A DNA stretch of 64,000 bases, taken from the IMG/VR virus record IMGVR_UViG_2706795432_000001, positions 1 to 64,000 of that record. One strand, 5' to 3'. Position 1 is the stretch's first letter, and each line of letters opens with the position of its first letter. This document shows positions 1 through 64,000 of the stretch, piece by piece. Position numbers and translations under genes: made by a program. The stretch comes from a virus. Its lineage: Duplodnaviria > Caudoviricetes. Under the pieces are notes generated by a model that saw nothing but the letters and a program-made list of their open reading frames with translations, searched no databases and was not told where the DNA came from.

Positions 1-339
1 TTACTCGTACCAGATCCCCAGACCCAGACATTTGGCCAAAGTCCATTCTGCCATAGCACCTTTGGAGTTTTCCCAGCCTTTGAGCATGTAGATGTGGGTG
101 GCATGTTTGCAGATGTATTCGCAGTCGATTGCCATACAGAGGCGATAGGCTTCTTGGGTATCTCGAACCAGACCCTGCTGAACCATGAGAGAAGCCTCAT
201 GATTGATCGGGTTGAAGATCTCCTTGGTTTCCCCTGCGAGCATTGACACCACGTCTTCTTCAGCCTTGAGGAAAGCAGGTTTGTTGTGGTCTTCGATGCC
301 ACTCATGGGACCAGCGATATAAACTTTGAAGTCAGGCAT
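1..339 (-). CDS. DUF4406 / nucleoside 2-deoxyribosyltransferase-like protein
   Basis: 112 aa; motifs KVYIAGPMSG, FNP, IYMLKGWENSKGAMAEW typical of DUF4406; RBS AAGGA upstream; stop at 1-3. Confidence 0.8.
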   Translation of the reverse strand: MPDFKVYIAGPMSGIEDHNKPAFLKAEEDVVSMLAGETKEIFNPINHEASLMVQQGLVRDTQEAYRLCMAIDCEYICKHATHIYMLKGWENSKGAMAEWTLAKCLGLGIWYE

Positions 340-409
340 TGGTTTTCCTTTCGGATGTTATATTGAACTCATAGTATGGCTATAGAGCCACCCGAAAAGG
401 AAGAGTGAT

Positions 410-577
410 ATGTCATGCTGGATTTACTTGAGCGTCTTGGTTTTGACTTCGATGGCATTGATAATGGCCTATCCGTCAAGCTCCATGGATTCCTTTTTCG
501 GAATCACAAACCCCAGTCCCTGTGTGCGTATCTGGTCCATCGGGGACGAAGATCGTTGGTCAGGATCATTGGGGTGA
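410..577 (+). CDS. Putative 55-aa membrane or secreted protein (not in ORF track)
   Basis: Hand translation MSCWIYLSVLVLTSMALIMAYPSSS...; hydrophobic N-terminus; purine-rich AAGGAAGAG upstream of ATG. Confidence 0.35.
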   Translation: MSCWIYLSVLVLTSMALIMAYPSSSMDSFFGITNPSPCVRIWSIGDEDRWSGSLG

Positions 578-628
578 AGCACTGTCTCCGGTCGTATGAC
601 CGATACTACTAAAGACACCCTATAAACC

Positions 629-660
629 AAAAAAGAAAGGGCCGCTCCGCAGCGACCCTT
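629..660 (-). terminator. Rho-independent terminator after the left fibre module
   Basis: Minus strand AAGGGTCGCT-GCGG-AGCGGCCCTT followed by TCTTTTTT. Confidence 0.8.
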
Positions 661-688
661 CCTCCTCTCAGCCTGAGACGGGGGCTTA

Positions 689-1663
689 TCAGGCTTTCGA
701 TTTGAAACCCCATTCGACGTTGACCAGATCAGTGGCAGCCCAAGGAAGGGAAGTGGCCGGGTTCTCTACCCAGTCAGTGATCTGGTATTCCTTGTTGAAA
801 GGAACAGCAAAGGTCGAAGTGAGGTAATCAACTCCGGACATTCGGACGAGATGTTGAAGACCAGATGGGGAGTTGATCCCTCGAACGGAAGTCGTCACCT
901 GAACGATGTTCGAGATGTTGTTCGCACCTGTGTAGGGTGTGAGAATGGTAGACTGGTTCTGCTCCGGGGAGACAGTGGTCATACCTGTGGTTGGGTCATC
1001 GTCCGACAGAGATAGTACTGGACCATTCCAATTGTCGTAGGCACCAACAGACACCGGACGAAGCAGGTCGAGACGTGCATTCCGAGTGTCAGCATCAGCC
1101 ACGATGATTTCCGAGAAATACTGGAATTCTTCTTCGAACGAATCGTTGATAGAACGAGATGCACCCAGAATGAAGTTTCGAGGATGATCCCATCCCGCAG
1201 CCGAGTAGGACTGAGTGATCACAAGGATCTCATCGACATAAACCCGTGCTTCAACCTGAAGACCACCGAACTTGAGTTGGATGTCATAGGTTCGCAGAGC
1301 GTTTTCAGCTTTCGGAATGTAACGAGTCGCCACGTATTCAGTATCATCCACTGTCAGACGAGCATGGTAGCCTTCCGTGTTTCGATCATGATACGACAGT
1401 TGGAAGATCCGTTCACCCAAAGCATTAGTAATTTCGATGATCGGGTTGTCGTTGTTGATGTACCAAAGATCGGAACCATTCCGGAAATGGAACCAGTATT
1501 CGTCAGTGGTAGACTGAGTGAGATTGGGCGAACCCACAGGCATCTGTGGATTCACTTGAATCGAGTACGGAACCCGATTGTCATCATAGCTCCAGAGCGG
1601 AGCACCAATTGTGGATCCCGGAAAGTGCGAGACCGAATTGGAAGCGAAGAGAATGTTAGGCAT
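689..1663 (-). CDS. Putative virion/tail-associated beta-rich protein, paralog of 54639-55631
   Basis: 324 aa; downstream of the fibre gene; shares motifs with 54639-55631. Confidence 0.7.
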   Translation of the reverse strand: MPNILFASNSVSHFPGSTIGAPLWSYDDNRVPYSIQVNPQMPVGSPNLTQSTTDEYWFHFRNGSDLWYINNDNPIIEITNALGERIFQLSYHDRNTEGYHARLTVDDTEYVATRYIPKAENALRTYDIQLKFGGLQVEARVYVDEILVITQSYSAAGWDHPRNFILGASRSINDSFEEEFQYFSEIIVADADTRNARLDLLRPVSVGAYDNWNGPVLSLSDDDPTTGMTTVSPEQNQSTILTPYTGANNISNIVQVTTSVRGINSPSGLQHLVRMSGVDYLTSTFAVPFNKEYQITDWVENPATSLPWAATDLVNVEWGFKSKA

Positions 1664-1692
1664 GAGATGTCCTTTCTACGGTCTTGCCATCA

Positions 1693-4029
1693 TTAGAAGA
1701 TCTGACCCCTGAAATCCAGAGTCCAGAGCCAATCATCAGTGATGCTGTTTCCTTCACCGAGTTCACCAACCACCAGATCATCTGTATCAAATTTGTTGAA
1801 GGTTCGCAGAGGTGTCACGATTCGACGAGCCATCTTGAAGGTCTCAGTTCCGAAGTTGGTGAAGTACCATGTACGTGCTTCATTGGGATTTTCCGGATTC
1901 GTGGCAGCATCCATATCAATGAAATACACCATGAACATTTCACCCACTTCAAAGTGGTGAGGCCCATTCACACAAGCATGGTCAGCCCAATAGCTGCTAT
2001 TCACTCCACCACCTGCATTGTTGGCGACTCCGGAGATGCTTTCCAACACTGCTTCCGAAACCATACCATCAGAGAAAATGGAATCCTTCTGATTGTTCAT
2101 CCGGTAGAGTTGTAGTTTGTAGTTGAATGGCAGCCCAGTTCCGTCATTGATCAGAGCACCAAGGTGGGTGATGTTCAAACGAGAGTGACAGTAGAAGACA
2201 TTCCCTTTGGCTGGGAAGTCATCAAACTGGTTCGTCTGACGAGATGCGGTAAACCCTGCACCTCCGGGAGTATCTTTGTGATAGGCAAAGACTCCTTTGG
2301 GAACCAGAATCTGACGACGTTCACCCGAGTTGTAATCACCACCTGCAAAGTCCTGATCCACGAGATGATGAGGAATCCAACGGATACCATCATCAGAACC
2401 TTCGATCATATAGGTGCGAGGAACCTGAAGAGCATTGGATCCGGGACGTGCAGTGATTTCGATTTCACCCGGTTTCACGGGAGTTCCAAAATCATATCCA
2501 ACCCACGACGTACCTTCCGAGATCGAGTTCTGAGCGCCAGCCCAGTAGTTCGTATCACGAAGATCATCAAAGGCTGCATCAGCATTGCTGACTCCGTTAC
2601 CAGCAGAACCGAATACAGGCTGACCACCAGTGGCAAGGTCAATGGTTCCCGGTGTGTCACGGAATTCGAGTTCCGAGAGAGCACCACCAGACCAAGTGTT
2701 CGCAGTCAGGAAACGAAGACGCCACATATTGAAGTCTGGACCTTGATCCGTACCAATTCCACGAGATCCTTTGAAGATCTGCATGGAGATCGTGTCGATG
2801 TGAGCATTCGTGTCATCACCAAGCTGCCAGTTGAATTCAGCTTGGATTCGGATGTACCGAGTTCCGGTCGGAATTGTATCGACGAGTTCACGATAGAAGT
2901 GAATGCCGCTCGGAGATGCCCAAAGACCCGGACCATCATTGACACCCAGCAGCGTATCATTGGCTGCATAGAATTCGATTCGAATGTTGGCTTGGTCAGC
3001 ACCAGACTCACTGTGCTGGAACCAATTGATCCAAACCGAAGTCGTACCTGCATCCACATCTGCGTGCCAGATCGGGAAGATTTCGACATCCTGAGTCATG
3101 TAGGTGTACGGGGTATTACCTGTAGATGGACTGGTGTTTTCACCACCAAAGAAAGTCAGGTTCCCGGCATGGACATCATCAAGAGACTGAGTGAAGCCAC
3201 CATATTTCCCGACATAACTAACAGGACCAAAAGTCTCCCAACCTGCCAAACCTGCTTCAGCATCTGGATTCTTGAGGTTCATGGGTTGAGGTTCGCCATC
3301 AACGAGAGGTGCTCCAGTATCCCAGTTCACCACTCCAATTCCAAATGTCCGTTCCAAAACAGACAAGGTATCTTTTTGGGAGATCCCAGTAATGAAGTTG
3401 TAGTTCGAAGCGTTGATGTCAGAACGATTGAGAGCAGAAATACCAGTCGTGAAGTATGCAACACCTCGGTTGATATCGAGACGGTTCAAAGCACCAATAC
3501 CCGACGTAACCAAAGTACGTTCATCACGAACAGTCTGAGCTTTCTCACCTTGGTTCAGTCCAGTGATGAAATAATTCTCCATCTCTTCTAATTCGATTGG
3601 TTCAATCAAAGAGATCGCAATCGAGTTGGAAGTTAGAGCATAATCTTCACCAAGATAGTTCGCTCCTCGGACTTCACAGGTGATCACGGTGTTGTCGTAT
3701 TCCACAGTGGAAGTCCAAGTTGGACCATTGGCTCCGGGAATATCCACACCATCTGCCATCCACTGATAGTAGAGAACGGCAGCCGGAGATGCAGCCCACT
3801 GACCTGAGTTACAGGTGAGTACGCTGGGAATCTGAGGATCTCCAGTCAGATATGGTGGAAAGGTGTTCGTAGGCGGGAACCGATACAGAGGCGCTGAAGC
3901 CAGCGGTCCATAAAGGCTGGAGACCAGATGCACACCTTCCCGGATCGACGGTTCGATATGAACAACGTCGATGGACCGAGTACGGTCGTCATCCTGAGTC
4001 CCCACAGGGTATGAAATGGGATGAGGCAT
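1693..4029 (-). CDS. Tail fibre / receptor-binding protein (Ig-like, carbohydrate-binding-like and discoidin-like domains)
   Basis: 778 aa; PTNTFPPYLTG...YYQWMADGVDIPGA...ITCEV (Ig-like); NLKNPDAEAGLAGW (CBM-like); WVGYDFGTPV...YMIEGSDDGIRW (F5/8 discoidin-like). Confidence 0.75.
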   Translation of the reverse strand: MPHPISYPVGTQDDDRTRSIDVVHIEPSIREGVHLVSSLYGPLASAPLYRFPPTNTFPPYLTGDPQIPSVLTCNSGQWAASPAAVLYYQWMADGVDIPGANGPTWTSTVEYDNTVITCEVRGANYLGEDYALTSNSIAISLIEPIELEEMENYFITGLNQGEKAQTVRDERTLVTSGIGALNRLDINRGVAYFTTGISALNRSDINASNYNFITGISQKDTLSVLERTFGIGVVNWDTGAPLVDGEPQPMNLKNPDAEAGLAGWETFGPVSYVGKYGGFTQSLDDVHAGNLTFFGGENTSPSTGNTPYTYMTQDVEIFPIWHADVDAGTTSVWINWFQHSESGADQANIRIEFYAANDTLLGVNDGPGLWASPSGIHFYRELVDTIPTGTRYIRIQAEFNWQLGDDTNAHIDTISMQIFKGSRGIGTDQGPDFNMWRLRFLTANTWSGGALSELEFRDTPGTIDLATGGQPVFGSAGNGVSNADAAFDDLRDTNYWAGAQNSISEGTSWVGYDFGTPVKPGEIEITARPGSNALQVPRTYMIEGSDDGIRWIPHHLVDQDFAGGDYNSGERRQILVPKGVFAYHKDTPGGAGFTASRQTNQFDDFPAKGNVFYCHSRLNITHLGALINDGTGLPFNYKLQLYRMNNQKDSIFSDGMVSEAVLESISGVANNAGGGVNSSYWADHACVNGPHHFEVGEMFMVYFIDMDAATNPENPNEARTWYFTNFGTETFKMARRIVTPLRTFNKFDTDDLVVGELGEGNSITDDWLWTLDFRGQIF

Positions 4030-4349
4030 TACCGAAGCGGTCCTTCAACGTAGAATGTAGCATCAGCAGTGGCGATGATCCGAATGTCTGGCATATTTGC
4101 ACGCGGCAGCCGGACAAGGTTGGAATCGTTCACCGTGTACGAGGCTTCACTGGGAGTGAACCAGTTACCTTGCTCATCTTTCACCTGAAACTGGACAGTT
4201 CCGGTTTTGACGACACAGGTGACGTTGAGATCCTGAGCATGAGGTCCAGCAGCTTTTGCAACTACGTCGTTACCACCATTCTCGGTCATGTCAGCTTGCG
4301 TGTACCAGATCGGTGTGCAAACATAATTCGTGGAGCATTCTTGAGGCAT
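4029..4349 (-). CDS. Hypothetical protein, first gene of the left fibre operon
   Basis: 106 aa; stop/start overlap with the fibre gene. Confidence 0.7.
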   Translation of the reverse strand: MPQECSTNYVCTPIWYTQADMTENGGNDVVAKAAGPHAQDLNVTCVVKTGTVQFQVKDEQGNWFTPSEASYTVNDSNLVRLPRANMPDIRIIATADATFYVEGPLR

Positions 4350-4421
4350 TTGCTTTCCAGTCTTGGTTTAGGTTATAGGCATCAGTGTGATCGCAATACC
4401 ACAGTTATGGAGCCACGAGCA

Positions 4422-5111
4422 ATGCTTACACTTAAAGAGGTCCAAGACAGCCTGCCCGCTGGCCAAAAAGGTCACATCACGCAGGATATGGTCAACCAAC
4501 TCAATGCCCTTTCGAAAGATCCTGAAGAAGCTCGGTACATTCGGGAAAACTTCATCACTTTCAGTCAGGTGCTATCCGAAGGCCGATTCAAACTCGGTGA
4601 TTACGTCCGTGCAGTGATGTATGTTTCCCACAAGGTCATGGGGAAATCGAATCTGGATGCTTACAAGGCAACCTTCCCCGAACGTCATGCTCAAATGGTG
4701 GCTGATGGACGACAGCCAAAAGACATCGCTTCCTATGTTGCAGCCTACAACAAAGGCAAACTGGTCAACATGGTTTATGAACGGGCCATGATTCCAACAT
4801 GGGTTCTGAATCAGGATATGTTCCAGAGTGCTCTGAATACCCAATACGAGATCATGAATGACGTGAGCGTGAGTGATAAGGTTCGGGTGGAAGCAGCAAA
4901 CTCGATTCTGACTCACCTGAAGAAACCAGAATCCAACAAGGCTGAACTGAAAGTGGAGATTGGTCTCAACGATGGCATGAAGGCTCTGGAACAGCGTCTG
5001 AGTGAAATGGCTGAGATGCAGATGAAAACCATTGAAGGAAAAGCTATGTCCGTGGAGGACGTTGCAGCCCTACCGCTGAACGTACCTGAAGCGGAGTATG
5101 CGGATGAGTAA
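4422..5111 (+). CDS. N4 gp69-like protein (putative terminase small subunit)
   Basis: 229 aa from ATG 4422 with GGAG RBS; directly upstream of terL as in N4; the track start at 4011 overlaps a divergent gene. Confidence 0.75.
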   Translation: MLTLKEVQDSLPAGQKGHITQDMVNQLNALSKDPEEARYIRENFITFSQVLSEGRFKLGDYVRAVMYVSHKVMGKSNLDAYKATFPERHAQMVADGRQPKDIASYVAAYNKGKLVNMVYERAMIPTWVLNQDMFQSALNTQYEIMNDVSVSDKVRVEAANSILTHLKKPESNKAELKVEIGLNDGMKALEQRLSEMAEMQMKTIEGKAMSVEDVAALPLNVPEAEYADE

Positions 5112-6717
5112 GTTCTTCGGAAACAAAACGGTAGATGACTACCTGAATGAAGTGGATTTCGATTGGTTGAACAACGGGGGGTATGTCCCCTCGAAGTTCA
5201 GCCTCGAATTCATGAACTTCATCAAGCTGTGTAATGATGGTCGTGGTGAGGACAACAAGACTCCCACGATGCACTTGGCTATGCTCGACAAGCTGCCAAC
5301 CAAGAAGAAAAAGATCACGAACCTCTGTGCTCGTGGGACTGCGAAGACGACCCTGATGGCAGAATACCTGACTCTGTATCTGGCGATGTTCAACAAAATT
5401 CCGGGCTTTGGTTCAGTTCCGGGAATGCTCTACATCTCGGATTCCATGGACAACGGTGTGAAGTCGATGCGGGAATCTGTGAAGTCCCGGTACTATTCGT
5501 CTGAGTTCCTTCAGCATTGGCTCCCTGAAGAGGGAGTTCGATTCACTGAGAACTACATGGAATTCCACAACCGGAATGGTGGGAAATTCGGTGTGAAGAT
5601 GTTCGGTGCAAAATCCGGTATCCGGGGTACGAAGATCTTCAACCGTCGTCCTGTCCTTGCTGTGATGGACGACTTGATCTCCGATGCTGACTCCAAATCC
5701 CCCACTGCGATGGAAGCAATCAACGACACGGTTTACTCTGGTGTTCAGTATGCTCTCGATCCGACTCGTCACAAGATGATCCTGAATGGGACTCCGTTCA
5801 ACAAAGAAGACATCGTGTATCAGGCAATTGAATCTGGTGCATGGGAAGTGAACGTGTGGCCAGTCTGTAAAGAATTCCCCTGTGAGCGAGATGAATTCTC
5901 TGGAGCTTGGGAAGACCGATTCACCTATGACTACGTGAAAGAGATGTATGATTCTGCTGTGATGGAAGGCAAAGAGAAGTCCTTCCGTCAGGAACTTATG
6001 CTTCGAATCACGTCTGATGAATCTCGTCTGATCCAAGAAGATGAGATTGGTTGGAAGTCTCGTACTGAAATTCTGAACAACCGGAAGAACTACAACTTCT
6101 ATATCACCACTGACTTTGCCACTTCGTCGAAGCAAACTGCTGATTACACTGTGATTTCTGTGTGGGCTTACGACAAAGATGGCAATTGGATCTGGGTGGA
6201 TGGTCTGTGCGAACGTCAACAGATGGGCAAAACTATCAACGATCTGTTCAATTTTGCACAAGAGTATCAGCCTCAAGGTGTGGGGATCGAGGTGACTGGT
6301 CAGCAAGGTGGTTTCATTCCTTGGATCATGTCTGAGATGGATCGTCGCGGGATCTACTTCAATTTGACCCATGACCCGAAAACCAACAAACCCGGTATCC
6401 GACCGATGACGGACAAACTGTCACGGTTCAATCTCGTGGTTCCAATCTTCAAAGCAGGTAAAGTCCATTTCTGCTCTGAGATGCGAAAGACGAAAACCCT
6501 TGGTTTGTTCATGGAACAGATCAGCCTTGCGACTCGGGATGGTTTGATGGGTAAGGATGACTGCCTAGATACCATCTCCATGCTGACGGTCATGAACCCA
6601 TGGAAACCAAACCCAGACGAACCCACTGTGGAGACTGAGGTCTCGACTGCTGATCCTATCTGGGGTACAGAAGCGGAAATGGACGAAAACAGCGGCATCG
6701 ACGCATACATCGTGTAA
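5098..6717 (+). CDS. terL: Terminase large subunit (N4 gp68-like)
   Basis: 539 aa; Walker A-like ARGTAKTT, Walker B VMDD, RNase H-type TTDFA...DYT and KDDCLD; start may be 5104. Confidence 0.95.
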   Translation: MRMSKFFGNKTVDDYLNEVDFDWLNNGGYVPSKFSLEFMNFIKLCNDGRGEDNKTPTMHLAMLDKLPTKKKKITNLCARGTAKTTLMAEYLTLYLAMFNKIPGFGSVPGMLYISDSMDNGVKSMRESVKSRYYSSEFLQHWLPEEGVRFTENYMEFHNRNGGKFGVKMFGAKSGIRGTKIFNRRPVLAVMDDLISDADSKSPTAMEAINDTVYSGVQYALDPTRHKMILNGTPFNKEDIVYQAIESGAWEVNVWPVCKEFPCERDEFSGAWEDRFTYDYVKEMYDSAVMEGKEKSFRQELMLRITSDESRLIQEDEIGWKSRTEILNNRKNYNFYITTDFATSSKQTADYTVISVWAYDKDGNWIWVDGLCERQQMGKTINDLFNFAQEYQPQGVGIEVTGQQGGFIPWIMSEMDRRGIYFNLTHDPKTNKPGIRPMTDKLSRFNLVVPIFKAGKVHFCSEMRKTKTLGLFMEQISLATRDGLMGKDDCLDTISMLTVMNPWKPNPDEPTVETEVSTADPIWGTEAEMDENSGIDAYIV

Positions 6718-6726
6718 GGATTCAAC

Positions 6727-7395
6727 ATGCTCTTCTCAGATTTCTCTCGGAAGTTGGCTTACGGGCAACTCAAAAACACATCCGCAGTTGACGACCAAGA
6801 TCTGGGAGAACTCAATCCCGGTCATGAGGATCAGATTCTGGAACTCACCAATCAGGGTCTGATCGACATCAGTACCCGGATGAAGCTGTTTGAAAACATC
6901 TATGCACTGTCCTTTGTCCCCGGACAGAATATCTACACTCTCGATGAAAATCTCGATCCAGTCTTCACGGATTATGTACGGCTCTTGTCCGTACACGCAG
7001 TCCACAAAGACATGGATGTGATTCCAGAGAATGAGCGGACGTTCATTCCGAAAACCAACAACCAGATCACACTGCCATCCCCCAATACGGTTCGATTTAC
7101 TGATGCCTTCATGGCTGACTATACTCCGGCAGTTGACCTGAAGTTTCAGACCACACATCCGGAAATCACTCTGACAGATTCCATGAATCTGCCTCCTCAT
7201 CTGTATGAAGCTCTGGCACTTTACGTCTCTGGGTTGTATCTCTCCCACATGGGCGGGGAAGAACACACAGCGAAAGGCGATTCCTACTACGGGCTGTATT
7301 TGAAGATGATGGGTGATGATATCATCGAAAACAAATCACAGACCTCTGAAGTAGTGGATGAAGACACTCGCTTTCAGGACAGGGGTTTCGTCTGA
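6727..7395 (+). CDS. N4 gp67-like virion head-tail adaptor protein
   Basis: 222 aa; position after terL; YEALALYV...G and FQDRGFV ending typical of this family. Confidence 0.7.
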   Translation: MLFSDFSRKLAYGQLKNTSAVDDQDLGELNPGHEDQILELTNQGLIDISTRMKLFENIYALSFVPGQNIYTLDENLDPVFTDYVRLLSVHAVHKDMDVIPENERTFIPKTNNQITLPSPNTVRFTDAFMADYTPAVDLKFQTTHPEITLTDSMNLPPHLYEALALYVSGLYLSHMGGEEHTAKGDSYYGLYLKMMGDDIIENKSQTSEVVDEDTRFQDRGFV

Positions 7396-7802
7396 TGAGC
7401 AATCAAGATCCAAATTTGTTGGGTGAAGTTTTCAACCAACGTGCCGTTATTCTTACGTTTTTCGGTGCGTTGGGTGGATCCGTGCGAGCAGCAGTATTGA
7501 AAACAACTTGGCGTGAAGGTCTTCGAGTTGTATTCGTAGGTGGAGCCGTCGCATTTGGCGTCGGTGTACTTGGGCCTGTAATTATGCGACCGTGGATCGG
7601 AGATCTTCCTGATGAGATGGCAGGAGCGATGGGTACGCTCACCGCTGCTTCTTTTCTTATCGGTCTCGTAGCAGTCACATTGGTTGAACGGTTCATTTCT
7701 GGTGAAGCCAATGAACCAACTGATCCTACTCCCCGTCATTATGGTCCTGAAGGACGATTGGAAGACGGGGATACGATCCCCGATCCGGAGGGAAATCAAT
7801 GA
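7395..7802 (+). CDS. Putative holin
   Basis: 135 aa; three hydrophobic segments and a charged C-terminal tail; heads the lysis cluster. Confidence 0.6.
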   Translation: MSNQDPNLLGEVFNQRAVILTFFGALGGSVRAAVLKTTWREGLRVVFVGGAVAFGVGVLGPVIMRPWIGDLPDEMAGAMGTLTAASFLIGLVAVTLVERFISGEANEPTDPTPRHYGPEGRLEDGDTIPDPEGNQ

Positions 7803-8368
7803 CCAATAGTGCCATGAAACTGATGCCCCAACTCCGTGCAGAAAAAACCACTCGAAATCGTGATGATCTTCGGGTGATGATTGCTGGTTCAGTGTTCTGT
7901 ATTTTCATGATCATGCTTCAAGGTGCATACGCTAAATTTCATGATGCGTTTCTTGCTGATCGTCCATTTGTTACAGCCACCGTACAGCTTGTTTATGTGG
8001 AAGAAAACCTACCACCTTTGGTCAAGTATGATGCTGATGCACGTCAACCTTCTTCGGGAACATGGACGGCTGCTGTGTATCAAGAAGATGGAACTCGGTT
8101 GACTTCTCGCAAAGGTGACGGAAACTATACCGATATCGAAGATGATCCAAAATATTGGAGTTGGTCTGCATGGTTTGACAATGAACAGTCAGATCCACCT
8201 GCTGTTCCTACCATTCCTTTCTACGTATGTGTCAGGTATGATGTGACAGCCAATGATTCTGGAGTGGATGATTCCACTGAACTGTTTTGTTCCAATGTGT
8301 TCTATCCCAATGAACCTGAACGAAACGTAAAGATCACTGATCTGGCCAATGAGGATATCATCAAATGA
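7799..8368 (+). CDS. Membrane-anchored hypothetical protein in the lysis cassette
   Basis: 189 aa; one N-terminal TM segment; ATGA overlaps on both sides. Confidence 0.7.
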   Translation: MTNSAMKLMPQLRAEKTTRNRDDLRVMIAGSVFCIFMIMLQGAYAKFHDAFLADRPFVTATVQLVYVEENLPPLVKYDADARQPSSGTWTAAVYQEDGTRLTSRKGDGNYTDIEDDPKYWSWSAWFDNEQSDPPAVPTIPFYVCVRYDVTANDSGVDDSTELFCSNVFYPNEPERNVKITDLANEDIIK

Positions 8369-9024
8369 GTATCACAGTTCGAGACTACCAAGGTCGAGTG
8401 AACGGTATCCTACGGGGTGCCGTTCTTGAAGTTGATGGTATCATGGGTCCAAATACTCGTAAGGGTATTGAAAAAGCTATGAAAAAACGTGGTGTACGTC
8501 GTCGTCAGGATCTGTTTGATCGTGGGGTACGAGGGATTGTCTGGCATTGGACTGCTGGTGCCAAAGGCTTTATCGACCTCGAAAAGAAAGCCTACAATTT
8601 TCTGCATTCGACAACGGGTGATACCATTCAAGGTGATGCAACCATCGCAGAACAGGTCATGTATGATTGGCGTCGAGGTATTGGTGCTTCTCACACCAAG
8701 TCGATGAATACTGGTTGGATTGGTCAGTCTGTTGATGCCATGGCTGGTTCCAAGCAAGCCAATCCGATGGTTTGGGGATCAAATCCCATCACTTGGGAAG
8801 GCATTGATGCAATGCTGGAACAGTCTGCTGAGTTGGTGGAAGAGTACGATATTCCTGTCTCCAAGTGGACGACTCTGACTCATGCTGAAGTCGAACCAAC
8901 TCTGGGAGTGAAACAACGCTGGAAGTGGGACTATACGGTTCTTCCCGGCGATACCAATGGTTTCCAAGATCCGGTGGAGATTGGGAATATCCTACGAGAA
9001 CGTCTTCTGAAGAGGTTTCTATGA
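8365..9024 (+). CDS. Endolysin, N-acetylmuramoyl-L-alanine amidase with N-terminal peptidoglycan-binding-like segment
   Basis: 219 aa; VDGIMGPNT (PG-binding), IVWHWTAG, ASHT...N...IG and THAE amidase zinc motifs. Confidence 0.85.
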   Translation: MSITVRDYQGRVNGILRGAVLEVDGIMGPNTRKGIEKAMKKRGVRRRQDLFDRGVRGIVWHWTAGAKGFIDLEKKAYNFLHSTTGDTIQGDATIAEQVMYDWRRGIGASHTKSMNTGWIGQSVDAMAGSKQANPMVWGSNPITWEGIDAMLEQSAELVEEYDIPVSKWTTLTHAEVEPTLGVKQRWKWDYTVLPGDTNGFQDPVEIGNILRERLLKRFL

Positions 9025-9353
9025 TCGGTCAACGAGATCTCATTGCTCTGGGTATCAGCCTCGCCATGATTGGTGGGGCTTTTGCCTATGGTGTCCACAA
9101 AGGTACAGTCTGGCAGGTGGAAAAGTATCAGGAAGAGAAAGTGGCTCTTCAGAACGAGATTCTTGATCTCAATGCTGATCTTCAGCTAATGAACGCTGAA
9201 ATGCTTCGTCTGAACCGTTTGCGAGAGGAATTGGTCAATGAACTCGAAAATCAAGCTCTCCAAGCGGATGGTGCTTCTAACCCCGGTGTTGCTGCTACTG
9301 GTGGGTTGCAGCGGTTGGAACGCCGATGGAGTGAAAGTCCAACCACTCCCTGA
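9021..9353 (+). CDS. Inner-membrane spanin (Rz-like)
   Basis: 110 aa from ATG 9021; N-terminal TM then coiled coil; follows the endolysin. Confidence 0.75.
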   Translation: MIGQRDLIALGISLAMIGGAFAYGVHKGTVWQVEKYQEEKVALQNEILDLNADLQLMNAEMLRLNRLREELVNELENQALQADGASNPGVAATGGLQRLERRWSESPTTP

Positions 9354-9528
9354 AAACGTAACTGACCCCTGTCCTCATCCAATGGATGTCATTCGGACAG
9401 TCAAAGGTACTTCCGTTGGTTCAGATGAGATCCGCATGGGCCGATTGGGGGATGCCTTGATCGAGTGTGGTCAAGAAAAAGAAATTGCTGTACAGGGTTA
9501 TGAACAGCTATCCGAGATTCTCAAGTAA
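9268..9528 (+). CDS. Outer-membrane lipoprotein spanin (Rz1-like)
   Basis: 86 aa; signal MVLLTPVLLLLVGC with lipobox; overlaps the i-spanin 3' end in another frame. Confidence 0.75.
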   Translation: MVLLTPVLLLLVGCSGWNADGVKVQPLPENVTDPCPHPMDVIRTVKGTSVGSDEIRMGRLGDALIECGQEKEIAVQGYEQLSEILK

Positions 9529-9538
9529 GGGTCGATCC

Positions 9539-11893
9539 ATGGAAATGAATGACGAATATAAGGTCCAGTCTGAGAACCGGAACGAACAACCAGATACGGT
9601 TGATGTCGAACGCATTGAAGATGCGAACGATGGTGCAAAGTCTACCATGACTGACTGGACGAAAGAGCCGAAGCTCGAAGATCTTCGTCAGGATCTGGAA
9701 TTTGCTCGTCAAGAAACCGACGATCAAAAAAGCAATGTCACAGGATGGCTGGATCTCCGGAACGCAACAGGAGCGGAAGCACCGAAGAAAGCGAAACCGG
9801 GTCGATCCGCTGTCCAACCGAAACTCATTCGTAAGCACAACGAATGGCGTTATCCGGCTCTGAGTGAGCCTTTCCTGAACACTGACCGCATGTTCCAAGT
9901 CCTTCCTCGTACTCATGAGGATGGGCCAAAAGCCAAACAGAATCAGGTGGTTCTGAACTGGCAGTGGGACACCAAGATCAACAAAGTCGATTTCATTGAC
10001 CGTTACGTTCGTACCGCTGTGGACGAAGGTTCTGTCATTGTGCGTGTTGGTTGGGAGCAAGAATTCCGTACCGAAGAAGTTGAGATGCCGACGTATGACT
10101 ACTTCCCTGTGAATGAGGAACAGGAAGGTCAAATGATCATGCAGGCAATCCAACTGATGCAGAGTGCTGGGCATGAATGGGAAAACCTTCCTGAAACTCT
10201 GAAAGCATCGGCTGAAATGTCGATGGAGATGCAGCAACTTGTGACTGCAAAAGAATCCGGTACTGAGATGACAACCACTGAACGGATGGTGAAGAACTGC
10301 CCGTCTGTGCGTATTATCAACGTGGCCAATTTGTTCGTCGATCCGTCGTGTGAAGGTGACTGGGAAAATGCCCAGTACATGATCTACACCTATGAAGCGA
10401 CCAAATCCGAACTGATGGCCAAGAAAGAGACCTATCAGAATCTGGAAAATGTGAACTGGGAATCTGCCAAGATCCAATCGAACCATGGCAATCCAGATCA
10501 TGAAAGCTCGACTCCAGCAAATGACATGCGTACTGCTGGTTCTGGTTCCGCTGATAAGCAGAAGGTTCTGGTCTACGAATACTGGGGTCTTTATGACATC
10601 TACGACAATGGGATCATGGTTCCCATCGTTGTGACTTGGGTTGGTGAAACCATCATCGAGATGCGTCAAAATCCATTCCCTGACAAGCGTCCTCCGTTTG
10701 TCATTGTTCCGTATATGCCTATTCTCAAATCAGTCTTTGGCGAGGCTGATGCGTCGCTGCTCCAAGATAACCAACGGATCATTGGTGCTGTCACTCGTGG
10801 GGTCATTGACCTCATGGGTCGTTCGGCCAATGCTCAGACTGGTTATGCCAAAGGCTTCCTCGATCCTGTCAACAAGCGTCGTTTCACGAACGGGGAAGAC
10901 TTTGAATTCAACCCAAATGGGGATCCAAAAGCAAATATCCGTCAAATGGAGTACCCCGAAATTCCGAGGTCAGCCCATGAAACGATCCAGATGCAAAACG
11001 CAGAAGCAGAGGCACTTACCGGGGTTAAGTCCTTTAGTGGAGGGATTTCAGGAGATGCCTACGGATCGGTTGCTACTGGTATTCGCGGTGCTCTCGACAG
11101 TGCTGCTACTCGGGAAATGAGCATTCTTCGTCGTCTTGCAAAAGGTATGCAGGATATTGGTACGAAGATTATCGCAATGAACGCCAAGTTCTTGAGTGAC
11201 AAGGAGATCATCCGAGTCACCAATGAACAGTTTGTTGAGGTTTCCCGTGCTGAACTGGAAGGCAACTTCGATCTGAAAGTCGATATCTCGACTGCTTCTG
11301 TTGATGAACAGAAAGCCAATGATCTTGGTATGGTTCTTCAGACTGTTGGTCCTGATATGGATCCAAACCTGCGGAAGATTGTCCTTGGCAAGATCGCAGA
11401 TCTCAAGCGTATGCCTGATCTGGCTGAACAAATCCGTGCCTATGAGCCTCAACCTGATCCTCTGCAAATTGCTCTGCAAGAAGCAGAACTTCAGAAAGCT
11501 CAGACCGAGATTGAACTCAATCAGGCTCGTGCAGAAGAAGCTCGTGCTCGTGCTGCTAAACTTCTGGAAGAAGTTGATGAGGCTATGTCTGGTCTCAAGC
11601 ATGAACGTGAAGTTGAGAAGATGGGTGCTCAAGCTGCTGGAAACCGTGCTACGGAAATCACTAAGGCACTGTTGGCTGGAGAAACTCCTGCTCAAAACAT
11701 CGAAGCTGCTGTTGGATTCAACAAGATCAAAGAGATGGAAGACGAACGGGATACCGCTGCTCCTCGTGGACGTGGTGGCCCAAGTGGTGCTCCTGCTCTT
11801 GGTTCTGGTTTCTCAGATCCTTCGATGGTTCCTCCTCAACTTAATCAACAGGGTGGACAACCGCTTCCAATTGGTCCATTGAGCACTCAGTAA
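9539..11893 (+). CDS. Portal protein (N4 gp59-like)
   Basis: 784 aa from ATG 9539 (TAAGG RBS); VQPKLIRKHNEWRYPALSEPFL and PFVIVPY motifs; synteny. Confidence 0.92.
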   Translation: MEMNDEYKVQSENRNEQPDTVDVERIEDANDGAKSTMTDWTKEPKLEDLRQDLEFARQETDDQKSNVTGWLDLRNATGAEAPKKAKPGRSAVQPKLIRKHNEWRYPALSEPFLNTDRMFQVLPRTHEDGPKAKQNQVVLNWQWDTKINKVDFIDRYVRTAVDEGSVIVRVGWEQEFRTEEVEMPTYDYFPVNEEQEGQMIMQAIQLMQSAGHEWENLPETLKASAEMSMEMQQLVTAKESGTEMTTTERMVKNCPSVRIINVANLFVDPSCEGDWENAQYMIYTYEATKSELMAKKETYQNLENVNWESAKIQSNHGNPDHESSTPANDMRTAGSGSADKQKVLVYEYWGLYDIYDNGIMVPIVVTWVGETIIEMRQNPFPDKRPPFVIVPYMPILKSVFGEADASLLQDNQRIIGAVTRGVIDLMGRSANAQTGYAKGFLDPVNKRRFTNGEDFEFNPNGDPKANIRQMEYPEIPRSAHETIQMQNAEAEALTGVKSFSGGISGDAYGSVATGIRGALDSAATREMSILRRLAKGMQDIGTKIIAMNAKFLSDKEIIRVTNEQFVEVSRAELEGNFDLKVDISTASVDEQKANDLGMVLQTVGPDMDPNLRKIVLGKIADLKRMPDLAEQIRAYEPQPDPLQIALQEAELQKAQTEIELNQARAEEARARAAKLLEEVDEAMSGLKHEREVEKMGAQAAGNRATEITKALLAGETPAQNIEAAVGFNKIKEMEDERDTAAPRGRGGPSGAPALGSGFSDPSMVPPQLNQQGGQPLPIGPLSTQ

Positions 11894-11946
11894 GACTGAA
11901 GGAACCCTGAAAGGCAGGGTTCTAGTCAATTGCTGAGAGGTGTCCA

Positions 11947-12330
11947 ATGGACCTGTACAATGCGTCTCTGGGTGAAGAAGAACCCGAAACCATCGAACTG
12001 ACCCATGAACAGTATGAGGAAGCCAAAGCTCACTTTGCCGATATCATCGCCAAAGGTGAAGCTGCTCGTCGTCTCGCTGAGAACGATGACTTCAAACTGC
12101 TGATTATGCAGGGCTATTTCGTCGATGAACCTAGCCGAATGGCTGAACTCCTGTCCTCTGGTCGTTTGAATGACAAGGTGGCAGATGACTGCACTGAGTC
12201 GATCAAAGCAGTTGGCAAATTCCGGAACTATATGAAGAACATCGTTGAGCAATCGAACATGGCTCAAGATGAACTCAAAGGTCTGGAAGAAGCCCGAGAT
12301 CTCGCAATCAAGGAAGCAGCCGGGGAATAA
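11947..12330 (+). CDS. N4 gp58-like protein
   Basis: 127 aa helical acidic protein between portal and scaffold. Confidence 0.7.
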   Translation: MDLYNASLGEEEPETIELTHEQYEEAKAHFADIIAKGEAARRLAENDDFKLLIMQGYFVDEPSRMAELLSSGRLNDKVADDCTESIKAVGKFRNYMKNIVEQSNMAQDELKGLEEARDLAIKEAAGE

Positions 12331-12341
12331 CCCCGGCTTTT
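12318..12341 (+). terminator. Probable terminator
   Basis: AGCCGGGG-AATAA-CCCCGGCT followed by TTT. Confidence 0.6.
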
Positions 12342-12376
12342 CCGCATTTCCCTAAGCCCAATGATGGAGAATAATC

Positions 12377-13729
12377 ATGGCTAACGAACCCAAAGAAATC
12401 GACTTCGACAACATGAGTGATGAAGACTTCCTGAAGTTGGATGAGGAACAGTTTTCGGGAAACGTCCCCGAAGGTGAAACAACTCTGTCCAACAATGAGG
12501 AAGAAGATGACTCAATCCAAACGTCGAACGAAGAACCTGATCTCGAAGACACTCCAGATCCTGACGCATCTACTGACGGTGGTGAGTCTGACGATGCCGG
12601 GGGTGACACTGATTCCGACCCCGATCTCGAAGACCCGAATGCCGAAGAAGAAGATCCGGAAGAAGACAAGTCATCTGACCCCATGGCCGGGGAAGGAAGT
12701 GAAACGGGTGAGGAACCATCGTCCGGTGAGCAACCCAAAGCAGACTCCCAAGAAGAAGGGAAGACTGCCTCCGAAGACGATGGAGTGAAACCCAAGGCTG
12801 GCAAAGGAGAAACTCCTGCCAAAGCTGGGTATTACAAACTCCCTGATGGCATGGACACTGCTCAGGTGGATGAAGCCCTTGGTTTCTTCCAGAAGATTAC
12901 CACTCCGTTCAAAGCGGATGGGAAAGACTTCACTGTGCGTTCTCCTGAAGATGCAATTCGGTTGATGCAACAAGGCGTGAATTATTCTCGCCGGATGCAG
13001 GAAATCAAACCGATGAAAGCTCTGAATCGGATGCTTACAGACCAAGGTTTGAATGATCCGAACAAGCTGAACTTCCTGATCGACCTGTCAAAAGGTGACA
13101 AAGGGGCAATTACACAGTTGCTAAAAAGTCACAATATTGACCCGATGGATCTTGATACGGAAAAAGATTCGGGTTATCAGGCCAATAACTACCAAGGCGA
13201 CCCACAGGACAATGAGTTCCGGGATGCGTTGGATATGGCACTAACTTCGCCGGAAGGCCAAGCTCTGGTAACTCATATTCACCGTGACTGGGACAAAGCG
13301 TCAAAAGCTAAACTTCGGGAGAATCCGGGAATTATCGGCAATCTCCAAGAGTTGAAGCGAAATGGTGTCTACGACAAGGTGGTATCGGAGTTGGAATATC
13401 AAAAGAGTATGGGCTACCTGCTCAATGTTCCGTTCCTTCAGGCTTTTGACCAAGTTGGTGAAGCCATGAAGAATGCGGGTGTGTTCCAAAGTGCTCCACA
13501 AAATCCCGGTCAAGGAAGTTCTATGGCTCCGTTGCAGACGACGGGCCAACCCCAGAGCCAACCTGTTGCATCGGGAGGACGGAAGCCCAAGGCGCAGTCG
13601 AAGCCTACGGCCAATCCACATCTTTCTTCGACACCTCCATCGAAGCAGTCTGCTTCGGCTCCGGCCAAAGAGATTGATTTCGACAAAATGTCGGATGAGG
13701 AATTCGCCAAACTGGCTCCTCCCGAGTGA
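12377..13729 (+). CDS. N4 gp57-like protein (probable capsid scaffold)
   Basis: 450 aa; acidic low-complexity N-terminus; LMQQGVNYSRRMQ core; directly upstream of the major capsid gene. Confidence 0.8.
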   Translation: MANEPKEIDFDNMSDEDFLKLDEEQFSGNVPEGETTLSNNEEEDDSIQTSNEEPDLEDTPDPDASTDGGESDDAGGDTDSDPDLEDPNAEEEDPEEDKSSDPMAGEGSETGEEPSSGEQPKADSQEEGKTASEDDGVKPKAGKGETPAKAGYYKLPDGMDTAQVDEALGFFQKITTPFKADGKDFTVRSPEDAIRLMQQGVNYSRRMQEIKPMKALNRMLTDQGLNDPNKLNFLIDLSKGDKGAITQLLKSHNIDPMDLDTEKDSGYQANNYQGDPQDNEFRDALDMALTSPEGQALVTHIHRDWDKASKAKLRENPGIIGNLQELKRNGVYDKVVSELEYQKSMGYLLNVPFLQAFDQVGEAMKNAGVFQSAPQNPGQGSSMAPLQTTGQPQSQPVASGGRKPKAQSKPTANPHLSSTPPSKQSASAPAKEIDFDKMSDEEFAKLAPPE

Positions 13730-13758
13730 AATCGCTGAGACACTGAAAGGAAAACACC

Positions 13759-15204
13759 ATGGCTCAGATTTACAACGCACCGAAAGTCGGTGTTGATGGC
13801 TCGCCGCAATCTTCGGTTGGCCCCCAGTTCAACACCCATTACTGGGACCGCAAGTCCCTGATGGATGCTGCCGAAGAGATGTATTTCTCTCCGCTGGCTG
13901 ACGCAAAATCCATGCCGAAACACTTCGGTAAGGAACTGAAGGTCTTCTACTACGTTCCGCTTCTGGACGAACTGAACGTCAACGACCAAGGTATCGACGC
14001 CAATGGTGTTGCCCGTGTTCCGGGTACTTTCACCGTGACGTTCCCTGCCGTTGTGGAAGTCCTCGATGCAGGTGCTGCTGCCGCAGTGACTGCGATCAAC
14101 GACAACGTGAACTCGGCCACGGGTACTGCTGAAGTTGTTGCTGCCGCTGGTGGTGACGGTCCTTCGGGTGCTACCCACACGCTGATCACCCTGACTGACA
14201 ACGTGGTTCACTATGCCAACGAAGCCGATGCAGATGCAGCTATCGCTGCTGCTGGTGCTGGTGTGAAGCAAGAGAACGTCGGTGCTCTGTACGGTGGTTC
14301 GCGTGACGTTGGTACGATTCTTGGCAAGATGCCGACCCTGACCGAGAACGGTGGCCGCGTGAACCGCGTTGGCTTTACCCGTCTGGAACGGAAAGGCGAA
14401 ATCCAAGAACATGGCTTCTTCATGGAATGGACCGAAGATTCTCTGATGTTCGATACGGACTCGGAACTCTACGGCCACCTGTCCCGTGAGATGCTGCGTG
14501 GTGCCAACGAGATCTACGAAGATCTGCTTCAGGCCGACCTGCTGAACGCTGCTGACGTGAAGATCTATCCGGGTGTGGCGACTTCGCTGCGTAAAATCTC
14601 GGGTGAATCTGGCTCGGTGACTGCACTGGATGTCGGTGATCTGAAGCGTTTGTCGGTGATCCTTGATGACAACCGCACGCCCAAGAAGACCACGATCATC
14701 AAAGGTAGCCGCATGACGGATACCCGTGTGATCTCGGCTTCGCGTATCGCTTACATCGGTTCCGAACTCCAGATCATGATCAGTGACTGGAATGACTTCG
14801 TACCCGTTGAACAGTATGCAGATGCTGCGACTCTGATGAATGGCGAGATCGGTGCAATTCCGACTGCTCATCTTCGGATCATCGTGGTTCCGCAGATGAT
14901 GCGCTGGCAGGGTGTGGGTGCTGACGAAGGCACCAATGGTGGTTATCAGGCAACTGGTGGTCGTTACGACGTGGCTCCGCTGCTTGTCATCGGTAACGAA
15001 GCGTTCGCAACCATTGGTCTTCAGGGCATGACCGGAAAAGGCAAAGCCAAATTCCGTATCATCGTCAAGAAGCCGGGTGAAAAGACCGCTGACCGGACTG
15101 ACCCCTACGGCAAGATCGGGTTCTCCTCGATCAAGTTCTTCTACGGCTTCATCAAGCTCCGTGGTGAACGTATGGCCGTGGCCTACAGCCCGATCCCTGA
15201 GTAA
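13759..15204 (+). CDS. Major capsid protein (N4 gp56-like)
   Basis: 481 aa; MPKHFGKELKVFYYVPLLD, TENGGRVNRVGFTR and DPYGKIGFSSIKFFYG match the N4-type capsid; high-GC3 codon bias. Confidence 0.95.
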   Translation: MAQIYNAPKVGVDGSPQSSVGPQFNTHYWDRKSLMDAAEEMYFSPLADAKSMPKHFGKELKVFYYVPLLDELNVNDQGIDANGVARVPGTFTVTFPAVVEVLDAGAAAAVTAINDNVNSATGTAEVVAAAGGDGPSGATHTLITLTDNVVHYANEADADAAIAAAGAGVKQENVGALYGGSRDVGTILGKMPTLTENGGRVNRVGFTRLERKGEIQEHGFFMEWTEDSLMFDTDSELYGHLSREMLRGANEIYEDLLQADLLNAADVKIYPGVATSLRKISGESGSVTALDVGDLKRLSVILDDNRTPKKTTIIKGSRMTDTRVISASRIAYIGSELQIMISDWNDFVPVEQYADAATLMNGEIGAIPTAHLRIIVVPQMMRWQGVGADEGTNGGYQATGGRYDVAPLLVIGNEAFATIGLQGMTGKGKAKFRIIVKKPGEKTADRTDPYGKIGFSSIKFFYGFIKLRGERMAVAYSPIPE

Positions 15205-15226
15205 TCTCAGGCTCATAAGACAGATT

Positions 15227-15250
15227 GAGGCTCCTTCGGGAGCCTCTTTC
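15227..15250 (+). terminator. Terminator after the major capsid gene
   Basis: GAGGCTCC-TTCG-GGAGCCTC followed by TTT. Confidence 0.8.
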
Positions 15251-15315
15251 ATTTGCACCAGTCTTTAGGCTGTGTTAAGCGACCATCACCATGGTAACTC
15301 AAAAGGAAAAACCCA

Positions 15316-16038
15316 ATGGATGATATCTCCAACAAAACCCCGGCTGAACTTCTGGAAATCGTCGAGAACACTGATGACAAAGAAGTGCTCCGGTTCATTG
15401 CCAATGAGATGGAAGTCTCATTCTCTGGCAACACTGGTGTCGGTACTCTGAAAGAGAAACTGATCCCTGTTCTGGAAGCCAAGGCAAATCCGGAACCTGA
15501 AGTGGACAAGGATGACCCCATCATGCAAGCACTGGCGAACAAACCTGTCGAAGAACCTGTGAAGACTGAACCAAAGAAGGTTCTGAATCTTCCTCGCACT
15601 GCACAAGCATTGCTGAATCCCAACACTCCCGGTCTTTCTGAAGTCGAGAAACGTGCCATCGTTCGTGCGAAGGCAATGCGTCTCCATCGGGTGCGTGTTC
15701 ACAATCTCGATCCGAATGACTCGGCTCTGCCGGGTGCCATCAAGACCGTCTACAACAAGTACACGGGCAAGGTGTCGAAATACATTCCCTTCGGTGAAGA
15801 GAATGAACTGGGCTGGCACATTCCTGAAATTCTGCTGAACTCTCTCCGTGAGGAGAAGTACACCATGCGGAAGGAAGTGAAACAGCGTGGTCAGGTTTCG
15901 AGTTTCGGTGTAAAACAGTACAAGACTGTTCTGATGCCCAAATTCAACATCGAGATCCTGCCTCCGATGACGAAGGAAGAGATCGCTGGTTTGGCTCAGG
16001 ACCAGAAAGCTCGTGGTGCAATCGACACTCACGATTAA
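15316..16038 (+). CDS. N4 gp55-like protein
   Basis: 240 aa; synteny after the capsid gene; AAGGA RBS. Confidence 0.75.
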   Translation: MDDISNKTPAELLEIVENTDDKEVLRFIANEMEVSFSGNTGVGTLKEKLIPVLEAKANPEPEVDKDDPIMQALANKPVEEPVKTEPKKVLNLPRTAQALLNPNTPGLSEVEKRAIVRAKAMRLHRVRVHNLDPNDSALPGAIKTVYNKYTGKVSKYIPFGEENELGWHIPEILLNSLREEKYTMRKEVKQRGQVSSFGVKQYKTVLMPKFNIEILPPMTKEEIAGLAQDQKARGAIDTHD

Positions 16039-16076
16039 TCGGTCTATATCGGACTGAACTGCCATAGGAGAAGATC

Positions 16077-17429
16077 ATGAGCAACGAATTCGAAAACCAA
16101 GACAATTCGTCTACGCTGGCGAATGATCTTTTCACAGCATTGACGACGGGGGTAACTATTCCCCCGTCGCCTGACTTTTCTGATCCAAAGTACGACTTCA
16201 CTCCAGATACCGCCTCTGATCTTTATCAAGATGTGGTTGGAGCAACTATTGCTGAAGTGACAGCAGGTAAAAACACTCTCGAAGGAACAGGTGCATTCGA
16301 TGTGTTCATGATTGCCATGGACAAACACCTTGAGCGTGAGTTCAAAGGGAATCGAATCACTGGTTCACAGTATGCAGAGGTCTATACGGCTGTGGCCAAT
16401 CAGGTGATGGGACAGGCAGTCTCCTTCACCCTCCAGAAAGACCAAGCTCGCTGGCAAGCCATTACCGCACAGATGCAAGCCCGTATCGCTGAAATTCAGG
16501 CTACTGAAGCTCTCATTCGTCTTGAACAGACGAAGATTGAAGCTGCGAATGCGAACTTCCAACTGAACCTGACTGCTGCTCAGTATGCTCTGACGAAGAT
16601 GCAGATTGCGACTGAAGAAGCACAGCATGACAGTGTGACTGCTGATGTTGCCATCAAGCAATTCCAGCGGAACTATCAACAGCCTGCTGATCTGGCTATC
16701 ACGCATTACGAACGTACTGCTGTGATGCCTTCCACTGTGGCTATGAATGAGTTCCAGACTGACCGGATCCTTCCGGCACAGGCAGCCATTGCTGAATACC
16801 AGAACCGTGTTCTTCAGCCTCTGGAAGCTGATATTCAGACGCTGCAACGTGATCGTATCATCCCAACTCAGGCTGATATCGAAGACTTCAAGCGTGACTC
16901 CATGCAGCCTGTGGAACTGGCACAGCAACAGCACATCCTGAACCAACGGATGCCTCAAGAGACCGCCCTCATCAAAGAGCAGGTGGAAACTCAGCGTGCC
17001 AATACTCTGGAAACCCGGACTGATGGTTTGACCCCGGTACAAGGTGTCATTGCTCTTCAGAAACGGAACCTCATCGCTGATGCAGACATCAAGGACTACA
17101 ACCTTGCCAATACTCTGCCTCGTCAGGTGGATCTGTTGGGTGAGCAGATCACCCTCACCACTGAACAAGGTGAAGCAGAACGTGCCAAAACTCTGGACAC
17201 TCGTGCAGATGGTGCAACTGTTGAAGGTTCTGTTGGGAAACAGAAAGATCTGTACGATCAGCAGATCGACTCCTTCATCAAGGATGCTCAACACAAGACG
17301 GCCAAGATGTTCTTGGATTCGTGGATCACCCGGAAAACTCTGGATATCGGTGTTCCGGTTCCTGCTGAGTTTTCTGAGACAACTGTTTCCAACGTGTTCA
17401 ATAACGTCCGGACAAACAACAATATCTAA
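16077..17429 (+). CDS. N4 gp54-like virion (tail) protein with 15-aa repeats
   Basis: 450 aa; GTGAFDVFM motif; synteny. Confidence 0.75.
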   Translation: MSNEFENQDNSSTLANDLFTALTTGVTIPPSPDFSDPKYDFTPDTASDLYQDVVGATIAEVTAGKNTLEGTGAFDVFMIAMDKHLEREFKGNRITGSQYAEVYTAVANQVMGQAVSFTLQKDQARWQAITAQMQARIAEIQATEALIRLEQTKIEAANANFQLNLTAAQYALTKMQIATEEAQHDSVTADVAIKQFQRNYQQPADLAITHYERTAVMPSTVAMNEFQTDRILPAQAAIAEYQNRVLQPLEADIQTLQRDRIIPTQADIEDFKRDSMQPVELAQQQHILNQRMPQETALIKEQVETQRANTLETRTDGLTPVQGVIALQKRNLIADADIKDYNLANTLPRQVDLLGEQITLTTEQGEAERAKTLDTRADGATVEGSVGKQKDLYDQQIDSFIKDAQHKTAKMFLDSWITRKTLDIGVPVPAEFSETTVSNVFNNVRTNNNI

Positions 17430-17441
17430 GGAGACTTCCAC

Positions 17442-20177
17442 ATGGGTCTGTTCTCCTCAAAGAAAATCATCACCGTCTCCAGCACATTGTACAATATGGC
17501 TGGGGACGAAGATGATCGTCCAGACTTTCTGAAAGGTACGCTCTTTGGAGCGGTTATGGCCAATGCTCCGTCATTGGCTGATGACTTGACTGGTGCCTAT
17601 TTCAATGGTCCGGGACAGAAACAGCTTCAATTCTTTCGATACTGTCAGCAGTTGGATTACTCCATCATGCCAACAGCTTCGATTACCAATTCCAGTGTAT
17701 TGGATGCTTCTGTGGTTGGGGCTGAGATTCCTCTGACGAGTGTCCCTCCTGCTCCTGCTGGTTTACAGATCTCTGCTTACCAATCTGCTATTGCAGATGG
17801 GGATTTTCAGATGTGGTTGGAGAAATGGATTCTCCTGAACCATTCTGATCGAATTGGTGAAGACTGGTTGGGTGAGTATGATCCTCCGACCAATACCTTC
17901 TCTGTGGAATTTCCGAACAATGACTTCTTCTCTTGGCTCAATGATGGGACGTATGGCCCTATCTATGATCCCAACAAACGATATGTCGTGTCCAAGTACA
18001 TCGAATACTCGGACAGTAGTGAAGGAGACTTGGTTGAAGGAACCCCAACAACAGGAGTGACCTCACTTCCTGATGTGACTGGATGGGATCAACTCTCAGC
18101 AACCTCGACATTCACCAATGTCACTCTGATCCGAAACCGAACCACCACTTTGAGCTATAACAATGGTGATCCTGATGTGGTGGTTGAGAACAATGTATCT
18201 GCGAATGTGTCTGATACTCTCAGCACTGCTGAAGAGGTGTACCAACGTGAGATTGTCATCTCTCAGAATGGTATCGAGATGCAGGGTGAACGTCAGATCT
18301 GGAACTTCACAGCTACTGATGCAGTCGTTGGTGGATACACCGATACGGTTGTGACGACGACAGATCTGGGTGGAGGTGTGATTGAAACTCGAACCGAAGT
18401 AACTACTGGGGAGCAAGTCCTTGAACAGTGGACCACTCGGTATGATACTCAAGATCTGTTCATTGGGGAGCAATATGGGCCAGAACAGGTCTTCATCTAT
18501 GAGATCGGAACTGGCAATGCGACTCTCGATGCCTTGGTTTCAGATGTGGATGCTTCTGGTTTTCAAGAGTTTTTTCCATTTGTTCCAGTCCGGATTAACA
18601 ACCAGTCGATTGATGAACCTCAGTTTTCTGATCTGAAAGCAGAGAATGATGCGATCTATCGTCGAGCATTTCCGGGAAAACGATTTGATACGTTGGTTGA
18701 GACGGTAGAGGATAATCCTTCTATCGACGATATCGACTATGCTTATCTCTGCTGGGGTACTTCTCTGAATGCGAAAGACAACGCAGCCAAGATGTACACC
18801 TATGACTTCTTTAAGAAGATGATTCCATTTCAGTCTGGTGGTTCAGGAAGTGCCATGACTCAATTGGCAGCCGATGTGGCTGCGTATGAAGCTGCTCTGG
18901 CAGCCCTTGCGGCATGGGAAGCTCAATATGCTAATCAGGAAGGGAACGCATGGAATACTATCCCTCCTCGTCCTGAAGTGCCTTCTGCTCCGCCAGAACC
19001 ACCAACCAACACCATCAAACTCAAAGATGGGTCGATTGGTATCGACTATCGTTTGACATGGGTTCATGTGGAAGAAGAACAGTTCACTGGAACATTCGAA
19101 ATGCTTCCAGCTTTTGGTGAACAGCCTGCGATTGAATCTAAAATCAAAGACTGTAAACTCGAAGTTGGTCCAGATTTCACGTACCAAACTCGTGACACTT
19201 ACAACACTCGTGATGGTGAAGAAGTTCGTATGATTACGAACACTATCCCGTCGATGTATATCTATCGTCAGATTGATGAAAACACCTACCGTCGTTTGCA
19301 GATCTGGGGACTCATTTCCCGGAACTACATCTATGGCGGGAAGTCCGTTAATATTACTTCGACAGAGGCTCTGAATGATGATGAGGAATCTGGTTTCTTG
19401 GTTCCTCTCCATTATCCAACCATGTACGAAATGAATATCATCGACTACACGCAGCTTTGTACTGCGAACTCACATATCCTGTTCAACTCATATGAGATCA
19501 CAAAACAGAAGTGGTATCAGCGAGGGATCTTCAAGATCCTTCTGGTCATTGCAATCATCATCATCGCTGTTGTGGTATTCCCCGGTGCATTTGCCGGGGG
19601 AGCCGGGGTTCTGGGAGGGAACCTTGCCGTTGGCACTGCTCTGGGCCTTACAGGCACGGCTGCCTTGGTTGCAGGGGTCGTTGCCAACTACATCGCATCC
19701 ATCATCATTGCAGAAGTTCTGAAGATCGTTGGGACCGAACTCTTTGGTGAGAAATGGGGTGCTCTGTTTGCTGCTCTGGCAGGTTTTGCCCTTGGTATGG
19801 CAATCTCTGGAACGAGTCTCTTCAGTGCTGAAGGTCTTCTTGGTTTGGGGAATGCTCTTGCCAATGGTTATGCTGGCTGGGTTCAGGGTGATATTGCAGA
19901 AATGCAAGCTGACCTTGAAGATGATCGGAATACCTATGAGGAACGGATGGAATACATCCAAGATCTCATTGACGGGCTGGATGGAGAAAGTAATTTGAAT
20001 TTCAACCCAATGTTCCTTACAAGGAGCAATGAACGTGGCAATTCTCGTGGATATCTCCCGGAAACCCTAGATCAATACATCCGTCGAACAACCATGACTG
20101 GATCTGAGATCGTAGAACTCACACATGACATGGTGTATGAGTACACAACAATCGCAAGATCCCTGCCGAGGAATTGA
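17442..20177 (+). CDS. N4 gp53-like virion structural protein
   Basis: 911 aa; MGLFSSKK start; C-terminal hydrophobic segments; synteny. Confidence 0.75.
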   Translation: MGLFSSKKIITVSSTLYNMAGDEDDRPDFLKGTLFGAVMANAPSLADDLTGAYFNGPGQKQLQFFRYCQQLDYSIMPTASITNSSVLDASVVGAEIPLTSVPPAPAGLQISAYQSAIADGDFQMWLEKWILLNHSDRIGEDWLGEYDPPTNTFSVEFPNNDFFSWLNDGTYGPIYDPNKRYVVSKYIEYSDSSEGDLVEGTPTTGVTSLPDVTGWDQLSATSTFTNVTLIRNRTTTLSYNNGDPDVVVENNVSANVSDTLSTAEEVYQREIVISQNGIEMQGERQIWNFTATDAVVGGYTDTVVTTTDLGGGVIETRTEVTTGEQVLEQWTTRYDTQDLFIGEQYGPEQVFIYEIGTGNATLDALVSDVDASGFQEFFPFVPVRINNQSIDEPQFSDLKAENDAIYRRAFPGKRFDTLVETVEDNPSIDDIDYAYLCWGTSLNAKDNAAKMYTYDFFKKMIPFQSGGSGSAMTQLAADVAAYEAALAALAAWEAQYANQEGNAWNTIPPRPEVPSAPPEPPTNTIKLKDGSIGIDYRLTWVHVEEEQFTGTFEMLPAFGEQPAIESKIKDCKLEVGPDFTYQTRDTYNTRDGEEVRMITNTIPSMYIYRQIDENTYRRLQIWGLISRNYIYGGKSVNITSTEALNDDEESGFLVPLHYPTMYEMNIIDYTQLCTANSHILFNSYEITKQKWYQRGIFKILLVIAIIIIAVVVFPGAFAGGAGVLGGNLAVGTALGLTGTAALVAGVVANYIASIIIAEVLKIVGTELFGEKWGALFAALAGFALGMAISGTSLFSAEGLLGLGNALANGYAGWVQGDIAEMQADLEDDRNTYEERMEYIQDLIDGLDGESNLNFNPMFLTRSNERGNSRGYLPETLDQYIRRTTMTGSEIVELTHDMVYEYTTIARSLPRN

Positions 20178-20623
20178 CCATGCAGTTTAACAACTACAAT
20201 TCTGCCACCACCAATGGCTCTCAACTCTCGAATACCCAGATGGGGATGAACCAAGTCCAAGTCGGTGCTCCAACTGGGAATGTTGGTACTCCGGGTGTGA
20301 CTGATGTCACTGTGGCTTCTCCAACCACTCCTCAAGTGGGAAACACTGGAGCACAACAAGGCTCTGGTTTCTGGTCCAAAGATGGTGGTGCTGGTCTGAT
20401 CCTTGGTGGAGTTCAGGTTCTGGGGAATCTCTGGTCTTCGTATCAGGCACACAAGATGGCCAAAGAACAGATGGCTTTTGCTCGTGAGCAATGGGATACG
20501 AACCTTGCGAACCAGACACAGACCTACAACACCGCTCTGGAAGATCGAATCCGTGGTCGTTATGCGACTGGTACTCGTAGCGAAGAACAGCTTCAGGGCG
20601 AAATCGACCAACACAGCCTGTAA
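20174..20623 (+). CDS. N4 gp52-like small virion protein
   Basis: 149 aa; Gly/Gln-rich; synteny. Confidence 0.7.
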   Translation: MTMQFNNYNSATTNGSQLSNTQMGMNQVQVGAPTGNVGTPGVTDVTVASPTTPQVGNTGAQQGSGFWSKDGGAGLILGGVQVLGNLWSSYQAHKMAKEQMAFAREQWDTNLANQTQTYNTALEDRIRGRYATGTRSEEQLQGEIDQHSL

Positions 20624-20633
20624 GGAATGAACC

Positions 20634-22691
20634 ATGGCCAACAGTGATCCTCGACTCCAGTGGCGACAGCTTCAAGTCTCTTCGCCAAATGTCTCTGGCC
20701 TCATGGCTCAAGTCCGAGGTGGTATCAATGATGCTGCTTCGGCTGCTGAAGGCATTCTCGGTCGATACCAAGAAGGTGCAGAACTGAAAGCAGAAAATGA
20801 ACTCATCCGTCGTATTGGTGGGATGGATCAGGATCAGCTTCGGACTGCATTCAACAGTGGTGCGTTTGATGACCTCAATCTTGGTGAGAACGGTCTTCGT
20901 ACTTTGAATGAAGCAATGGGAGCACGGGCTGATATCCGTTCTACCAATGTGAACTCTGACCGTACTCAAGCCTCGATTGGCTGGGGGAATGATGCAAACT
21001 CTCGTGCCAATGCTGCTGAAGGTCGAAGTGCAACTCGCTTTGGCTGGGAAACGGATGAATACAACCGGGGTCAGGCTCAACAAGACTGGCTGGAAAACAA
21101 TGCTGGTGCCTTCTTTGATGCAGAACGTGGTGCATTGACTGGTGGTACTGCATTCTCTGCTCACATTGACCGTACTGAAAGTGGTGGTGCTTCTGATCAG
21201 TATGACACTCTGTACGGTCATCGTAACCGTAACAATGGTGTACGTGTGTCGCAGATGACATTGGGTGAGGCTGGTCGCTTTGCATCTCCTGATGGACAAT
21301 ATGGCCAGTCTGTGAATGCTGAAATCGGTCGTGTGGCCACTCCAATGGGTAAGTTTCAGATCGTTGGTTCAACTCTTCGTGGTCTTCAGCGTGATCTGGA
21401 CCTGCCTGATGATGTACCATTCTCTGCTCCTGTTCAGGAACAACTTGGTCTTTATCTGGCTCAACAGCGTGTAATGGGTCCACGGTCTCGTGAATCCATG
21501 CGTGCTGGTCTTCGGTCTGAATGGGAAGGCTTCAAGAATGTCTCTGATGCTGAACTGGATGTCATGATTGATGAGATCCGTTCGATGCCTTTGGTCAATC
21601 GGGAAAGCATTCTGGCTGCCGCTGCTGGTGGTCCTCCTGCAACTCCGGGACAACCTGCTGCTCAACCATTTGAACGTCCTCGTAATCAGTCTATCCAAAC
21701 TGGTTTTGGAGGTGATGCTTTCACTGCTGCAATGGCTGCTTCTGGTCAATTCACCCCTCAAGAGATCTTGGGTCAGGTGAACCCTCTCCGTGAAGCTGGT
21801 CAACGTGGTGATGAACTCATTCGTCAGGAAGATGCTGCTGCAACTGCTGACCTCGTTACCGGGATCACTCAGAATGTTGTCAGTTCCGATGGTTTCACTC
21901 CGGGTGATGCTGCTGGTGCTCAGACTGCAATCCAAGAACAACTGCTCCAGACTGGGGAATACTCCACGTCGGAAGCTGCTGACCTTGCTGCTGCTGCAAT
22001 TGCCAACATCGAAGCTGACTCTGCTCTGAATGCTGAATTCAACCGTGGTCGTTCTACGGAAGCACAAAATGCTGTGATCAATGAAGCTCTGGGTAATGCC
22101 ATGAAACAGGCAAACCGTGGTCTTCAAGGTACTGATCAATATCGTGCTCTGTCTGATATCCCCCGGTATGAAGAGAACCCGGCTGGAAGTCTGGAAGCAG
22201 ATCTTGGTATCGCGGATGATCCTCAGACTCCTTCGAACTATCGTTCGGAAGATCTTCGTCGGATGGTTAATGATTTGGCTGCCCACTACAAAGTACCACC
22301 TGCTGTTATGGCTGTGGCAATGCGTGATGCGTACAATCCGGATCCGGGCTTCATCAACGGTGAAGATACTTGGCATGGTTTGGGATGGGATCTTACCCGG
22401 AACAGCCTTGAAAATCGGTTTGATCGTGCTGCTGTGGAAGCTGCTGTTGCCCAGCTTACTCCAGAACGTCAGGCTGAATTCGACCGTGCTCAGTCGGAAC
22501 TGACGATCAATGAAACCCGTCTCCAACAGAACGCAAGCCAACAGCGTCAGATCATTGGTCAGATGAATCGTTTCGAAGCGTCTGGGAATACTGATGATCC
22601 TCGTTATCAGACTCTTCGTGAACGTCTGGATCGACTGATCCAAGATGCTGCTACGATCTCCCGTGCTGATGGAAACCTCGACGGACGTTGA
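20634..22691 (+). CDS. N4 gp51-like ejected virion protein with lysozyme-like domain
   Basis: 685 aa; ESGG...YDTLYG...GKFQIVGSTL...FSAPVQEQL...EWEGF muramidase-like segment; directly upstream of vRNAP. Confidence 0.75.
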   Translation: MANSDPRLQWRQLQVSSPNVSGLMAQVRGGINDAASAAEGILGRYQEGAELKAENELIRRIGGMDQDQLRTAFNSGAFDDLNLGENGLRTLNEAMGARADIRSTNVNSDRTQASIGWGNDANSRANAAEGRSATRFGWETDEYNRGQAQQDWLENNAGAFFDAERGALTGGTAFSAHIDRTESGGASDQYDTLYGHRNRNNGVRVSQMTLGEAGRFASPDGQYGQSVNAEIGRVATPMGKFQIVGSTLRGLQRDLDLPDDVPFSAPVQEQLGLYLAQQRVMGPRSRESMRAGLRSEWEGFKNVSDAELDVMIDEIRSMPLVNRESILAAAAGGPPATPGQPAAQPFERPRNQSIQTGFGGDAFTAAMAASGQFTPQEILGQVNPLREAGQRGDELIRQEDAAATADLVTGITQNVVSSDGFTPGDAAGAQTAIQEQLLQTGEYSTSEAADLAAAAIANIEADSALNAEFNRGRSTEAQNAVINEALGNAMKQANRGLQGTDQYRALSDIPRYEENPAGSLEADLGIADDPQTPSNYRSEDLRRMVNDLAAHYKVPPAVMAVAMRDAYNPDPGFINGEDTWHGLGWDLTRNSLENRFDRAAVEAAVAQLTPERQAEFDRAQSELTINETRLQQNASQQRQIIGQMNRFEASGNTDDPRYQTLRERLDRLIQDAATISRADGNLDGR

Positions 22692-22704
22692 CCCGAACAT
22701 GAGA

Positions 22705-22755
22705 ATGTGACACTTAGAGCAGGAACCACACAAATCCTGCTCTAAGGTGTCATAT
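22705..22755 (+). promoter_or_regulatory. Long hairpin occluding the vRNAP ribosome-binding site
   Basis: Arms 22708-22724 and 22735-22752 form 17 bp with one bulge; the 3' arm contains TAAGGTG. Confidence 0.6.
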
Positions 22756-22756
22756 C

Positions 22757-25700
22757 ATGTCTGAACGCGACGAAATTCTTGCAGCCGAATTGATTGCTCA
22801 ACGTCTTCGGGATCCCAAATTCCAAGAAGAAGTCGCAGTCTCTCGTAACCGGGATACCGGAAACGAAGATGAACTCATTCAGGATATGCGAAACCTCAAT
22901 GACTTGGAGATTCGTGCCAAGTACGGGGATGAAGGTTATCTCGCTTCCATGGGTCAGTATTACACCTCGAATGAGGTGGATCAGATCAATGATCGTGAAC
23001 GTACTACCCGTGAGAAATGGAGCGATATTGCCACCAGTGCTGTGATGGCTCCCATTCGTTCAGGTGGAAACCTGTCTGGTATTGGTGCTGGTTTCTTGGT
23101 TGAGAAAATGACCGATGGTCAGATCTCCCGTGAACAAGCCACTGCTGACATTCTTTCGGCTCACAATACGGCTGTTGAGAATGTTCTTCAGGAAAACCTT
23201 TCTGAAACCATTCAAGATCGTCAGCGTCTGTTCCAGATCGAAGGTAAACTGGATTCCTTCGACAACTATGTGGAATACGAACGTGATCTGGCTGAAGGTG
23301 CAAACCCAACACTGGCTGAATGGCGTATGGAAGGGAAGAACTTCATCGACTCTGCCAGCCGTGCTCTGAACAGCGGTGATGTCACTGCACAACTCATTGC
23401 TGAAGGTGTGGGTGATATGGCCCTGTCTGCACCTCTTGGTGGTGCTGCTGGTTTGGTTGTCAAAGGTCTTGGCCGTACTGCACTGGCAAGTGCTCTGACC
23501 ACTCGTGTTGGTCGTGTCATGGGTCGTGTGGGTAAGGCTGGAGCCTATGCCTCTGGTGAAGTCGCTCTGGAAGTCTCTGGTGTGTATGCTGAGACTGTCC
23601 AAGATGTGATGGCAATGGAGAACTCCACACTTCTGGAAACCTCTTCGATCTATCGGGGACTGATCCAAGAAGGTCATTCGCCTTCTGAAGCCAAAGCCAT
23701 TCTTGCAGGTATGACTGCTGAGACTGCTGCTATTCGTCAGGCTCCTGCATCTGTTGCCCTTGGTTTCCTCACCTCCAAGTTTGAAGCGATGCCAATTGGT
23801 TCGTTCCGTAACTCTGGTATTGCTGGTGGTCTTCTCACCATGGCTGGTGAAGGTATCGAAGAAGCAGGTCAGGGGATCTCTGGTAAGATCAACCAAAACA
23901 TCGCTGTGGAAGAGTTTGCCAATATTGGTCGTCGTACTCTCGAAGGTGCAGGTGAAGAAGCTGCTCTGGGTGCAATTGCTGGTATCGGTACTGCTGGTGT
24001 CTTTGCGACTCCCAGTGCTCCTCGGAATGTCCTGAGTGATGCTGGCAAAGCTCGTGATGCACTTCTGGACTTTGCTCTGGATGGAGCCACCGAATACAAT
24101 GATCCTCTTCGTCAGAACATCATGGGTCGAGATAGTCGAGCACAGGAAGCTGCACGGGCTGCTACGGCTCTTGCTGTAGACTTCGGGACCAATGTGGGTC
24201 GTGGTGCTGCTGCCTTTGCAGGAGACGCTCTGAAGGCTGGTGAGGCCATTGGTTTGGATAAGGCTGCTCGTGCAACTGTTGATGCTGCTCGTGGGGCTAC
24301 CCAGACGGCTGTGAACACCACTGCTGAAGCTGTGAACCGTGTGAATACTCGTGACGAACGTGCTCAGACTTCCAAGGAAGTGGAAGAAGCTGTGGCTGCT
24401 GCTCGTACTGTGGATGAGGAAATCCAAGCTGGTCAGGTGACTCCTGAAGTTGCTCAGAGTGTTAGCAATGAAGGCACTGCTCCTACTCCGAACCTGAGTG
24501 ATACCGTTGGTTCGAACAAGATCGAGACTGTGGCCAATATCATGGCCAAGGTTGGATCTCGTGCATTCAAACCAACTGTGGAAGACAAAGCCTTTGCTGC
24601 TGCTCAGATCAAATCTCTGGCTGGGGTTATGAACTCTCTGCCTGCTAAGGCACGTCGTCAGGTAGCCAAACTGGTTACGTCGAAAGCTGCTCAGAACGTG
24701 GTCAAAGAAGCTGGTGAGATTGATCTCAATAAGGAAGAGGTTTCGCCGGAAGCTGAAGTTTCCACAACCGTCAACGTGGCGAAGAGTAATCCGGCTAACG
24801 TGAATCCTGAGAAAACCAAGAAGATCTTGGAAGAGTCGGGTGAGATTATCTCCCCGGAGGATGCAAAGTATCTTCGCGTTGCTTCGAAAGTTGCTGGTAC
24901 TATCAACAACTTGGTTGGGAATCTGGTGTCCATCCGTGAGACGGAGAACATTGGTCTCAAAGCGGACGATCAGGCCGAGAAGGAGAAGATCGACCCGACC
25001 GCCCGCAGCATCTATGTCGATGGCTATGTCAACGACAAGGGTGAGAAACTCCGGTCTATCAACGACTTTGCCTCGGACATTATCCAAGGTGCTCAGTCGC
25101 CAGACGGGACGATCATCAACCAGAAAAGAGAAGTGGTTCCTGTACGGTCTGTGGCTGAATCGTTCAACAAGATGGTTCAGCACATGAACAACCGTATTGG
25201 TGCATTAAACCAATCGTTTGATAGCAATACCCGTAACTCTCGGGGTAAACTGACTGCTGGCAAAGGGTTCCCCTTCCAAGGTCTTCGGAATGGTGAGACG
25301 TTTGTCGAACTGACAAGCCCTCTCTATCACCGTGACAATCCTGCATCCGTGGCTCTGGCCAAACGGATTGCTGCTGAACGTGATGCCACTGTGGAGATCT
25401 ATGAAGCTCTGCAAGCAGAGTTTCCTGAGATCTTTGATGGTTTGGTTCTTCCTGATCTGATCGAACTGAAAACAGAAGAAAACCAAACCCAACAACCAAC
25501 GGGTATCGAGGAGTCTTCGACGCCCGAAGGCGGCGAAGTGACGAGCACCGAAACACAAACACAAGAAGAGAACGACAACCCAACGGCTGTCGAAGAGGAG
25601 ACAAATTCTGAGGAAGGAGCAGACGAGACCGGAGCGACCGCGACGGACGAGACTGTGACGACCGAAGAAATTGACTCCGATGAGCAAGCTCTCAATGAAG

Positions 25701-28700
25701 AAGAGATGTCTGATGAAGAGATCCGTGATCTCATGGATACTCCTTCCAGTTGGGCTGAAGCTGATCGTGTACGGATCCAAGAACGTCAGAATCGTCTGGC
25801 TGGTGCTGCACGTCAGTATGTCTCTGAAATGATGGGAGATTCTCTGAAGAAACGAATCCGTCAGCTTCGTATTTATCCTGAATCTTTGGGTCTTGGTCCG
25901 GGATATGCTCATGTCTCTGAGGATGGAACCAAGAAGAAGATCTACCTGTCGGAAGCCATGTTCGATGAGAATGATCAACTGACTGCTGAAGGACGTGCTG
26001 TTCTTCTACATGAAGCTGCTCACATCGTAGACTTCACCAACAGTCCGAACTTGATCTCCCAGTCGAATTACTTCAACAAGACTGGGAAGATCATGAAAGA
26101 GTGGAATGCTCTGAACCCTGACTCCGATTGGGCCAAGGGTCGTATGGAGTATGCCAACAGCTTCCGTGGTAGCGATGACAAACAACATCGTGCTGAAGTC
26201 TTTGCTGTTCTGACGGAATTCTACTATTCCAAGAATGAGTCGCTTCTTGCTGACTCCCCTGAAATCGTAGCCGAAATGGAGACCATCTATGGCACGAAAA
26301 CCCAAGCAACTGGAACTTCCACTGACAGCACCACTTCCGAAGGGACAAGCTCCGAAACCGGAGGAACAACCGATACCACTGAAGGATCGACCTTTGACGC
26401 AGGACTCCGCCCCAACAGCGAATTCCTGAATGAAGTCTATCCTCGTGATGAGAATACGGATGCTCCGGCTGATCTAAATGAGGTGGCCCAAGTCATTGAA
26501 AACAATGGTGGTATCAATACCGTCACTGTGAACAAGATCGTCGAACTGGCTCCGAAACTGACGAACTTCATCAACAAGCGTCTTCGTCAGCGTAAGACCC
26601 AGATCGACGGTAAGACTCGTTCGATCCACAAACATATCTTGGAAAATCCCCAAGGTCTGATGGCAGTCATGCAGTACAAATTCACTGCACTGGCTGATCC
26701 TGAGACTGGGGAGATGAACCAGAACATGATGGAACTGGCCACTGTTGCGATGGTGGACTGGCTGACTGCTGCTTCCCAGTCGGATCCGAACCGTTTTAAG
26801 GATACTCTTGAGAAACAGGGTCTGTCGTTTGCTGATCTGAAGAGCGATGAACAGGCTCGGGATATGGCAATTGGTATTCCCCCGTCGTCTCTGAAACCTC
26901 AATTGGCTCGTGCCATTCTCGATATGTGGGGTGTGAAGCCCAACAAGAAATCCGCCATGGTGGACTACTATGGGATTGCTGAAGGTCTGGCTGCTGAGAT
27001 GCTGCTGGGTCTGGAGGCTGAAGGATATCTTGAGGTTAAGCGTATCGAACTGGCCAAGGTCATGTCTTCTGATGCAGAAACTGGGGACAAAGAGGTTCAG
27101 CATGTGAAGACTGACTCGATCATTCTCAATCTGGAGAAGGTTCGGGAATTCCAGAATGAGGTTCGCTCCAACCGTCAGGATGGGGTTGCCAACACTGTGA
27201 AGGAATACTTCCTTGGGAAATCCCGTGAGATGTATTCCATCGGTGAGAAGATCCCGTTCAAAAAACGTGGTCGTCTGAGTGCTCGTGAGAACAAAGCTAT
27301 TCGGACGATGCAGGATACTCCTCACTTCTACAACGAAGAACTCGGAAACCTCATGCTGGAGATCGGAGACGAAAACCTCATGCGTATCCTTGGTTTCGTC
27401 GAAGGTGTGAATGAAGAGACTGTTCCGAATGCAACTCTGCGTCGTTCGATCCTTGGTAAGAACCTGTCGATTGAGAACAATCTTGCAGATGCAGGTATTC
27501 TGACCAGCCAAATCTCTCGTCAGGATCCGGTGTATTACCCGGTGGATGTGACTTCTGTGGGTCGTCACCAGTATCAAGGTGTGAACCCTCAGTCGAACAA
27601 ATTCCTTCGTGCTCTGGTTACTCCAACTTGGACTACTGTGGATCTGGCAACTCAGGAAGATGCAGTATGGCTGGGTGTTGCTCAGGCTGCTGATCTGCAC
27701 AAGATCGAGAAGAAGAACCACCAGAAGATCCTGTCCACTGTACGGGATGACTTCGAGGCTCGGTATGGCGAAGCCAAGAACCAAGTCCTTGAAATGCTTC
27801 GTGGAAATGAATTTGACTCGGATACCTTCACTGCTTCTGCTCTTGGTTCAGAGACTGAGATTGAGCCTCAAGTTTTGGCAGCCATCTTCACTGTGGCAAA
27901 AATGCAACATGCCAAGGAGTCTGGACAAACCAGCTTCGAATCCAGCCTGTCGGTTGAACTCGACGGTCTGACCAATGGTGCTGCAAACATGATGGTGAAC
28001 TTTGCTCAGGGTCTTATGGAAGCCTCTGAGTGGGAGAACTTCAAGAAGATCGGCTTCTACATCGGGAAGGTTGGTCAGACGATCAACAACTACTTCGAGA
28101 AAGAAGGCAATCTCGATATGTACGAGACTGTGGCACGTCTTGCTCAGGAGAAGATGGTTCGTGCCATGACCAAAGGAAAGATGCAGCGTGAGGCTGTTGC
28201 TGCTCATCGTTTTGCATCTCACTTCGGAGATCTGAAGAAGAACGAGAAAACCGGACAATTCGAAATGTCCCGTAACTCTGCCAAGAACCCCATGACTAAG
28301 GTGAACTATGGTTCTGGTGTTCTGGGTGTGGGTACTGGGATTGCAGATGATCTGATGATGGCATTTTTTGAAGCTCTTCATCAGAATGAACTGTCTGACA
28401 TCGAATATGAAGGTGATCTGCGTGCTGATCTGGAAGTGCTGGGTGTTCGTCTGCCAGAGAACCCTGCTGCAAGCTGGGAACCGACTGTGGCTGAGATGAA
28501 GGCATTCCGGTTCAATGTGGCACAGACTATTGGTCAGGCTCTTACTGAGGCTGCCAAGGAAACTTTGGGCAACCGGATTACTGAAGTGAATGATCTCTTG
28601 GTTTTCTCGACCAATGTTCAGGCTGCCTATCTCAATGAGATGTTTGAACAGAAGATGCTGGAATTGGGAGAACGACTGGCCAAAGAAGGTACGATCCGTC

Positions 28701-31700
28701 GTAACCCCAAAACCAACAAGCCTGTGATGCGTGACATCCCGGTAGAAGAGTATGATCGTGTCGTGGCTGAACTGGAGTCCATGGCTCCTATCTTCACGTC
28801 TGATGAACAGACTCTGGAATTGGGTGGTTTCAAGGTGAAGATTGCAGATGACTGGCCTGTTCTGTCTGCTGCAATGGATGATCGACTGAACCAGAAACCT
28901 ATGCTGAAACAACCTGATGACGTGGGTGTGAAGGCAATTCCGTTCACTGTCATTGGTACTGGTGATGCCATGATGATGAACCTGATCTTCGGTTCTGATG
29001 GTGCTCCGATGGATGTGCTGGGTGTGTTCGATGGTCTGGATGTGCCTGTGACAAAATTGCAACAGTATGCTCCGATGGTAAACCAGAGAGTCATGGAGAC
29101 ATGGGATCGTGATGTTCTGGCTATGGCTGTAGAGAACTTCCGTGGTTTCCTGAACAATGATCTTGACCAAGAAGCTCTGAAGCGTGCCTTTGCAACTGCC
29201 AAGGACAAGTCCAAGAAATCGACTGTCACTGCGACCAGTAATGAAGAACTCATCCAGCAACTGGATATCCGTCTTCAGAACAACCGTGCCTTCAAAGCAA
29301 TGTTGAAGAAGGTTCCGGTCTCTGTCGATCAGATGGGTGGTTCCAACATTGGTTTCTCTCGTGGTGAGGGAAGTCTTGGTCTGAATGCTCTGAACGATAT
29401 TGTACGTCGTGAACTGGAAGGAAAACCTGTTCAGACTGTGGAAGAAATCGACGAAGTGGATGTGAAAAACCCAGTCGAAGAAACCACTGTATCTGCTGTC
29501 ATTCAGGGGATCCGTTGGAGTGAACAACAGAAGAAGGTCATGGACATCATTCGTCCTGCTTTGGGTGATACTCGTGTTGTCTTCGGAACCATTGACCAAC
29601 TGAACGTCTGGCGTCGTGAGAACGTCCCTGATGATGGTCTCGTGATGACTGCACCTGCTCAGTATGATCCAGTGAATGAGATCCTGTTCATGAGCAATGC
29701 TCGTCCTGAGACTATCCTTCATGAACTGGTTCATGCTGGGACATTCCAGAAGGTTCTGGACCATTACAATGGTCAAACCAATGAGGCTGTAACTCGTCTG
29801 GAAGATCTCATGGATGACTTCATGAACATTAAGGATGGTGGTCAAAAGGTACGTGAGGCACAGGCTACGATTGCTCGTTACCGTCAGTCTACGGATCCGT
29901 TTACCAAAGCTGCTGCTGTGAATGAACTCATGGCATATGTTTTGGCCAATGCTGCTGTTCGGAAAAAGGCTCAGACAACGCAAGCCCAATCGCTTGCATC
30001 TATAGGAAGCAAGGTTATTCGCTTGATGCGTCGTCTGCTGGGTGGTGCTCCTGAGTCCATCTATGATGGTGTGGCGTTCAACACTCAGATGCTGATTGGT
30101 ACTCCGATTGATGATTCCACTGGTGACGGTGGTAATGGTGATGGTGGTGGAGATAACGCAGGTGGTGAAATGACACCTCCAGCCAACAACTACACCAATT
30201 ACTGGATCCGTCTGCTGGGGAACTACCTGAATGAGAATACTGATACTGTCACTCGTAATGTACGTCGTGATGAACAAGTCCGTGCTCGTGCATCAGTGAA
30301 TCAGATTGTGGACTCTTTCCGTCAGGTGGGGATGCTTCAGAATCAAGAAGCCCGGATGACGTTCAAAGCCATCTACGGGGTAATCAATGCTGACATCCAG
30401 CTTCGGTCTCAGCCTTTGATCTCGATGAACAAGATGTTTGATCACATCATCGAGAACATGACTCCGGAGATGTTTGGAGATGGTCAGGAAGCTGCACAGG
30501 AATACTCTGCTGTGCTCAATGCTTTCGGGAAAGACAATGACCAGATCAACTCGATCTCGGTTCTGTTGGCTCTGTCTCAGACTTCTTCCAAATTCCGTCA
30601 GGTGCTGGATCAAATCCCAGAACCGGAAACTGGTGCAACTGGAACTCGTCTTCAGGATACCCTGACTGCTGTGGCTACCAAAACCATGGATACGATTACT
30701 GCTCGTGTACATGAGAATGGTGACGCCAAACAGGTGATGGATATGCTGGCTGCCACGATCATTGAACATGATCAGGATCGTGAATGGTTCATGCTTCAGA
30801 AAGTCACCAGTTCGCTGGATGCTGCTGACAAGTATGTTGGTGGTCGGATGCAGGCTCTGGCTGAATTCATGCGTCGTACTGATCGTGAGACCCGTGAGAA
30901 CAGCCGTTCGAAAGTGAAGAAATTCCTCATTGGTTCTGTGACCATTGGGACCAATTACCTCGACAAGACTGGCTCTGATCTGAACAACCAAGGTCTGAAG
31001 AATCAATTCCACATGGGTATCCCGGTACTCTCGATTGTTCCTGTCCGGGAATTGATCTCTGAAATTGTGGGTACGGATCGGTTCAATCAGAAAGTGGTGG
31101 CTCTTCAGGACAAGGTGAACCATGCCATCTCTGGTATGCGTCAGGCTTATCGTGAAGATCTGCCGGGTATTCTGGCAAACCTGTTCCAAGAGAAACCTAC
31201 CAAAACTCAGTGGAAAGCGATGTATAACGTCATCGCTCAGACTGACTTTGTGTCGGTAATCGACCCGAACAACATTGCTCAGGGTATGCAGCTTCTGGCT
31301 GATCCTGCTGTTCGTTCTGCTCGTATCCGTCAACTGGAGACTGAACTGGATCGGAAACTGGTTCCGTATGTGTCTCAGGATGCCAAGGACAAAGCCGAAC
31401 AACTGGCCAACTACATGACTGGTGGTGGTGTTGGAACTCTGCTGGTGCGAAATGCCTATGCAATCGCCAAGAACCTTGACGGTGAGTATGATGCTTCCTT
31501 GGTTCCGGTCTTGGATGAACTGATCTCGATCTATGCCATCGACATGATGGATGCTGATCAACGTCAGGAAGTGCTGGATCTCTATGCTTCGGATCAAGAA
31601 GCCATGGAGCAGATCATCACGTATCTTCAGGGTCTGAATGAGGAAGAAGAGAACAAGCCAAACATCTCTGAGATGGCTCGTCTGAATGCGTATAAAGGCT

Positions 31701-33424
31701 TCATCCCGAATGAAGGAGCCAAGGATACCCGTATCATCGTTGCAGATGATGCAGACGAACTGGATCTGAAACTAAAAGGCTATGTGAAACTGAAGCCCTA
31801 CACTGGTGATCCCAGTAATGTGGTGGATCGGTCCTATTACATCACCAACACTCGTACCGCTGGTATGTATGCTCAGGGGACCATGCAGAACGTGGCCTCG
31901 ACCTATCGTGGTGTGGACGTAAACACGGGCCTCTCTCTGGGGAATGACACCACTGGTTTCATCTCTGGTGATGGTATCGTCGAACGGACCATGGAGCAGC
32001 TTCTGGACGCTGCCTACGTGCAAGAGAACCCACAGGAAGGGTTTATGCCTGTCTTCGCTGAAGACGGGACTGTGATGGGCTTTGAGCGGTCTGTGAACCG
32101 TGAGATCGCTGATGAATTCCTTGGTCGTGAAGAGAACCTTGCAATCATGATGGGTGCATGGGCTGGTCGTCAGTTGGAAGAAACCACTGCCTATCAGTAC
32201 AATGTGGCATTGATCGACGAACTGGATGCCATTTGGCAGAACCGGGAACGTGGATCCGAGAACCTCTTCGAGAACATGAAGGAAACCAAGGATCCAATCT
32301 ATGCTGAGTCGTTCAAACTGATCCCGAACAACATCAAATCCTACATCGACACCAAGTTTGATGGTCAGGGTCTGATGATTCGTAAGGATATGACGAACCT
32401 TGCTGTAGGTTATCGTGAGGCTTCTCTGGCGGATATGTGGTCTGGAAAGACTCGTATGCCCAAAGAAGTACAGAAAACCGTACAGGGTGTGACTCAGTTG
32501 TTCATGGGTCGGAATGCGATGAAGTGGGTCGTGAAGGTGGAAGATATCGGTCAAGGACTAATCTCCACTGCGAAAGACATCATTGTGATCCGGTCTCTGG
32601 TGGTTCCTGCTCTGAACATGCAAGCCAACGTGGCACAGCTTGTGACCAACGGTGTTCCTCTGAAAACTCTGAAGAAGAGTATGCAGTCGAAATTGGCTGA
32701 AGTGGAACAGTACAATAAGAACGTCACGAAAATCATTGAACTGAAAGCGAAAATTCGTCTTCAGGCTCGTAACGCTAACCAGAAAAAGATCCTCTCGGAC
32801 AAGATCAAAGCCATTGAGGATCTGAACAAGAAGATGACCATCGCTCCGATGATCGCAGCAGGTGCATACAAGCAACTGTCTGAGGGTATCACCGAATTCG
32901 ATGAGAACATCATGTCTGGGAAGCTGGGTGATTACGTGGAAGCTCAAGTCGCAAAGCTGCCTTCTGGTGTTCGAACCATCGCTGAACATGGCATCGTGTC
33001 CAAATCAACGAAGATCTACCAGATCGCAAACCGTGCAACGCAGTATGGGGATTTCTTGGCGAAGTCTATTTACTACGACCACCTGCTTTCGCAGGGACTT
33101 GCACCTGATGTGGCTGTGGCTCGTATCAACGAGGAGTTTGTGAACTTCTCCACACAGCCGGGTCGTGTCCGTTCTGCTCTGGAACGGAATGGTCTGTCTT
33201 GGTTCATGGCGTTCAAACTTCGGATCGCCAAGATTGCAATGCGTCAGATGAGGGATAACCCTGTCCGTGCATTGGCAGTGAATGCTGCCCTCGATGTGGG
33301 ATCTCCAATCGAGGACAACATTTTCTCAGTCATGGCAGAAGGGCGTCTGGATTATGCAACTGGATATGAGATGCTGTTTGCAGCACCGGAACTGAACCCG
33401 TGGGTAAACCTGCTGAGTGATTAA
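22757..33424 (+). CDS. Virion-encapsidated RNA polymerase (N4 gp50-like)
   Basis: 3555 aa; DVTSVGR (T/DxxGR), ELDGLTNG (motif A), RNSAKNPMTKVNYG (motif B), VFDGLD (motif C); no Cys seen on reading, as in N4 vRNAP. Confidence 0.97.
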   Translation: MSERDEILAAELIAQRLRDPKFQEEVAVSRNRDTGNEDELIQDMRNLNDLEIRAKYGDEGYLASMGQYYTSNEVDQINDRERTTREKWSDIATSAVMAPIRSGGNLSGIGAGFLVEKMTDGQISREQATADILSAHNTAVENVLQENLSETIQDRQRLFQIEGKLDSFDNYVEYERDLAEGANPTLAEWRMEGKNFIDSASRALNSGDVTAQLIAEGVGDMALSAPLGGAAGLVVKGLGRTALASALTTRVGRVMGRVGKAGAYASGEVALEVSGVYAETVQDVMAMENSTLLETSSIYRGLIQEGHSPSEAKAILAGMTAETAAIRQAPASVALGFLTSKFEAMPIGSFRNSGIAGGLLTMAGEGIEEAGQGISGKINQNIAVEEFANIGRRTLEGAGEEAALGAIAGIGTAGVFATPSAPRNVLSDAGKARDALLDFALDGATEYNDPLRQNIMGRDSRAQEAARAATALAVDFGTNVGRGAAAFAGDALKAGEAIGLDKAARATVDAARGATQTAVNTTAEAVNRVNTRDERAQTSKEVEEAVAAARTVDEEIQAGQVTPEVAQSVSNEGTAPTPNLSDTVGSNKIETVANIMAKVGSRAFKPTVEDKAFAAAQIKSLAGVMNSLPAKARRQVAKLVTSKAAQNVVKEAGEIDLNKEEVSPEAEVSTTVNVAKSNPANVNPEKTKKILEESGEIISPEDAKYLRVASKVAGTINNLVGNLVSIRETENIGLKADDQAEKEKIDPTARSIYVDGYVNDKGEKLRSINDFASDIIQGAQSPDGTIINQKREVVPVRSVAESFNKMVQHMNNRIGALNQSFDSNTRNSRGKLTAGKGFPFQGLRNGETFVELTSPLYHRDNPASVALAKRIAAERDATVEIYEALQAEFPEIFDGLVLPDLIELKTEENQTQQPTGIEESSTPEGGEVTSTETQTQEENDNPTAVEEETNSEEGADETGATATDETVTTEEIDSDEQALNEEEMSDEEIRDLMDTPSSWAEADRVRIQERQNRLAGAARQYVSEMMGDSLKKRIRQLRIYPESLGLGPGYAHVSEDGTKKKIYLSEAMFDENDQLTAEGRAVLLHEAAHIVDFTNSPNLISQSNYFNKTGKIMKEWNALNPDSDWAKGRMEYANSFRGSDDKQHRAEVFAVLTEFYYSKNESLLADSPEIVAEMETIYGTKTQATGTSTDSTTSEGTSSETGGTTDTTEGSTFDAGLRPNSEFLNEVYPRDENTDAPADLNEVAQVIENNGGINTVTVNKIVELAPKLTNFINKRLRQRKTQIDGKTRSIHKHILENPQGLMAVMQYKFTALADPETGEMNQNMMELATVAMVDWLTAASQSDPNRFKDTLEKQGLSFADLKSDEQARDMAIGIPPSSLKPQLARAILDMWGVKPNKKSAMVDYYGIAEGLAAEMLLGLEAEGYLEVKRIELAKVMSSDAETGDKEVQHVKTDSIILNLEKVREFQNEVRSNRQDGVANTVKEYFLGKSREMYSIGEKIPFKKRGRLSARENKAIRTMQDTPHFYNEELGNLMLEIGDENLMRILGFVEGVNEETVPNATLRRSILGKNLSIENNLADAGILTSQISRQDPVYYPVDVTSVGRHQYQGVNPQSNKFLRALVTPTWTTVDLATQEDAVWLGVAQAADLHKIEKKNHQKILSTVRDDFEARYGEAKNQVLEMLRGNEFDSDTFTASALGSETEIEPQVLAAIFTVAKMQHAKESGQTSFESSLSVELDGLTNGAANMMVNFAQGLMEASEWENFKKIGFYIGKVGQTINNYFEKEGNLDMYETVARLAQEKMVRAMTKGKMQREAVAAHRFASHFGDLKKNEKTGQFEMSRNSAKNPMTKVNYGSGVLGVGTGIADDLMMAFFEALHQNELSDIEYEGDLRADLEVLGVRLPENPAASWEPTVAEMKAFRFNVAQTIGQALTEAAKETLGNRITEVNDLLVFSTNVQAAYLNEMFEQKMLELGERLAKEGTIRRNPKTNKPVMRDIPVEEYDRVVAELESMAPIFTSDEQTLELGGFKVKIADDWPVLSAAMDDRLNQKPMLKQPDDVGVKAIPFTVIGTGDAMMMNLIFGSDGAPMDVLGVFDGLDVPVTKLQQYAPMVNQRVMETWDRDVLAMAVENFRGFLNNDLDQEALKRAFATAKDKSKKSTVTATSNEELIQQLDIRLQNNRAFKAMLKKVPVSVDQMGGSNIGFSRGEGSLGLNALNDIVRRELEGKPVQTVEEIDEVDVKNPVEETTVSAVIQGIRWSEQQKKVMDIIRPALGDTRVVFGTIDQLNVWRRENVPDDGLVMTAPAQYDPVNEILFMSNARPETILHELVHAGTFQKVLDHYNGQTNEAVTRLEDLMDDFMNIKDGGQKVREAQATIARYRQSTDPFTKAAAVNELMAYVLANAAVRKKAQTTQAQSLASIGSKVIRLMRRLLGGAPESIYDGVAFNTQMLIGTPIDDSTGDGGNGDGGGDNAGGEMTPPANNYTNYWIRLLGNYLNENTDTVTRNVRRDEQVRARASVNQIVDSFRQVGMLQNQEARMTFKAIYGVINADIQLRSQPLISMNKMFDHIIENMTPEMFGDGQEAAQEYSAVLNAFGKDNDQINSISVLLALSQTSSKFRQVLDQIPEPETGATGTRLQDTLTAVATKTMDTITARVHENGDAKQVMDMLAATIIEHDQDREWFMLQKVTSSLDAADKYVGGRMQALAEFMRRTDRETRENSRSKVKKFLIGSVTIGTNYLDKTGSDLNNQGLKNQFHMGIPVLSIVPVRELISEIVGTDRFNQKVVALQDKVNHAISGMRQAYREDLPGILANLFQEKPTKTQWKAMYNVIAQTDFVSVIDPNNIAQGMQLLADPAVRSARIRQLETELDRKLVPYVSQDAKDKAEQLANYMTGGGVGTLLVRNAYAIAKNLDGEYDASLVPVLDELISIYAIDMMDADQRQEVLDLYASDQEAMEQIITYLQGLNEEEENKPNISEMARLNAYKGFIPNEGAKDTRIIVADDADELDLKLKGYVKLKPYTGDPSNVVDRSYYITNTRTAGMYAQGTMQNVASTYRGVDVNTGLSLGNDTTGFISGDGIVERTMEQLLDAAYVQENPQEGFMPVFAEDGTVMGFERSVNREIADEFLGREENLAIMMGAWAGRQLEETTAYQYNVALIDELDAIWQNRERGSENLFENMKETKDPIYAESFKLIPNNIKSYIDTKFDGQGLMIRKDMTNLAVGYREASLADMWSGKTRMPKEVQKTVQGVTQLFMGRNAMKWVVKVEDIGQGLISTAKDIIVIRSLVVPALNMQANVAQLVTNGVPLKTLKKSMQSKLAEVEQYNKNVTKIIELKAKIRLQARNANQKKILSDKIKAIEDLNKKMTIAPMIAAGAYKQLSEGITEFDENIMSGKLGDYVEAQVAKLPSGVRTIAEHGIVSKSTKIYQIANRATQYGDFLAKSIYYDHLLSQGLAPDVAVARINEEFVNFSTQPGRVRSALERNGLSWFMAFKLRIAKIAMRQMRDNPVRALAVNAALDVGSPIEDNIFSVMAEGRLDYATGYEMLFAAPELNPWVNLLSD

Positions 33425-33430
33425 CAGGGG

Positions 33431-33453
33431 GGTCAGGGGAGCTACCCCTGACC
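33431..33453. terminator. Hairpin directly after the vRNAP stop, between convergent blocks
   Basis: GGTCAGGGG-AGCTA-CCCCTGACC perfect 9-bp stem; no clear U-tract. Confidence 0.5.
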
Positions 33454-33617
33454 AACTCAACGCCCCGCACAGGATGACAGTGGCTTGCCGTCTACGACCT
33501 ACTCTGTGATGCCGTTATGACCTCTCTATCGTCAGGTCTAGTAACGCCGGAATTTGGTAAGTACCAACCGGGTGGCCAATGACTTTCTTGGTAGCCACAC
33601 CAACAAAGTCAATTCGA

Positions 33618-33785
33618 TTAGGGATCTGTGATTGCAGCGTGAATCAGGAAGACGATAAAGACAATCACTCCGATTCCGATGAGACCCCAGAAGAAGAATG
33701 CAGCCACTGCAAAAGCAGCTACACCCAAGAGTGCAACGAGAACGATGATAGCAAGGGTCACGAAGACCCCTGCTATCGTTTTCAC
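33618..33785 (-). CDS. 55-aa hydrophobic two-TM membrane protein (not in ORF track)
   Basis: GTG 1 nt after the upstream TAA; translates as MKTIAGVFVTLAIIVLVALLGVAAFAVAAFFFWGLIGIGVIVFIVFLIHAAITDP. Confidence 0.7.
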   Translation of the reverse strand: MKTIAGVFVTLAIIVLVALLGVAAFAVAAFFFWGLIGIGVIVFIVFLIHAAITDP

Positions 33786-33786
33786 C

Positions 33787-34719
33787 TTAGTCCACATCGA
33801 AGATGCTCGACTTCTTGGTGGTTTTCACTTTCGAAGCACCACTTTTTTCGGTGGTTTCACTCTTGGTGGAGTCCGAGGATGGGGACTCCTCGTCCCCGAA
33901 AAGGTTTCCCTTTTTGGTTTTCCCTTCGGTTTCGGGCTTGGCGGTTTCTTCAGCAGTTGATTCCTCTCCCGCTTCAGTTGTTGCCTCTTGGTCGTCACCG
34001 CCTCCTGTATCAGAGTCAGAGCCACTTCCTTCGTTGCTGCTATCAGCAGACTCTTCAGGAGCATCGGCAACCTCCTCTTTCACCTTTGGCTTCGGTCCCG
34101 GCTTCTTCCGGGGACGACCGCCTTTGTTCTTCACAGGTGCAGTACCCATGATGACTTCAGCTTCGATCTCACCATCGACGACTTCGAGTTCCACCGTTGC
34201 TTCTTCAGCATTGGGAATGTTCAGAGTCTTCACGTAGGCATTGAGAGCGTTCTGAATGTCTTCTTGATCCAGCAAGATACGCATGTCTTCTGGCTCCTTC
34301 TTCAAAATGTTGACTGTTGCGATAGTATGCCCATCCATTGGGGCAACACCACCAAAGGAAAAAGTGACCAAGACGACATGCTCTTGTGAGTCGTCTGGTA
34401 TCTTTCCAGCTTCCACCATCGTATCACTGAAATACTTATCAGCGACGGACCCGACATTCATCGTGTCGAGTGTACCATTCCGGGATGCGAAGATCGTGTA
34501 GTGGATCCAGACCTTCTCTGCTCTTGGTTTGTCCCGTAGAAGTGGCTTCACATCATCTGCGAAGTTTTTCTTTTGTGTGCTTAGATGATAGTGATGCAGA
34601 TTTCTGTAAACATTCAGATTGACGGGTTTCACGTTCTTCTTACTGACGTTCACATAGGAAGGGAGTCGCACACTGTACGACTCCACAACCTCATCTGCGA
34701 GCAGATCAGCAAGGATCAA
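33787..34719 (-). CDS. RusA-like Holliday junction resolvase fused to an acidic C-terminal region with an AT-hook-like motif
   Basis: 310 aa; LDTMNV...DKYFSD...IPDDS RusA-like catalytic pattern; GGRPRKK in the C-terminal half. Confidence 0.7.
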   Translation of the reverse strand: MILADLLADEVVESYSVRLPSYVNVSKKNVKPVNLNVYRNLHHYHLSTQKKNFADDVKPLLRDKPRAEKVWIHYTIFASRNGTLDTMNVGSVADKYFSDTMVEAGKIPDDSQEHVVLVTFSFGGVAPMDGHTIATVNILKKEPEDMRILLDQEDIQNALNAYVKTLNIPNAEEATVELEVVDGEIEAEVIMGTAPVKNKGGRPRKKPGPKPKVKEEVADAPEESADSSNEGSGSDSDTGGGDDQEATTEAGEESTAEETAKPETEGKTKKGNLFGDEESPSSDSTKSETTEKSGASKVKTTKKSSIFDVD

Positions 34720-35534
34720 TCGTCAAACAACGATGCTTTTTTCTTGCCTTCGGAGGATCCACCTTCCGACTTCGACTTCCCACCAGTGAAGGCTTTGCCT
34801 TCTTTCTTCCCGGTGGATTTGTCATAGGTCTGGCCACGGTTCTTCTCCACCCACTTGTGGGCGTAGTCACCGTCCTCTTCCATCTTGTTGATGGCTTTAC
34901 CCAGATCACCATCGTTGAGGACTTCTTCGAAGTCACCACCGAGGCTCTTGATGTAGTGAGCCACTTCCGAGATGGTCACGAGACGATCTTCCGGGAAGAA
35001 CTTGATGAACTCGTTCTGATCACGGGTTTCCCCGGTTGGTTCATAGTCACCAGTGGATTCGTTCTTCTCGGTCTTGTCCACTGTCTGACGCTGGATAGCG
35101 ACTTGCAGTTTCTGACCGTGCAGTTCGACGAAACACTGGACAGCCTGTGGGACTTCAGCTTTCGCATCGAAGTCGTAGAGGCTCAGGGTCTTCTCTTCCA
35201 CGTCCATGTCACCGACCTCTTTCGAGCACAGCAGCATACACAGGGAGTTGACCTGATTGAAGCCGGGAAGGTTCTTGTCTTCACCAGTCTTCTTGTCCTT
35301 GTAGGTCACGTCACCGTTCCGGTTCGTCATCCAGATCTGGCGAGTGATTTCCAGACCATTGACCTTGAGGCACAGCGTCACGTTCCGAGCATCGGAGTTG
35401 GCCGCTTTGCCGATGAAGGCATACTTGATTTCAGCCGGATAGATATCCGTATCAAGCACACCACCGCCACCGATGTAGTCGTCTTCGACTTCAGCCTTTG
35501 CAGCGGGTTTTTTGTTAGCGAAAATGTTGCTCAT
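34716..35534 (-). CDS. ssb: Single-stranded DNA-binding protein (N4 gp45-like)
   Basis: 272 aa; synteny; acidic/aromatic tail SLFDD. Confidence 0.8.
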   Translation of the reverse strand: MSNIFANKKPAAKAEVEDDYIGGGGVLDTDIYPAEIKYAFIGKAANSDARNVTLCLKVNGLEITRQIWMTNRNGDVTYKDKKTGEDKNLPGFNQVNSLCMLLCSKEVGDMDVEEKTLSLYDFDAKAEVPQAVQCFVELHGQKLQVAIQRQTVDKTEKNESTGDYEPTGETRDQNEFIKFFPEDRLVTISEVAHYIKSLGGDFEEVLNDGDLGKAINKMEEDGDYAHKWVEKNRGQTYDKSTGKKEGKAFTGGKSKSEGGSSEGKKKASLFDD

Positions 35535-35588
35535 GTAGATTTCCTTCTTGGTTCATGAGTTGGCTTGGTCGAAACCAAAAGAACAGAG

Positions 35589-36326
35589 TTAGTCCTCGTA
35601 GTATTCGATCAATCGCTTGATGACGGGAGCGAGGCTGTTGTCGATGTACAACTCCTCTTTCTTCCACATTCCCATGGGAGAACGAATCCGATCACCCAAG
35701 GTTTTCTTCGTGGTTCGTGTCTGAAAGACGTGCTTGAAACCAAGCTCTTCATCCTCTTCAGTGATGTTCAGCATCGAGTTTGGAGACTTTTGAAGCTCTC
35801 GGATCGGTTCCTTGCTGACATTGATGACAGTGGTGAAGTAGGCTTCCAGACCTTTCTTGGCCAATGCACCCTTTACAGGGACACTGGTACGGAACATGCC
35901 AGCTTCTTCGTCAAGCTGACGGTCGAGGTGTCCCAGATAGATGAAGAAAGCATCCACTTTCGAAGACTGAGTGATCAGTCGTTTGAAGAATTGTGCATAC
36001 TGACCCCACATCTTCTGGGTGTCCCGTGCAGGAAGAACGTGGATGGTCTCGAACATATCCATCATGAAGCTGATGGTGTCGATCACCACGAAATTAAATG
36101 GGTTTTCAGCACCCAGTTCTTCCAGTTGTTCAAGCATGTCGAGGATATCCTCTGGGTCAGTGATGACCTTGTTCTTGAACTTGTTTTTGAAGGGGAGAGG
36201 TTTCCCCCCTTCGCAGTTGAGATAGAGCACGTCTGTACGGTCTCGCATCTCGTACAGGGACATAGATTTCCCTGCGCCTGACTCACCACAGATGAGCAGG
36301 CTATGTGGATTGATTTCGGTTCCCAT
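35589..36326 (-). CDS. AAA ATPase (N4 gp44-like, Sak4-like)
   Basis: 245 aa; Walker A GESGAGKS; Walker B VVIDTIS. Confidence 0.85.
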   Translation of the reverse strand: MGTEINPHSLLICGESGAGKSMSLYEMRDRTDVLYLNCEGGKPLPFKNKFKNKVITDPEDILDMLEQLEELGAENPFNFVVIDTISFMMDMFETIHVLPARDTQKMWGQYAQFFKRLITQSSKVDAFFIYLGHLDRQLDEEAGMFRTSVPVKGALAKKGLEAYFTTVINVSKEPIRELQKSPNSMLNITEEDEELGFKHVFQTRTTKKTLGDRIRSPMGMWKKEELYIDNSLAPVIKRLIEYYED

Positions 36327-36335
36327 GAGGTCTCC

Positions 36336-38495
36336 TTACTTGGTCATCTTCGAAGCCACAGACTTCAGCACGGTAGAGTAGATCTCATCCTGCTTCAGTG
36401 GGGACTCCGATTCTTTGTTGAGCTTGAGGACTTTCTTTTCGAGTTCGTCATAGCTCATACCTGCGTCTTTCAGCATCATGGCGTAGTTGAGCAGGGTGTT
36501 ATTTCTACCCCCTACCTCCATGTGGTTCAAGAACCAACGCTCCAGATTCTCCAGATTTCCAAGGTCTGCAATCTGCTGAACATACTCGCTGTTCGCCTTG
36601 GTTTTCGGGATGAATGGCAGCACATCAATCACCTGTGGACCACGGTTGATATGGACCATTGAGTTCTCGTTGGTTTGCCATTTCTTACTGCGTTGGTTTG
36701 CAGACTCATCCGACTCGAACGGAAGCCACATCAAAAAGGAGTTCATGAACTCTTTGTAATCGGCTTTGTCCAAGTGCAGATGATAATTAGCAGGCATGAT
36801 GAGCCTGAAGCGATTCTCTTCGTCTGTGTGACGTTTGGTTGTCGCTGTGATGAAGGTGTAGTCCTTCAGAAGCTCATGGACAGCATCCAGCTTGATTCCA
36901 CCGTCTACATCCACCACCAGCATGTTGAAGCCTTCGATCACCTTGTCCTCGGCCCTGTGACCACCCTCAAAGGAGTGGTTGCACCAATGAAGGTCAGGCT
37001 GTTTCAGAAGGATCTCCAGCTTCTCCAGAGGCTGTTCCTGTGACTCATAGTCATAGGCGAAGTGGTCACTGAAGCTGAACTTCAGCTTGTTGAGATCAGT
37101 CTCTTCCAGTGTGGAACCAGAGAAGAATTCCACCTGCTGCACCACGTTCTTGGTGATGACGACGTGATTGCTCACACCCCATGCCATTGCCAAGTCCATC
37201 ATCTCCTTCCGAGCAACAGTGCTCGTCGGATAGTATGGAAGATCCTCAACCAAGTCTGCATGAGTGAGGTTATCCGGGCTGGTCGCAATATACTTCGCCA
37301 ATCGAACGAAGTTCCTCTCACGCTTCAGGAGCTTCTGAAAGGAGAGACCTGATTCCTCCGAGACCTTGATGGCCTGACGGAGATGGTGGATCTCGATATC
37401 TTGGGACTCGTCCAAGAAAGCGTACACTCCAGCCAGCTTCAGGGATTTGAAGTAACGGTGTGACAGTTCAGCTTTCCGGATTTCCTCATGCTCTGGCATC
37501 TCATTGGCCATAGCCTCACACTGGAGACGATAGCTGATCAATTCGATACCCACGTCTTTGGGGACGTTCAACTCCAAGTCATAGTGACGGGGGTCTGCAA
37601 ACTTGGCGAGGAAGTTCTGCCAACGGTTGATGGTCGAAGATTGATTCTTTGACACCAAACCATTGTAGACATCTTCGGGATTCACTGCGGCGAACTTAGT
37701 CTCGCTCTTGCCCATACCGAAGAAGCACCGTCGAGCGTAACCAGTAGCAAGGAAAGAGTAGAACTCTTCCTCGATCTTGGCTCCGTCGAACAGTTTGGAA
37801 CTGGTGCCAAACATGAGAACATTGGAAGGAGTGGATCCTGCAATGTCCAAACCCCGTTCGTTGTCGGGGGTGTTCTTCACCAGCTTGGCCTTGATCTTGC
37901 CAAGGTCATAAAGTTCCAACAGGGTATTGAGAACTTCATTGTTTCCCAACAGGTTAGATCCCATCTCATCCATTTGGAAATTGATGGACCCTACACCTGC
38001 GAGGAGGAGCTTGTAGCGAAGCTGTTTCACAGCAGGACCAGTGCCTGAGTCAAAGATAAAGGGTGCATGACCCTGTTTCTTGTAGTCAGACTCCAGAAGC
38101 TCAAGCTCTTTCTGCTCGTCTCCACCTTTTGCAGCAGCGATATCCACTGCAAGGTTGAAGAGATTTTGTTCTGCCAGCGATCCGAAGGTGCTCTTCATGA
38201 ATGCTTCACGGAAGGGAGTGAGGACTTCTTCCAGCAGGTTGACAGAATGACCCTTACCGAAACCACTGGTCGCAAGACCAATGGAATAGATGTTCACAGG
38301 CAGAAGACCACGTTCAGGAGAACGGATCTTACACCTCATCGACGATGGGATCAGTCCGAGAAAATACGCCACTTCAGCCTGAAAGAAGTCCCGGTTTACA
38401 TTGCCTGTACGATGGCACAGGAGATCAACCAGTTCTTGCATTGCAGGATTGTGCGGTGTGTTTTCTATGACTTCGAGATCATAGAAGTTAGACAT
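36336..38495 (-). CDS. DNA primase (N4 gp43-like)
   Basis: 719 aa from ATG 38495 (AGGAG RBS); VVDVDGG catalytic motif; C-terminal GGRNNTL PriCT-like region. Confidence 0.8.
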   Translation of the reverse strand: MSNFYDLEVIENTPHNPAMQELVDLLCHRTGNVNRDFFQAEVAYFLGLIPSSMRCKIRSPERGLLPVNIYSIGLATSGFGKGHSVNLLEEVLTPFREAFMKSTFGSLAEQNLFNLAVDIAAAKGGDEQKELELLESDYKKQGHAPFIFDSGTGPAVKQLRYKLLLAGVGSINFQMDEMGSNLLGNNEVLNTLLELYDLGKIKAKLVKNTPDNERGLDIAGSTPSNVLMFGTSSKLFDGAKIEEEFYSFLATGYARRCFFGMGKSETKFAAVNPEDVYNGLVSKNQSSTINRWQNFLAKFADPRHYDLELNVPKDVGIELISYRLQCEAMANEMPEHEEIRKAELSHRYFKSLKLAGVYAFLDESQDIEIHHLRQAIKVSEESGLSFQKLLKRERNFVRLAKYIATSPDNLTHADLVEDLPYYPTSTVARKEMMDLAMAWGVSNHVVITKNVVQQVEFFSGSTLEETDLNKLKFSFSDHFAYDYESQEQPLEKLEILLKQPDLHWCNHSFEGGHRAEDKVIEGFNMLVVDVDGGIKLDAVHELLKDYTFITATTKRHTDEENRFRLIMPANYHLHLDKADYKEFMNSFLMWLPFESDESANQRSKKWQTNENSMVHINRGPQVIDVLPFIPKTKANSEYVQQIADLGNLENLERWFLNHMEVGGRNNTLLNYAMMLKDAGMSYDELEKKVLKLNKESESPLKQDEIYSTVLKSVASKMTK

Positions 38496-39483
38496 CGGGG
38501 AAATACTCCTTGCGCTGTTCACAAACCGAGAAAGCAGGGCAGTATTCGCAGGCTTTTACTTCGCCTTTGACGGTGACGATAGTGCCTTTACCCTTCTCTT
38601 TTTTGTGGATTTCAGCATCTGCCAGCTTGGCAAATGTCTTTTGAGCACGCCCACCCTTCTTAGCCGTCTCAGGGTTGGCGTAATACTTGTACTGGTCAGG
38701 CTGTTTCCACAGTTCTTCATCAGTACAGCGAACCATTTTCTCTTGGTTTTTCGTGTGCTTGGCGTTCTTCTTGATGTCAGCCAGCTTGTCGAGGATCCAA
38801 TCTTCTGTCTCTTGGTGAGACATTAAGGGAAACTCTTTGTGAGCCACCTTCGCTTGAGGATAGTTCGGATCACCTTTGGCTCGATACTTCTGCCAGTCGG
38901 TGAAGATGAACTCGATCCGCATGGTATCCTGCCAGATCAGTTCCGGCATGATGTAACGGTACATCGACCCCTGAAGGATGTAGTCCTTGTCCTTCGAACC
39001 ACTGGTGTAGCTGAAGGTCGAGGTGGTTTTCACATCACGGTATGCACCATTGATGGCGAAATCCAATTGGCCGGTGAGAACAATACCCCCGATTTCCTTG
39101 AATCGGCGCTGCTCCAAGAAGATGGGAATATCGTTCCCACCGACCTCAGAGGGATCTGGATTAATCTTGACACGATCAATCACTGATTGGGGATAATGGA
39201 GACGCCGCATCGCCCCCTGCCAATCGCCCTCTGTCCATGCTCGCTCAATGGAATCATGGAGACCATGACCCACCCGCGAGGCAATCAAGTCAGATACATC
39301 CATGACCTCTTGGCTCTGGTCTACCTGACGTTCCAGAATGAGCCGACGAGTCGGCTTCATCAGTGTGGTGACGCTGATCAACTCACCTTCAGGTGCGATG
39401 TCTGCCCCTGAGTAATAGCCCTGCTGGAGAAGCCAGACTGCAATGGGCAGGTCGATCTGATGTTGGTTGGTCAGCTTTTTCAT
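38488..39483 (-). CDS. PD-(D/E)xK, Cas4-like exonuclease (N4 gp42-like)
   Basis: 331 aa; GQLDF...YRDVKTT; C-terminal RC...CEYC...C cysteine cluster. Confidence 0.8.
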   Translation of the reverse strand: MKKLTNQHQIDLPIAVWLLQQGYYSGADIAPEGELISVTTLMKPTRRLILERQVDQSQEVMDVSDLIASRVGHGLHDSIERAWTEGDWQGAMRRLHYPQSVIDRVKINPDPSEVGGNDIPIFLEQRRFKEIGGIVLTGQLDFAINGAYRDVKTTSTFSYTSGSKDKDYILQGSMYRYIMPELIWQDTMRIEFIFTDWQKYRAKGDPNYPQAKVAHKEFPLMSHQETEDWILDKLADIKKNAKHTKNQEKMVRCTDEELWKQPDQYKYYANPETAKKGGRAQKTFAKLADAEIHKKEKGKGTIVTVKGEVKACEYCPAFSVCEQRKEYFPDV

Positions 39484-42095
39484 GCTGCTATGCCTTTCTC
39501 TTTCAGTTCAGCGAGGTGTTCACGGATCTTGTCTTTGATCGTGTTTTCATTCGCTGCATTGGGGATATCGAAACCATGGTTCCAGTTCGGATAGAAGATT
39601 TCTACTGAACCAGAGAGCTTCACTTCATCATGCCAGATCTCAGGATCATCCTGCCATGAGACTTCTTTGGGAAGTTCAGTGTTCAGGTACATCAGAGCAT
39701 CATACGCCCCGTCACGGACAAGGTAATATTGAGCATCATGGATGTGAGCACATGGTTTGATGTCGAGACGGTATTTGGAGCTTCTGACCTTCTTCATGAA
39801 GGCAGATGCAGCCCGTGAGTTGAGCATACAGTAGCTCTGACCCATGGCATTCCCTGCTGTCCGTCCTTCTGCTGCTGCTTCCTTGGGAGTTTTGTTGGTC
39901 CCGTAGATGGTCTGTGCAAGCAGAGGTGTACGAACACGCAGTCCGAAAGCCACTGTAATGTAGCCATCCTTGGTCGCTTGCTCCAGCTTCTCCTGCACAT
40001 ACTGTATCGAGACCTGATACATTTTCTTGTACTTGGACTCGATCATCTGAGCCTTCTCCTTACTGAAACCACAGTTGGACATCAGTGTGTGGAAAGTCCC
40101 CTGATAGGTGAGAGCAAAGGTTGGAGCCTTACTCTCCTGTCTCAGAGGCTTGTACTTCTTGGCAATCGAATTGATCGAATCCACAGAAGAAGGGTCGATA
40201 TCAGGCATCTGATCTCCGAAATACCCATAGGCCCGAAGTGAGTGACCATCATAGCCATCGGTGTAGACCTTGAGTTTCTCTGGATCCTTTGTCTGAAGTG
40301 CAGAGATCCTGTCTTCCAGTGAGTCAAAGTCCAGACCCACGAAAAGCCATCCGGGAGGAGCTTGGAAGCATTCCTTGATGAGCTTGGCGAGTCGAGATTT
40401 CAACGGTCCACCAGCAGAACTGGGGATGTTCTGGAGATTAGGATTGTTGGACGACAGGCGTCCACTGAGAGTCCCACCCAGACGGAAGTTACCGAATAGG
40501 TAATGCCACCCATCTGGCCCTTGGTGAGCCTTCAGGAAGGCAGGCAGGAAGGTACTGAGGATGATCGCAGAGGCTTTATACTCCAGCAAGATCTGAAGGA
40601 AGTCTTTGGTTTCCTCAGAAATATTCTGGTTCAGAAGTTTCTCCAGAGTCTCAGCACCTGTGGATGGAAGACCAGAGTCTGTCAGATCGAGAACTGGCAA
40701 ACCAAGGAACTCATTGGAATAGAGCAGTCTCTGAAGCTGTGGAGCAGATCCCGGATTGAATTCGATGATGAGATCTTTGGTTTTCCCAAGATCATCACGA
40801 GTGACAACCTTGGTTTTCAGCTTCTCGTTCTTCTTTTTGAGAGCATCCTCTTCCAATTGATACAGGAAACCCTGCACAATCTTGGTCTGTCCCATCTTCC
40901 AGACGTTGTGATCGGACTCAGCTTGAAGCTGTTTGTCCAGTTTCTTCACCTTGTCCATGTTCACTGGCAAGCCAGTCAACTGCATCTGAATGATGTCTAC
41001 CACCCATGCTTTGAAGTGCTGGTAGGTCTCATCCTGAAGATCATCCAACATGGTCTGATAGTGCTTGTTATACACGAACCATGTGGAAAGACCGTCAACG
41101 AGGTTGTATTCCAGCAGCTTGGGAAGTTCGATCTGGGTAATGTCATGGATCTCTTCCACAGCATAGTTCCCAGCAAACTCCTGAGCCTGAACCTTGAGAC
41201 CCAACTCATTTCCTGCACAGGAATTGGTGGCGAGATAGGTGATGATCTGGGTGCATTCCCAGTTCTTCAGCATGACTTCCAGACCTTCAAGAAGACCTTC
41301 TTGGTCAAGGATGTGATCCATGAACAACTGGTACACGAGCACATAGGCATCGTAACAGATGTTGTGATAGATCATCCGTCGCTTGAAGCGTCTGAAGAAG
41401 TTCTTCAGAGCCATGCGAATGACAGGATCTTCTGCTTTGGTTCGAGTGTTGTCCACCTCGAAGGCAACACCATTATGCTCATCCCAGCAGAAGGTGATGG
41501 TTCCAATCCCTGCATCGTAGTGCTTCAGAGAGAAGCCCTCGATATCACAGGTGAGGTCCACATCCATGTCGATCAGCTTGTCCAGCCAAGCGAGTTTCTC
41601 GCTTACCGTAGATGGATACGTGGCTGAATGGATGATATCAGATCCGACTTTCTTGTGGGTTCCTTGGTAGAACCCATGAACGGCACCCAAGGCTTGTTGA
41701 ATTTTGGCCTTGGTTTTGTCCGGGTCGTGGAAAATACGGGAGTAGTGGGGGAGGTACGTGACTTTGAACCCACCCACCGAATCAAAGATGTCACCAATGT
41801 TCGCATCGGTTTTCCCCTGTTTGCTGAGGACTTTGAAGTAGTCTGCCTGTGCGACTACCAGCATCTCAATCCCACTGTTGATGAGATTGGGGAGGAGATC
41901 ATCGAGATACTCTTTGATCTCTGTGTTGCTGGTCTTCTTCTTCTTTCGATTGAGGTAGAGATCACAGATCATGATCTCTTCTTTCAGGTTCGAAAGCATC
42001 GGCATGTAATGTTTGATCACCTCATTTTTCTGGATACGGGGAACCAAGATAGCAATCCGAGCAGGACTACCTTTGCCAATGATTTCGTAATTCAT
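39480..42095 (-). CDS. Family A DNA polymerase (N4 gp39-like)
   Basis: 871 aa; exonuclease CDIEG and HNICYD; polymerase DFDSLE, RQESKAPTFALTYQG, HIHDA. Confidence 0.95.
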   Translation of the reverse strand: MNYEIIGKGSPARIAILVPRIQKNEVIKHYMPMLSNLKEEIMICDLYLNRKKKKTSNTEIKEYLDDLLPNLINSGIEMLVVAQADYFKVLSKQGKTDANIGDIFDSVGGFKVTYLPHYSRIFHDPDKTKAKIQQALGAVHGFYQGTHKKVGSDIIHSATYPSTVSEKLAWLDKLIDMDVDLTCDIEGFSLKHYDAGIGTITFCWDEHNGVAFEVDNTRTKAEDPVIRMALKNFFRRFKRRMIYHNICYDAYVLVYQLFMDHILDQEGLLEGLEVMLKNWECTQIITYLATNSCAGNELGLKVQAQEFAGNYAVEEIHDITQIELPKLLEYNLVDGLSTWFVYNKHYQTMLDDLQDETYQHFKAWVVDIIQMQLTGLPVNMDKVKKLDKQLQAESDHNVWKMGQTKIVQGFLYQLEEDALKKKNEKLKTKVVTRDDLGKTKDLIIEFNPGSAPQLQRLLYSNEFLGLPVLDLTDSGLPSTGAETLEKLLNQNISEETKDFLQILLEYKASAIILSTFLPAFLKAHQGPDGWHYLFGNFRLGGTLSGRLSSNNPNLQNIPSSAGGPLKSRLAKLIKECFQAPPGWLFVGLDFDSLEDRISALQTKDPEKLKVYTDGYDGHSLRAYGYFGDQMPDIDPSSVDSINSIAKKYKPLRQESKAPTFALTYQGTFHTLMSNCGFSKEKAQMIESKYKKMYQVSIQYVQEKLEQATKDGYITVAFGLRVRTPLLAQTIYGTNKTPKEAAAEGRTAGNAMGQSYCMLNSRAASAFMKKVRSSKYRLDIKPCAHIHDAQYYLVRDGAYDALMYLNTELPKEVSWQDDPEIWHDEVKLSGSVEIFYPNWNHGFDIPNAANENTIKDKIREHLAELKEKGIAA

Positions 42096-42098
42096 GAT

Positions 42099-42428
42099 TT
42101 ACCTCATGTCTTCTGGCCTCTTCGAGAAGAACAGAGTTTCCTCTGGTCCCTCAATCGAGAAGGACTGTTGGTGTAGTCCGTTCATGAGATCCATGGCAAG
42201 TGAAAATGCCAGATCTTTCAAAGAAACAGGGTCTTTTGGGAATCTGGCATAGTTGATGAGAGTCACCACAAACCCAGCTTCTTCCCCACCTGTATAGATG
42301 TAGTTGGCTGGGCTGATGGAGACACACATCCCTTGTTCACAGAATGTTCGACAGATCTCTTCAGCGTTGGCGTAGTTTCCTGCCATCCAGATTCGCTGAG
42401 TGTAGGACTTAGCTGCTTTGCTTCGCAT
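42099..42428 (-). CDS. Small conserved-looking phage protein (YIYTGGEEAG motif)
   Basis: 109 aa from ATG 42428 with AAGGA RBS. Confidence 0.7.
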   Translation of the reverse strand: MRSKAAKSYTQRIWMAGNYANAEEICRTFCEQGMCVSISPANYIYTGGEEAGFVVTLINYARFPKDPVSLKDLAFSLAMDLMNGLHQQSFSIEGPEETLFFSKRPEDMR

Positions 42429-42714
42429 CGAGATATTCCTTGATCGCTTCTTCTGCGACCTCATGGAGACCAGCCCCACCATTGTACCAGTAACCGATGA
42501 ACATGAGTTCCTGCTGTGGTTCGATGATGGTCTGGAAACCATAAGCATCGACATCTTTCAGATGGTCGATACACCAGAGTTCGTCGTTGACCTTGACGAT
42601 GGCAGAATGACCAAGCTCTTTCTCAAGCTCGTAAAAGTCATCTGTATCCTCTGGTTCGATGTCGGGTCCGACATAGCGTTTGGCTGTGCCGATGAACATT
42701 TCCATTTCACTCAT
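42409..42714 (-). CDS. Hypothetical protein
   Basis: 101 aa; ATGA overlap with the helicase stop. Confidence 0.7.
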   Translation of the reverse strand: MSEMEMFIGTAKRYVGPDIEPEDTDDFYELEKELGHSAIVKVNDELWCIDHLKDVDAYGFQTIIEPQQELMFIGYWYNGGAGLHEVAEEAIKEYLDAKQSS

Positions 42715-43988
42715 TGGAAGAACCTTTCTGGGAGTTTGCCTCGGATGTAGAGGCGGTTTTTGGGACGTGTCAGAGCCACGTACTGAAGACGTGCAGCCAT
42801 TTCAGGCTGGGTACACTTCCCGATGTCTGCCAAATCAACCACCACCTCATCATAGGTGGAACCCTGTGCTTTGTGAGTGGTGCTGGCTGCGACTGACCGG
42901 AGATCTGGATGGTTGTCACGGAACTTGAAGAACCGATCCCACTTCTTCCGAGACTTCCAGTAGGACAAGACTTTCTGACGATCTTCAGGATCTGCACAGA
43001 CTGTCACATCATAGATGGCGAATGTCTCAGGATCCCGAACAGTCAGGTCGATCATGTCGATGATGTGTCCGGGGACGATCTGATCATTCTCATACTCGTC
43101 ACCTCGTTGAAGCACCTCTACGACCTGATCGGTGTAGAGACGACTCTTGTCCACCAGTTCTGCTGAAGAGTTGTTGGTAAGCATCTCACCCACCTCATAG
43201 AACTGATTGTAACCACGAAGCTCACGAACATAGAGATTGTAGTCGATCACTCGGCTGTTGGTGTAGCAAAGGATTCGACGATTCGGATCTTCTTTGTGGA
43301 AGTCCCGTTCCAGAATCCCTTTCAATTGGTTCCCGGTTACGAAGTCAATCACACCCGGAACCTCGTTGATCTCGAAGAATTCACCAGTCAGCACAGTCTG
43401 TTTGGCCATCTCTGCCAGATCCATCAGAGCTTGTTGGTTCTTCTGACGGACAGGCTGGAGGAGAAGACTCTCACTGTGGGTCTGAGAATAGACTGGAGAG
43501 ATGTTTTCTTTGACAGGGGCCAACTGGTTTTTATCCCCTACAAACAACACCTTACAGTTCGAAGTTGTACCTTTGTCGATGTAATCGAACAGGGTTTTGT
43601 TGACCATGGATGCTTCATCCACGATGATCAGAACTGCATCATGGACTTCCCACTTTGCAGTAGGGACGATGCGTTGTTCACCTGTGGTAAAGTCATTATG
43701 AACCCGAAGATTCATGAAGCTGTAGATGGTCTGAATATCACCACGACGATGCTGCATGGAGTTCTTGAGAACTGCTGCTGCTTTATTGGTCGTCGCTGTG
43801 ATAGCCACATTGTACAGCTTTACGTCAGGGTTTTTGTGTTTCAGGATGTCATCTGCCACTTTGGAGATGAAGAAACTCTTGCCTGTACCAGCACCACCGG
43901 AGACCCGGTGTACCTTGCGGAGTGGGTCATTGATGAACTGGAGTACGTCGGCAAACGCCTTTCTCTGTTCGTCGTTTAGGCTCGCCAT
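42711..43988 (-). CDS. SF1 (Dda/RecD-like) DNA helicase (N4 gp37-like)
   Basis: 425 aa; GGAGTGKS, IVDEASM, GDKNQL, TTHKAQGST, YVALTR. Confidence 0.93.
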   Translation of the reverse strand: MASLNDEQRKAFADVLQFINDPLRKVHRVSGGAGTGKSFFISKVADDILKHKNPDVKLYNVAITATTNKAAAVLKNSMQHRRGDIQTIYSFMNLRVHNDFTTGEQRIVPTAKWEVHDAVLIIVDEASMVNKTLFDYIDKGTTSNCKVLFVGDKNQLAPVKENISPVYSQTHSESLLLQPVRQKNQQALMDLAEMAKQTVLTGEFFEINEVPGVIDFVTGNQLKGILERDFHKEDPNRRILCYTNSRVIDYNLYVRELRGYNQFYEVGEMLTNNSSAELVDKSRLYTDQVVEVLQRGDEYENDQIVPGHIIDMIDLTVRDPETFAIYDVTVCADPEDRQKVLSYWKSRKKWDRFFKFRDNHPDLRSVAASTTHKAQGSTYDEVVVDLADIGKCTQPEMAARLQYVALTRPKNRLYIRGKLPERFFQ

Positions 43989-44335
43989 TGTTCCAGATAC
44001 CTTTCGTTGTTCAGTGACATTTCTTGGATGGTTCGTTGCTCCAAGTCATTCGTATTGTCAGGATGAATCTCAGGGTGAATCATATAGACCCCACGGAATC
44101 CTCGAAGATTTTGCTCATGCACCATGTTGAGGGCATAACACTGAATCTGAAGACGGTCGGGACCATAAACCAAAGCAAGAGAGTGTCTGCTGGCTTTGGA
44201 GAAATTCTCTACGTGCCATAGATCACAGACACGATGGAAAAGGTGAGTGGCATGATCTCGATTCCAGCATACAAGTCGCATGTTGATGCCTTTGTTCAAG
44301 CCATTCATCACATTGGGATAGCTGATTTCGATCAT
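43976..44335 (-). CDS. Hypothetical protein
   Basis: 119 aa; AGGT RBS; overlaps the helicase start. Confidence 0.65.
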   Translation of the reverse strand: MIEISYPNVMNGLNKGINMRLVCWNRDHATHLFHRVCDLWHVENFSKASRHSLALVYGPDRLQIQCYALNMVHEQNLRGFRGVYMIHPEIHPDNTNDLEQRTIQEMSLNNERYLEQWRA

Positions 44336-44351
44336 GGTTCACCTGTTGAAT

Positions 44352-44385
44352 AAAAAACCCCCCACCTCCGAAGAGATGAGGGGTT
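44352..44385 (-). terminator. Terminator after nrdJ
   Basis: CCCCTCATCTC-TTCG-GAGGTGGGG followed by a T run. Confidence 0.75.
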
Positions 44386-44400
44386 CTGGAGCAGTGGACT

Positions 44401-46740
44401 TTAGCCACATTTACTGTAGCCGCAGTCCTGACAGGTCGGGCATCCAGAGGTATCTACCATACTGTAACCTTTGCAGCTTGGGCATTGATCTGGCACATGG
44501 CCAGTATCTGGCGACTGCTTGGCATCTTCCTCTTCCTCGATGAGAGAGGTGGTCACAGGGAATGGTAGACTCTCAGGGGTCGATTGATACCCGATCAAGT
44601 CGAGATGCTCTGACAGCTTTTGGCCAATCAGAGCAACCAAAGAAGGACAGTAGCGACTGTCCACCCATTGTCCCCCTTTGGGGTCATGGATCTGCTTGAG
44701 TTCTTCAGCCACAAACCGAACATCTCCACCACGTTGGAATACTGCACTGACCATACGGGTCAAAGCCATAGTCCATTGATGGTGTTCGACATTCTTGCTG
44801 TTGATGAAGATCTCGAACGGCATGAACCAATCATGTTCTGGGTCCACGACATTGTTGAAGGTGACATAGTAGCTGTCCTTACCCCAACGACACTTGTAGG
44901 TAGAGCCGTCAGTGACTGCTGGACGAGCCATCACCCGCATATCGCCGTCATATTCTTTGTCCACGATTTCCGGTTCTGGTTCTTTGGTTTCAACGCTGAG
45001 GACGGATCCTGTCACGTCGTTTGGCCGATAGGTTGTGCAACCTTTACAGCCAGTTTCAAAGGCATGGTCATAGACCGCCTTGAAGTCTTCGAAGGAGATG
45101 TCTTCCGGAAGGTTGACAGTCTTGGAGATGGACGAGTCCACCCACTTCTGGAGAACAGCCTGCATAACGATGTGATCACGAGGAGTCAGATCCTGTGCAG
45201 TCGCCATGTAGTTTTCCCACCACCAGATGGCGTGGTCTCCCATTTCAGGGAAGGTCTCTTCGAATTTCAGAACAGCGTAGTCATACACTGTCTCTTCTCG
45301 CTTGGTTCCGTCATCATTGGTGACTTTCCGTTGATAGGACGGAGCGAAGATCGGCTCACCACCGGAACTGACATTGCCAGCATACATGCTGATGGTTCCC
45401 GTAGGAGCCACCGACAGCAGGTGAGAGTTACGAATACCCCATTCAAGAATGTCATCCTTGATGTATTCAGGCATTCGCTGCATGAAACCAGATTGAATGA
45501 ACTTCTCTCGGGCCTCAAGACTTTGGAGAGCAGGTGCTGGACCCATCTCCTTTGCCATCTGAATGGACTCTTCATAAGCCCAGATAGCAATGTTCCGCAT
45601 GATCGTTTCGGTGAAATCGACAGCTTCCTCACTGCCATACTTCTGACCACACATGAACAAGGCATCAGCCAATCCGGTCACACCCAAGCCTTGGCGACGC
45701 TTGAAGCGTGCTTCGTCTCGTTGTGCTTCCAGAGGGAAGAGGCTGGTTTCAACCACACTGTCCAGAATACGAACACCAGTCCGTACTGATTCTTCCAGCG
45801 CATTCATGTTCATCTCTGCCTGTCCTTTGACGAACGGGAAGACGACATGCTTTGCCAGATTCACTGAACCAAGCAGACAGGCACCATACGGAGGCAGAGG
45901 CTGCTCACCACATGGATTCGTTGCTGCAATGGTTTCAAGGAACCAGAGATTGTTCTCCTTGTTGATGCGATCAATGAAGATCACACCGGGTTCAGCGTAG
46001 TTGTAGGTGTTCCATAGAATCGCTTCCCAGAGATCCTTTGCTTTGATGGTGTCGTAGACCTTACCATCGAACATCAGATCCCAGTCAGAATCATGAGCCA
46101 CCGCTTCCATGAACTCATCAGTACAGAGCACTGACACGTTGAAGTTACGAAGACGCAGAGGATCCTGCTTGGCTTGGACGAATTCCATGATGTCCGGATG
46201 GTCACACCGCATGGTGGCCATCATAGCACCCCGTCGGCTGCCTGCTGACATGATGGTTTTGCACATCGAGTCCCAGACATCCATGAATGTGAGAGGACCG
46301 CTGGAGAAGCTCTCCACGCCCTTCACAGGTGCTCCCTTCGGACGAAGGGTACTGAAGTCATAACCAATCCCACCGCCTTGCTGCATCGTGAGAGCAGCTT
46401 CCTTGAGCATATCGAAGATACCATCAAGGCTGTCAGGGATGGTTCCCATGACATAGCAGTTGAACAAGGTCACGTTGCGTCCCGTACCTGCACCGGAATT
46501 AATCCGTCCTGCTGGTAGGAACTTGAAATCATACAGGGCTTTGAAGAACCGTTGTTCAAGAGCTTCTCGCTCTGCATGATTGTTGTGGAGATAAGGAAGA
46601 TCTGCACAGGCAGATGCAATCCGACTCCACGTATCAACCACATCTTGATCAGAGTCGAAACCTTCACGATCCGTTTTGAAACGGTACTTCTGGTTCCAGA
46701 TCTGCTCGCTGATGGGTTGAGGAAAATGCGCTTCACTCAT
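44401..46740 (-). CDS. nrdJ: Class II (adenosylcobalamin-dependent) ribonucleotide reductase
   Basis: 779 aa; FLPAGRI, FNCYV, TNPCGEQPL, VAPTGTIS, KGCTTYR; C-terminal TSCPD-like region and Zn ribbon; no nrdB seen. Confidence 0.92.
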   Translation of the reverse strand: MSEAHFPQPISEQIWNQKYRFKTDREGFDSDQDVVDTWSRIASACADLPYLHNNHAEREALEQRFFKALYDFKFLPAGRINSGAGTGRNVTLFNCYVMGTIPDSLDGIFDMLKEAALTMQQGGGIGYDFSTLRPKGAPVKGVESFSSGPLTFMDVWDSMCKTIMSAGSRRGAMMATMRCDHPDIMEFVQAKQDPLRLRNFNVSVLCTDEFMEAVAHDSDWDLMFDGKVYDTIKAKDLWEAILWNTYNYAEPGVIFIDRINKENNLWFLETIAATNPCGEQPLPPYGACLLGSVNLAKHVVFPFVKGQAEMNMNALEESVRTGVRILDSVVETSLFPLEAQRDEARFKRRQGLGVTGLADALFMCGQKYGSEEAVDFTETIMRNIAIWAYEESIQMAKEMGPAPALQSLEAREKFIQSGFMQRMPEYIKDDILEWGIRNSHLLSVAPTGTISMYAGNVSSGGEPIFAPSYQRKVTNDDGTKREETVYDYAVLKFEETFPEMGDHAIWWWENYMATAQDLTPRDHIVMQAVLQKWVDSSISKTVNLPEDISFEDFKAVYDHAFETGCKGCTTYRPNDVTGSVLSVETKEPEPEIVDKEYDGDMRVMARPAVTDGSTYKCRWGKDSYYVTFNNVVDPEHDWFMPFEIFINSKNVEHHQWTMALTRMVSAVFQRGGDVRFVAEELKQIHDPKGGQWVDSRYCPSLVALIGQKLSEHLDLIGYQSTPESLPFPVTTSLIEEEEDAKQSPDTGHVPDQCPSCKGYSMVDTSGCPTCQDCGYSKCG

Positions 46741-46812
46741 AGTCTGACCTCTTGGTTGTGGTGATAAGAAGACCTTGGTCGTACCAATGTCGTTTTAGAG
46801 GAGCAAGCACAT

Positions 46813-47169
46813 TTAGTTATTGTATGAACCTCCGCCACCATGAGTGGTCTTTTTGTTCATTTCTTCCAACGCCTTGAACTCATCCTCGGACAAAGCGTTC
46901 GTAGTACCACCCATCAAACCAACTCCGTAGCTCAGGCCCAGTTGGAAAGAGGCTCGTTCTTGAGGAGTCGGGAAGATCATTGGTTCGATGTCGTCGTCCA
47001 AGGAGGTTTTCACATTGAAGCTGAACTCCCCAAGAGGGTAGATCACAATGTCCCCAGTTGCGTTTGGAATATCCTGCATCGAGTCGATGTAGTTCACCAA
47101 GTTTTGGACTTCCGGAGGACCAAACCACTTGAAGATCTTCCAGCGGATTCCCGATTTCGATTGACTCAT
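46813..47169 (-). CDS. Hypothetical protein
   Basis: 118 aa; AGGA RBS; ATGA overlap with the upstream gene. Confidence 0.7.
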   Translation of the reverse strand: MSQSKSGIRWKIFKWFGPPEVQNLVNYIDSMQDIPNATGDIVIYPLGEFSFNVKTSLDDDIEPMIFPTPQERASFQLGLSYGVGLMGGTTNALSEDEFKALEEMNKKTTHGGGGSYNN

Positions 47170-47714
47170 GTGCCTGTTCCTTCTGCTGTGGCAAAGATAA
47201 AATCACTGATGTAGTCATCATCATGACATCCAAAGTTGAGGATGGGTATCTGGTGGTCTTCAGCAATTCGGAGAGCTTGTCCAGTACCACCTGTGATTTT
47301 ACCTCCCGGTGTCCAGCAGAGGACGAAGGCGACGGGATCATCGAGTCGAGGACCAAGGATTTGGTAGCAGTTCCGAGCATGGAAATCGCGTCCAGCGCAT
47401 GAGAGGATATCCCATCGTGGATGATACTTTTTGGCGAGAAGCCTCGCAGCTTTATCCGATCCGAAGAGTGGTGATTCGTTCTTCCGGAACTGCTTCCATG
47501 GGAGATAAATTTCCCGAAGAACATCTGCTGATACAGAGTTTGTTTGGCAGAAGCTCTCAACGCCTTGCTCAAAGGACTCGTCGGCACCTTCAGCGCCTCC
47601 AGACCGAAGGATGAAACCGAGTCCTGCCATTGCCCTGCCCGCCGCAAACATCTTTCTGCATACGTCTTCGGGCGTCTTTCTCGATCCGATTCCGGCATAT
47701 TTAATCGTGCTCAC
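47166..47714 (-). CDS. SLOG-superfamily (DprA/Smf-like) protein
   Basis: 182 aa; KYAGIGSR, LRSGGAEGAD, LPW and GGTGQAL typical of SLOG folds. Confidence 0.75.
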   Translation of the reverse strand: MSTIKYAGIGSRKTPEDVCRKMFAAGRAMAGLGFILRSGGAEGADESFEQGVESFCQTNSVSADVLREIYLPWKQFRKNESPLFGSDKAARLLAKKYHPRWDILSCAGRDFHARNCYQILGPRLDDPVAFVLCWTPGGKITGGTGQALRIAEDHQIPILNFGCHDDDYISDFIFATAEGTGT

Positions 47715-47994
47715 GAAGCAACGCCTCCTTGTGTGCTGGGAGAAGATCTTCCATCACATATTCAGGGGGATGGAAGAGTTCCTTCATTTCATTCAGGGTG
47801 CAACGAATGAGGTTTCCCGCATCTGTCACAACCAAGAAAGTAGGGTCGGGATTCAGGGAAGTGACACCACCCACTGTGACAGCATTGCCAGTAGCACGGC
47901 CATCTCTGGTGGGAAGTGCAGCATTCGGGAGAGTGTAATCACCATGAGCCAGACCTTTGGCCCAATAAGGGAGAAGAATTTGATCATCGCTCAT
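47701..47994 (-). CDS. Hypothetical protein
   Basis: 97 aa from ATG 47994 (ATGA-coupled to the macrodomain gene). Confidence 0.7.
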   Translation of the reverse strand: MSDDQILLPYWAKGLAHGDYTLPNAALPTRDGRATGNAVTVGGVTSLNPDPTFLVVTDAGNLIRCTLNEMKELFHPPEYVMEDLLPAHKEALLREHD

Positions 47995-48425
47995 AGGATG
48001 CTCCGTGTGTTGAGTCGGGGATCTCTGGGGACAGTACCCCAATACTGAAAGCGATCTCCCAACAGAGGTTTCCATTCTTCATCAAAGAAGCAGTTGTCAG
48101 GGGCTGCTTCAAAGAGAGGTGCGATCTCTTCTGGTTTGAAACCACCAAGACCACAACCAACCTGAGTGACTTTGAACTGAGCACCACGAGCGTACCAGTA
48201 TTCAGCACACTCGATAAATCGGGTGACAGAATGAGCCACTTCAGAAAGAGGGATGAATTCGATCTTCCATCCCTTGGTTGGCAGAGCATAGCACATGGGA
48301 TTGTCTTTGCTTCCACCAGTGAGACCCTCACCGATACCCCATTGAGCACCCAGTACCTTGTGAGCATACTTGGCTGCACCAGCACCGTGGATACCTGCTT
48401 TGTTGGATCCAAAAACGAAGATCAT
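47991..48425 (-). CDS. Macrodomain-like protein
   Basis: 144 aa from ATG 48425; IFVFGSN.AG.HGAGAA, YALPTK and VTQVGCGLGG macro-type loops. Confidence 0.7.
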   Translation of the reverse strand: MIFVFGSNKAGIHGAGAAKYAHKVLGAQWGIGEGLTGGSKDNPMCYALPTKGWKIEFIPLSEVAHSVTRFIECAEYWYARGAQFKVTQVGCGLGGFKPEEIAPLFEAAPDNCFFDEEWKPLLGDRFQYWGTVPRDPRLNTRSIL

Positions 48426-48625
48426 AGGTAGGTCACTCCCATGTAGATCAACCATCCGATTGCCATCGGAGTGAAGACGATTGCAGGCCATTCCACAGTG
48501 ATGTTCATGCCCCGGAGGCGATTCCAGTTCACGGTGATCCAGATGAGACCACCAATGAAAAAGAGCAACCAGAATACTGAGAGACTGGTAGCGATGATGG
48601 TGACGGCAAGTTCAAGATTTGTCAT
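48422..48625 (-). CDS. Small two-TM membrane protein
   Basis: 67 aa; two hydrophobic segments. Confidence 0.7.
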   Translation of the reverse strand: MTNLELAVTIIATSLSVFWLLFFIGGLIWITVNWNRLRGMNITVEWPAIVFTPMAIGWLIYMGVTYL

Positions 48626-48911
48626 CTTTGAGTTCCTTTACCATGTCCTGCACCTGACGATCTGTCATCGGTGCAATTTTCCCCATGGTTTCCATGAGAT
48701 CGAGATTGATCAGGTCTTCGAGTGAAGCCGAAGTACCTTCGATCTGATAGTCAGGATCTGGGATCCGTGCCAGAAGCTCATCGAGCTTGTGATTCATAGA
48801 GCGTTCAGCTATCTGAATCTGCACAGCATGAAAGACCTGAGCCACCAAACCAAGAACAACGAGTCCTACGAGGATGGCTCCTGTGAGCATGATTGATTCT
48901 GCGTATGCCAT
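48612..48911 (-). CDS. Membrane-anchored hypothetical protein
   Basis: 99 aa; N-terminal TM segment; GGAG RBS. Confidence 0.7.
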   Translation of the reverse strand: MAYAESIMLTGAILVGLVVLGLVAQVFHAVQIQIAERSMNHKLDELLARIPDPDYQIEGTSASLEDLINLDLMETMGKIAPMTDRQVQDMVKELKDDKS

Positions 48912-49222
48912 TTGGCTCTCCGTTTCTGGTTCTGTTTGTGAGTCACCATCTCTAGGTGATCCGGGTTACAACACAAGCGATTACGGCACTTGTGGTCGAT
49001 TTGTTTCTTACTTGGCACATAGCCATAGAAGTTCACGAACATGGTAATGTGTGTGGCCACTGTCTGTCCATCCAGACACATTCGACCATATCCACCACCT
49101 CTACCATTACCGCTGGTCGGACCTGTCCAGTTCCAGCAGCCAGTATCCTTGTCGATTTTCACACGTTTCATGATCTTATCGAATATGGCTTGGCGTCGGT
49201 CTGTGACGGTTGAAAGTTTCAC
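48866..49222 (-). CDS. HNH endonuclease
   Basis: 118 aa; GCWNWTG, GYG, IDHKCRNRLCCNPDHL. Confidence 0.88.
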   Translation of the reverse strand: MKLSTVTDRRQAIFDKIMKRVKIDKDTGCWNWTGPTSGNGRGGGYGRMCLDGQTVATHITMFVNFYGYVPSKKQIDHKCRNRLCCNPDHLEMVTHKQNQKRRAKWHTQNQSCSQEPSS

Positions 49223-49285
49223 GGTCTCTACTCCAATTTCATTTTCGCGGCGGAACTCGCGTCATGTAGAACAAAAAGTGAACAT

Positions 49286-49369
49286 GGACTTACTTTGAAA
49301 GTAGTGGTGAAATTAACCTCCCAGAGTGGGGTTTTAAGGCGAAAATCACCACTACTCGAAAGTAAGTCC
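49286..49369. repeat. Long imperfect inverted repeat
   Basis: Arms GGACTTACTTTGAAAGTAGTGGTGA and TCACCACTACTCGAAAGTAAGTCC. Confidence 0.85.
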
Positions 49370-49374
49370 CAGAC

Positions 49375-50805
49375 TTAGCTGACAGCAGCCAAGATCTGTT
49401 TCTCTTCTTTGGCCGTGAAGCCGAGCGCATTGTAGCTCTTCTTCTTGGCTTTCTTGAAGGCTGCGAGAGCTTCAAACGCACCCTGATTGAACATCTGACG
49501 AGCACGTTCTGCGACGGTCATAGTCGTCTCTTTGGACTTCACGTAACCATCGTAGTCGTACTTGTCTGCCCAGCGACCCATGGTACGAGTGCTGGTGTTG
49601 TGCAGAGCGGCGATTGCCGATTTCGAGCCTTTCTCCAGACGGAGATCTTCGAACACTGCAATGACTTCCTTCGGAGCGTCGTCCCAAGGGGTTTTGCCAG
49701 ATGCAGCTTTCTGAGAGGTTTTTGCCATCTTCACGATGTCCTTCTTCTCTTTCTGGATCACCTCATCAGTATTCAGAGAATCACCAGAAGGTTGGATATC
49801 AGGCTTGGCTTCTTCCAAGGCGACAGCAGGAATCTCACGGCCTTTGATAGCCACTCGTTCCAGAACCTTCTTGGTGCCAACCTTCACAGCTTCGAACGGC
49901 TTGATAGCACGTCCCATGACTGCATCTTGGATGACAGATTTGAAGGTCTGTTCTCCGGTGACGAATGCACCAGAATCAACCATCTGATGTGCTCGTGCAG
50001 TCATGACGCCAATGACATCATATGCACAGACACGGGCCTTGTTCGTCTCGCCATGAGGGACTGCGATAAAGTTTGCAGGATCCACCAGAACGATCAGGGT
50101 ATGCGTACCACCAAACCCACTGAGGTAGCCGAGATTGGCCACATGCAGGCCGTGAGAGCAGGATCGGTTGCGGCTGGGATCGACCCCATCCACATCCATC
50201 CAGACGTGACTCCCGACCTGTTGTTCGATCTGCCCAGAGTGGACATCAACGAACATCCCATTGGCTTTCTGGTTCACCTTCTTGTACCCGATGATGAGAC
50301 CATCATTGGTCAGAGGGAGGTCTGACCGTTCGATGAAGTCCATCAGATCTTCTGCACTGTGAAGACGATCTTTGGCCACTGGGGCGATCCGACGAAGGAA
50401 GTTGCGTACCGCAGGGGATTCCTCACGAGCAGCACGATTGGCGTGCCGTTCGAGTTTCTCCACCTTCGGAATGACAACAGTCTCTCCCTCGTGCTGAACG
50501 GCCACAGAGATTTTCTGGGGGTAGAAGATCCCCTGAATCTGTTTGCCGTCGATCTCATGTGTGACAATAATGCCACTGTCTTCGAACCCCGGAGGCACAA
50601 TGGCCTTACCGATGGTCATGAAGTCATTCAAGTCGAGTTCGATAATCGACTTGCCGTCGAGTTTGGGAGTCAGAAACTCCGCAATCCCGGTCGTGTCGTA
50701 GGGTCCATCGTTTTTCATGTCGATGACTTCACCTTCAGCGGTGATCAACATGATCTTCTCAGGAGACGCCAACATAGACACGATTTTCTTCGTGTTATCA
50801 GACAT
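49375..50805 (-). CDS. rIIB: rIIB-like protein
   Basis: 476 aa; PLTNDGLIIGYKKV, CSHGLHV, VDPANFIAVP, KARVCAYDV; follows rIIA. Confidence 0.88.
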   Translation of the reverse strand: MSDNTKKIVSMLASPEKIMLITAEGEVIDMKNDGPYDTTGIAEFLTPKLDGKSIIELDLNDFMTIGKAIVPPGFEDSGIIVTHEIDGKQIQGIFYPQKISVAVQHEGETVVIPKVEKLERHANRAAREESPAVRNFLRRIAPVAKDRLHSAEDLMDFIERSDLPLTNDGLIIGYKKVNQKANGMFVDVHSGQIEQQVGSHVWMDVDGVDPSRNRSCSHGLHVANLGYLSGFGGTHTLIVLVDPANFIAVPHGETNKARVCAYDVIGVMTARAHQMVDSGAFVTGEQTFKSVIQDAVMGRAIKPFEAVKVGTKKVLERVAIKGREIPAVALEEAKPDIQPSGDSLNTDEVIQKEKKDIVKMAKTSQKAASGKTPWDDAPKEVIAVFEDLRLEKGSKSAIAALHNTSTRTMGRWADKYDYDGYVKSKETTMTVAERARQMFNQGAFEALAAFKKAKKKSYNALGFTAKEEKQILAAVS

Positions 50806-50827
50806 TTGTCTATCCTTCTTGGTTTGA

Positions 50828-53380
50828 TCAAACAGTCCGCAAGAACCGCATGAGTTTCTCGGAGAACACCTTGATTTCGCCCGGTTTCATGCGATTCACA
50901 TGGGACGCTATCCGGTAGTCGTTGAAGAGTTCGAGATTCTCCATCCTCTTACGAACCAAAGAAACAGTGTCCGATTCAACGTAAGGACTCAACGATTCGG
51001 TGATCAGATGACGAGTATTGCTGTCAGTGTACCGACAGTTTTTCGCCACATGGAGGAGCTTCATGTTCTGGAAGAATGTCTCTTTCTGCTTGGTTCGCAG
51101 ATAGGGAACACCGAAGAACTTCTGGATCTCAGGCAAAGCCAAGAGCTTCTCTGGGAGACCAGACTCGTTCTGAAGCAGGTAATGCAGACGCATTGTCTCC
51201 ACTTTCTGCTCATTTTCCAGAATCTTCACAACCAGTTGGTGCAGTTTCTGTTCGTAGGTCGGGATCTTCTCGAATTTCTTCGTCACCCGAGACTTGTTGT
51301 GAATCACCACGAAACGAGGTGTGTTCTGATAGACCCAAGCCATCAGTTGCTTGTCAGGAAGATCCGAACGATATCCATGTCGGATCTTATGCTCTGTCAA
51401 GGTGATATAGCAGGTGGGGTTTTCCACTGCATTATCCCAGTCAGCCCAGTCATTTTCAGCAGGGCTGTAGAGAGGATATGTAGCTGTAGCACGAGGTTGA
51501 GCCACGTATCCCGGAGCTTTCCGGACAGGAGCCACAGGTTCATCTGCCTCATGGACAATGTAACCAGCGTCTTCCAGAGCTTTGAGAGCCTTGTCATAGG
51601 CTCCTTTCTTCTGGTGAACGATGATGGCTGCCACAGGACGATCATAACTCCGGTAGTAGTGATCCCCGAAGCTGGACCGATGGAAATTGTGATAGTTCCC
51701 AACAGTCGGATAGTTCGCTGTGAACATGCTCTGATAATTGAAGGAGGTATCCTTCAGAGCACTGAGAGTCTTTGCCAGAATCACAGTCTTGGTCAGGTTG
51801 ATGGAGGTGTATTCCTTACCATCTTTCTTGAACCAAAGACGATCAGGATACTGACGATTGGGCATAGAGAGGGCTTTCTGGCCCCCCAGTTGCTCAATCA
51901 CGTTCTTCTGTCGTTGGTTCAGTCCTGAGAGCTTCCCAGCCCGACGACGGTTCTCCACGACGTACCATGTGTCACTTTGTTCCACACGGATGTCATTGTC
52001 CAAACCAGTCGCATCATCACAGATCTTCTTCGCTTCGATGAGTTCTTGCATCGACTTGGGAGTTTCGATCTGAGTCGGAGTATGAAGCTCATGCTTGGGA
52101 GATCCCCGGTGCATGATGTAGTTCCGGTAATGCTTGAAGTCCGGGAAATTCTTGGCCCAAATGATGTATTTCATCTGGTCCATCTTTTCGGAACCCAGCA
52201 TCCGTTCGATGTCATCTGTCTTTCTGTAACAAAGCTCACAGATGCTGTTCCACATGGACTGGTTCATGCCTTCAGGACATTGTTCCTGACCTGCACTGAG
52301 AACAGGATGATTCACGTCTGTCACTTGGGACAGATTCTTGCGATCACCAACACGAACCCATGCTTCGATGAGGAATTTCGGTTCCACACCAGACTCTTTG
52401 AGAGATTTGAAGCTCTCGTTGAGCATGACACGGGTGGCAGGAGTCAGCATGAGTCGGAAGTTCTCTTCCATGATCTCAAGCTGGTTCTTGATAGTCTCCA
52501 CAGTCTTCTCGTTCAGGTTCAGACCTTCACGACTGGGAAGAGGTGTCAAAGTCGATGCTTTGAAACCGATATACATAGTCCCCAGCAGTCGAGCCATCTT
52601 CTTCACGAACCGGAATTCAGACGAATAGGCTTCATCTTCGATCAGTTCGTAACGAACACCACCATAGACGGCATAGAGATCTCCACGCCCATTTTCATCA
52701 TCGACGATCCACTGACCGGGAGCCACTGAATCTGCTTCGATGGTTTCCACTTCTTCATCTTTGAAGTGGATATTTGCTTTGATCCCAGAGAGATACATCA
52801 GTTCCTTGATGTACTCATAGGCCCGTTCCATATCGCTCTCAGACTTGAGAGGAATAGTGACAAGCAGTCCGGATTCTTCCGTTGGAACATCTTCGAAGAT
52901 GATGGACCGTCCGGGTCCACCATTGTTTTTCTCAGAAACCCTATTCATCACGTACATGCCTTTGAAGCCGTCGTGATGAGAGGTGACAGTGAAGCTGTCT
53001 GTGTAGGCGTAGGGAGATTTGGAACCAAGCCCGAAACCACCTGTCAGTTCATCATTGTCCCTCTTGGTCGAGTTACCGTAGATGCAGTAGATCGGATGGA
53101 TCTCTTTCTTGTGGATACCGGGGCCATAGTCACGAATGATCAGGCCCGAGGTGTCATTGATGTAGATGTCGATAGGACGATCCTGACAGTTACCCATGCG
53201 GTGAGCATCCCATGCGTTGAACATGGTCTCTTGGATCATGGTACGCATTGGTTTCTGGTAAAGACCAGTGGACAACATGCCCATCAAAACGGGGTCATTT
53301 GTAACCCCGAAGGCTTCGGTTTCTCCGCCTCCGATCAGAACATTCTTCTGCTCGAAGTCACCACCGTTCAGCACTTGCAT
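50828..53380 (-). CDS. rIIA: rIIA-like protein
   Basis: 850 aa; N-terminal GHKL-type ATPase motifs (ETMFNAWDAH, IRDYGPGI, GGFGLGSKSP). Confidence 0.9.
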   Translation of the reverse strand: MQVLNGGDFEQKNVLIGGGETEAFGVTNDPVLMGMLSTGLYQKPMRTMIQETMFNAWDAHRMGNCQDRPIDIYINDTSGLIIRDYGPGIHKKEIHPIYCIYGNSTKRDNDELTGGFGLGSKSPYAYTDSFTVTSHHDGFKGMYVMNRVSEKNNGGPGRSIIFEDVPTEESGLLVTIPLKSESDMERAYEYIKELMYLSGIKANIHFKDEEVETIEADSVAPGQWIVDDENGRGDLYAVYGGVRYELIEDEAYSSEFRFVKKMARLLGTMYIGFKASTLTPLPSREGLNLNEKTVETIKNQLEIMEENFRLMLTPATRVMLNESFKSLKESGVEPKFLIEAWVRVGDRKNLSQVTDVNHPVLSAGQEQCPEGMNQSMWNSICELCYRKTDDIERMLGSEKMDQMKYIIWAKNFPDFKHYRNYIMHRGSPKHELHTPTQIETPKSMQELIEAKKICDDATGLDNDIRVEQSDTWYVVENRRRAGKLSGLNQRQKNVIEQLGGQKALSMPNRQYPDRLWFKKDGKEYTSINLTKTVILAKTLSALKDTSFNYQSMFTANYPTVGNYHNFHRSSFGDHYYRSYDRPVAAIIVHQKKGAYDKALKALEDAGYIVHEADEPVAPVRKAPGYVAQPRATATYPLYSPAENDWADWDNAVENPTCYITLTEHKIRHGYRSDLPDKQLMAWVYQNTPRFVVIHNKSRVTKKFEKIPTYEQKLHQLVVKILENEQKVETMRLHYLLQNESGLPEKLLALPEIQKFFGVPYLRTKQKETFFQNMKLLHVAKNCRYTDSNTRHLITESLSPYVESDTVSLVRKRMENLELFNDYRIASHVNRMKPGEIKVFSEKLMRFLRTV

Positions 53381-53402
53381 TGTCGTTCTCCTTTCAGAAA
53401 TG

Positions 53403-53433
53403 AAAAACCCCCCACGGAGTTACCGTAGGGGGT
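53403..53433 (-). terminator. Terminator upstream of rIIA
   Basis: ACCCCCTACGG-TAACT-CCGTGGGGGGT followed by TTTT. Confidence 0.75.
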
Positions 53434-53509
53434 CTATCCCGTCATAGGACATCAAGGATGCCGTGGATCGCAATTTCGCTCTTGCTACTGCGACTCCACT
53501 CAGGGATTC

Positions 53510-53827
53510 TCAGATGTTTTCCTGAATCCAGAGCCGAAGCTCTGTTTTGTTCATGGTTCCAGCGTGAATCTCACGGATCATACCGTCAGCAAACAACGCC
53601 AAAGAAGGAACAGATCGAATGCCAAGTTCATTGGCAGTCTTTTCTGCTTGTTCGATGTCCATCTCAGCAAAGCGAATGTCACCTTGCATCTGTTCTGCCA
53701 TGTCCTCGAAGACAGGTTTCATCCGTTTGCACGGTTGACACCACGAGCCAGTGAACATGACCACAATGGGGTCAGTATTCTCTCGCATCTCCGGGACGAA
53801 ATCGGCATCACTGAGGGTTCGAATCAT
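53510..53827 (-). CDS. trxA: Thioredoxin
   Basis: 105 aa; WCQPC active site and cis-Pro SVP. Confidence 0.92.
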   Translation of the reverse strand: MIRTLSDADFVPEMRENTDPIVVMFTGSWCQPCKRMKPVFEDMAEQMQGDIRFAEMDIEQAEKTANELGIRSVPSLALFADGMIREIHAGTMNKTELRLWIQENI

Positions 53828-54350
53828 TGGCTGCTTCCTCCTGTTGCAGTTTTTTCCACATCTCGACGATGGGCATCATGTCAGGAGCCGTGTAGTTCGG
53901 ACCTTTCATGATCTTGCCATCATCACGACGAATCGGTTTCCCGTTCTCATCCAGCTTGCTCATGTTGGAAGCATGGACAATCTCGAACGAGTTCAGAATC
54001 AGAGGAAGAGGAATCCGGAGTTTCTGAGAAACCATGGTGACGACTTCAGCAGCTTCATCGAGAATGTTCTGAAGCTCTTGGTTCGTGGTATCATCCACGA
54101 CTTCAGGAGCATAGACAGGCATGACGTTGTAGAAATAGGCCACGACGTAGATCACGTCAGCCAGTTCCTTGAAGATGTCAGCCATGTTCTCGTCGCTGAG
54201 TTCTTTCTTCTCGTAGGCTTCTCGGAGTTCTTTGGTCTCCTCGGTGATGAGGGTTTTGGCAGCCCATACGAAGTCGAGCTTTCCGCCCATCACAGCGATG
54301 AATTCCCGCTGAATCTTGAAGAGTTCAGCAGGCAGTTGTTGGGTAAACAT
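53808..54350 (-). CDS. MazG-like all-alpha NTP pyrophosphohydrolase
   Basis: 180 aa; EETKEL, KELADVIYV, VHASNMSK, DGKIMKGPNY. Confidence 0.85.
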   Translation of the reverse strand: MFTQQLPAELFKIQREFIAVMGGKLDFVWAAKTLITEETKELREAYEKKELSDENMADIFKELADVIYVVAYFYNVMPVYAPEVVDDTTNQELQNILDEAAEVVTMVSQKLRIPLPLILNSFEIVHASNMSKLDENGKPIRRDDGKIMKGPNYTAPDMMPIVEMWKKLQQEEAANDSNPQ

Positions 54351-54404
54351 TGAGTTTCCTTTCTGGTTTGTGACACAACCACGAGAGACAAAGTGGTTTG
54401 TGTC

Positions 54405-54635
54405 TCATTTTGGGCGATTTATGAGACTCAAAGCGTCCCACTCATGCTCACGACACAGGTTCCGGAACTGTCTCTTGGTGCCGTACCAAGCGTAGTTCCG
54501 GTCTGTGGTGAGCTTCGTGCCAGAAAGATGCAGGTATCTCAAGGGGTGATCTTGAGTGTCGATTGCATAGTAGAGATCTTGAGGGTTGATACGGTCCAGT
54601 CTCGTGACTGGTTTGATCGGTGAGACTGGAACCAT
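54405..54635 (-). CDS. Hypothetical protein
   Basis: 76 aa; fills the gap on the coding strand; AAGGT upstream. Confidence 0.55.
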   Translation of the reverse strand: MVPVSPIKPVTRLDRINPQDLYYAIDTQDHPLRYLHLSGTKLTTDRNYAWYGTKRQFRNLCREHEWDALSLINRPK

Positions 54636-54638
54636 GTG

Positions 54639-55631
54639 TTAGACCTTCGACAAGACGCCTACTTCAAGGGTGGCCAGATCAGCCGTATCCCATGCGAGAG
54701 CGGTTTGTGGGTTTACGGTGTGCTCAACCATGGTGGTTTGTCCCAACGTGAGATTGGATCCATCCACATCAGTTGAAGCATGACGAATAAAGGGAGCAAT
54801 GTTCTGTGGTCCAGTACCACCTGCACCAGCATTACCATTGAAGCTGTTGATCACGGCTCGCACAGCAGATGTGGTGGCAGGACCACCATAAGGAGAGAGT
54901 GTCCAACTTTGCCGTTGGTTTGCAGTTTGAACACTTATAGCCAAACCATCATTCACATCTTGAATGTCTGCAAACCCACCATCCCAATTAGTATAGTTGC
55001 CATTGGCATTTGGAGTTAAAGTTGCCAAATGCCATCCAACAGTAGATTCATTATCTGTAATAATGAATTCGGAATAGTAAAATCTCAAATTACTATCAGT
55101 TGCTGAGTAAACCATATCCTCATGGTCAAAATTGATTTGACGAGGTGCAGACAGTCCACCTGTATTGGCAGCCGTGGCTGTCATCTGAAGTACGCCATTC
55201 AGATAGACAGACATTTCCAAATTAGCTCCAGCAGTGAATTTTACATCAATGGTTTGAAGTGTTTTTTCTGCCAGAAGCATAGATCCAACAGATTCTTCAG
55301 TAGTATCACCATAGACTTGAGCACGATGAACACCATCAGTAAGGTTATAGCGACCTAGTAGAGTTCCAGAGGCATCTTTCAAGTCAAACCAATATCCATC
55401 GACATTGACATTTGACATGTTACTGCCAGTATAGACATTGAAATGATACCAAACAGTCCCGCTTACTGCTTCAGCATGTTCAACAAAAAAACCAGCTTTT
55501 CCGATATTAAAGATTGCTTGCACCAAAGCTGACTCTGAACAATAGTTCGAGTCAAAAAAAGTGGCATTAGTATCTTTAATGGTTCCTCCACCGAAATCAG
55601 CAGCCCGACTTCCCACAAATAGAATTGTCAT
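54639..55631 (-). CDS. Putative virion/fibre-associated protein, paralog of 689-1663
   Basis: 330 aa; shared motifs with 689-1663; AT-rich. Confidence 0.7.
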   Translation of the reverse strand: MTILFVGSRAADFGGGTIKDTNATFFDSNYCSESALVQAIFNIGKAGFFVEHAEAVSGTVWYHFNVYTGSNMSNVNVDGYWFDLKDASGTLLGRYNLTDGVHRAQVYGDTTEESVGSMLLAEKTLQTIDVKFTAGANLEMSVYLNGVLQMTATAANTGGLSAPRQINFDHEDMVYSATDSNLRFYYSEFIITDNESTVGWHLATLTPNANGNYTNWDGGFADIQDVNDGLAISVQTANQRQSWTLSPYGGPATTSAVRAVINSFNGNAGAGGTGPQNIAPFIRHASTDVDGSNLTLGQTTMVEHTVNPQTALAWDTADLATLEVGVLSKV

Positions 55632-55641
55632 GATGCTCTCC

Positions 55642-56511
55642 TTACGGGTTATCTAAGACTACATAGGTAGTCATATGTTTGAGGGAAACTCCGGTATAGG
55701 ATTCTCCCGTTACGACAAATGTCGTAGCCAGATCAACGAAAGTGAATTCAAATTTCACTGGGATTTCAATGAAAACATGGAAATCACGTTGATTAGATGA
55801 ATTGGCACCTTGATCGAATGTTACTGTTTGTGGGTTAGTCAAAGGATCAATGTTGCTACGAGAAGATAATGCGTACCAAAATGAAGGATCTAAGTCTTCA
55901 TTTGGAGCTACATCCTGAGTTCCATCAATGTATGTGGCTTCCATTTCACTGGCGATTTGAGTGTTATTTTGCCACATAGCAACTGATACTACACCAGATC
56001 CTTCCGCAGCAGTGTATGTTTGGGAGGAAAGTTTAGCCAGTCCATAGGCAACAGGTGAAACTGAAATTGAGTTCAGATTTGCATTAGCAGAAAGTCGATA
56101 AACTGCACAGAATGAACGATAATGAGTTGCATAGTTGGCAATATCCAAAGTTGCAGTACCAGCCGTTGTAACCTCGACAGCAAATGCTGTGATGGATTCA
56201 TATTCTGCGTTTTCGACAGTATCAGACGGAGCAATACCAAACAGTTGGGTATAGGTAAGAACAGCAGTTCCACCTCCAAAACTGGTTGGAGTGTTCCAAT
56301 ATGAATCATTGGCCGCAGAACCACCTACTTGACCACCGAGGATCACTAGATAAGGACCAGTCTGATCAAATGAGATGTTATGTGAAGTACTACTTGCTTG
56401 AATGGTATTAATGTTGACTCTTTCAAATGTCACAACTGTACCCCAACCCAAAGAAGGGGCTGCTGCTGTCATTGCAGCATAGGATACAGAAGCGAGAAGA
56501 GAGTTCATCAT
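55642..56511 (-). CDS. Putative fibre tip / virion protein
   Basis: 289 aa; beta-rich, Ser/Thr/Ala-rich; AT-rich; coupled to the fibre gene. Confidence 0.6.
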   Translation of the reverse strand: MMNSLLASVSYAAMTAAAPSLGWGTVVTFERVNINTIQASSTSHNISFDQTGPYLVILGGQVGGSAANDSYWNTPTSFGGGTAVLTYTQLFGIAPSDTVENAEYESITAFAVEVTTAGTATLDIANYATHYRSFCAVYRLSANANLNSISVSPVAYGLAKLSSQTYTAAEGSGVVSVAMWQNNTQIASEMEATYIDGTQDVAPNEDLDPSFWYALSSRSNIDPLTNPQTVTFDQGANSSNQRDFHVFIEIPVKFEFTFVDLATTFVVTGESYTGVSLKHMTTYVVLDNP

Positions 56512-57704
56512 GTGGTTAGGTTTCCGATCAGATAGTAGGTGTTTGCTGTGGTTGCATCAGGAATGAGCGTAGCAGAACCATACTGATCAGCAATGGTCAA
56601 GTTTCCACCTGCACTGTGGATGGTTACTCCAACCCCTGCTGCAAAGCTCACAGCCCCTGCACCAGTGGCAATGAAGGTCACGGGTTGTCCACCTGTCATG
56701 CTTGGTTCAACCGTAATTGTCTGAGCCGCTGCATTATTCATACGACGTACTACGTTTCCAGCAAAGTCAGCAGAGACAGTGCTATAAGCTGTGGCTGTGA
56801 TCTCAGTTTGAACCATGGTTGTAACTGGACCTTCAGGACCGACTAGAGACACACCAGCAGGCCACGTACCATTCTTGGGGCCAAAGATGGTATTGGTATC
56901 AGTACGATAGTAGAAATCCCCATCATTGCCTTCTGTGGTGGGATCTACGGTTCCTGAAAGGATACCGGATCCAACACCATTGACGGTCAGAACAATGTCA
57001 TAGGTACATTCCATCCCGACGTAGGATGACCCAAAGGCAACGAAAGTCTCGCTTCCTTGGATATCATTGTCGATAATATACCCACCCAAATCATACGAAG
57101 ACAGGACACCTGTCATACCTCCATCTCCAGCATGAGATTCAAGCTGAGTGGATCCTGTACCTCCTTGTTGGGTGATCAAGATTGCATAATCTTGTGCCGG
57201 AACCAGACGAAGAGCAGTTCCAAAAGTGAAAGTGATGAATTCATCAGCCCCACCAGTGGAAACTTGAGTGACTCGTCCAACAATGGTTCCAATTGTGGTG
57301 CCAGAGATCTCGGCTACAACACATTCATAAGTTTGAGAGGATGTGTTATTGCCTTGGAATGTGACTGTTTTCAGGTCAATGTCATATTGGACCCGAACTC
57401 GGTTCCCTTTGGTTGCAGCATTTGTAGCAGAAACAGCCGTACTCCACCCAGTCACACTGGGTTGAGCATCAATAAACATGGCAGTCAGTTGACCACCACT
57501 CCCACCAGAAGGGAAATCCGTAAATTCCAGAGCAGTTTCTCCAGAATTTACTCGAATAGCTTTTAGAGCCTGACCAGTGAAATCGGCAGGTGTGTCTGAA
57601 AGTGCAGTAAAAGCAGATGCACCTCCAGAACCGGGAAGGGTGTCCCCAGACGGAAGTTCTTGAAGCTCGCCATTGACGAGGACAATAGGACGACGTTCAG
57701 CCAT
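56508..57704 (-). CDS. Putative fibre protein
   Basis: 398 aa; N-terminal RRPIVLVNGELQELP; LSDTP; GTVDPTTEGNDGDFYY...FGPK motif common in phage fibres. Confidence 0.65.
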   Translation of the reverse strand: MAERRPIVLVNGELQELPSGDTLPGSGGASAFTALSDTPADFTGQALKAIRVNSGETALEFTDFPSGGSGGQLTAMFIDAQPSVTGWSTAVSATNAATKGNRVRVQYDIDLKTVTFQGNNTSSQTYECVVAEISGTTIGTIVGRVTQVSTGGADEFITFTFGTALRLVPAQDYAILITQQGGTGSTQLESHAGDGGMTGVLSSYDLGGYIIDNDIQGSETFVAFGSSYVGMECTYDIVLTVNGVGSGILSGTVDPTTEGNDGDFYYRTDTNTIFGPKNGTWPAGVSLVGPEGPVTTMVQTEITATAYSTVSADFAGNVVRRMNNAAAQTITVEPSMTGGQPVTFIATGAGAVSFAAGVGVTIHSAGGNLTIADQYGSATLIPDATTANTYYLIGNLTT

Positions 57705-57720
57705 GGGAACACCCTTTTAG

Positions 57721-58227
57721 TTATACAAGCAAAATCGGATCTTGCGGTTGGAAGTTGATCACAGTCGAAGAGACTGCGAATCCAAGACGCTGAACGATAT
57801 TGCCTGATGCAGAAGGAGCCACATGGTTCGAGGCACCCGGAGTAGTCGAGAGGAAGTGCATTCCCGGAGTCAAACCGGAAACTTGGTTGTTGAGTCCACC
57901 CCAATAGACCGTTGCAGTCTGCCCAGTGGTATAGGCAGTCAGAACGAAACCATTGGCAGGAGCCACACCTGTCGAAGCATCAGCTTTCCGCACCTTGGCG
58001 ATACCACCGTCATTGAAGACGTTGACGAAATCACCTGCTGCGAGAGCACCAAAGGCTTCGATAGCACTGGTTTCAGCACCAATACCAGTGGGCATCATGG
58101 TGGAATCAAGGCGACCAGACAAGTCCAATGCAGGGATCTTGTTGGCCTGACCTGCACCACCCGTAGCAGTGGCTTCCACTTCACGGAAACCTCCTGCTGC
58201 ATCGTGTTGAAGGAACTTATCGGGCAT
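57721..58227 (-). CDS. Putative virion structural (cement/decoration-like) protein
   Basis: 168 aa; small beta-rich domain, paralogous to 58231-58734. Confidence 0.6.
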   Translation of the reverse strand: MPDKFLQHDAAGGFREVEATATGGAGQANKIPALDLSGRLDSTMMPTGIGAETSAIEAFGALAAGDFVNVFNDGGIAKVRKADASTGVAPANGFVLTAYTTGQTATVYWGGLNNQVSGLTPGMHFLSTTPGASNHVAPSASGNIVQRLGFAVSSTVINFQPQDPILLV

Positions 58228-58230
58228 CTG

Positions 58231-58734
58231 TTACACTCCTATGATGGGATAAGGATCGAGGTTGATCTGCGTAGCAGAAATTGCCCAGCCAATCCGGCGA
58301 ATGGGATTTCCAGCAGAAGGTACGGTCTGAGTTATCACACCGTTGGTTGAAATGAAAATGGGAGCATTGGGAGTCCAAGCCCATCCACCTTCAGTCATGA
58401 GTCCAGACCGGACTACATTCACCGGATCACCAATTGGCACAGCCATACGGGTGACACCTGCATAGTTCGCCAGACTGTCTGCATCCATTTGGGTCAGAAG
58501 TCCGTCATATCCAACTGCACGGTACGCATTGATCGTTTCCAGAGCAGTGATTTGAACATCGAGAGTACCAGAACTGGCATTCTCCACGTTGTTGAAACCA
58601 GTGCCAACATTGAGTCGCAATGGTTCACGCTGACTGAGTGTCAGATTGAAGTTTTGGTCGATACCGATCTGATCATTGGCGATGACGATCTCGTATCGAG
58701 GTCCGAAGACCGCATTGAGGGTTACATCGCTCAT
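58231..58734 (-). CDS. Putative virion structural (cement/decoration-like) protein
   Basis: 167 aa; C-terminal domain resembles 57721-58227. Confidence 0.6.
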   Translation of the reverse strand: MSDVTLNAVFGPRYEIVIANDQIGIDQNFNLTLSQREPLRLNVGTGFNNVENASSGTLDVQITALETINAYRAVGYDGLLTQMDADSLANYAGVTRMAVPIGDPVNVVRSGLMTEGGWAWTPNAPIFISTNGVITQTVPSAGNPIRRIGWAISATQINLDPYPIIGV

Positions 58735-59060
58735 TGTGTCTGATCCTCCGTGCAGTCGATGATGAACGTCTGACTGGAGACACGACCTTCAACGGGTCGA
58801 TCAAACTGGATGTCGCATTTGAGCTTGCGAACAGGCCAGATGGCAGTTTGTTCTTTGGGAAGGGAGATACTGAATTCACCTTGGGCAGCGTTGGTAATGG
58901 TGACATCCAGATCTGCGATCAGTTTCCGTGCGTAACGGACCTGAGAAGCAATGGTCCAGCCAGTAATATCGACTGGAGTGCCATTGTTGTCGGGGTCGGT
59001 AAGGGTCATCGGGATGACAAAATCATCGCCCCGGACAAATTCATATGTGACTTCGGCCAT
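58731..59060 (-). CDS. BppU N-terminal-like (fibre attachment) protein
   Basis: 109 aa; RGDDF, PVDITGWT, NAAQGEFSISL, CDIQF pattern. Confidence 0.6.
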   Translation of the reverse strand: MAEVTYEFVRGDDFVIPMTLTDPDNNGTPVDITGWTIASQVRYARKLIADLDVTITNAAQGEFSISLPKEQTAIWPVRKLKCDIQFDRPVEGRVSSQTFIIDCTEDQTQ

Positions 59061-59147
59061 GTCATCATCCTCTGTGCTTGGTTAGTCCACCACGCTTTAC
59101 CATGAGGGGGTTTCCATGACCATATTAAACTGAAAGTCAATAAGTTT

Positions 59148-59225
59148 TGGTCGGAATGGAAGGATTCGAACCTTCGATTTCTCGGTCCCAAACCGAGCGA
59201 CTTAACCAGACTAGCCTACATTCCG
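59148..59225 (-). tRNA. tRNA-Pro (anticodon UGG)
   Basis: Acceptor CGGAATG/CATTCCG; anticodon arm CTCGG-TTTGGGA-CCGAG; T-loop TTCGAAT; encoded CCA. Confidence 0.95.
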
Positions 59226-59228
59226 CCT

Positions 59229-59304
59229 TGGTTGTGGTGGCTGGACTTGAACCAGCGACATTTCGATTATCGGTCGAACGCTCTACCAACTGAGCTACAC
59301 CACA
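59229..59304 (-). tRNA. tRNA-Ile (anticodon GAU), with C instead of U at position 33
   Basis: Acceptor TGTGGTG/CACCACA; anticodon arm TTCGA-CCGATAA-TCGAA; T-loop TTCAAGT; encoded CCA. Confidence 0.92.
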
Positions 59305-59332
59305 AAAAAGCCCACCCCCGTAGGGATGGGCT
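59305..59332 (-). terminator. Terminator-like hairpin abutting the tRNA-Ile 5' end
   Basis: AGCCCATCCC-TACG-GGGGTGGGCT followed by a T run. Confidence 0.7.
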
Positions 59333-59377
59333 GTTCTTTACCACTGTGACTGAATCAGTCAACAGGGAGATAGCAGA

Positions 59378-59491
59378 TCACCCCCCTCCCGAGAACCAAC
59401 GGGAGTAGAGGTTTCGGACCCAGACAGGCTGGGGGAGTACGTTCCAGCCGATAATCAGGCCAACACCCACTCCGAGTGCGAATTCAAACAT
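59378..59491 (-). CDS. 37-aa membrane peptide
   Basis: MFEFALGVGVGLIIGWNVLPQPVWVRNLYSRWFSGGG; AAGGAGG RBS; TAATG overlap with the upstream gene. Confidence 0.7.
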   Translation of the reverse strand: MFEFALGVGVGLIIGWNVLPQPVWVRNLYSRWFSGGG

Positions 59492-59718
59492 TATGCCACC
59501 TCCTTTTCTTTGGCTTCTACTGCGGCGAAGACTGCAAGGTTCTTCGCTTCCCACAGGCTCCGAAGAGCCAGTGTACATTCTGCCGAATCAGGCAGAGTTT
59601 CTACAAGGTTCACAGCCAGATCATAGAACGGCTTGGATGCTGCTTGCAGATGTTCGGGAAGATGGCTGTAACGGAAAAGGCTTACTGCCTTATCCATGCG
59701 TTGTTCATACGTCTGCAT
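59491..59718 (-). CDS. Small helical-hairpin protein, Tad1/Acb2-like (tentative)
   Basis: 75 aa from ATG 59718 (GGAG RBS); F.Y.HLP.HLQ..SKPF and P.S.E...AL..L.EA pattern. Confidence 0.6.
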   Translation of the reverse strand: MQTYEQRMDKAVSLFRYSHLPEHLQAASKPFYDLAVNLVETLPDSAECTLALRSLWEAKNLAVFAAVEAKEKEVA

Positions 59719-60868
59719 CTGGATCTCCAAAGACTTGGGAGGCTTTCACCGTGAAGCGAGAGGTCTCTCCTTCGATTTCATCGTAGATGACTGCTTGAGC
59801 CATCGCTGTCTCTCCGAAAGCTGAACCATAGAGATCAGGTTCTGACCAGTTGGAGGCTTGCTCCCACATTACTCCGGGGAACTGCTCGACCTTACGATGA
59901 TGTTTGTCTCCCGTCCAGACAGTAATGTGCTCCACTTCGGCTATGTCCTTGCGATAGCGTTGAAGAAACTGCATCACCAGTCGATCAGGTTTGATCTTGT
60001 CACCATGATGACCGAACAATGCCACTTTGCCAAAGATGTGCGCCCAGTAAGCATTGGGGTCCATCTCGACAGTGACATTCAGTTGGTTGTGATATCGCCA
60101 TTTGGCACCCTGAAGCAGAGCCAGATAGCTATCTCCATCATGGTTTCCTCGTTTGATCACGAGACGAACATCAGAGATTTGTGCAGCGATATCAGTGGTA
60201 TGGATGATTTGCTCACCCGTGGTATCCACGACTTTGAAATGACGAGAGTCAACATCGAGGATGTGATCAGATCCGTGAGTGGCAGTCATTGGCACCTGAC
60301 CATTAGCGTGGAGAACATCACCGTTGTAGTACAGGATGATCTCTTGGACTCCTTCCTTCTCGACGTGATCGAAGAGACGGCAGAGCCAGTCTTGAAGACG
60401 AGTCATGGCGATCTGAAGATCCCAGTCTCCGTATCCGGTTTCAGCACCCCATGCGAGAGCACCAGAATGAAGGTCATTGATGGAAATGAAGGCTTTTTTG
60501 ACCCTATCGGTCAAAAGCAGTGCGGGTGGTTTGAAAAGGACTGGAGATGTGCCTGTGAATTTGGCTGCAATTTCGTCGATACGATCTTCTTCTTCTTTGG
60601 TTTTGTCCTTGGAAAACCTGAAGCTGTAGGTTCGACCGTGTTTGTCTGGGGTCTGTGATTTGACCCATCCTCCATCTGGAATACCGATGAATCCCAATTC
60701 ATCCATTCCATCGAGAACTGCTTGTTCAGCTAGGTCACGGGAACCAATTCTCTTTTCCATTTGTTGAATTGATCGTCGGGCTGTGGATTCATGGACACCA
60801 AAATGTCTGGCCACATCCGTATAGGATGGCTTCCCATTCTGGGACCAATAGTCATAGTATTTGCTCAT
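59705..60868 (-). CDS. Calcineurin-like metallophosphoesterase with N-terminal HTH
   Basis: 387 aa; NDLHSG, NGDVLH, RGNHD, GHHGD, TGDKHH; HTH-like YTDVARHFGVHESTARR. Confidence 0.8.
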   Translation of the reverse strand: MSKYYDYWSQNGKPSYTDVARHFGVHESTARRSIQQMEKRIGSRDLAEQAVLDGMDELGFIGIPDGGWVKSQTPDKHGRTYSFRFSKDKTKEEEDRIDEIAAKFTGTSPVLFKPPALLLTDRVKKAFISINDLHSGALAWGAETGYGDWDLQIAMTRLQDWLCRLFDHVEKEGVQEIILYYNGDVLHANGQVPMTATHGSDHILDVDSRHFKVVDTTGEQIIHTTDIAAQISDVRLVIKRGNHDGDSYLALLQGAKWRYHNQLNVTVEMDPNAYWAHIFGKVALFGHHGDKIKPDRLVMQFLQRYRKDIAEVEHITVWTGDKHHRKVEQFPGVMWEQASNWSEPDLYGSAFGETAMAQAVIYDEIEGETSRFTVKASQVFGDPDADV

Positions 60869-60916
60869 GTCGGGAGTCCCTTCTTATCTAAGGTCAGGGA
60901 CTCCCTATCATCATGA

Positions 60917-61903
60917 TCAACCGTGGTAAACTTCATTCGGAATGAGCTTCCGATGCTGAATCCAGCCTGTGAGGTTTCCATGGAGATGCTCAGAATGCCA
61001 TCCTTCCAGATTCCCAGAAGTCGGACATTTGATCCGTTCATCAGGTTTTGCCTGATGCTCGAACGGCGAAGCATGAACACGTTCATCGTTCATCAGCAGC
61101 TTGGCTCGATCCAGTTCAGCAGTGATGGAGCCATCACCATTGAAAGGTTTGTACGAGATCCGAGCACAACGAGCAGCAGAGATGTTGAGCAGGATTTGAT
61201 TAACGAAATCAGTACCTTGCCCACCATAGAGACCTTTGACATGCTTGATGTCTTTCTCTGTGATGTATGGCATGTGCCACTGTTCCAGAGTCAGATTCTG
61301 CACGTCAGCTTCACTGATGGCTTTTGCCACCAGATTGGCCAGATCAATGAGATGAGGCTCTGCTGCATGGTGTTGACGAAGCCATAGGAAGTTATCCCAC
61401 TGGGTTGCTGTGATCAGTGTGTCCATCCACGAGAATGGCTCCAACAGACGGTTGGGGTTCTGTTTGTGATATCCAGCCTCCATAAAGGCTTCAGCTATAT
61501 CAGCAGCTTCTGTACGGGCATGAAGCCATGCTTCTTCATTGGTCATGCGGACAGTCTCATAGTCCAGTTCCTGAGTGATCTCATCCACTTGAGGGACATC
61601 GAGTTCAATCAGTTCATTGCACTCTTCAGAAGCCTGCATTCCCTTCTGGTTCTTTCCCCAGTGCCACGGCACATAAGGAATGGTCCGAACCTCATTCAGC
61701 ATGGTTTTGACCGGAACAGCACGGGAAGACCGAGCATTTCGACCAAAGACCCGATGGGTCATGATCTCACCATGAATAGGACGCGGGTATCGCATCCGAA
61801 TGGTGTAGATGTGGGGACAAGCATTTGCAGCAGAAGCCAAGATGACTTCCACCTGCATTTGAGGTTGTCCCGGATGGGTGTAGACAAGATTACTCGTTTC
61901 CAT
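60917..61903 (-). CDS. thyX: Flavin-dependent thymidylate synthase
   Basis: 328 aa from ATG 61903 (AAGGAG RBS); THRVFGRNARSSRA, SAARCARISY, HASPFEH. Confidence 0.9.
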   Translation of the reverse strand: METSNLVYTHPGQPQMQVEVILASAANACPHIYTIRMRYPRPIHGEIMTHRVFGRNARSSRAVPVKTMLNEVRTIPYVPWHWGKNQKGMQASEECNELIELDVPQVDEITQELDYETVRMTNEEAWLHARTEAADIAEAFMEAGYHKQNPNRLLEPFSWMDTLITATQWDNFLWLRQHHAAEPHLIDLANLVAKAISEADVQNLTLEQWHMPYITEKDIKHVKGLYGGQGTDFVNQILLNISAARCARISYKPFNGDGSITAELDRAKLLMNDERVHASPFEHQAKPDERIKCPTSGNLEGWHSEHLHGNLTGWIQHRKLIPNEVYHG

Positions 61904-62339
61904 CTTCAATCTCCTTTGCCAATTTCTTGGATTCCCAGTGATTGATAGCACGGTCAAGTTCTTGCTGCCCCAATTCAGCCAGTTGCCCGATATCGAGCTT
62001 TGGCGTTTTTGGGGTAGCACGGTCGTCGATGATGACACCCTGCATGACATTGTGAACGAGCATGGCAGTGGACGAAGCGATGAGCATGTAGTGAGGAATC
62101 CCGGTATCAGGATCCTTTTCTTCCCCATCTTTCAGTGCCTTGCAATGTCGTTCGATGGAATTGATCAGGGAGCGATAACTCAGCCCCTTCTCAAAGTTAC
62201 GGGCAGCATATTTATGCTCACCGAGGCCAAGACCTACAGCAGCCGCAACGACCAATTCAAATGGAACCAAGTCAGTGTCGATCTTGGTTCCAATGGATTG
62301 TCGCATGGCACCCGTTTCTGTGGTCCCCCACTCAGCCAT
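61890..62339 (-). CDS. dATP/dGTP diphosphohydrolase-domain protein (DUF5664)
   Basis: 149 aa; K...DLVP...G..KY..RNFEKG...S..RH...GEEKDPDTGIPH. Confidence 0.8.
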   Translation of the reverse strand: MAEWGTTETGAMRQSIGTKIDTDLVPFELVVAAAVGLGLGEHKYAARNFEKGLSYRSLINSIERHCKALKDGEEKDPDTGIPHYMLIASSTAMLVHNVMQGVIIDDRATPKTPKLDIGQLAELGQQELDRAINHWESKKLAKEIEDGNE

Positions 62340-62793
62340 TCAGCACCTGCAAAGAACGCTTCACAGCTTCCAGATCCTGCTCGACATCGAGCTTTTCACT
62401 GTACATCTGATTCAGCAGGGTACTGGTCTGAGCATGGCTCATACGCTCATTGTAGAGAGCAGTGGAGAGTTCACCGATGCGACCTTGCTGTTCCATCAGA
62501 GAGACGGAAGCATGGTTCAGGATGAACGCGAAGAAGTCACCCATCTGGTTTGCCTGAGCAATGTGATCGGTGGCTTTTTTGTGACGCTCTTGCGATTTGG
62601 AAAGCAGATCTTGCAGAGCGATCATGGCACGAGGGATGTCAGTCCCTTCGAAACCAAGCTGATCGACACGCTTGTTCTGTTTCACAGCACGAGCCACGAT
62701 GGCACGAACCTCTTTCATCCGCCGACGCTTGAATTCGGGGGATTCTTCGGTTGCCACCATCGAAGTCACGTTCGAGGTTTTGGCTTTGGTCAT
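62332..62793 (-). CDS. Hypothetical coiled-coil protein
   Basis: 153 aa; AAGGAGG RBS. Confidence 0.75.
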   Translation of the reverse strand: MTKAKTSNVTSMVATEESPEFKRRRMKEVRAIVARAVKQNKRVDQLGFEGTDIPRAMIALQDLLSKSQERHKKATDHIAQANQMGDFFAFILNHASVSLMEQQGRIGELSTALYNERMSHAQTSTLLNQMYSEKLDVEQDLEAVKRSLQVLNG

Positions 62794-63001
62794 TGGAGCC
62801 TCCTTGGTTGGGGGACTTCCACCCCCTCGTCAGGAAAACCTGTCTGCCGCTCTTAACGACTTTTTCTATATGTCTCTTCTCACTATTCCCGGTGGCTTCT
62901 CCGGGATCCAGATCAAGCCCAGAACTCGACGGATTACGGAATCGAAGCCAGAAGGGTAAGGGAACTGAGACAAAGGCTCCCTTGGGGTGAAACAGTGAGG
63001 A

Positions 63002-63265
63002 TCAGATGGACCGCCACTGAAGATCCGGGGGTCCGAGAAATGCCATCGGCATCTCGTAGCCCAAATAATCAGGGGAGTCAGGATCAGTAGCCATGGCAAT
63101 CTGATCATTGAATTCCTCCTCAGTCATTCCTGTGTTTCCTTCCTGATACTCTTGGTTCAGGCAGGCAATCAGGACATCATTGTTTGACGGTAGATTGAAC
63201 ATTTCTTCTGTCAATTCAGACAGTTGAAACTCTCCGTCGATTCTCCAGAGCACGTAGAAGATCAT
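63002..63265 (-). CDS. Hypothetical acidic protein
   Basis: 87 aa; ATGA overlap with the dcd stop. Confidence 0.7.
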   Translation of the reverse strand: MIFYVLWRIDGEFQLSELTEEMFNLPSNNDVLIACLNQEYQEGNTGMTEEEFNDQIAMATDPDSPDYLGYEMPMAFLGPPDLQWRSI

Positions 63266-63750
63266 TCAAACTTCGCCTCCTGTGGATTGTCAGTTTGGTT
63301 TTGGTATTTGCCTTCATACTGAGCCTCATCAGAGGTCAGATGGAAGACCACTTGAGCAATCCCAGATCCAGCAGGAATCTTCAGGATACCATTGCCTTTG
63401 TAGGCAAGCTCAAGGGTTAGGAATCCCTTCCAGCCGGGTTCAATGACAGTGTTGAACACACTCAAGGCTTGTCTGGCCCATGTGCTCTTATCATGAACGA
63501 TACCCACCAGATTGGTAGGCATCTGGAATTCCTCGATAGCCGAAGCCAGAGTGAATGAACCCTCTGACACAGCACCATCACAAAAGACGAGTTGTCTTCC
63601 CTGACGGTTGTCGAATTGGATCTCTTGTTTGATCCGGATGTCATACCCTGCTTCTCCTAAACCAAAGGAAACACCATTCTCTTTGATCTTATCAACGTAC
63701 ATGTCCTTGATCGGAGATATCCGAAGCAGGGCTTCACGATTTACGATCAT
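63262..63750 (-). CDS. dcd: dCTP deaminase
   Basis: 162 aa from ATG 63750 (AGGAG RBS); AGYDIR, HDKSTWAR, VIEPGWKGFLTLEL, GIAQVVF, YEGKYQ. Confidence 0.9.
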   Translation of the reverse strand: MIVNREALLRISPIKDMYVDKIKENGVSFGLGEAGYDIRIKQEIQFDNRQGRQLVFCDGAVSEGSFTLASAIEEFQMPTNLVGIVHDKSTWARQALSVFNTVIEPGWKGFLTLELAYKGNGILKIPAGSGIAQVVFHLTSDEAQYEGKYQNQTDNPQEAKFE

Positions 63751-64000
63751 TGAGTTTCTCCTCTGGAAAAGCAGAAGCCAGAGCCTTGAGAACAAGACGC
63801 CAGACATTCTGCTGATTTCGTTTGTGGTTTTTGACGGAACCGACACGAAGAGGTGACTTCCAGACATGGGCATTCCGATACTCGGTCCCGTCTTTCTGTT
63901 TTCGAGCCACCTTACAGATGTAGTTTCCCACATCACGGCTGCCGGATCCATCATTGGCAATGATTGTGCGACCAATCTCTGTTACTTTGCCAGTGATAGC
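63734..64000 (-). CDS. Hypothetical protein, 5' end outside the window
   Basis: Frame stays open to the window edge (AITGKVTEIGRTIIANDGSGSRDVGNYICK...), so the track start at 63931 is internal. Confidence 0.65.
   Translation of the reverse strand, partial: AITGKVTEIGRTIIANDGSGSRDVGNYICKVARKQKDGTEYRNAHVWKSPLRVGSVKNHKRNQQNVWRLVLKALASAFPEEKLNDRKS

Follow-up and report, generated by a model that had tools for sequence, protein, structure and literature searches.

The gene that follows a helix-turn-helix (HTH) metallophosphoesterase gene in an N4-like marine roseophage encodes a 75-aa protein which, on the support of profile comparisons, is genuinely, though distantly, homologous to the Acb2/Tad1 hairpin domain. 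With a probability of about 0.5, we read this protein as an Acb2/Tad1-related oligomeric sponge for a nucleotide messenger and the neighbouring phosphoesterase as a separate, widespread phage enzyme. The window, i.e., the whole stretch of 64,000 nt that was analysed, comes from a phage with 96% identity to Dinoroseobacter phage vBDshPR2C.

Organisation of the locus

The relevant features are all located on the minus strand of the window:

59705..60868, minus strand: HTH and calcineurin-like metallophosphoesterase, 387 aa (phrog_704 'DNA repair exonuclease', E 1.1e-95, residues 3-378)
60734..60853, minus strand: N-terminal helix-turn-helix of the phosphoesterase, approximately residues 6-45 (HTH_28, HTH_Tnp_4, HTH_AsnC and others, E 0.001-0.08)
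59744..60493, minus strand: metallophosphoesterase catalytic domain, approximately residues 126-375 (residues invariant across eight diverse homologues)
59491..59718, minus strand: 75-aa three-helix protein, putative divergent member of the Acb2/Tad1-hairpin superfamily and candidate nucleotide sponge (phrog_1761, E 9e-36)
59724..59728, minus strand: GGAGA as ribosome-binding site for the 75-aa gene (read from the sequence)
59378..59491, minus strand: 37-aa peptide, hydrophobic in its N-terminal segment (phrog_20849, E 1.7e-26)
59309..59332, minus strand: intrinsic-terminator-like hairpin followed by a T-run at the end of the gene string (10-pair stem with 7 G-C pairs, then TTTTTTGTGGT)
59229..59304, minus strand: tRNA-Ile (GAT) (ARAGORN)
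59148..59225, minus strand: tRNA-Pro (TGG) (ARAGORN)

The start of the 75-aa gene (ATG 59718-59716) overlaps the end of the phosphoesterase gene (TGA 59707-59705) by 14 nt, and its GGAGA (59728-59724) lies 5 nt upstream, within the 3' end of the phosphoesterase gene. The TAA of the 75-aa gene (59493-59491) and the ATG of the 37-aa gene share one base in the sequence TAATG, by which the 37-aa gene appears to be translationally coupled to the 75-aa gene; an AGGAGG is located at 59504-59499, 7 nt before this ATG. The terminator at 59332-59309 separates the peptide gene from tRNA-Ile. The sequence and ARAGORN thus bore out the layout described in the first-pass annotation, namely the 14-nt overlap, the coupled 37-aa peptide and the tRNAs. 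All three ORFs are conserved genes, as their phrog_704, phrog_1761 and phrog_20849 matches show, and their order is the same in six related roseophage loci, across which the 37-aa peptide shares 72-78% identity. The hydropathy of this peptide reaches up to 1.95 within residues 1-19 (Kyte-Doolittle, 15-residue windows). The 75-aa gene itself terminates a block of dCTP deaminase, dATP-dGTP pyrophosphohydrolase and ThyX genes.

Relationship of the 75-aa protein to the Acb2/Tad1 hairpin

The AF2 model of the 75-aa protein (pLDDT 93) contains helices at residues 4-14, 22-41 and 46-74, in which a short helix at the N terminus precedes two long helices that run antiparallel. Acb2 (PaMx33 p26, JBD67 orf24, T4 Vs.4; PF24729) is likewise a small phage protein, and this arrangement of three helices is the one described for its protomer (10.1101/2025.08.24.671296). 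The family of the 75-aa protein comprises 5,024 cluster representatives (50% identity clusters), includes tandem-duplicated forms and has members in N4-like roseophages, a T4-like Acinetobacter phage, jumbo Erwinia phages, vibriophages and actinophages. The 75-aa protein had no Pfam match even at E<=10 and no match in NCBIfam or PADLOC, and neither phmmer nor a profile found a relative in the PDB.

We compared a profile of 175 family sequences with seven proteins that have a genuine PF24729 match (E 1e-6 to 1e-10) by using hhalign and obtained a score of 33.1 (Prob 88.6%, P 2.6e-6); hhalign values against this set of seven ranged overall from Prob 79.9 to 88.6% and from P 1.4e-5 to 2.6e-6. For calibration, two accepted branches of Acb2, T4 Vs.4 and JBD67, were linked by hhalign with a P of only 5.6e-5. 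An HMM of the soil clade of genuine PF24729 proteins directly matched two family members with E-values of 4e-5 and 1e-4. A by-eye match of SAECTLALRSLWEA to a Tad1-type helix, with 6 identities in 14 positions, is not significant alone; the profile-profile alignment to genuine PF24729 proteins gave the same register. On these sequence comparisons, we place the family beside the Acb2/Tad1 hairpin domain as a divergent sister group.

In the second long helix, Acb2 and the 75-aa family have the pattern (S/P)-x-E-x-T-x-A-L-R/T-K-L-x-E-A in common. The N-terminal aromatic motif F-x-Y of the family appears to coincide with the site of the base-stacking Y11 of Acb2, with which Y17 (Y in 85%, F in 10%) is paired where the alignment extends with low confidence. 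The phosphate-binding K26 of Acb2 appears to correspond to the invariant S28, and the adjoining residue 29 is K or R in 73% of the sequences. The near-invariant R53 occupies the site of the cA3-contacting T74 of Acb2. The two families differ in that the 75-aa family is 4-5 residues shorter in the stretch that leads from FxY to the first long helix, carries D/N-A/L in the last helix where Acb2 has a conserved M-W pair, lacks the C-terminal Q-P (proline) lid and, for the 75-aa protein, scores below the Pfam model.

The helical hairpin covered by PF24729 is also common to Tad1 and the 75-aa protein, and the register of SRENACALTHVEEA against SAECTLALRSLWEA agrees with the profile alignment. However, Tad1 is approximately twice as long and has extra non-hairpin structure, with a part that binds gcADPR. 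Because the 75-aa protein is all-helical and its 75 residues leave no room for a second domain, none being present, we rejected its membership in Tad1. Of the earlier suggestion of a Tad1/Acb2-like sponge, the hairpin homology and the proposed register were thus retained through hhalign, whereas Tad1 membership was not, nor were the named targets in a published screen (see below). Among the rows listed of the published table of Acb2 homologues (10.1101/2025.08.24.671296), the hallmark motifs of the family were not found, and as far as those rows go, this suggests that the 75-aa family was left out of the table.

Possible ligand and role of the hairpin family

Three family members, one of them with 57% identity to the 75-aa protein, had been included in a published screen, the sole experiment on record for the family, in which none inhibited Thoeris I/II, cGAMP-CBASS or two Pycsar systems (bioRxiv 10.1101/2025.07.12.664507, Table S2). 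In this respect, the tested members differ from Acb2, as they did not block cGAMP-CBASS, and from Tad1, as they inhibited neither type I nor type II Thoeris. The result speaks against CBASS, Thoeris and Pycsar as the targets named at first, within the five systems tested; the CBASS signal in that screen was 3'3'-cGAMP (10.1101/2025.07.12.664507). AF-Multimer predicted the three members to be hexamers or dimers/hexamers with positively charged interface pockets (10.1101/2025.07.12.664507, Table S2). By analogy with its relatives, the 75-aa protein would most likely assemble into a homo-oligomer, with a hexamer as the probable form. The pockets between its subunits may bind a nucleotide-type messenger used by some host defence system and thereby sequester it. 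This messenger is probably not 3'cADPR, His-ADPR, 3'3'-cGAMP, cCMP or cUMP.

A narrower version of the sponge reading, which we put forward only tentatively, is that the FxYxHLP...ERTxALRKLxEAK family represents an orphan branch of the Acb2/Tad1 sponge superfamily and sequesters an immune messenger beyond the five tested; in roseophages, the protein would act jointly with the co-translated 37-aa membrane peptide. Candidate messengers would be a cyclic tri-, tetra- or hexanucleotide, N7-cADPR or some still undescribed signal. If the protein is a sponge, the failure against the five standard signals means that a defence pathway or messenger so far missed could be revealed by its ligand. As of October 2026, seven sponge families had been experimentally characterised (PMC13712596), and the 75-aa family is not among them. 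With its 5,024 clusters, it is about as large as the catalogued Acb2 set of 4,204 non-redundant homologues (10.1101/2025.08.24.671296), and it is present in ecologically important marine roseophages. The homology to Acb2 provides a concrete structural hypothesis and residues for mutation, namely Y17, S28/K29, R53 and K59.

It is possible, if less probable than a sponge function in general, that the hairpin family is of Acb2 ancestry without being an immune-signal sponge, and that what it binds is either a conserved macromolecule of the host or some ordinary nucleotide or metabolite. The 75-aa gene would then belong to the phage nucleotide-metabolism block, at the end of which it is located. 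The negative outcome of the screen in five defence systems is consistent with such a role, as is the expectation of the screen authors that most of the candidates whose pockets are positively charged will not be sponges (10.1101/2025.07.12.664507). In addition, the ligand-contact lysine of Acb2 does not appear to be positionally conserved. On the other hand, F15, H19 and L20 are invariant across 175 family sequences from phages of Gram-positive and Gram-negative hosts, and S28, K59, E47, T49 and R53 are conserved to 95-99%. Because these residues, polar ones among them, are so strongly conserved across phages of distant hosts, a small universal ligand fits better than a host-specific protein target. 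Moreover, Acb2 relatives can switch ligands (10.1101/2025.08.24.671296), which also argues against a role outside messenger binding.

The fusion of the domain to Sequestin points in the same direction. Sequestin (PF21825, crAss001_48 family) is a short helical, oligomerising phage protein that sequesters 3'cADPR, and a Sequestin domain is fused C-terminally to the 75-aa family domain in the family member P0157 (E 1.5e-15). Further fusions of this type are present in Table S1 of the screen, and sponge-domain fusions were the route by which Sequestin itself was discovered (10.1101/2025.07.12.664507). Sequestin is nevertheless a separate family and a dimer, and PF21825 matched neither the 75-aa protein nor the source genome; in the whole 75-kb genome, models of Sequestin (PF21825), Tad2 (PF11195) and Acb4 (PF13876) had no match.

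We regard it as improbable that convergence or chance accounts for the similarity to Acb2/Tad1 and that the 75-aa protein is an unrelated small helical bundle. What could be cited for this explanation is the absence of HMM-to-sequence matches in either direction. The HMM search against the Acb2/Tad1 hairpin family that the first-pass annotation had proposed came out negative: PF24729 (gathering threshold 27 bits) matched neither the 75-aa protein nor any site in a six-frame search of the genome, and among 102 family members, no more than 3 gave a match at E<=1 (the best with 0.044), with JBD67 Acb2 (3e-16) and T4 Vs.4 (7e-20) as positive controls. Conversely, the family profile did not find Vs.4 or Acb2 in the T4 and JBD67 genomes (positive control ZZ1, 1.6e-27). 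In hhalign, the comparison with the JBD67-type branch of Acb2 was null and that with the T4 branch reached a P of only 0.019. PDB fold searches (Foldseek, VIA-align wide and a second VIA look) returned generic helical bundles, with no Acb2/Tad1 chain listed, and are uninformative for a helical protein of 75 residues. Against chance stands the hhalign score of 33.1, which exceeded those of all 177 decoys (150 column-shuffled, maximum 17.5; 27 reversed and rotated, maximum 15.0). Furthermore, the registers were mutually consistent over three profile pairs (family and soil clade, soil clade and T4, family and T4), and the direct matches of the soil-clade HMM to two members were noted above. Two further resources agreed independently with the Acb2/Tad1 link: in the ESM Atlas, 26 of the 30 nearest clusters had PF24729 in 14-35% of their members (score 0.93), and in BFVD, 6 of the top 50 Foldseek matches were named Acb2/Tad1 hairpin proteins. 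The Foldseek comparison was positive in BFVD and gave only generic bundles in the PDB.

The phosphoesterase and its association with the hairpin gene

The 387-aa protein is, by its sequence, assigned to the calcineurin-like metallophosphoesterases of phrog_704. Pfam HTH models matched weakly at residues 6-39 (best E 0.0012), and Metallophos matched residues 130-357 with an E-value of 0.015 and 16.2 bits, below the cut-off of 21.5. Across eight diverse homologues, D132, H134, G183-D184, H187, N242-H243, H288, G320 and H323 are invariant, so that the metal-binding motifs DxH, GD, GNH, H and GxxH are all kept. In the AF2 model from a six-sequence alignment (pLDDT 42), only the HTH is confident (three helices, pLDDT 80-86). 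A wider profile of the protein yielded only a weak match to a GerE-like HTH in the PDB, and no PDB relative was found for the catalytic domain. No experimental function was found for the phrog_704 family. We consider a nucleic acid or another phosphoester a more likely substrate than an immune signal.

In phages compared for both genes, the hairpin gene was present in 0 of 5 that carry the phosphoesterase, and the phosphoesterase in 0 of 4 that carry the hairpin gene. Among 80 IMG/VR hairpin loci, a phosphoesterase gene was located within 4 kb in 6, all from roseophages, and at one N4-like roseophage locus (L035), the hairpin gene is present but a phosphoesterase gene is absent within 4 kb. 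The distributions of the two genes are independent of each other, and the operon of phosphoesterase, hairpin gene and 37-aa membrane peptide is restricted to N4-like roseophages. The proposal that the phosphoesterase cleaves cyclic-nucleotide immune signals while the 75-aa protein sequesters them, as a dedicated two-part module against CBASS, Thoeris or Pycsar, is the least probable of the explanations and very unlikely: the 14-nt overlap within one transcription unit up to the terminator, the retention of the gene trio in six roseophage loci and the complete set of metal-binding residues would fit it, but the independent distribution, the occurrence of the phosphoesterase family in 2,025 phage records (tblastn), including T1, Tls and Webervirus without a hairpin gene, the N-terminal HTH, an exonuclease family as next-best match, the lack of a PADLOC model match and the negative screen of family members argue against it, and among the papers listed by a literature search on phage metallophosphoesterases and cyclic oligonucleotides, the word metallophosphoesterase occurred in none. 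Nothing was found that connects this phosphoesterase family with cyclic nucleotides, and the degrade-and-sequester pair is left unsupported. Measured against signal-cleaving enzymes, the phosphoesterase had no characterised relative that we found and no conserved linkage to a sponge gene (6 of 80 loci); adjacency to a hairpin gene is an insufficient ground for annotating it as an anti-signalling enzyme.

The genes downstream of the hairpin gene were heterogeneous across the 80 loci. A general cassette of a hairpin gene plus a micro-ORF was considered and rejected, as the 37-aa peptide was present only at the six roseophage loci.

The 387-aa protein is a full-length member of phrog_704 and has the same N-terminal HTH and the same catalytic motifs as the phrog_704 proteins of other phages (T1, Tls gp66, Webervirus, Jersey-like). 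Hairpin and peptide genes follow the phrog_704 gene only in Rhodovirinae. The family also has a specific block of T195, S200, H202, D205, D207, R209 and K212, and its GHxH motif reads GDKHH in Rhodovirinae.

Gene layout around the 75-aa protein

The source record is a complete 75-kb virus genome. Its region 59100-61000 shares 96.4% identity with Dinoroseobacter phage vBDshPR2C and 75-80% with other roseophages of the N4-like type (Schitoviridae, Rhodovirinae), among them EE36phi1, DSS3phi2, the RpoP-V phages and RPP1.

Features of the locus, in order of transcription
60868 to 59705, minus strand: phosphoesterase, 387-aa ORF (phrog_704, 1e-95)
ATG at 59718, minus strand: 75-aa ORF (phrog_1761, 9e-36)
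start overlapping the TAA of the 75-aa ORF by one base (TAATG), minus strand: 37-aa ORF (phrog_20849, 2e-26)
59332-59309, minus strand: terminator-like hairpin of 10 pairs, then tRNA-Ile and tRNA-Pro

The 75-aa ORF overlaps the end of the upstream phosphoesterase (TGA) by 14 nt and has a GGAGA 5 nt ahead of its ATG, and an AGGAGG lies 7 nt ahead of the ATG of the 37-aa ORF. The trio is conserved in six related loci, with 72-78% identity for the peptide. The ORFs, the PHROG matches and this conservation show that the first-pass annotation had described the 14-nt overlap, the coupled 37-aa ORF and the tRNAs accurately. In the interval 59304-59332, the T-run of the terminator stops only ~5 nt short of tRNA-Ile, so expression of the tRNA pair must depend either on processed read-through transcripts or on a promoter missed by the sigma-70 scan.

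A nucleotide-pool block lies just upstream, at 61890-62339 and 63262-63975 (both minus strand), with a dATP/dGTP diphosphohydrolase, a dCTP deaminase-like gene and ThyX; the diphosphohydrolase has a MazZ-like N-terminal domain (PF18909, 3e-22). The ThyX-like thymidylate synthase ORF was mechanically called at 403 aa (60917-62128, minus strand), matches phrog_85 only from residue 107 on, and overlaps with its 5′ part the dATP/dGTP pyrophosphohydrolase gene (61890-62339, minus strand). Because annotated relatives measure only about 292-307 aa, the true start probably lies within this ORF.

Relation of the hairpin family to Acb2 and Tad1

The 75-aa protein is confidently predicted (AlphaFold2, 20-sequence alignment, pLDDT 93) to fold into one short helix, residues 4-14, and two long ones, residues 22-41 and 46-74. 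When 1.84 billion cluster representatives were searched with the family profile, 5,024 proteins passed E<=1e-3, of which 1,472 also passed E<=1e-10; in several of the proteins the domain is present as two tandem copies. By tblastn, this hairpin family is present in 316 phage records, typically at 45-60% core identity, from phages of hosts including Vibrio, Erwinia (jumbo phages), Acinetobacter (including the T4-like ZZ1), Gordonia, Mycobacterium and Brevibacterium. In an alignment of 175 sequences F15, H19 and L20 never vary, while conservation is 99% at S28, A35 and K59 and 95-97% at E47, T49, R53, E57 and F31.

Direct searches did not place the protein among the Acb2/Tad1 hairpins. It matched nothing in Pfam even at E<=10, PF24729 (Acb2_Tad1_hairpin) matched neither the protein nor anything in the phage genome and, at E<=1, reached just 3 of the 102 family members, and the family profile missed Vs.4 in T4 and Acb2 in JBD67. 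No recognisable Acb2, Acb4, Sequestin or Tad2 was found in the phage genome. Sequence and profile searches of the PDB returned no relatives. PDB fold searches listed generic helical bundles only. Two indirect signals pointed the same way: among the top 50 Foldseek matches in BFVD, six are named 'Acb2/Tad1 hairpin domain-containing protein', and of the 30 ESM Atlas clusters nearest to the protein, 26 have PF24729 in 14-35% of their members (score 0.93, 217-222 of 256 features in common).

A supplementary table of Acb2 homologues holds a clade, here called the soil clade, whose layout resembles that of the hairpin family, F-x-Y-L-x-P-T ... LPDGPDKTYxxRKLREVGMW (bioRxiv 10.1101/2025.08.24.671296). 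Eight genes of this type were taken from IMG/VR; five of them were scanned, and all five truly belong to PF24729 (E 1e-6 to 1e-10, none scoring below the cut-off). Aligned with this clade by hhalign, the hairpin family gave a probability of 79.9-88.6% and P values of 1.4e-5 to 2.6e-6 over 38-39 columns, with a score of 33.1 compared to maxima of 17.5 for 150 column-shuffled decoys and 15.0 for 27 reversed and rotated ones. For scale, the experimentally validated branches T4 Vs.4 and JBD67 Acb2 match each other at only P 5.6e-5; the soil clade matches the T4 branch at P 1.2e-4 and gave no hhalign match to the JBD67 branch. The three pairwise registers are mutually consistent, and an HMM built from the soil clade directly recovers two proteins of the hairpin family (E 4e-5 and 1e-4). 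In the aligned register S45-A58 (SAECTLALRSLWEA) falls on the '(S/P)-R-E-x-S-L-A-x-T-x-L-E-E-A' helix, the same register that had been proposed by eye against the Tad1-type helix. We consider the family very probably (about 85%) a divergent sister group inside the Acb2/Tad1-hairpin superfamily.

The family differs from Acb2 in several features. It keeps an FxY motif where Acb2 has the base-stacking Y11, although this match falls in a part of the extended alignment that is of low confidence, and the segment past this motif is shorter by 4-5 residues; its invariant S28 aligns with the phosphate-binding K26, and R53 takes the position of the cA3-contacting T74. The family also lacks the last-helix M-W pair and the Q-P lid at the C-terminus. 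Identity with Tad1 itself was rejected, as the protein has only 75 residues and is entirely helical. Phage ZZ1 carries a family member (1.6e-27) and has no PF24729 match; T4 carries Vs.4 (PF24729) and lacks the hairpin family. This pattern, from two genomes only, would fit mutual substitution of both families in T4-like phages.

The phosphoesterase and its proposed pairing with the hairpin gene

The phosphoesterase and the 75-aa protein had been proposed to form a degrade-and-sequester pair, an idea that their distribution does not support. None of five phosphoesterase-carrying phages contains the hairpin family, none of four hairpin-carrying phages contains the phosphoesterase, and among 80 IMG/VR hairpin loci only six, all from N4-like roseophages, have the phosphoesterase and the 37-aa peptide <=4 kb from the hairpin gene. 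Because of these counts, we conclude that the overlap is lineage-specific operon packing rather than the mark of a conserved system of two parts. In a seventh locus from a roseophage (L035; IMGVR_UViG_2974595885_000001, N4-like, 72,674 bp), neither gene lies within 4 kb of the hairpin gene; there, a downstream 49-aa hydrophobic ORF overlaps the hairpin gene, with no phmmer match to the 37-aa peptide.

The phosphoesterase is a full-length phrog_704 member with relatives in 2,025 phage records (tblastn, mostly 24-32% identity), including T1, Tls, Webervirus, Jersey-like Salmonella phages, vibriophages, and Rhodobacter and Rhizobium phages. Its metal ligands and the family-specific T/S/H/D/D/R/K block are all invariant. 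Sequence and profile searches found no relative of solved structure, and the predicted structure is of low confidence (pLDDT 42). This analysis found no tie to cyclic nucleotides; the HTH and a weaker exonuclease PHROG match point towards nucleic acid as a possible target. In all five unrelated phages inspected (Tls, RcAquaphina, Vibrio 95E33-2, KpKT21phi1 and RHph_Y2_4; L024-L028), phrog_704 is located no more than about 2 kb from genes for lysis (holin, endolysin/lysozyme, spanin), which may be functional or reflect mere position at the early/late boundary.

Published sponge screen and domain fusions

Tal et al. screened IMG/VR for short proteins with AlphaFold-Multimer models of homo-oligomers whose interface pockets are positively charged (10.1101/2025.07.12.664507). 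Three hairpin-family members are among their 124 Table S2 candidates, with predicted states 'hexamer', 'hexamer' and 'dimer/hexamer', and one of them shares 57% identity with the 75-aa protein (E 4e-21). None of the three blocked type I or type II Thoeris, the 3'3'-cGAMP CBASS or either of two Pycsar systems. Because the screen was high-throughput and used gene pairs in heterologous hosts (10.1101/2025.07.12.664507), its negative outcome is informative, not final. The earlier sponge proposal stands in part: the 75-aa protein, as a distant genuine relative of the Acb2/Tad1 hairpin, is a reasonable sponge candidate, but its ligand is unlikely to be any of the five signals assayed (3'cADPR, His-ADPR, 3'3'-cGAMP, cCMP and cUMP). 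The seven characterised sponge families in an October 2026 review do not include the hairpin family (PMC13712596).

The discovery of Sequestin (PF21825) in the same paper came from its fusion to known sponges, and Table S1 includes proteins with the hairpin-family domain as their N-terminal part (10.1101/2025.07.12.664507). One of our own family matches, P0157, has a Sequestin domain at residues 87-144 (E 1.5e-15). Additional segments occur in family members such as P0092 and P0096: some members have an N-terminal PGDYG domain (PF14083, at E 1e-5 in P0092, below the cut-off), which may merit attention because sponges occur fused to other sponges; further members have zinc-ribbon-like N-termini or C-terminal extensions without a family match. 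In A5 and A8 subcluster mycobacteriophages, a PF24729 hairpin ORF and a 29-36-aa ORF are reported to form a two-gene cassette (bioRxiv 10.64898/2026.10.05.756390) that recalls the pairing of hairpin gene and 37-aa peptide seen here.
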